Shown piece after piece: positions 1 to 23,114 of a stretch of DNA of 23,114 bases. The stretch is taken from NCBI RefSeq assembly GCF_000008565.1, contig NC_001263.1, forward strand, positions 974,445 to 997,558, read 5' to 3'. Within the stretch, counting starts at the first letter, position 1. Every line of letters begins with the position of its first letter. The notes below the pieces were generated by a model. It did not search any database, was not told where the DNA came from, and worked only from the letters and a program-made list of their open reading frames with translations. Made by a program: the position numbers and the translations under genes. The stretch comes from Deinococcus radiodurans R1 = ATCC 13939 = DSM 20539. GTDB taxonomy: Bacteria; Deinococcota; Deinococci; Deinococcales; Deinococcaceae.

Positions 1-653
1 TGACGCGGCAGCCCCAGCCGGGCGGTCAGTTCGGGGGTCTGGCCCTGCTCCATGAAGTCCAGAAAGACCTGCGGGTCGCGCCCGTAAATCTTGTCGCCGA
101 CCATCGGCAGCCCGAGATGCGCGAGGTGGGCCCGAATCTGGTGCAGCCGCCCCGAGCGCGGGTAACACTCGATGAGCGCGTGCCCGGCGCGGCGGCCCAC
201 CACCCGGAAATCGGTGACGGCGGGCTTACCGTCCGGCACGACGGCCTGCCGAATCTGGATTTTGTTGGCCCCGCCGAGGCCGAGGTCGCCGAGCGGCGCG
301 TCGAGCGTCCGGCGGTCCCACTCCGGCTCGCCGTGCACGATGGCGAGGTAGGTTTTGCCAACGAGATGCGTCTTGAACAGGGTGAAAAAGGTGCGGGCGG
401 CGTCGCTGTCGCGCGTGAGCAGTTGCGCCCCGCTCGTTTCGCGGTCGAGGCGGTGCGGCGGCGCAAGGTCCGTTTCGCCCGTTTCCGCCTGCATGAAGGT
501 CAGCAGGTCCGGCACGTCCACCCGCGCCCGCACCGGGTGGGTCAGCCACAGCGCGGGCTTGTGGACCACGTAGAAATCGGGGTGCTCCACGATGATGCGC
601 GGCTTCTCGGTGGGCGGCAGCAGGGGCGCGCGGGTGGTCACAGCTCCCATCAT
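1..653 (-). CDS. RluA-family pseudouridine synthase; the 3' end runs off the left edge of the window
   Basis: Absent from the ORF track because this frame has no stop inside the window. My minus-strand translation gives [33 protein letters not shown]...[15 protein letters not shown]...[10 protein letters not shown]...[24 protein letters not shown]. This contains the HRLDxxTSG catalytic-Asp motif and the HQIR motif of RluA/RluD enzymes. The ATG at 653 (or 650) overlaps the stop of the upstream gene. Confidence 0.85.
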
Positions 654-1246
654 CACAGCTCCCACACGCTCCGGTAGTCACGGCCCTTGAGTCGCCCGGC
701 GAGGTCCACGCCGCGCTCCACCGTGCGTGTCAGCCGCTCCCGCAGCCACTCGCCCGGCACTTCCGGCGCGTCCCAGTGGGCCGAGGTCGCGTAGACGAAA
801 TGCGGGTTCACCACGCACTTGAAATCCACCATCAGCCCAAAGGCGAGCGCTCCGTGGCTGAGGTAGCCCTCCGGCAGTCCGCCCGAAATCAAGAAGGTCA
901 CCGGCTGGTCGAACCACGCACCGTACAGCCCGCGCTCGGCGTCGGAACTGCCCGTGAGTTCAATCAGCGCCTTCGTGCCCGACCCCAGCCCCCAGTTGTA
1001 GACCGGCGCCGCCAGAAAAATGCCGTCGGCCCCAGCAATCGCGTCGTAGTACGTCCCCGCGTTGGGGTGCTCGTAGCAGCCGCCCGGCCCCTGCACGTTG
1101 TCGAACGGCCCCAGCGGCGTCTCCCGCAGGTCGAGGTGCGTCACGCGGTGCCCGGCCTCCCGCAACTGCCGCGCGGTCAGCGCTGCCAGCCACGCCGAGC
1201 GACTCTCCGGGTCGAGGCTGGTCGAAAGAACGGTGAGCGAAAGCAT
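653..1246 (-). CDS. NADPH-dependent FMN reductase-like (flavodoxin-fold) oxidoreductase
   Basis: Track ORF 653..1363. The first 39 codons are low-complexity (PPPPPS) and overlap an intergenic repeat, so I start at the internal Met ([17 protein letters not shown]...). The [21 protein letters not shown] segment resembles the FMN reductase family motif. The exact start is uncertain. Confidence 0.7.
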
Positions 1247-1289
1247 GAGGGGGAGTGTAGAGGGTGGGGGAGGAGGTGCGGTTGAAAGC

Positions 1290-1366
1290 GACCCCTCACC
1301 CCTTGCCTGCGGCAAGGCCCTCTGCTTCGCAGCTCTTCGAGTCTCCTCTTGGTAGAGGGTCAAAAG
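1290..1366. repeat. Palindromic small intergenic repeat, copy A (Deinococcus SNR/SRE-like)
   Basis: CCCCTCACCCCTTGCCTGCGGCAAGGCCCTCT ... GGTAGAGGGTCAAAA. Both modules recur at 11764..11817. It contains the internal hairpin CCTTGCC/GGCAAGG and inverted CCCTCT/AGAGGG arms. Confidence 0.5.
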
Positions 1367-1415
1367 ATGCTTTGGCTATGGCTCTTACTTACGTTGCCTA
1401 CCCGAAAAATCGTGA

Positions 1416-2747
<1,332 letters not shown>

Positions 2748-2813
2748 GCGGGCGCCACTCGCTAAGCCAGGTGGCGTACTCCGCCCGGCGGGCACACGCC
2801 CTATCGTGAAGGG

Positions 2814-4343
2814 GTGAGCGACAATTCAGAGCCGCCCCGTGTGGACGCCCAGGTGGACGTTCAGGTTCCTTTTCCGCGTGACCCGCAGCCCGGCGACGAC
2901 CGCAAGCCGCGTGACCGGGTGACCGTGACCCGCCACGCGGTGAGGGTGGGCGGTCAGGAACTGCGCTACACCGTCACGGCGGGCACGCTGGTGCTCGGCG
3001 AGGAATCGCTGGACAAGGACGGCAAGTCCGAGGGTTGTAAGCCCCGCGCCGAGATGTTTTTCACTGCCTACGCGCTCGACGGGGCAGAGGGGGAGCCGCG
3101 TGACCCCCGGCAGCGCCCGCTGACCTTCAGTTTCAACGGGGGGCCGGGCAGTTCCTCGGTGTGGCTGCACCTCGGGCTGCTCGGGCCGCGCCGGGTGGTG
3201 ATGGGTGACGCCGGGGCACTGACCGGGCCGCCCTACGCCCTCACCGACAACGAGTACACGCTGCTCACCCACAGCGACCTCGTGTTCATTGACCCCGTAA
3301 CCACCGGCTATTCCCGCGCCGCCGAGGGCGAAAAGCCCGGCGACTTTCACGGCTTTCAGGCCGACGTGGAATCGGTGGGCGATTTCATTCGCCTGTGGAC
3401 CAGCCGGGCCGGGCGCTGGCTGAGTCCTAAGTTCCTGATAGGCGAAAGCTACGGCACGCTGCGGGCGGCGGCGCTGAGCGGGTATTTGCAGGAGCGGCAC
3501 GGCCTGTTTCTGAACGGCGTGATGCTGGTGAGCAGTATTCTGGACTACGCGACGGTGGACACCTCGCCGGGGCACGACCTCGCCTACGTGCTGCACCTGC
3601 CCACCTACGCGGCGACGGCCTGGTATCACGGCCTGCTCGGAGAGCGCCCGCTGGCCGACGTGCTGCGCCAGGCCGAGGCCTTTGCCGACGGGGACTATGC
3701 TCTGGCCCTGCACCGGGGCCGTCGCCTGAGTGACGAGGAGCGCCAGAGTGTCGCCACTCGCTACGCCGCGCTGACCGGCCTGAGCGCCGACTACGTGCTG
3801 CGCTGCGACCTGCGCGTGCCGCTTCACCGCTTCCGCAAGGAACTGCTGCGTGGCCAGGGCCTGACGGTGGGCCGCCTCGACACCCGGTTCATCGGCCTGG
3901 ACCGCGACCACGCCGGCGAGGACACCGAGTACGACCCCAGCATGAGCGCCATCATGGGGCCGTACACCGCCGCCATGAACCACTATGTCCGCGCCGAGCT
4001 GGGCTACGCCAGTGACCTGCCCTACGAGGTGCTGACGGGCCGGGTACGCCCCTGGAGCTTCCGCGAGTTCGAGAACCAGCACGTCCGGGTGTCCGACACG
4101 CTGCGCGAAGCCATGCACCAGAACCCGCACCTCAAGGTCTATGTCGGCTCGGGCTACTTCGACGCCGCCACGCCGTATCACGCGACCCGCCACACCTTCG
4201 ACCACCTGCAACTCGCCCCCAGCCTGCGCGGCAATATCCGCGAAATGTTCTATGAGTCGGGGCACATGATGTACGTGCACCTGCCGAGCCTCGCGCTGCA
4301 AAAACAGCATCTGGCCGAGTTTATCGAGTGGGCGAAGGGATAA
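2814..4343 (+). CDS. Peptidase S10 family serine carboxypeptidase
   Basis: 509-aa ORF with a GTG start preceded by GAAGGGG. It carries the S10 signatures FNGGPGSSSVW and the nucleophile motif GESYG. Confidence 0.85.
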   Translation: MSDNSEPPRVDAQVDVQVPFPRDPQPGDDRKPRDRVTVTRHAVRVGGQELRYTVTAGTLVLGEESLDKDGKSEGCKPRAEMFFTAYALDGAEGEPRDPRQRPLTFSFNGGPGSSSVWLHLGLLGPRRVVMGDAGALTGPPYALTDNEYTLLTHSDLVFIDPVTTGYSRAAEGEKPGDFHGFQADVESVGDFIRLWTSRAGRWLSPKFLIGESYGTLRAAALSGYLQERHGLFLNGVMLVSSILDYATVDTSPGHDLAYVLHLPTYAATAWYHGLLGERPLADVLRQAEAFADGDYALALHRGRRLSDEERQSVATRYAALTGLSADYVLRCDLRVPLHRFRKELLRGQGLTVGRLDTRFIGLDRDHAGEDTEYDPSMSAIMGPYTAAMNHYVRAELGYASDLPYEVLTGRVRPWSFREFENQHVRVSDTLREAMHQNPHLKVYVGSGYFDAATPYHATRHTFDHLQLAPSLRGNIREMFYESGHMMYVHLPSLALQKQHLAEFIEWAKG

Positions 4344-4481
4344 GACCGTCTGCGATGGAATCCCCCTGGGCTTGGGGGTTCCATCCAAACGGAGTGAGCA
4401 GCAGTCCCTACGGGTTTCGGAAAATGGACCCGCAGCCGGTGCCGTCCCGGCTGTGGGGGAAGGGGACGAAAGCCGTAGAAG

Positions 4482-6071
4482 TCAGACCGGCGCCGCCCGC
4501 CCCAGAATCAGGTCGGCGGCCTTTTCCGCCACCATGATGGTCGGGGCGTTCGTGTTGCCGCGCGGAACGGTGGGCATTACGCTCGCGTCGGCAATCCACA
4601 GGCCGTCCACGCCGCGCACCCGCAGGTCGTCGCCCACCACCGCGAAGTCGTCGTGGCCCATGCGGCAGGTGCCGACCGGGTGGTAGATGGTCATGGCGTG
4701 CTCGCGCACATGCTCGGTCAGGGCGGCGCGGTCTGTGGCCCCCGCGCCCGGCAGGAACTCGGCCCGGCGGTAAGAGGTGAGCGCCGCCGTATCCGCCACT
4801 TCCCGCGCCAGTTCGATGCCGCGCAGCAGCACGTCGAGGTCACGCGAGTCCGAAAGGTAATTCGGCTCGATGAGAGGCCGCGCCAGCGGGTCGGCGCTCG
4901 CCAGCCGAATCTGGCCCCGGCTGTGCGGTTGCAGCAGCGTGGGCAGCAGCGTGAAGTGGTGCCCACGCGCCAGCGGCTTGCCAAATTCCAGGAAGAGCGC
5001 TGCGCCGTGGTGAAATTGCAGGTCCGGGGCGGCGAGGTCCGGCGAGGTCCGCAGGAAGCCGCCCGTCTCGGCCACGTTGCTCACCAGCAGGCCGCGCCGT
5101 TCCTGCTCGTACTCGCTGAGGTGCGGTTCGCGCAGGGGGCTGCGCAGGCCCGGCGTGTCGGTTTCGAACACCACCGGGACAATCAGATGGTCTTGCAGGT
5201 TCTGCCCCACACCCGGTAGGTCGCACTGCACCTCCACGCCCGCTGCTCGCAGTTCGTCCGCCGGGCCGATGCCCGAGAGCAGCAGCAGGTGCGGACTCGT
5301 CACGGCGCCCGCCGTCAGGATGACGCCGCCTTCCGCGTGCAGTTCGTGTTCCGCGCCCGCTTCGTCGCGGTAGGCGACCCCCACCGCCCGGCCCCCGCGC
5401 AGCAGCAGGCGGGTGACGTGGGCGCCGGTCGTGACCTGCAACTCGCCCGGCCCCTCCAGCGCCAGCGCAGGCCGCAGGTAGGCCGCTGCCGTGGAATGGC
5501 GCTCGCCGCCCTTCATGGTGACCTGATAGCGCCCGAAGCCTTCTTGCTGCGCCGCGTTGAAGTCGTCGTTGCGTGGATAACCGAGTTCGGCAAAGCCGTC
5601 GGTCAGCGCGTCGCAGATGGGGTGGGTGTAGCGGCGATGCTCCACATGCAGCGGGCCGCCCGCGCCGTGAAAGGCGTCGGGGCCGTCCTCGAAGTCCTCG
5701 CTGCGTTTGAAGTACGGCAGCACCTCGTCGTAGCTCCAGCCCCGGTTGCCCGCCGCTGCCCAGCCGTCGTAGTCGGCGCGGTGCCCGCGAATGTAGATCA
5801 TGGCGTTGATGGAGCTGCTGCCGCCCAGCACCTTGCCGCGCGGCCAGAACAGCCGCCGCCCGTTCAGTTCCGCTTGCGGCTCGGTCTGGTACGCCCAGTC
5901 CACCTCGCTGCCGAACAGCCGCCCGAACGCCACCGGAATCTGGATGTGGGGGTGGGTGTCGGGGCCGCCCGCTTCGAGCAGGTGCACCCGCCGCCCGGCC
6001 TCCCGCAGCCGCGCCGCCGCCGCGCAGCCGCCCGACCCGGCGCCGACGACAATGAATTCTGTGCCGCTCAT
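4482..6071 (-). CDS. GMC family FAD oxidoreductase (choline dehydrogenase-like)
   Basis: Track ORF 4482..6170, with the start placed at the internal ATG at 6071 (MSGTEFIVVGAGSGGCAAAARL, an FAD GxGxxG motif). GMC signatures are GGSSSINAMIY, YHPVGTCRMG and ADASVMP. Confidence 0.9.
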   Translation of the reverse strand: MSGTEFIVVGAGSGGCAAAARLREAGRRVHLLEAGGPDTHPHIQIPVAFGRLFGSEVDWAYQTEPQAELNGRRLFWPRGKVLGGSSSINAMIYIRGHRADYDGWAAAGNRGWSYDEVLPYFKRSEDFEDGPDAFHGAGGPLHVEHRRYTHPICDALTDGFAELGYPRNDDFNAAQQEGFGRYQVTMKGGERHSTAAAYLRPALALEGPGELQVTTGAHVTRLLLRGGRAVGVAYRDEAGAEHELHAEGGVILTAGAVTSPHLLLLSGIGPADELRAAGVEVQCDLPGVGQNLQDHLIVPVVFETDTPGLRSPLREPHLSEYEQERRGLLVSNVAETGGFLRTSPDLAAPDLQFHHGAALFLEFGKPLARGHHFTLLPTLLQPHSRGQIRLASADPLARPLIEPNYLSDSRDLDVLLRGIELAREVADTAALTSYRRAEFLPGAGATDRAALTEHVREHAMTIYHPVGTCRMGHDDFAVVGDDLRVRGVDGLWIADASVMPTVPRGNTNAPTIMVAEKAADLILGRAAPV

Positions 6072-6253
6072 GCGGCCCGCCCATGCAGATGAAGTTTCAA
6101 GGTGCGTCCAGCATAGGTGAGGTGGGGGAGAGGGGAGTGGCGTTTGTTGGACAGGCGGGAGGAGGAGCACTGGGAAAGGCCCGCGAACGCCTAGCCCGCT
6201 TGCATTTGCCCCGGTCCCGGCGCGTTATTCTGCCCTCTGTCGCGCCCCCCCGT

Positions 6254-6373
6254 GCGCGGTCATCCAGAGTCGCCCCAGGGTGTTTCCTGCCCGCCTACGG
6301 CGCAGCAACCGGCCTTCATCACGGTCACGGTGCTTTCAGGAAAGGGCCGTTTAGGTGCGCCGACGATGGCGCG
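6254..6373 (+). promoter_or_regulatory. Candidate SAM-I/IV-like (S-box) riboswitch aptamer in the metH leader
   Basis: 5' GCGCGGUCAUC (6254-6264) can pair with GAUGGCGCG (6365-6373) as P1. Next come the conserved-looking AGAG (6266-6269), a CGCC/GGCG helix (6271-6274 with 6299-6302) enclosing CAGG..CCUG, GCAACC (6305-6310), an ACCG/CGGU helix (6308-6311 with 6328-6331), and GGUGC (6329-6333). The K-turn and P4 are poor matches. This is eyeball only, with no covariance model run. Confidence 0.35.
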
Positions 6374-6410
6374 AGCGGCCCGATGCCCGCCAGGAGGTGC
6401 ATTTCCAACC

Positions 6411-10187
<3,777 letters not shown>

Positions 10188-10244
10188 AGGCCACCCTGCC
10201 ACTCGGGGGCGGCGTTGCCCCCACGCAAGGTGTACCCTGCGGCC

Positions 10245-10868
10245 ATGAAAAAGTGGATGGTGCTGGTGGCCTGTTTCAGCGGCCTGGCGGGAGCGTCGCG
10301 GGTCGTGATGGACACCCGGCTCTCTCCTCAGCCCACTTACGTCTCCGACGCCCAGACCACGCGGGTGCTGCGCGACACCTTCGCGCCCGGAAACGTGCCG
10401 GGGTGCCGCGACGCGCGGGTGACGGACGAGACACCGGGCGCTTTTACCCGTCGCGGAGCGCGGCAAACGGCCTACCTCGTCCACGTCTGCGGCAACAGCC
10501 GGCTGGTCATCTACGAGGGAGGGCGCATCGTCAAGTCGCTGAGCAATATCGGCGACGCCATCGGCAACATCGGGGACATCAATGGGGACGGCGTGGACGA
10601 CCTGTTGTTTCTGGCGAAGTTCTATGGGCATGGCTCGAACACTGTGCAGGACGCCAGCCTGGTGACTTTGGCGGGCGGCAAATTCCGCACGCTGTTCGAT
10701 TTGCCCGAAGCCGCCGTCGACGAGTGCAGCAGTGCCAATGCTTACACCCTGGCTTACCGGGTCACGGTGCAACCGGGGACACGACCGGTGTTGACGCTCA
10801 ATCACTATCAGGGCGACTGTGTGGCCGGCGCCCGGCTGTTCGAAACCAAGACGGTCACGCTTCACTAA
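10245..10868 (+). CDS. Secreted or lipoprotein-like hypothetical protein with an FG-GAP/Ca-binding-like motif
   Basis: Track ORF 10215..10868, with the start moved to MKKWMVLVACFSGLAGA (a signal peptide, possibly with lipobox LVAC). The DINGDGVDDLLF motif resembles FG-GAP/DxDxDG loops. No confident family assignment. Confidence 0.6.
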   Translation: MKKWMVLVACFSGLAGASRVVMDTRLSPQPTYVSDAQTTRVLRDTFAPGNVPGCRDARVTDETPGAFTRRGARQTAYLVHVCGNSRLVIYEGGRIVKSLSNIGDAIGNIGDINGDGVDDLLFLAKFYGHGSNTVQDASLVTLAGGKFRTLFDLPEAAVDECSSANAYTLAYRVTVQPGTRPVLTLNHYQGDCVAGARLFETKTVTLH

Positions 10869-10942
10869 GACAGGGGACACCTCAGCGCCGTTCGGCTGAA
10901 GTAAGCCAGCTCAGGTTTGATGGGGACGGGGGCACAGCTAGC

Positions 10943-10979
10943 GGTACACTCCTCAACTTGACGGGCACTGGAGTGTACC
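10943..10979 (+). promoter_or_regulatory. Perfect 10-bp stem-loop covering the SD-like GGAG immediately upstream of the metF-like start
   Basis: GGTACACTCC (10943-10952) and GGAGTGTACC (10970-10979) are exact reverse complements separated by 17 nt. The stem ends 1 nt before ATG 10981. Confidence 0.5.
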
Positions 10980-10980
10980 A

Positions 10981-11721
10981 ATGACTCGCATTTCCCTCGA
11001 ACTCGTGCCGCGCTCGCGCTCCAAGCTGCGCGCCGAACTCGCGCTGGTCGCCGAGCAGTTTCCCGGCGTGGACACGGTCAACATCCCCGACCTGACGCGC
11101 TTTTCCACCCGCTCGTGGGAGGGCTGCGCCTTCGCCCCGGCCCCCTTGCGGGCCATTCCCCACGTCCGGGCGATTGACCTCAACCCGCGTGAGCCCCTGC
11201 CGATGACCGGGGCGTTTCTGGCACACGGGATTCAGGAGGTGCTGGTCGTGACCGGCGACGCCCCGGCGGATATGTCGCACCGGGTCTACAACGTGGACGC
11301 CGAGCAGGCCATTCGCCGTTTCCGGGCCGAGCTGCCGCACGTCAAGGTGTACGCGGGCCTCGACCCCTACCGCCAGAGCTTCGCCGCCGAGCGCGACTAT
11401 CTGGAGCGCAAGCTCGACGCCGGAGCCGCCGGGTTTTTCACCCAGCCGTTTTTCGACATGCGGCTGGTCGAGGCTTACGCCGACATCGTGCCGGAGGGCG
11501 CCGAGGTCTGGTGGGGTGCGACCACCGTCACCGAGGAAGGCAGCCTGAACTACTGGCAGACCCGCAACCGCGCCGTGTTTCCGCGTTCCTTCGAGCTGAC
11601 GATGGACTGGGACCGCCAGTTCGCCGCCCAGCTTCTGGGGTTCGCCCGCGAGCGCGGCCAGCACGCCTATTTCATGCCGGTGAAGACGAGCGTGGAGGCG
11701 TACCTGAGCGGGATTCTTTAA
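10981..11721 (+). CDS. Methylenetetrahydrofolate reductase-like protein (short MetF-like, 246 aa)
   Basis: N-terminal ISLELVPRSRS resembles MetF SFEFFPPRT. VLVVTGDAP resembles the ALRGD motif, and GFFTQPFFD resembles the TQ(F/L)FFD motif. It is clustered with metH. Confidence 0.8.
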   Translation: MTRISLELVPRSRSKLRAELALVAEQFPGVDTVNIPDLTRFSTRSWEGCAFAPAPLRAIPHVRAIDLNPREPLPMTGAFLAHGIQEVLVVTGDAPADMSHRVYNVDAEQAIRRFRAELPHVKVYAGLDPYRQSFAAERDYLERKLDAGAAGFFTQPFFDMRLVEAYADIVPEGAEVWWGATTVTEEGSLNYWQTRNRAVFPRSFELTMDWDRQFAAQLLGFARERGQHAYFMPVKTSVEAYLSGIL

Positions 11722-11763
11722 AGCATTTGATGGAGTGAGGTTTCATTGGCGTTGGTCTCGACG

Positions 11764-11817
11764 CCCCCTCACCCCTTGCTGCGCAAGGCCCTCTCCCACA
11801 AGGGTAGAGGGTCAAAA
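11764..11817. repeat. Palindromic small intergenic repeat, copy B
   Basis: CCCCCTCACCCCTTGCTGCGCAAGGCCCTCTCCCACAAGGGTAGAGGGTCAAAAA. It shares the roughly 33-bp 5' module and roughly 15-bp 3' module with 1290..1366 but lacks about 20 bp of the internal segment. Confidence 0.5.
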
Positions 11818-11828
11818 ACAGATAAGGA

Positions 11829-11857
11829 AAGGCAGAAACCGCTCGGGCTTCTGCCTT
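11829..11857 (-). terminator. Stem-loop between convergent genes; probable terminator of the 11877..13163 gene
   Basis: AAGGCAGAA / TTCTGCCTT form a perfect 9-bp stem with an 11-nt loop. On the minus strand it is followed by the T-rich TCCTTATCTGTTTTTG. Confidence 0.6.
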
Positions 11858-11876
11858 GTCTATCAACTCCTAACTA

Positions 11877-13163
11877 TCAACCGTTGTCCACAATCACCGT
11901 AAAGCTCCGGCTGACCTTGCCCCCGGCGGGCACGTCCACCTTCAGCGTCGCAGTGCCCTGGTTCTGCACGGGCGCGGCGCTGTCGATGATGACGCGGCGC
12001 CCGCCCACCCGCTCAGTGATTTCGGCCCGGACGGCGCGGGTCTTGCTGCTCTCGAAGGCGTAGGTGACCTTGTAGGTCGTCTTGGTCACGTTGCCCTTGT
12101 CGTTCTTGACCTGGGTGACGGTCTGCACCGTGCGGGTGTAATGCACGTCGGGGTCGTCGCCCAGGCTGAATTCGACTTTGCCCCCCTTGCGGGTATCGCT
12201 GATGTTCGTCTGCCCCACGATGCGGCCTTCCTCGCGCACGGTGATGGGTCCAGCGGGCAGGCGGTCGTCCGCCGTGAAGCGGTAAAAACGGTTGAGAGTG
12301 CCGTCCTGGGTGCCGGTGTTGAAGTAAGTCTCCAGGCCCACGTAGCGCTCGAAATTGGTCAGCTTGGGCGTCAGGAAAGGCAGCGTCACCACACTGTTGG
12401 CGGGCAGCGTGAAGGCGCTGCTGAGCGTGTATTTGTACAGCCCGCGCAGGTCGCCGCCGCTCTGAATCTTGGGCGCGGGGGCAGCAGCTACCTCACTACG
12501 TGCCGCAAAGCCCATAGCAACGGGCGTCGGGTAGCTGTCGCCCTGCACGTTCACGTCCCCGGCGTACAGCTCGGTGTTTTTCACGTCGTAGGGCTGATCG
12601 GTGGTGTTGCGGATGTCGGCCAGTGCGGAGAGTTGTGCCCCCGCGTCGCTGGCTTTCAGTGTGTAGCGCGGCGTCCAGCTCACCGAACGGGTCAGGTAAC
12701 TCAGGGTGCCGCTGCCCGGCGCCTTCAGGTCGAACACCAGCGTCCGCGAAGGGCTCAGCGGGTTGGCGGGGGGCAACACGTCGAATTGCAGGTCCTCGTA
12801 CCGCACGGTGAAGTATTTGCCGCCCGCGTCCTTTACCAGCAGGTCACGGGCGCGCACCAGCGTCACCGGCTCGGTCTTGCCGCCGTCGCGCTTGAGGTAC
12901 ACCGTTTTGCCTTCCAGGCCGCTCAGCCAGTTGGCCTCCAGCTTCTGCACGGCGCTGTTAAAGCTCAGGCCTTCGAGGTCCAGGCTGCCCTGAATCACGC
13001 CGTCCCAGGCTTCCTGCGGCAGCGCGACGGTCAGCGTGTTGCTGCCGCTGCTCACGCTCTCGCGCACTTCGGTAAAGCTAGGGTAGATGCGGATATCGGT
13101 GGCTGCCGCGTGGGACAGCAGAGCGCCGCCTAAAGCCAGTGCAAGAGGAAACAGTTTTTTCAT
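11877..13163 (-). CDS. Secreted hypothetical protein, DUF4139/MuiA-like (tentative family)
   Basis: 428-aa ORF with signal peptide MKKLFPLALALGGALLSHAAA. The segment VSWTPRYTLKASDAGAQLSALADIRNTTDQPYDVKNTEL resembles the conserved core of DUF4139 proteins. The family call is from memory only. Confidence 0.6.
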   Translation of the reverse strand: MKKLFPLALALGGALLSHAAATDIRIYPSFTEVRESVSSGSNTLTVALPQEAWDGVIQGSLDLEGLSFNSAVQKLEANWLSGLEGKTVYLKRDGGKTEPVTLVRARDLLVKDAGGKYFTVRYEDLQFDVLPPANPLSPSRTLVFDLKAPGSGTLSYLTRSVSWTPRYTLKASDAGAQLSALADIRNTTDQPYDVKNTELYAGDVNVQGDSYPTPVAMGFAARSEVAAAPAPKIQSGGDLRGLYKYTLSSAFTLPANSVVTLPFLTPKLTNFERYVGLETYFNTGTQDGTLNRFYRFTADDRLPAGPITVREEGRIVGQTNISDTRKGGKVEFSLGDDPDVHYTRTVQTVTQVKNDKGNVTKTTYKVTYAFESSKTRAVRAEITERVGGRRVIIDSAAPVQNQGTATLKVDVPAGGKVSRSFTVIVDNG

Positions 13164-13232
13164 TCGACCATCGTGCGCCGCTCACGTTTGCAAGGGATGA
13201 GACAGGGGGTCAGAAAGGCGTCAAGCGGCTAC

Positions 13233-13260
13233 AAAAAAAAGCTCCCCACCGTGGGGGAGC
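13233..13260 (-). terminator. Rho-independent terminator of etfBA
   Basis: On the minus strand, GCTCCCC-CACGGT-GGGGAGC forms a 7-bp GC stem followed directly by T8 (plus-strand A8 at 13233-13240). It lies 17 nt downstream of the etfA stop. Confidence 0.85.
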
Positions 13261-13276
13261 CGGGAAGAGGAAAAGC

Positions 13277-14229
<953 letters not shown>

Positions 14230-14230
<1 letters not shown>

Positions 14231-14991
14231 CAGGCGATCACCTTCGCTTCATTGCGCAGGAGGTTGAGCAGTTCGGCGGCGGCGGCCTGCGGGTCCTTGC
14301 CGTCGATCATCTTGTTCAGGCGGGCGCGGGTCTGGATCTCGGCGTTCACGGTGCGCACGCGGGGCTGCACGCCGTAGGTGTCGAGGCTGTCCTTGCGCAG
14401 CTCCTTCTTCTTGGCCTTCATGATGTTGGGCAGCGTGGGGTAACGCGGCTCGTTCAGGCCCTGCTGGGTGGTGACCACCGCGGGCAGGGGAGCGCGGAAG
14501 CTCTCATTGCCTTCGTCCACGTCGTGACGGCCCGTCACGCTGTCGCCCTCGACCTTCAGTTCGTTGGTCCAGGTGAGTTGCGGCCAGCCGAGGCGCTCGG
14601 CGGTGGCGGCGCCCAGGGCCTGCGAGTCCCAGTCAGCTTCTTGCCCGCCGACCAGAATCAGACCGGCGTTCTCGGCCTGCGCGACCTGCGCGACAATCTT
14701 GCTGAGGCTCACCGCGTCGATCTTCTCATCGGTTTCCACGTGAATGGCGCGGTCCACACCCATCGCCAGGGCGGTGCGCAGGGCATCTTCGTTGCGCTGC
14801 GGGCCGACGGCCAGGGCGATGATGGTGTCCACGGGAGCGCCGCCTTCACGCAGTCTCAGGGCTTCTTCCACGCCGTACTCGTCCATGCCGTCGACCACCA
14901 GGGTCGCGCCTTCGAGGTCCACACCGCTGCCGGCCACTTTCACGCGGGCTTCGGCGTCGGGCACCTGCCGTACCAGAGTCAGAATATTCAT
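14230..14991 (-). CDS. etfB: Electron transfer flavoprotein subunit beta
   Basis: 253 aa, [12 protein letters not shown]...VDRAIHV...[16 protein letters not shown], a typical EtfB. It is translationally coupled to etfA. Confidence 0.95.
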
Positions 14992-15307
14992 GCGTCTCCC
15001 TCCACTTCACCATGCTGCCGGTCGGGGCAGCTGAATGTTGACTTGCTTACCGGCTTGCCGGACTCGCCACACAAGTTTGTACTCGGTACAAGTTAGCGTG
15101 TGAGGCTCAGATTTTCCACCACTTCCAGCACCCCCTATATTACTGCGCCGGGCATTAGGGGGTAGGGTGATGGCTTACCCAATCCTGTCTCTGGCACCGT
15201 ACTCAGTCGCCCTGGCACCCGGAGCTGACCGCCAGCTTTCCGTTGCCTCAAGGCGAACTCAAGCGCCTGATGAGAAGGGCTCATAGAAAAAGTGGACAGT
15301 AACAGGC

Positions 15308-16003
15308 ATGAAGAAGTTCCTTGCTCTGTCCACCACCGCCCTGCTCGCCACCGCTGCCGCGCAGACCACCGTCGTCGTGCAGCCCTCGTCCAGCCTGGGC
15401 CTGCGCGGTCTGGAATTCGGCGTGCTCGGCGGCTACGCGGGCGGCCTGAACGGTGAAGTCTTTGTCCACGCGCCGAACGTGGCTGGCCCGGTGGGCGTCA
15501 AGCTCAGCGCCTCGCAGACCTCCGCCAGCGACGCCCTGCGCGACGACGTGAGCGTCAACTCGACCCTGGGCCTGGGCACCTTCGGCAGCTATAAGCAGCA
15601 GGGCCTGGCGACCGAAAGCGGCAGCCACAGCACCTACGCCCTCGACGGCACCTACAACCTGGGCCAGGTCGGACGCGGCGTGGACCTGACCGCCTACGCG
15701 GGCGGGCGCTACGGCACCTTCAGCGCCACCGAAACCTACGCGGGCGACGCCGCCCTCTCGCAGACCACCCGCACCAGCGCGTTCGGCGTGGGCGCCGGCG
15801 CCATGCTCGGCTACCGCATCAGCGACCGTGCCAGCCTGATCGGCGACCTCGGCGTGGACCAGTACTTCAACGGCGCCATCACCAACGGCACCGACGCGGG
15901 CACCTACCAGACCGGTGAAGCCGGCTACAACGATGTGCGTGCCCGTTTCGCCTTCCCCGGCACCGTGTTCAAGGCCAAGGTGGGCGTCAAGTTCAACTTC
16001 TAA
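15308..16003 (+). CDS. Outer membrane beta-barrel protein (porin/OmpW-like fold, family unassigned)
   Basis: Signal peptide [19 protein letters not shown], a Gly/Tyr/Thr/Ser-rich sequence with alternating pattern, and a C-terminal ...KVGVKFNF ending in Phe, as in OMP beta-signals. Confidence 0.75.
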
Positions 16004-16407
16004 GCGCTTTCCTCTGAACGACTCCCCGGCTCCGGCTGGGGGGTTTTCTTTTGGCGTTCGAGCAGGCTTTGGAGCTGGCTGAACGCCGCCACCGTGCGTG
16101 GAAATCCGAGGTAGGGGACACACAGCAGCAGGGCTTCGCGAACCTCCTGCTCTGTCGCTCCGGCGCGCAGGGCACCGCGCAGGTGGGTCTTGAGCTCGTC
16201 GGGGCTGCCGAGCGAGACGAGCAGCACGCTGGCGAGCAGTTCCTTCGTCTTGAGGTCGAGGCCGGGCCGTTCGTACACCGTGTCGTAGGCGAAGTCGCGG
16301 ATATACGCCATCAGGTCGGGGTCGAGCGCGGCGAGCCGGTCGAGGATGCGCTCCTCCTGCGCGCCGAAAATGGCTTGCCGGGCGGTGGTGGGGGCGTCGT
16401 CGGACAT
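16000..16407 (-). CDS. Carboxymuconolactone decarboxylase (CMD/AhpD-like) family protein
   Basis: 135 aa, ...[33 protein letters not shown]...[33 protein letters not shown], the typical CMD domain pattern. Confidence 0.85.
16024..16052 (+). terminator. Rho-independent terminator of the OMP gene
   Basis: CCCCGGC-TCCG-GCTGGGG forms a 7 bp stem including one G-U pair, followed by GGTTTTCTTTT. It lies inside the C-terminal tail coding region of the convergent CMD gene. Confidence 0.7.
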
Positions 16408-16445
16408 GGAGACAGCATGGCAGGCCCGCGCCTCGCTGACCCCGT

Positions 16446-17033
16446 ATGCTGCCTGCGCCCATGACCCGCCGCTCTGTGCCTAGGCCACGCCGCCTGCATG
16501 TCCTGGGGGCTTCGGGAGCGGGAACGACGACGCTGGGACGGGATCTGGCCGCCGCATTGCAGCTCGGGCACTTCGAGACAGACGACTTCTTCTGGGCCCC
16601 GTCCGACCCGCCTTACCACGTTAAACGGGCACCCGAACAGCGCCTGAGCCTGCTTCGTGAAGCGTTAGTGGACGGCGATGGCTGGGTGCTCAGCGGCTCG
16701 CTGTGTGGCTGGGGCGACCCGCTGATGGCGGAGTTCGACGCGGTTATCTTCGTGACGTTGCCGACTCCGTTGCGGCTCGAGCGCACCCGCCAGCGCGAAC
16801 GGGCGCGGTTCGGCGCGCAACTCGACGAAGGCGGCGCCATGCACCGGCGGCAGCTGGACTTCATGGCATGGTCGGCCGGTGACGACGACCCGGCGTCCAG
16901 CGTGGGCCGCAGCCGCCTGGTTCATGAAGCGTGGCTGGCGCGGCTTTCGTGCCCTGTCGTGCGGGTGGACAACGCCGGAACGCAGGCAGACACACTGGGC
17001 GAGGTGCTGGCCCGGCTGTCTGCCCTGCCTTGA
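16446..17033 (+). CDS. P-loop NTPase, adenylate kinase-like / AAA-family ATPase
   Basis: Walker A motif [12 protein letters not shown] near the N-terminus and a small size (195 aa). The start could instead be the Met 5 codons downstream. Confidence 0.7.
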
Positions 17034-17037
17034 AACG

Positions 17038-17541
17038 CTAGCGGTCCTTGACCACCGGCTTGAGCGTCGGAATGCGCAGCCCGCCGCGCCCGTCCCAGCC
17101 CTTGAAGGCATAGAAGCGGCCCGGCTCGCCCGTGTTGAGGTAATCGGCGAGCGGCTCACGCATGGGCGGCGAGTCGAGTTTGTCGAGCGCCTCGTCCACC
17201 GTGCAAAAGCGGGCCTCGACAATGAACCCGTCGGGGTCGGCGGGGTTGAGCAGCCCTTCCCAGGTGGCCTCGAAGGCGACAGCGATGGCGCGTTCGCCCC
17301 GGCGCTCGTCTTCGATATGCACCGTGTAGGCCATGTGCTTGATGCCGGTGAGTTTCAGCCCGGTTTCCTCGTAGATTTCGCGGTAGAGCGCCTCGGGGAG
17401 CGTTTCGCCGTGTTCGACCACGCCGCCGGGAAGGGTGTGGCGCACCCGCCCGTGCCCCTGCCAGTCGTTGCCGACGAGCAGCACCCGCCCAAAGCGGTCG
17501 CGCAGGATGCCTGCCGCGACCAGCAGATCACGCCGCCCCAT
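17038..17541 (-). CDS. NUDIX hydrolase
   Basis: Nudix box [24 protein letters not shown] (Gx5Ex7REUxEExGU). It overlaps the 3' end of prfA by 14 nt, so it is probably co-transcribed. Confidence 0.9.
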
Positions 17542-18655
17542 GCTGGTCCTCGGCGCCTTCTTGCGACATGGCGAGCAGTTGCTCTTCTCTCTGGGCGCGG
17601 GCCAGGGCCGACACCACCGGAGCGAGCCCCCCGGCCATTACCGCGTCGAGTGGATGGTTCTTGTCTTCACCCTCCAGGCGGTGGTCGGTCACGCGGTTTT
17701 GCGGGTAGTTGTAGGTGCGGATTTTTTCCGAACGGTCGCCGCTGCCCACCTGCGAGGCGCGTTCCTGGCGTTCCTGCGCCTCGCGCGCGGCGCGCTCCCG
17801 TTCGGCGAGCCGGGCAGTGAGCACTTGCAGCGCCTTTTCACGGTTCTTGATCTGCGAGCGCCCGTCCTGACAGATCACCATGATTTCGTCGGGAGTCCCG
17901 GCGCGGTACACGGCCCGGACCGCCGAGTCGGTGGTGTTCACGCCCTGCCCGCCCGCGCCCTGCGAGCGGAATACGTCGATGCGGACCTCGGACAGGTCGA
18001 GGTTGACCTCGCCGGGTTCGGCCTCGGGCAGCACGGCGACGGTGGCGGTGGAGGTGTGGATGCGCCCCTGCGACTCGGTGGCAGGCACGCGCTGCACCCG
18101 GTGAACGCCGCGTTCCCACTTCAGGGCGCGAAAGGCGAAGTCGCCAGTCACTTCGGCCACGACTTTGCTCGCGCCGCCCAGGTCACTCTCGGCCGCGTCG
18201 AGGACGTTGAGCTTGAGGTTCAGCCCCGCCGCGTAGCGTTCGTACATCCGCAGCAGGTCCATCACGAACAGCCCCGCCTCGGCGCCGCCCGCTCCGGCGC
18301 GCAGTTCCAGAATCACGTCCTTGCCGTCGTCGGGGTCGGTGGGAAGCAGCAGCACTTCGAGTTCGGCTTCGATTTCGGCCAGTCGCGCCTGTAGGCCGCC
18401 GACCTCGAGCTGCGCCAATTCCTTCATGTCAGGGTCGCGCATGTCGGGGTCTTGCAGCAGTTCGCGGGCGCCGCTCAGGTCCGCTTCCGCCTGCTCGCGC
18501 TCGCGCACCAGCGTGACGAGCGGCAGCAGCTCGCGGTGACGGCGGGTCAGCCGGGCATACTCGCGGCCATCGGCCAGCGCCTGCGGGTCACCCAGGCGGC
18601 GCTCGACGAGGCCGAATTCGGACACCAGTTCGTTGAGGCGGCTCATGTTCGCCAC
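17528..18655 (-). CDS. prfA: Peptide chain release factor 1
   Basis: 375 aa with the PAT tripeptide motif ([13 protein letters not shown]), specific to RF1, and the GGQ motif ([15 protein letters not shown]). Confidence 0.97.
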
Positions 18656-18976
18656 TGGGTCAGCCGTAGGGTCGGCCCCTGACGGCTTTTTTGCATGGGG
18701 GTGGTCACAGGAAACATGCCGGGTAGTCTAGCGCCCCGGTTCCACCCTTCTCGGGCATGGCAAACGAAAGGTCAGCAGGCCGCTTATCCCGCGCCCCCCA
18801 CAAGCCGCGCCGGGAATTTGTGTCATCTGCGCGGCGATACGACCCGCGCTGGGAGGCCACTGCCCGCATGTTTGGTGTTTCTGGACGGGTAACGAGCGGC
18901 CCTTGTGTTGGAAGCGGTTCCTGCGGCACTATCTCGGAGTCTAACCACAGCCGTGACTTCTCTTTTCGGAGGCCTT

Positions 18977-20292
<1,316 letters not shown>

Positions 20293-20308
<16 letters not shown>

Positions 20309-20458
20309 TTGAACCTCACACGACTAAAGTCGCGTGATTCTCACTTCGCAGACCATTGCCCGCCGAAGCAGGTCTGACATAGCCTCCATGAGCGTTTAAG
20401 GTGTCTGAGATTCCCGCAGCCACCAACGCTTCACGCCGAATGTTCAGCGCAGCGTTCT
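20293..20458 (-). ncRNA. TnpB-associated omega RNA / reRNA: roughly 150-nt scaffold overlapping the tnpB 3' end and right end, plus a 16-nt guide from flanking DNA
   Basis: The minus strand reads ...GAATCTCAGACACCTTAAACGCTCATGGAGGCTATGTCAGACCTGCTTCGGCGGGCAATGGTCTGCGAAGTGAGAATCACGCGACTTTAGTCGTGTGAGGTTCAA|GCTCATGCGGTGGCCT. Visible helices are CAGACC/GGTCTG enclosing CCTGC-TTCG-GCGGG, and CACGCGAC-TTTA-GTCGTGTG. This matches my recollection of the ISDra2 scaffold. The 5' end is uncertain and could extend to about 20540. Confidence 0.8.
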
Positions 20459-21542
20459 CGTCTCGGTCATGGGTTTCCCCACAGTTCGGGCAAGTCCATG
20501 TACGGACGGCAAGATTCTTCACTTCGGGATTCTTGAATCCGCAGTCATGACACAACTGGCTAGATGGAAAGTAGGGGCTGACTTTAGATACCAGTCGCCC
20601 GTACCACGCTGCCTTGTATTCCAACTGCCGGATGAACTCACCCCAGCCCGCATCACTGATGCTCAGTGCAAGGCGGCGATTTTTCCGCATGTTGTCGGGT
20701 TTAAGGTGTTCGGTTCCGATGATTTCGTACTCACGCACCAGGGAGGTGGTGAGCTTGTGAAGGAAATCCTGACGCTTATTGACAATGCGCTTGTGAATCC
20801 GAGCCAGCTTGGTTTTCGCTTTCCCGTAACGTGCGCTGCCCTTCTTCCGTCTGGACAGGGTTTGCTGAGCTTTACGAAGTCTTTTCAGGGTGGAGCGGTA
20901 ATATTTCGGATTCTGTTCATGCTTAAACCTCACGCCATCGGTCACGATGGCAAAATCCTTGATGCCGACATCCACACCCGCTGCAAACTTGGGAGCCGCA
21001 GGCAGGTAGGGAATCTCGACTTCACAGAGAACGGACGCTTCGTAATGGCCTTCGTGAATACGGCGCACAGTGACATTCAGAATCTTCCCTTGAATATCCT
21101 GCTGGCCCTTGGTTTTCACCCATCCCAGCTTAGGAAGTTTGAGCCTACCTTCCCCAATTTGGATGTTGTTGTTGGTGAATTGAGTCCGGTAGGACTCTCC
21201 CGTGCGCTTCTTTCTGAAACGTGGGAATCCTACCTTTTTACCGGACTGCTTCACAGTCCGAAAGAAGTTCTTGTACGCGGTCTCAAGGTTTTTCAGCGAG
21301 TTCTGCAAAGCAAACTTATCTACTTCCGAGAGCCAGGAGGTTTCTTCAGCCTGCTTCAGAAGGGTCAGTTCGCTACTCGTTTGCCCGTAGGTCAGTCCCT
21401 TCCCGCTTTCCTTGTAGGCCGCAATGCGACGGGCAAGGAAGTGGTTGTAGACGAACCTTGCGCTACCCAGCGTGCGGTTAATCAGTTCAGTCTGAGCCGC
21501 ATTTGGGTACAGCCTGACCACGAAAGCCTTATTCCTTATCAT
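20316..21542 (-). CDS. tnpB: TnpB, RuvC-like RNA-guided DNA endonuclease (OMEGA / Cas12 ancestor)
   Basis: 408 aa. The RuvC triad is D191 ([11 protein letters not shown]), E278 (IIGTEHLK) and D361 ([12 protein letters not shown]). A zinc finger is formed by CHDC(331-334)...CPNC(351-354). The sequence matches ISDra2 TnpB as I remember it. Confidence 0.98.
20317..20336 (-). repeat. Right-end subterminal hairpin (TnpA recognition element as DNA; 3' stem of the omega RNA)
   Basis: Minus-strand CACGCGAC-TTTA-GTCGTGTG forms 8 bp with one G-T pair. It lies 7 nt from the element end (GGTTCAA). Confidence 0.75.
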
Positions 21543-21951
21543 GCTGGCTCTCTATGTATTTCTGAATCTGAGCGCGGGTGTTTTCAGAAACAGTCAGGAT
21601 GCAATACGACGGGTTCCAGAGATTGCCGCCCCACAGCTTTTCTTTCAACTGCGGGTAGGCCACGAACATCCGACGTGCGGAAGCGCCTTTCAGCGCCTTC
21701 ACGAAGTCGGGGATGGCTTGCTGTGGGGTTGCGCTTAGCAGGAGGTGAACGTGGTCAGGCATGACTTCCATCGTGATGACTTCCAGCCCGTTCTGAGCGG
21801 CAATGTCACGCAGGATGTCTTTCAGTCCATCAGCAACCTCACCCACCAACACCTGATGACGGTATTTCACGCACCAGATGAGGTGGTATTCAAGCTGATA
21901 GACGTAACCCCGGCCTTTCTTCATCTCAAGGGGAAGAATAACATATGTCAT
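21529..21951 (-). CDS. tnpA: IS200/IS605 HUH single-strand DNA transposase (Y1)
   Basis: 140 aa with the HUH motif H67-V-H69 (MPDHVHLLL) and the catalytic Tyr in the C-terminal helix (QKYIESQ, Y132). Confidence 0.97.
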
Positions 21952-21980
21952 CTGGAAAAGCTAGAGGCTTCCGCTTTTCA

Positions 21981-21998
21981 TCGCCCTTTTCAGGGCGA
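21981..21998 (-). repeat. Left-end subterminal hairpin
   Basis: Minus-strand TCGCCC-TGAAAA-GGGCGA forms a 6-bp perfect stem. It sits between the element tip (22044) and the tnpA start (21951). Confidence 0.7.
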
Positions 21999-22044
21999 GA
22001 GGGGCTAACTCATGACTGAAGTCACGAGTGTGCGCCCCTCAAGC

Positions 22045-23018
<974 letters not shown>

Positions 23019-23031
23019 ATCCACACGCGAA

Positions 23032-23066
23032 AAGGGCCGCTTCCTCGACGGGGCGGCCCTTTTTGT
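23032..23066 (+). terminator. Rho-independent terminator downstream of gdh
   Basis: AAGGGCCGC (23032-23040) pairs with GCGGCCCTT (23053-23061), a 9-bp stem followed by TTTTGTT. It lies 14 nt after the out-of-frame TAA. Confidence 0.8.
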
Positions 23067-23114
23067 TGGTTGCTGGGGTGCGTTCAGGACATTCGACAGA
23101 AAAAGACACCCTCC

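Follow-up and report, generated by a model that had tools for sequence, protein, structure and literature searches.

The window, a stretch of 23,114 nucleotides, contains on its minus strand a complete and sequence-intact copy of ISDra2, a 1736-bp element of the IS200/IS605 family, at positions 20309..22044. With a probability of about 0.95 we identify it as copy DR_0978/DR_0979 on chromosome I of Deinococcus radiodurans BAA-816; that reading includes the mechanism and the deletion-joint origin described below, and no observation speaks against the identification. The arrangement of its parts in the window is not a chance pattern. The element and its TnpB system are real and already known, and they hold no new biology; the check confirms that the system, its exact boundaries, its target-adjacent motif (TAM) and its guide are recognizable from raw sequence. 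RNA-guided DNA cutting by a TnpB was first demonstrated with this element; its TnpB stands as the founding example for RNA-guided nucleases encoded by transposons and for the ancestry of Cas12, and it now serves as a compact genome-editing tool. The features of the element and its flanks are as follows.

18905..20308 (+): pckA, PEP carboxykinase (ATP), 3'-truncated by ISDra2; the reading frame continues into the element to 20377
20308..20293 (-): guide, 16 nt, GCTCATGCGGTGGCCT, in flanking pckA antisense sequence
20309..20424 (-): omega/reRNA scaffold, positions -116 to -1, with stems 1-4 and a pseudoknot (strands 20413..20411 and 20313..20311)
20316..20337 (-): right-end subterminal hairpin; as DNA a TnpA binding site, as RNA stem 4 of the omegaRNA with a UUUA loop
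21542..20316 (-): tnpB, 408-aa RNA-guided RuvC nuclease; D191/E278/D361, zinc finger C331/C334/C351/C354
21951..21529 (-): tnpA, 140-aa Y1/HUH single-strand DNA transposase; HVH 67-69, Y132
21952..22044 (-): left end, a subterminal imperfect hairpin with an inner stem-loop at 22029..22008 and a G-T mismatch; bound by TnpA on the top strand
22049..22045 (-): TTGAT, immediately 5' of the left end and within the gdh coding sequence; target and left cleavage motif for TnpA, TAM for TnpB
22045..23018 (+): gdh, Glu/Leu/Phe/Val dehydrogenase, 5'-truncated by ISDra2

Boundaries of the element

Six other D. radiodurans copies, obtained by an exact-protein look-up with TnpB, are 100% identical to the window over 20309..22044 (element positions 1-1736) and diverge directly outside it, so the boundaries are defined empirically by identical copies with unrelated flanks. 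Only genomic position and guide distinguish this copy from the others, apart from the 6,066-bp deletion at whose joint it lies. Base composition follows the same limits, with a GC fraction of 0.48-0.55 within the element versus 0.62-0.72 in the flanks.

The right end closes at 20309 (...GGTTCAA; ...GAGGTTCAA). The insertion lies 3' of TTGAT and has no target-site duplication at the right end, as is also the case for the other copies. The original prediction had placed a fixed TTGAT at the left-end junction, and the motif is indeed found there and at other copies: it adjoins the left end in L001 and in L019 and L020, which are independent copies (L022 has the same left flank as L019), and two distinct D. 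radiodurans left flanks were recovered besides that of the window, both with TTGAT at the left end. No terminal inverted repeats were found in the element, which carries subterminal imperfect hairpins at both ends instead. When folded as DNA, the left-end hairpin has an energy of -14.2 kcal/mol (z = -3.6, with 0 of 200 shuffles equally good), and compensatory changes are present in the corresponding hairpin of related elements. The right-end hairpin folds on the top strand with z = -2.0, and 22 metagenomic contigs, none of them from D. radiodurans, contain the last 28 nt of the element (20309-20336), this hairpin included, without a change.

TnpA, TnpB and the guide RNA

TnpA is 100% identical to the crystallized ISDra2 protein (PDB 2XM3/2XQC) and matches the family models Pfam Y1_Tnp (2.3e-43) and NCBIfam transpos_IS200 (above cut-off), which together with the HVH motif and Y132 bears out its prediction as an HUH/Y1 transposase; its gene overlaps tnpB by 14 nt. 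In the proposed mechanism, TnpA would bind the subterminal hairpins of one DNA strand, cleave the left end just after TTGAT and the right end just after TTCAA (3' of each motif), and release a single-stranded circle that would move to a new TTGAT (peel-and-paste).

TnpB is identical at every residue to the protein solved by cryo-EM as 'RNA-guided DNA endonuclease TnpB' (PDB 8BF8/8EX9/8EXA/8H1J), and the profile searches that the original prediction had proposed return Pfam OrfB_IS605, Cas12f1-like_TNB and HTH_OrfB_IS605 as well as NCBIfam IS200_TnpB. The D191/E278/D361 triad and the zinc cysteines (CxxC at 331-334 and 351-354), which had been called from the letters of the window, are the sites named in the cryo-EM paper. 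All of them are invariant in six full-length related proteins, and D191 also in L008, counting only the positions that each sequence covers. A scan of a genome collection with TnpB returned relatives of at most 85% identity, D. radiodurans itself not being among them. The activity had been put forward as known biology, and this is so for the identical protein: it binds RNA and carries out TTGAT-dependent, RNA-guided cleavage of double-stranded DNA, and D191A or E278A abolishes its activity (Karvelis et al., 2021). A scan for sigma-70-type promoters and terminators gave one weak match on the plus strand and none on the strand of the element. An antisense 431-aa open reading frame (20469-21764, +), which exists because TTA, CTA and TCA codons are nearly absent, was rejected as a gene; it has no significant Pfam family and is broken in L004, L005 and L007.

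A structured RNA spanning the tnpB 3' end and the right end, terminating at the element boundary, was also anticipated, and comparative pairing and the limits of conservation agree with it. The published omegaRNA numbering (-10U as the first base of the stop codon, and -6G to -1A as GUUCAA) puts -1 at window position 20309, and the call of the 16-nt guide is therefore correct. The scaffold overlaps tnpB over its stop codon and the 35 sense codons before it, and longer precursors begin further upstream (-231, or 20539, in the published numbering). Across 31 distinct related sequences, 95.2% of the cells of the published fold, pseudoknot included, are paired, compared to 35-39% in slid controls on the same sequences, and 29 of its 35 pairs show compensatory changes. 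An independent MAFFT alignment of eight Deinococcus elements gave 97.5% pairing with 10 compensatory pairs. The tail of tnpB is conserved as nucleic acid and not as protein: in L002, L003 and L007 the TnpB reading frame stops ~9 codons earlier, yet nucleotide conservation carries on.

The predicted omegaRNA structure of this copy draws its support from comparison only. An Rfam scan of the whole window returned no family at gathering score, scaffold included, and no CRISPR RNA family. Single-sequence folding of -116 to +16 is not significant (z = -1.8), and it was set aside as evidence for the scaffold since the minimum-energy form pairs the guide with the 5' end of the scaffold, unlike the published fold.

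Conservation breaks off at -1 in all related elements, and copies and relatives share no similarity over the 16 nt that follow, in line with the prediction of a guide drawn from flanking DNA; the interval that had been singled out (20293-22049) runs exactly from the end of the guide to the start of the TAM. In the IS-free strain CP031500 (locus L025), TTGAT followed by GCTCATGCGGTGGCCT is unbroken at positions 6343-6363, and within the window the guide sequence occurs only as the self copy preceded by TTCAA. By the mechanism proposed here, a transcript over the tnpB 3' end and right end would be trimmed to a scaffold of ~116 nt with four stems and the pseudoknot, and the guide RNA would read 16 nt into the flanking DNA, here GCUCAUGCGGUGGCCU. 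The TnpB-RNA complex would then cut double-stranded DNA that bears TTGAT followed by a guide match, a sequence expected only after excision, and the occupied site, with TTCAA before the guide, would be spared.

A deletion joint beneath the element

Comparison of the window with CP031500 gives a 100% match on both sides of the element, with L025 positions 282-6347 missing, so that the flanks of this copy are sites 6,066 bp apart in the IS-free strain, with four complete genes and the rest of pckA and gdh between them. The pckA remnant, which matches L025 at every position as far as the breakpoint, covers positions 2-429 of 465 of the Pfam PEPCK_ATP profile, and the gdh remnant, identical to L025 1-282, begins at position 58 of 129 of ELFV_dehydrog_N. 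In the window, gdh also seems to be frameshifted at its 3' end. This deletion joint, which the original prediction missed, is independently in the literature as a 6,066-bp deletion truncating pckA and gdh (DR_0977/DR_0980 of the 1999 genome). The lineage with this copy is reported to have gained six extra ISDra2 copies; ATCC 13939 strains have a single copy, cleanly inserted at DR_1651/1652.

A simple insertion into one gene, from which precise excision would restore the host gene, has next to no chance of being correct. The TTGAT at the left junction and the missing target duplication are those of a standard IS200/IS605 insertion, but the flanks are two different truncated genes from distant sites and the same deletion is in the literature; comparison with CP031500 thus refutes it. 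With flanks that lie 6,066 bp apart in the IS-free strain, excision here would yield a gdh-pckA fusion joint and not a restored gene. The clean insertion implied in the original prediction does not apply to this copy.

One small addition can be made to the published account, and it narrows the explanations that have been offered: both deletion breakpoints adjoin a TTGAT on the same strand, one in gdh and one in pckA, and in L025 the unoccupied sites have the sequence TTGAT|G.... The frequency of TTGAT on that strand is ~7.6e-4 per position. The most likely origin of the joint is a pair of same-orientation ISDra2 insertions, at the gdh and pckA TTGAT sites, followed by homologous recombination between them. 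Look-ups with the exact TnpB protein and with the chimeric reading frame, and a metagenome scan, found no two-insertion intermediates; an insertion in pckA or gdh is absent among the six TnpB loci listed in the exact-protein look-up, and the chimeric PckA-IS reading frame has no record anywhere, with no independent assembly of the junction found.

It has been proposed in published discussion, which prefers a deletion linked to transposition, that the element can 'jump over' a segment of folded single-stranded DNA as it inserts, and a one-step loss might also arise by TnpA strand exchange from the left-end TTGAT to a second TTGAT 6 kb away on the same single strand. Such an exchange needs two TnpA-type cleavage sites on one strand, and both breakpoints are of this kind. 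However, the 'jump-over' predicts no sequence requirement at the right breakpoint, yet TTGAT adjoins it (chance p ~8e-4), and TTGAT at both breakpoints favors two insertions with recombination. Exchange between two TTGAT sites by Y1 transposases is absent from the papers examined, and two insertions plus recombination reach the same product by known reactions, in a lineage with six additional ISDra2 copies. We therefore regard a one-step deletion by the transposition machinery as improbable.

It is similarly doubtful that the joint is a product of the element's own enzymes, whether by that TnpA exchange or by TnpB, guided by the RNA of this copy, cutting an intact pckA allele (TTGAT followed by GCTCATGCGGTGGCCT); if the TnpB route were true, the allele with the element and the deletion would have been driven to fixation across the genome copies of a polyploid host. 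Off-target cutting by TnpB was rejected as the cause of the deletion, as the guide of a hypothetical gdh-site copy would share only 6 of its 16 positions with the pckA site.

The 6-kb deletion could instead be an artefact in which two identical ISDra2 copies around the segment collapsed in the 1999 shotgun assembly, and valid same-strand TTGAT sites at both breakpoints could be the trace of such a direct-repeat pair. The 1999 sequence is known to contain errors, the comparison paper cautions on misassembly at long repeats, and the apparent gdh frameshift would fit as well. On the other hand, that paper does not flag this event for caution, and a finished genome would need to have dropped a 6-kb unique contig, so a collapse is unlikely, if conceivable.

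Retention of the element and relation to known systems

After excision, a sister or another genome copy with ISDra2 still in place would serve as the template for repair of the break made by TnpB, and the element would be reinstated. Such retention by recombination in the native host is what we infer for this copy. The homing or retention role named in the original prediction is thus borne out in part: interference with the donor joint, the only such activity demonstrated for DraTnpB, was observed in E. coli, and retention or homing was demonstrated, also in E. coli, for the Geobacillus relatives (Meers et al.).

An alternative is that TnpB is mainly a regulator that damps TnpA transposition and not a homing or retention nuclease. 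In older D. radiodurans genetics, TnpB is said to lower the apparent excision and insertion of ISDra2, and a preprint states that earlier indirect methods suggested suppression of transposition by TnpB. Lower apparent excision and insertion can be reinterpreted as retention, which itself predicts that fewer excision products are detected. In addition, the identical TnpB is a TAM- and guide-dependent double-strand nuclease that targets native donor joints in E. coli, and retention by the relatives requires an intact RuvC site and a targeting guide (Meers et al.), making a mainly regulatory role very improbable.

The element, its proteins, TAM and scaffold numbering are those of ISDra2 (IS8301) as previously described (Karvelis et al., 2021; Nakagawa et al., 2023; Sasnauskas et al., 2023). 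The TnpB and IscB elements of the IS605 family in Geobacillus stearothermophilus share its TnpA excision, a TAM common to transposase and nuclease, and guide-directed cutting of the donor joint (Meers et al.). Cas12f, Cas12m and C2c8 resemble TnpB in three respects: a zinc-finger TNB domain is inserted in the RuvC fold, the guide-RNA scaffold has a pseudoknot, and the adjacent motif lies 5'. TnpB matches Cas12f1-like_TNB in Pfam and UnCas12m4a in the PDB. Membership in type V CRISPR-Cas was rejected, with no CRISPR repeat-spacer array or adaptation genes in the window and with the NCBIfam C2c8 and Cas12f2 models scoring far below their curated cut-offs. Type V systems acquire their guides, whereas that of ISDra2 is set by the insertion site.

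The Geobacillus stearothermophilus elements use TTTAT as TAM, compared to TTGAT for ISDra2. In a small comparative set of related Deinococcus elements, the TAM changes together with one TnpB residue that contacts it and with one base of the left end.

Identity and activity of the element

The 408-aa protein is identical at all 408 residues to that in PDB entries 8BF8/8EX9/8EXA and 8H1J ('RNA-guided DNA endonuclease TnpB'), and the 140-aa protein matches TnpA in 2XM3/2XQC at 140/140 residues; the element is ISDra2 itself. Comparative-genomics papers list this copy as DR_0978/DR_0979 of the 1999 BAA-816 genome, flanked by DR_0977 (pckA) and DR_0980 (gdh). An exact-protein look-up placed TnpB at six sites in other D. 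radiodurans genomes, and window 20309..22044 is 100% identical to all six with divergence right outside, so the 1736-bp boundaries are set empirically. The interval originally predicted, 20293-22049, runs exactly from the guide end to the TAM start; GC content is 0.48-0.55 inside the element versus 0.62-0.72 in its surroundings.

Features of the ISDra2 copy
22049..22045, minus strand: TTGAT (TAM), immediately 5' of the left end
21951..21529, minus strand: tnpA, 140-aa ORF, overlapping the 408-aa ORF
21542..20316, minus strand: tnpB, 408-aa ORF, overlapping the 140-aa ORF
last base 20309, minus strand: right end, ...GAGGTTCAA
20308..20293, minus strand: guide, 16 nt, GCTCATGCGGTGGCCT, directly past the right end

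Residues D191, E278 and D361, claimed in the original prediction, are present in the 408-aa protein, with CxxC pairs at 331-334 and 351-354; the 140-aa protein carries Y132 and an HVH motif (residues 67-69). Profile searches matched TnpB to Pfam HTH_OrfB_IS605, OrfB_IS605 and Cas12f1-like_TNB, and TnpA to Y1_Tnp; NCBIfam IS200_TnpB and transpos_IS200 each scored over cut-off, and the Cas12f2 and C2c8 models of the same collection matched only far under theirs.

The activity of ISDra2 TnpB was presented as known biology, and it is: with the identical protein, Karvelis et al. found that a ~150-nt right-end RNA co-purifies with TnpB, that its final ~16 nt are flank-derived, that cleavage requires TTGAT 5' of the target and leaves a staggered cut 15-21 bp from the TAM, and that activity is lost with D191A or E278A. 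The finding is confirmed as real, correctly read and already known; the observation is confirmed and its interpretation supported. The predicted RNA-guided, TTGAT-dependent nuclease stands; homing or retention has been demonstrated for relatives. Karvelis et al. proposed that TnpA excision leaves a TTGAT-flanked donor joint, which is cut and repaired from a sister copy. Meers et al. observed that Geobacillus elements in E. coli are retained in a manner dependent on TnpB, guide and RuvC, and that DraTnpB interferes with plasmids bearing its native donor joint; by inference, ISDra2 would be retained in its own host, D. radiodurans. This TnpB resembles a minimal Cas12 in how it works, without being a CRISPR system: its guide is fixed by the insertion site, and no CRISPR array was found in the window. 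A search of the window for TAM plus guide (<=3 mismatches) returned solely the occupied site, where TTCAA replaces TTGAT, as is expected of an arrangement that spares itself.

Conservation of the guide RNA scaffold

In the omegaRNA numbering of the cryo-EM paper, the scaffold spans -116 to -1 and the guide +1 to +16, the tnpB stop codon begins with -10U, and GUUCAA occupies -6G to -1A. Transferred to the window, -1 falls at 20309 and -116 at 20424, so the 16-nt guide named in the original prediction is exact.

The base pairs reported for stem 1, stem 2, stems 3a/3b, stem 4 and the pseudoknot (-105..-103 with -5..-3) were placed on two alignments. In a MAFFT alignment of eight Deinococcus elements, 97.5% of cells were paired and 10 pairs had changes on both sides, versus 0-1 with the partner slid. 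A covariance model built from these eight, leaving out the pseudoknot, picked up 40 hits, 31 of them distinct, at related loci in genomes and metagenomes; in this wider alignment, which is fitted to the model and so biased towards nested stems, 95.2% of cells were paired (35-39% in slid controls), with compensatory change in 29/35 pairs. The pseudoknot, absent from the model, was paired in 94.8% of cells. Sequence conservation stops sharply at -1, and the following 16 nt are unrelated between copies. Both the structured RNA across the tnpB 3' end and right end, and a scaffold that ends at the element boundary and takes its guide from the flank, were borne out.

In three relatives (L002, L003, L007), the TnpB frame ends about nine codons sooner while nucleotide conservation carries on, and L006 lacks stem 3b, which is dispensable according to published work; these features fit a tail kept as RNA and TnpA site, not as protein. 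A single-sequence fold of scaffold plus guide was not significant and was led astray by fortuitous pairing with this copy's guide, and an Rfam search of the whole window returned no family matching the scaffold.

An exact match to the last 28 nt of the right end, which comprise the hairpin and GGTTCAA, also occurs in 22 metagenome contigs (L026-L047). In most of these the flanks are AT-rich and the rest of the scaffold differs strongly and is often shorter (75-91 nt); L026 has three such ends within 5 kb. These right ends may be miniature elements.

Mismatched flanks and the 6-kb deletion

Missed in the original prediction is that the two flanks derive from separate sites. The upstream ORF, a PEP carboxykinase, stops at Pfam profile position 429/465, and the downstream ORF, a glutamate dehydrogenase, begins at position 58/129 of its N-terminal domain. 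The IS-free strain CP031500 (L025) has, in order, the prfA neighbour, a complete pckA, one hypothetical gene, an ORF of 44 aa, the genes for E1-alpha and E1-beta dehydrogenase and two gdh genes in tandem; the window matches this locus at 100% at 1-282 and from 6348 on, and lacks 282-6347 (6,066 bp), with junctions at window 20308/20309 and 22044/22045. The deletion has been described before, once as a 'special case' of 6,065 bp with ISDra2 in place of ~6 kb and once as DR_0979-DR_0978 replacing five ORFs; our own contributions, both minor, are the second TTGAT and the covariation of TAM, S56 and left end.

Both breakpoints in the IS-free locus lie directly 3' of a same-strand TTGAT (277-281 and 6343-6347), reading ...GTTCTTGAT|GGTCATCC at gdh and ...GTGCTTGAT|GCTCATGCGG at pckA. 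TTGAT occurs on that strand at ~7.6e-4 per position, so the second is improbable as chance. The 6,065-bp deletion paper describes right-side attachment without sequence requirement and prefers a model in which the IS 'jumps over' single-stranded DNA that is folded. The simplest account is two same-orientation insertions, at the gdh and pckA TTGAT, with the two copies then undergoing homologous recombination; six extra ISDra2 copies are reported as gained in the BAA-816 lineage. The 1999 assembly may instead have collapsed two such copies, which would give the same picture, and a one-step TnpA strand exchange between the two TTGAT sites is less likely. No intermediate appeared among the six exact-TnpB places, in the metagenome scan for right-end termini or in a look-up of chimeric PckA-IS ORFs. 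It follows that the intact pckA found in IS-free strains offers this copy's guide a perfect target, TAM plus 16 nt (L025 6343-6363).

A second copy with mismatched flanks occurs in GCA_965136095.1 (L022), which shares its left flank (DctM side) with the resident copy L019 and differs on the right from 5235, within an SNF2-family gene. G directly follows TTGAT in 5/5 D. radiodurans ISDra2 target sites (window, L019, L020, L022, and L025 at 282) and is also the first base of ISDra2; both deletion-end sites have CTTGATGnTCAT in common. The sample is small, but it may point to a target preference that extends past the pentanucleotide. At window ~22990-23020 (+), the gdh frame lacks a stop, frame 0 staying open to the window end and the +2 frame reading ...RGLYP and stop; this looks like a one-base frameshift at the gdh 3' end, which fits reported DR_0980 sequence errors in the 1999 genome.

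Related elements and minor features

Among Deinococcus relatives, the last TAM base (TTGAT in the window, L001 and L007; TTGAC in L002-L005, L008 and L017) changes in step with residue 56 of TnpB (S or D), which as S56 touches that base in the cryo-EM structure. A single base 5' to the left-end hairpin follows the same split (CACAC/CATAC or CAAGC/CATGC). Since this covariation probably reflects a single evolutionary event, it is no more than suggestive. In L003, L004, L005 and L008 (about 2813-3005), ~80 nt of left end are fused straight to tnpB and tnpA is absent, so these are non-autonomous derivatives with tnpB only; L008 also has a ~316-bp insertion within tnpB.

Antisense to tnpB and tnpA lies a 431-aa ORF (20469-21764, +), without a Pfam match, that is open in L001-L003 and broken in L004, L005 and L007. 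Just three TTA/CTA/TCA codons occur in tnpB, each within its last 30 codons (the RNA-constrained tail), and only 1/1000 synonymous shuffles gave an antisense frame as long; this ORF is most likely a codon-usage by-product. Elsewhere, 56 bp (11764-11819) are 100% identical to an unrelated D. radiodurans locus (L020 and L023, 1221-1276), possibly a small non-coding repeat of the kind described for this genome.

Follow-up and report, generated by a model that had tools for sequence, protein, structure and literature searches.

The ISDra2 reRNA (omega RNA) is the founding example of the transposon-encoded guide RNAs; it revealed TnpB, the ancestor of Cas12, as an RNA-guided protein, and TnpB is now a hypercompact genome editor. 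An RNA of ~150 nt copurified with ISDra2 TnpB and matches the 3' end of tnpB together with the transposon right end (RE), and its final ~16 nt derive from the flanking DNA and guide the cleavage of double-stranded DNA beside TTGAT (Karvelis 2021, PMC8612924). The structure of the TnpB-RNA complex has been solved, with the scaffold numbered from -1 to -231 (Nakagawa 2023, PMC10097598), and a 116-nt scaffold is reported to be both necessary and sufficient (PMC11844463). The reRNA is made from the tnpB strand, and PMC10097598 points to 5' processing of the tnpB transcript; self-processing of tnpB mRNA is described in a further report (10.64898/2026.09.09.750255). The published data on the ISDra2 RNA come from expression in E. 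coli, with the flank of another copy or with engineered guides.

Several other systems resemble this RNA in part. [quoted passage not shown] They are drawn from a CRISPR array with acquired spacers, whereas the ISDra2 RNA is one natural transcript whose sequence lies within the nuclease gene and the end of the transposon, with its guide fixed by the flanking DNA. IscB omega RNA and the archaeal IS1341 sense-overlapping transcripts are, by description, also transposon-encoded guides or tnpB-type 3'-overlapping RNAs (PMC10097598), but the IscB omega RNA lies upstream of iscB and carries its guide at the 5' end. The subterminal palindromes of IS200/IS605 elements, which are the TnpA substrates of IS608 and ISDra2, are related in that stem 4 is the TnpA-bound top-strand RE hairpin; the palindrome, however, plays its role as DNA, and the RNA role requires ~90 nt more upstream.

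We analysed a stretch of 23,114 nucleotides of Deinococcus radiodurans DNA (the window, to whose positions all coordinates refer) in which a preliminary description had flagged a structured RNA at 20293-20458, overlapping the 3' end of tnpB. The call is real and its reading essentially correct, and the RNA is already known: the feature is the ISDra2 omega RNA itself in its native genome, not a relative of it, and its rediscovery there adds nothing new. Two points only are specific to this locus, namely that the guide perfectly matches intact pckA in IS-free laboratory strains and that both ends of a known 6-kb deletion lie at TTGAT.

The window contains a complete ISDra2 element

The minus strand of the window carries a complete 1,736-bp ISDra2 element of the IS200/IS605 type (20309-22044). 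Its tnpA gene (21529-21951, minus strand) encodes a 140-aa Y1 HUH transposase (Pfam Y1_Tnp, E = 2.3e-43), while tnpB (20316-21542, minus strand) encodes the 408-aa RNA-guided nuclease that binds the omega RNA. TnpB is 100% identical over all 408 aa to the D. radiodurans ISDra2 protein in PDB entries 8BF8, 8EX9, 8EXA and 8H1J. With tnpB intact and all three of its Pfam domains there (HTH_OrfB_IS605, OrfB_IS605 and Cas12f1-like_TNB), the required cognate nuclease is present.

Over its 1,736 bp the element does not differ by a single base from the ISDra2 copies of the D. radiodurans sequences CP150840.1, CP031500.1 and CP050116.1. TTGAT stands directly before every ISDra2 copy examined and the right flank is distinct in each, so that the copies compared have identical right ends followed by four distinct flanks. 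At this locus the TTGAT target site/TAM (22045-22049, minus strand) lies directly 5' of the left end (LE), within a gdh gene. The LE (22009-22044, minus strand) contains a subterminal hairpin, CUCGUGAC-UUCA-GUCAUGAG, at 22028-22009, and its DNA fold has a z-score of -3.9.

The TnpA substrate used by Pasternak 2010 (PMC2806898) is the terminal 43 nt of the ISDra2 RE, top strand. This RE 43-mer and the LE 39-mer of the same study are identical to the window, and its LE 59-mer and RE 63-mer oligonucleotides contain the window left end and final 43 nt (20351-20309) exactly. One ISDra2 copy has been shown to be transpositionally active; its LE and RE flanks agree with those of the Pasternak oligonucleotides and of loci L019/L021, and it is base-identical to the element in the window. 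A scan of genome contigs returned no D. radiodurans locus, and the identity of the element was instead established from the PDB entries, the contigs encoding it and the literature; in D. radiodurans R1 (genome-1999/BAA-816 type) it is the copy DR_0979-DR_0978, one of seven.

The flagged interval corresponds to the published reRNA

We mapped the window to the cryo-EM numbering by placing scaffold nucleotide -n at window position 20308+n. All of the nucleotides named by position and base in PMC10097598 match the window (35/35), and the codon overlaps are as published, with residue 376 at -109 and -10U as the first base of the stop codon; no position was found at which the window departs from the ISDra2 reRNA as published. 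This agreement in nucleotides and codon overlaps identifies the flagged feature with the published reRNA/omega RNA, and all of the features defining an ISDra2-type omega RNA that can be tested by sequence were found. The interval is almost certainly the ISDra2 reRNA gene, whose product guides TnpB, the nuclease that the transposon encodes. Compared with the described system (PMC8612924, PMC10097598; PDB 8H1J, 8EXA, 8BF8), the protein, element, scaffold, RE boundary, TAM and guide position are identical, and the guide alone differs, since it is set by the insertion site.

The scaffold core (-1 to -116; 20309-20424, minus strand) is 116 nt long, comprises stems 1-4, a triple helix and a pseudoknot, and overlaps tnpB codons 373-408, the stop codon and 7 nt more. 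Every motif quoted in the preliminary description is present on the minus strand at the position it gave, including the stop UGA (20318-20316) and the 7-nt GGUUCAA that follows (20315-20309). Its proposal of an RNA from the tnpB strand that overlaps the 3' end of tnpB and the RE had already been demonstrated experimentally for the identical sequence (PMC8612924, PMC10097598). The 16-nt guide that it read from flanking DNA agrees with PMC8612924, and the boundary that it drew is exact, the scaffold ending in GGUUCAA and the guide starting from 20308. The 5' limit that it chose, 20458 (-150), lies inside the reported heterogeneous range of 100-160 nt, but the functional core begins at -116 (20424).

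Upstream of the core, a 5' extension (-117 to -231; 20425-20539, minus strand) is included in the published 247-nt constructs, where it is processed off and dispensable: nucleotides -231 to -117 are disordered, cleavage occurs between -117U and -116G, and the Trim1 RNA is active (PMC10097598). In the part of this extension that belongs to the flagged interval (20425-20458), thermodynamic folding places a hairpin (-148 to -117), which we rejected as part of the functional RNA; it is 71% paired in the relatives described below, and the substitutions break pairs. Its non-conservation agrees with the published dispensability of the 5' part.

No sigma-70-like promoter was found on the minus strand upstream of this RNA, in a scan that is uninformative for Deinococcus; this absence fits an RNA processed from tnpB mRNA and does not prove it. 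Searching the whole window against Rfam gave zero gathering-level matches, no Rfam family recognises the omega RNA, and no curated omega RNA model covers this lineage. A permissive search returned a weak likeness to RF03015 Transposase-2 RNA at the GAAGUGAGAA...hairpin segment (20300-20347, minus strand). Membership of this family was rejected, with a score of 15.7 bits against a gathering threshold of 42.7 (E = 1.2); the match also crosses the right-end boundary into the guide.

Covariation supports the cryo-EM fold

Nine loci from other Deinococcus, with TnpBs 55-85% identical, served as relatives, and their tnpB 3' ends were aligned with the reference (alignment A1, 10 sequences). Similarity to the nine relatives breaks off exactly at scaffold -1. 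Scored on A1, the cryo-EM fold has 97.3% pairing and compensatory changes at 12 pairs, compared with 30-39% pairing when the partners are slid by 1-3 columns, and 0 of 500 shuffles reach the observed percentage paired, compensatory-change counts or covariation score of this fold.

The 120-nt alignment was turned into a covariance model, R1, which detected full-length matches at the tnpB 3' ends, on the tnpB strand, of loci on which it had not been trained, with TnpBs 30-57% identical. These were from Sphaerochaeta (L009, 39 bits), the Selenomonadaceae (L010, 31 bits), Levilactobacillus (L016, 24 bits) and, twice, the Alicyclobacillaceae (L014, 23.5 bits; L015, 21.6 bits). Across 15 sequences including distant loci, in an alignment fitted to model R1, the fold is 95.4% paired and 25 of 34 pairs covary.

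Stem 1 (-116 to -109 with -99 to -92; 20400-20424, minus strand) is 100% paired, with 2 compensatory pairs in the close relatives and 6/7 in the wider set. Its loop holds the 5' strand of the pseudoknot seen by cryo-EM, in which GAA (-105 to -103; 20413-20411) pairs with UUC (-5 to -3; 20311-20313, minus strand) of the GGUUCAA tail. The pseudoknot pairs (GC, AU/GU and AU) are kept in 100% of the close relatives, and because they are nearly invariant their support from covariation is weak. The segment UUAAAC (-91 to -86; 20394-20399, minus strand) forms the third strand of a triple helix on stem 1 (PMC10097598), and its AAAC (columns 32-35 of A1) is invariant. Neither the GAA:UUC pseudoknot nor stem 1 with its triple helix had been proposed in the preliminary description.

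Stem 2 pairs CUCA (-84 to -81; 20389-20392) with UGAG (-35 to -32; 20343-20340, minus strand) in both the cryo-EM structure and the covariation analysis. It is 100% paired, with 2 compensatory pairs in the close relatives and 3/4 in the wider set, as CUCA:UGAG becomes CCCG:CGGG in L002 and L003 and CUCG:CGAG in L011. Stem 3 (20350-20385, minus strand) is made up of stem 3a, in which AGGCUAU (-77 to -71) pairs with AUGGUCU (-48 to -42), enclosing stem 3b (-70 to -49). Stem 3a is 90% paired with 4 compensatory pairs. Stem 3b, whose CCUGC-UUCG-GCGGG hairpin lies at 20372-20359 (minus strand), is 96% paired with 2 compensatory pairs; the hairpin had been picked out earlier from the sequence, and it proves to be conserved and covarying. 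This stem is disordered and dispensable in the complex (Trim2; PMC10097598), and one relative, L006, is missing 15 nt of it, a deletion that parallels in nature the engineered Trim2 RNA.

Two further helices had been put forward, with CAGACC (20376-20371) pairing with GGUCUG (20354-20349) around the UUCG hairpin and UCUCA (20410-20406) pairing over a long range with UGAGA (20343-20339), all on the minus strand. The segments are complementary in the window sequence, and thermodynamic folding of the single sequence also prefers local alternatives over the cryo-EM fold. In the nine relatives, however, the CAGACC/GGUCUG helix is 61.8% paired and the UCUCA/UGAGA pairing 74% paired, each with zero compensatory changes, and all 6 pairs of the former depart by unpaired cells only. 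The same 3' strands are 90-100% paired when matched to AGGCUAU (4 compensatory pairs) and to CUCA (2 compensatory pairs), and it is stem 3a, stem 2 and the pseudoknot that cryo-EM shows (PMC10097598). Further, CAGACC overlaps CCUGC by two nucleotides, and because these two C's are shared the outer helix and the hairpin cannot both form in full. That these two helices around and beyond the UUCG hairpin make up the native fold is therefore highly improbable. The 3' strands GGUCU and UGAG had been chosen rightly, but their partners were wrong, the native ones being AGGCU in stem 3a and CUCA in stem 2. The covariation test suggested for the right end thus divides the proposed helices: the UUCG and terminal hairpins are compensated, and CAGACC/GGUCUG and UCUCA/UGAGA are not. 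A reading from sequence alone had found where the element ends, which bases form the guide and which hairpin has three uses, and covariation sorted the right from the wrong helices.

The minimum free energy (MFE) of the 166-nt interval is -66.8 kcal/mol (z = -2.75), with 1 of 200 shuffles as good. The single-sequence MFE fold departs from the native one, lengthening stem 4 by GAG...UUC and forming local alternatives, and since it misses the native fold it is unusable for judging the helices.

Stem 4 serves as both RNA and DNA

Stem 4 (-28 to -9; 20317-20336, minus strand), CACGCGAC-UUUA-GUCGUGUG, is also the RE imperfect palindrome that TnpA binds as top-strand single-stranded DNA, and it holds the codons for TnpB residues 404-408 and the stop codon's first two bases. 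It corresponds to the terminal UUUA hairpin of the preliminary description, which had likewise assigned it to TnpA; the hairpin is part of the Pasternak 2010 substrate, and it is conserved and covarying. In the close relatives stem 4 is 100% paired and has 2 compensatory pairs, one going from A-U to C-G and the other from C-G to U-A, and the G.U at the fourth pair is invariant. The RE hairpin lies 8 nt from the element end, and it shares its stem pattern, loop and G.T mismatch with the LE hairpin (22028-22009). The stem-4 part of model R1 also matches LE hairpins, both in the window (22009-22028) and in six relatives, which shows directly that stem 4 is a TnpA-type subterminal hairpin. The covariation seen in stem 4 does not distinguish a constraint on RNA from one on the TnpA DNA hairpin.

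We weighed whether the pairings as a whole could reflect constraints on DNA and protein alone, from the TnpA RE hairpin and tnpB coding, with no RNA function. Stem 4 is indeed the TnpA hairpin and resembles the LE hairpin, with which it shares an invariant G.T as its fourth pair, and in ISDra2 the region codes for protein. However, covariation is also seen in stems 1, 2, 3a and 3b and in the pseudoknot, which fall outside the 43-nt TnpA substrate or extend past it. The C-terminal 33 residues of TnpB are disordered and dispensable, and three relatives truncate them with the nucleotides kept. The RNA itself has been purified, sequenced and visualised on TnpB (PMC8612924, PMC10097598), and where this reading would have mutations in the scaffold (stems 1-3, pseudoknot) leave cleavage unaffected, the mutational scans of PMC11844463 show the opposite. 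An origin in DNA and protein constraints alone is barely conceivable, and the region is best read as the scaffold of the omega RNA.

The protein-coding constraint was examined by codon position. Third-position conservation rises from ~0.45 in the first 200 tnpB codons to 0.69-0.77 in the last 36, while second-position conservation falls. In L002, L003 and L007 tnpB ends 11 codons sooner, with the nucleotides still conserved up to the right end. Both results fit the published finding that TnpB residues 376-408 (the C-terminal 33) are disordered and dispensable (PMC10097598). Of the three roles claimed for this sequence in the preliminary description (protein coding, a TnpA hairpin as single-stranded DNA and an RNA scaffold), all hold, but coding is the weakest of the three.

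The predicted guide matches the intact pckA site

The predicted guide of this copy (+1 to +16; 20293-20308, minus strand) is GCUCAUGCGGUGGCCU, the first 16 nt past the RE, with its length taken from PMC8612924. It had been described as antisense to pckA codons 439-444, and counting from the ATG at 18977 it does run from the third base of codon 439 to codon 444. In the IS-free genomes L029, L030, L031 and L033 pckA is intact and reads ...CGCATGAGC followed directly by ATCAAGCAC..., and its antisense strand reads TTGAT followed directly by GCTCATGCGGTGGCCT, a 16/16 match to the guide. The presence of TTGAT and the full match in intact pckA means that the RE junction is an original insertion junction, and that the guide has the sequence of the empty site, as the homing model of PMC10055086 and PMC10690162 predicts. 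The sole exact guide match in the window is the flank itself, which is preceded by TTCAA; because TTCAA is RE sequence and not TTGAT, the occupied site would not be a TnpB target.

Under the homing model, TnpB loaded with this RNA would cut double-stranded DNA bearing TTGAT and then a guide match, as has been shown for the identical scaffold. The natural targets at this locus would be the donor joint left after TnpA excision, which would again read TTGAT and the guide match, and, in IS-free strains, the intact pckA allele. Once cut, the site would undergo homologous repair from a genome copy that bears the IS, and the element would thereby be reinstated (homing, or peel-and-paste retention). 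This DNA at the same time codes for the dispensable, disordered C-terminal region of TnpB and, in its last 43 nt, provides the top-strand hairpin for TnpA.

The position of the RE within pckA raises the question of whether the RNA gene is present here but effectively silent or non-functional, through convergent pckA transcription across the RE or through the deletion context. The pckA frame enters the RE for 22 codons, giving a 466-aa fusion ORF with its stop at 20375-20377, and because this frame runs into the RE the pckA mRNA is antisense to scaffold nucleotides -1 to -69. Transcription of pckA converging on the RE, antisense to the RNA, could lower the RNA level, and a modulation of this copy's guide RNA in this way is a possibility. 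The element is nevertheless base-identical to the transpositionally active copy, TnpB from any identical copy can load this RNA, and the donor joint after excision would still read TTGAT and the guide match. We consider a silent or non-functional gene at this locus quite unlikely.

Both ends of the 6-kb deletion lie at TTGAT

The left end of the element adjoins gdh codon 114 and the right end adjoins pckA codon 444. In IS-free strains pckA has 535 codons, of which exactly 444 are kept here. Relative to these strains, 6,054-6,066 bp are missing between the gdh and pckA sites; the missing segment contains the rest of pckA, a UCP032817-like ORF, a 44-aa ORF, acoA, acoB, one whole gdh and codons 1-113 of a second gdh. 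The deletion was sized from IS-free D. radiodurans genomes, as synteny with D. ficus was no help. The best match of the full-length pckA search (P0001) agrees fully with the window protein for ~415 aa before diverging; we left it out as a probable chimeric assembly.

This locus (DR_0977 / DR_0979-DR_0978 / DR_0980 of the 1999 R1 genome) and its ISDra2-associated 6-kb deletion have already been described (PMC11276467, PMC11219805). We found that both ends of the deletion are at TTGAT sites, read on the IS top strand, which speaks for two true target sites rather than for the 'jump-over' alternative that PMC11276467 had left open. Either a pair of insertions with subsequent recombination or an adjacent deletion mediated by TnpA could have made use of both sites.

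A further proposal, which we regard as unlikely, is that TnpB with this RNA cuts intact alleles, on other copies of the polyploid genome or on transforming DNA, and that repair templated by the IS copy spreads the allele carrying both the IS and the deletion. If true, an RNA-guided homing nuclease would be spreading a 6-kb deletion of metabolic genes (the pckA 3' end, acoA, acoB and one gdh), and not the IS alone.

The deletion at the pckA copy of ISDra2

Compared with the IS-free D. radiodurans locus L029 (CP150840.1:980470–1001588), the ISDra2 copy in the window takes the place of 6,066 bp found in IS-free strains, with junctions at window 20308/20309 and 22044/22045. The missing DNA comprises pckA codons 445–535, a UCP032817-like ORF, a 44-aa ORF, acoA, acoB, one gdh gene, plus 113 codons from another gdh gene. 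A 'jump-over' model for ISDra2-associated deletion was left open in PMC11276467. Because a TTGAT site lies at each of the two deletion ends on the IS top strand, the comparison with L029 favours two genuine target sites over a 'jump-over' event.

Downstream of the IS, the gdh fragment matches IS-free strains exactly over 954 nt. An indel then puts it out of register with L029 (from about window 22999 onward), which fits the DR_0980 frameshift difference described in PMC11219805.

A further IS-mediated rearrangement is suggested in strain GCA_965136095.1, since its ISDra2 copy (L022) shares its left flank, on the DctM side, with another copy and has a different right flank, a SNF2-family gene (L022 compared with copies L019 and L021).

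Five different target sites of ISDra2 were examined in D. radiodurans (window 20308; the right-end flanks of the copies L019, L020 and L022; the gdh site in L029), and at each of them a G directly follows TTGAT on its 3′ side, the bases after TTGAT reading GCTCAT, GAGTCC, GTGGTC, GTTTTG and GGTCAT. The engineered tetA site also has G at this position, and no G bias was seen in the flanks of Deinococcus relatives with aligned tnpB 3′ ends. The shared G may reflect an extended target preference, a preference for the first guide base, or, in so small a sample, chance.

The truncated pckA gene

The shortened pckA frame continues for 22 codons into the ISDra2 right end (window 20309–20377, + strand), giving a 466-aa fusion ORF with its stop at 20375–20377; this ORF is also annotated in several metagenome assemblies. 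With the frame running into the right end, pckA transcription is convergent with, and antisense to, the omega RNA.

Among full-length pckA entries of the protein database searched, the nearest was P0001 (Logan assembly, 531 aa). It matches the window protein exactly over its first ~415 residues, diverges sharply beyond them, and was set aside as probably a chimeric assembly.

Omega RNA scaffolds in relatives

In three Deinococcus relatives (L002:4118–4237, L003:4112–4231 and L007:4187–4306), tnpB stops 11 codons earlier than in ISDra2, the stop lying in the stretch immediately 5′ of the 3′ strand of stem 2. As the nucleotides past this stop are conserved up to the right end, the last ~40 nt of these elements are non-coding scaffold.

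Rfam RF03015 (Transposase-2 RNA) scored below threshold at window 20300–20347 (− strand; 15.7 bits, E = 1.2, gathering score 42.7), and the two have in common a GAAGUGAGAA...hairpin pattern; RF03015 may represent the 3′ portion of the omega RNAs that belong to another TnpB lineage.

The Deinococcus marmoris scaffold (L006:1266–1370) lacks 15 nt, most of stem 3b, a natural analogue of the engineered truncation Trim2, which is more active.
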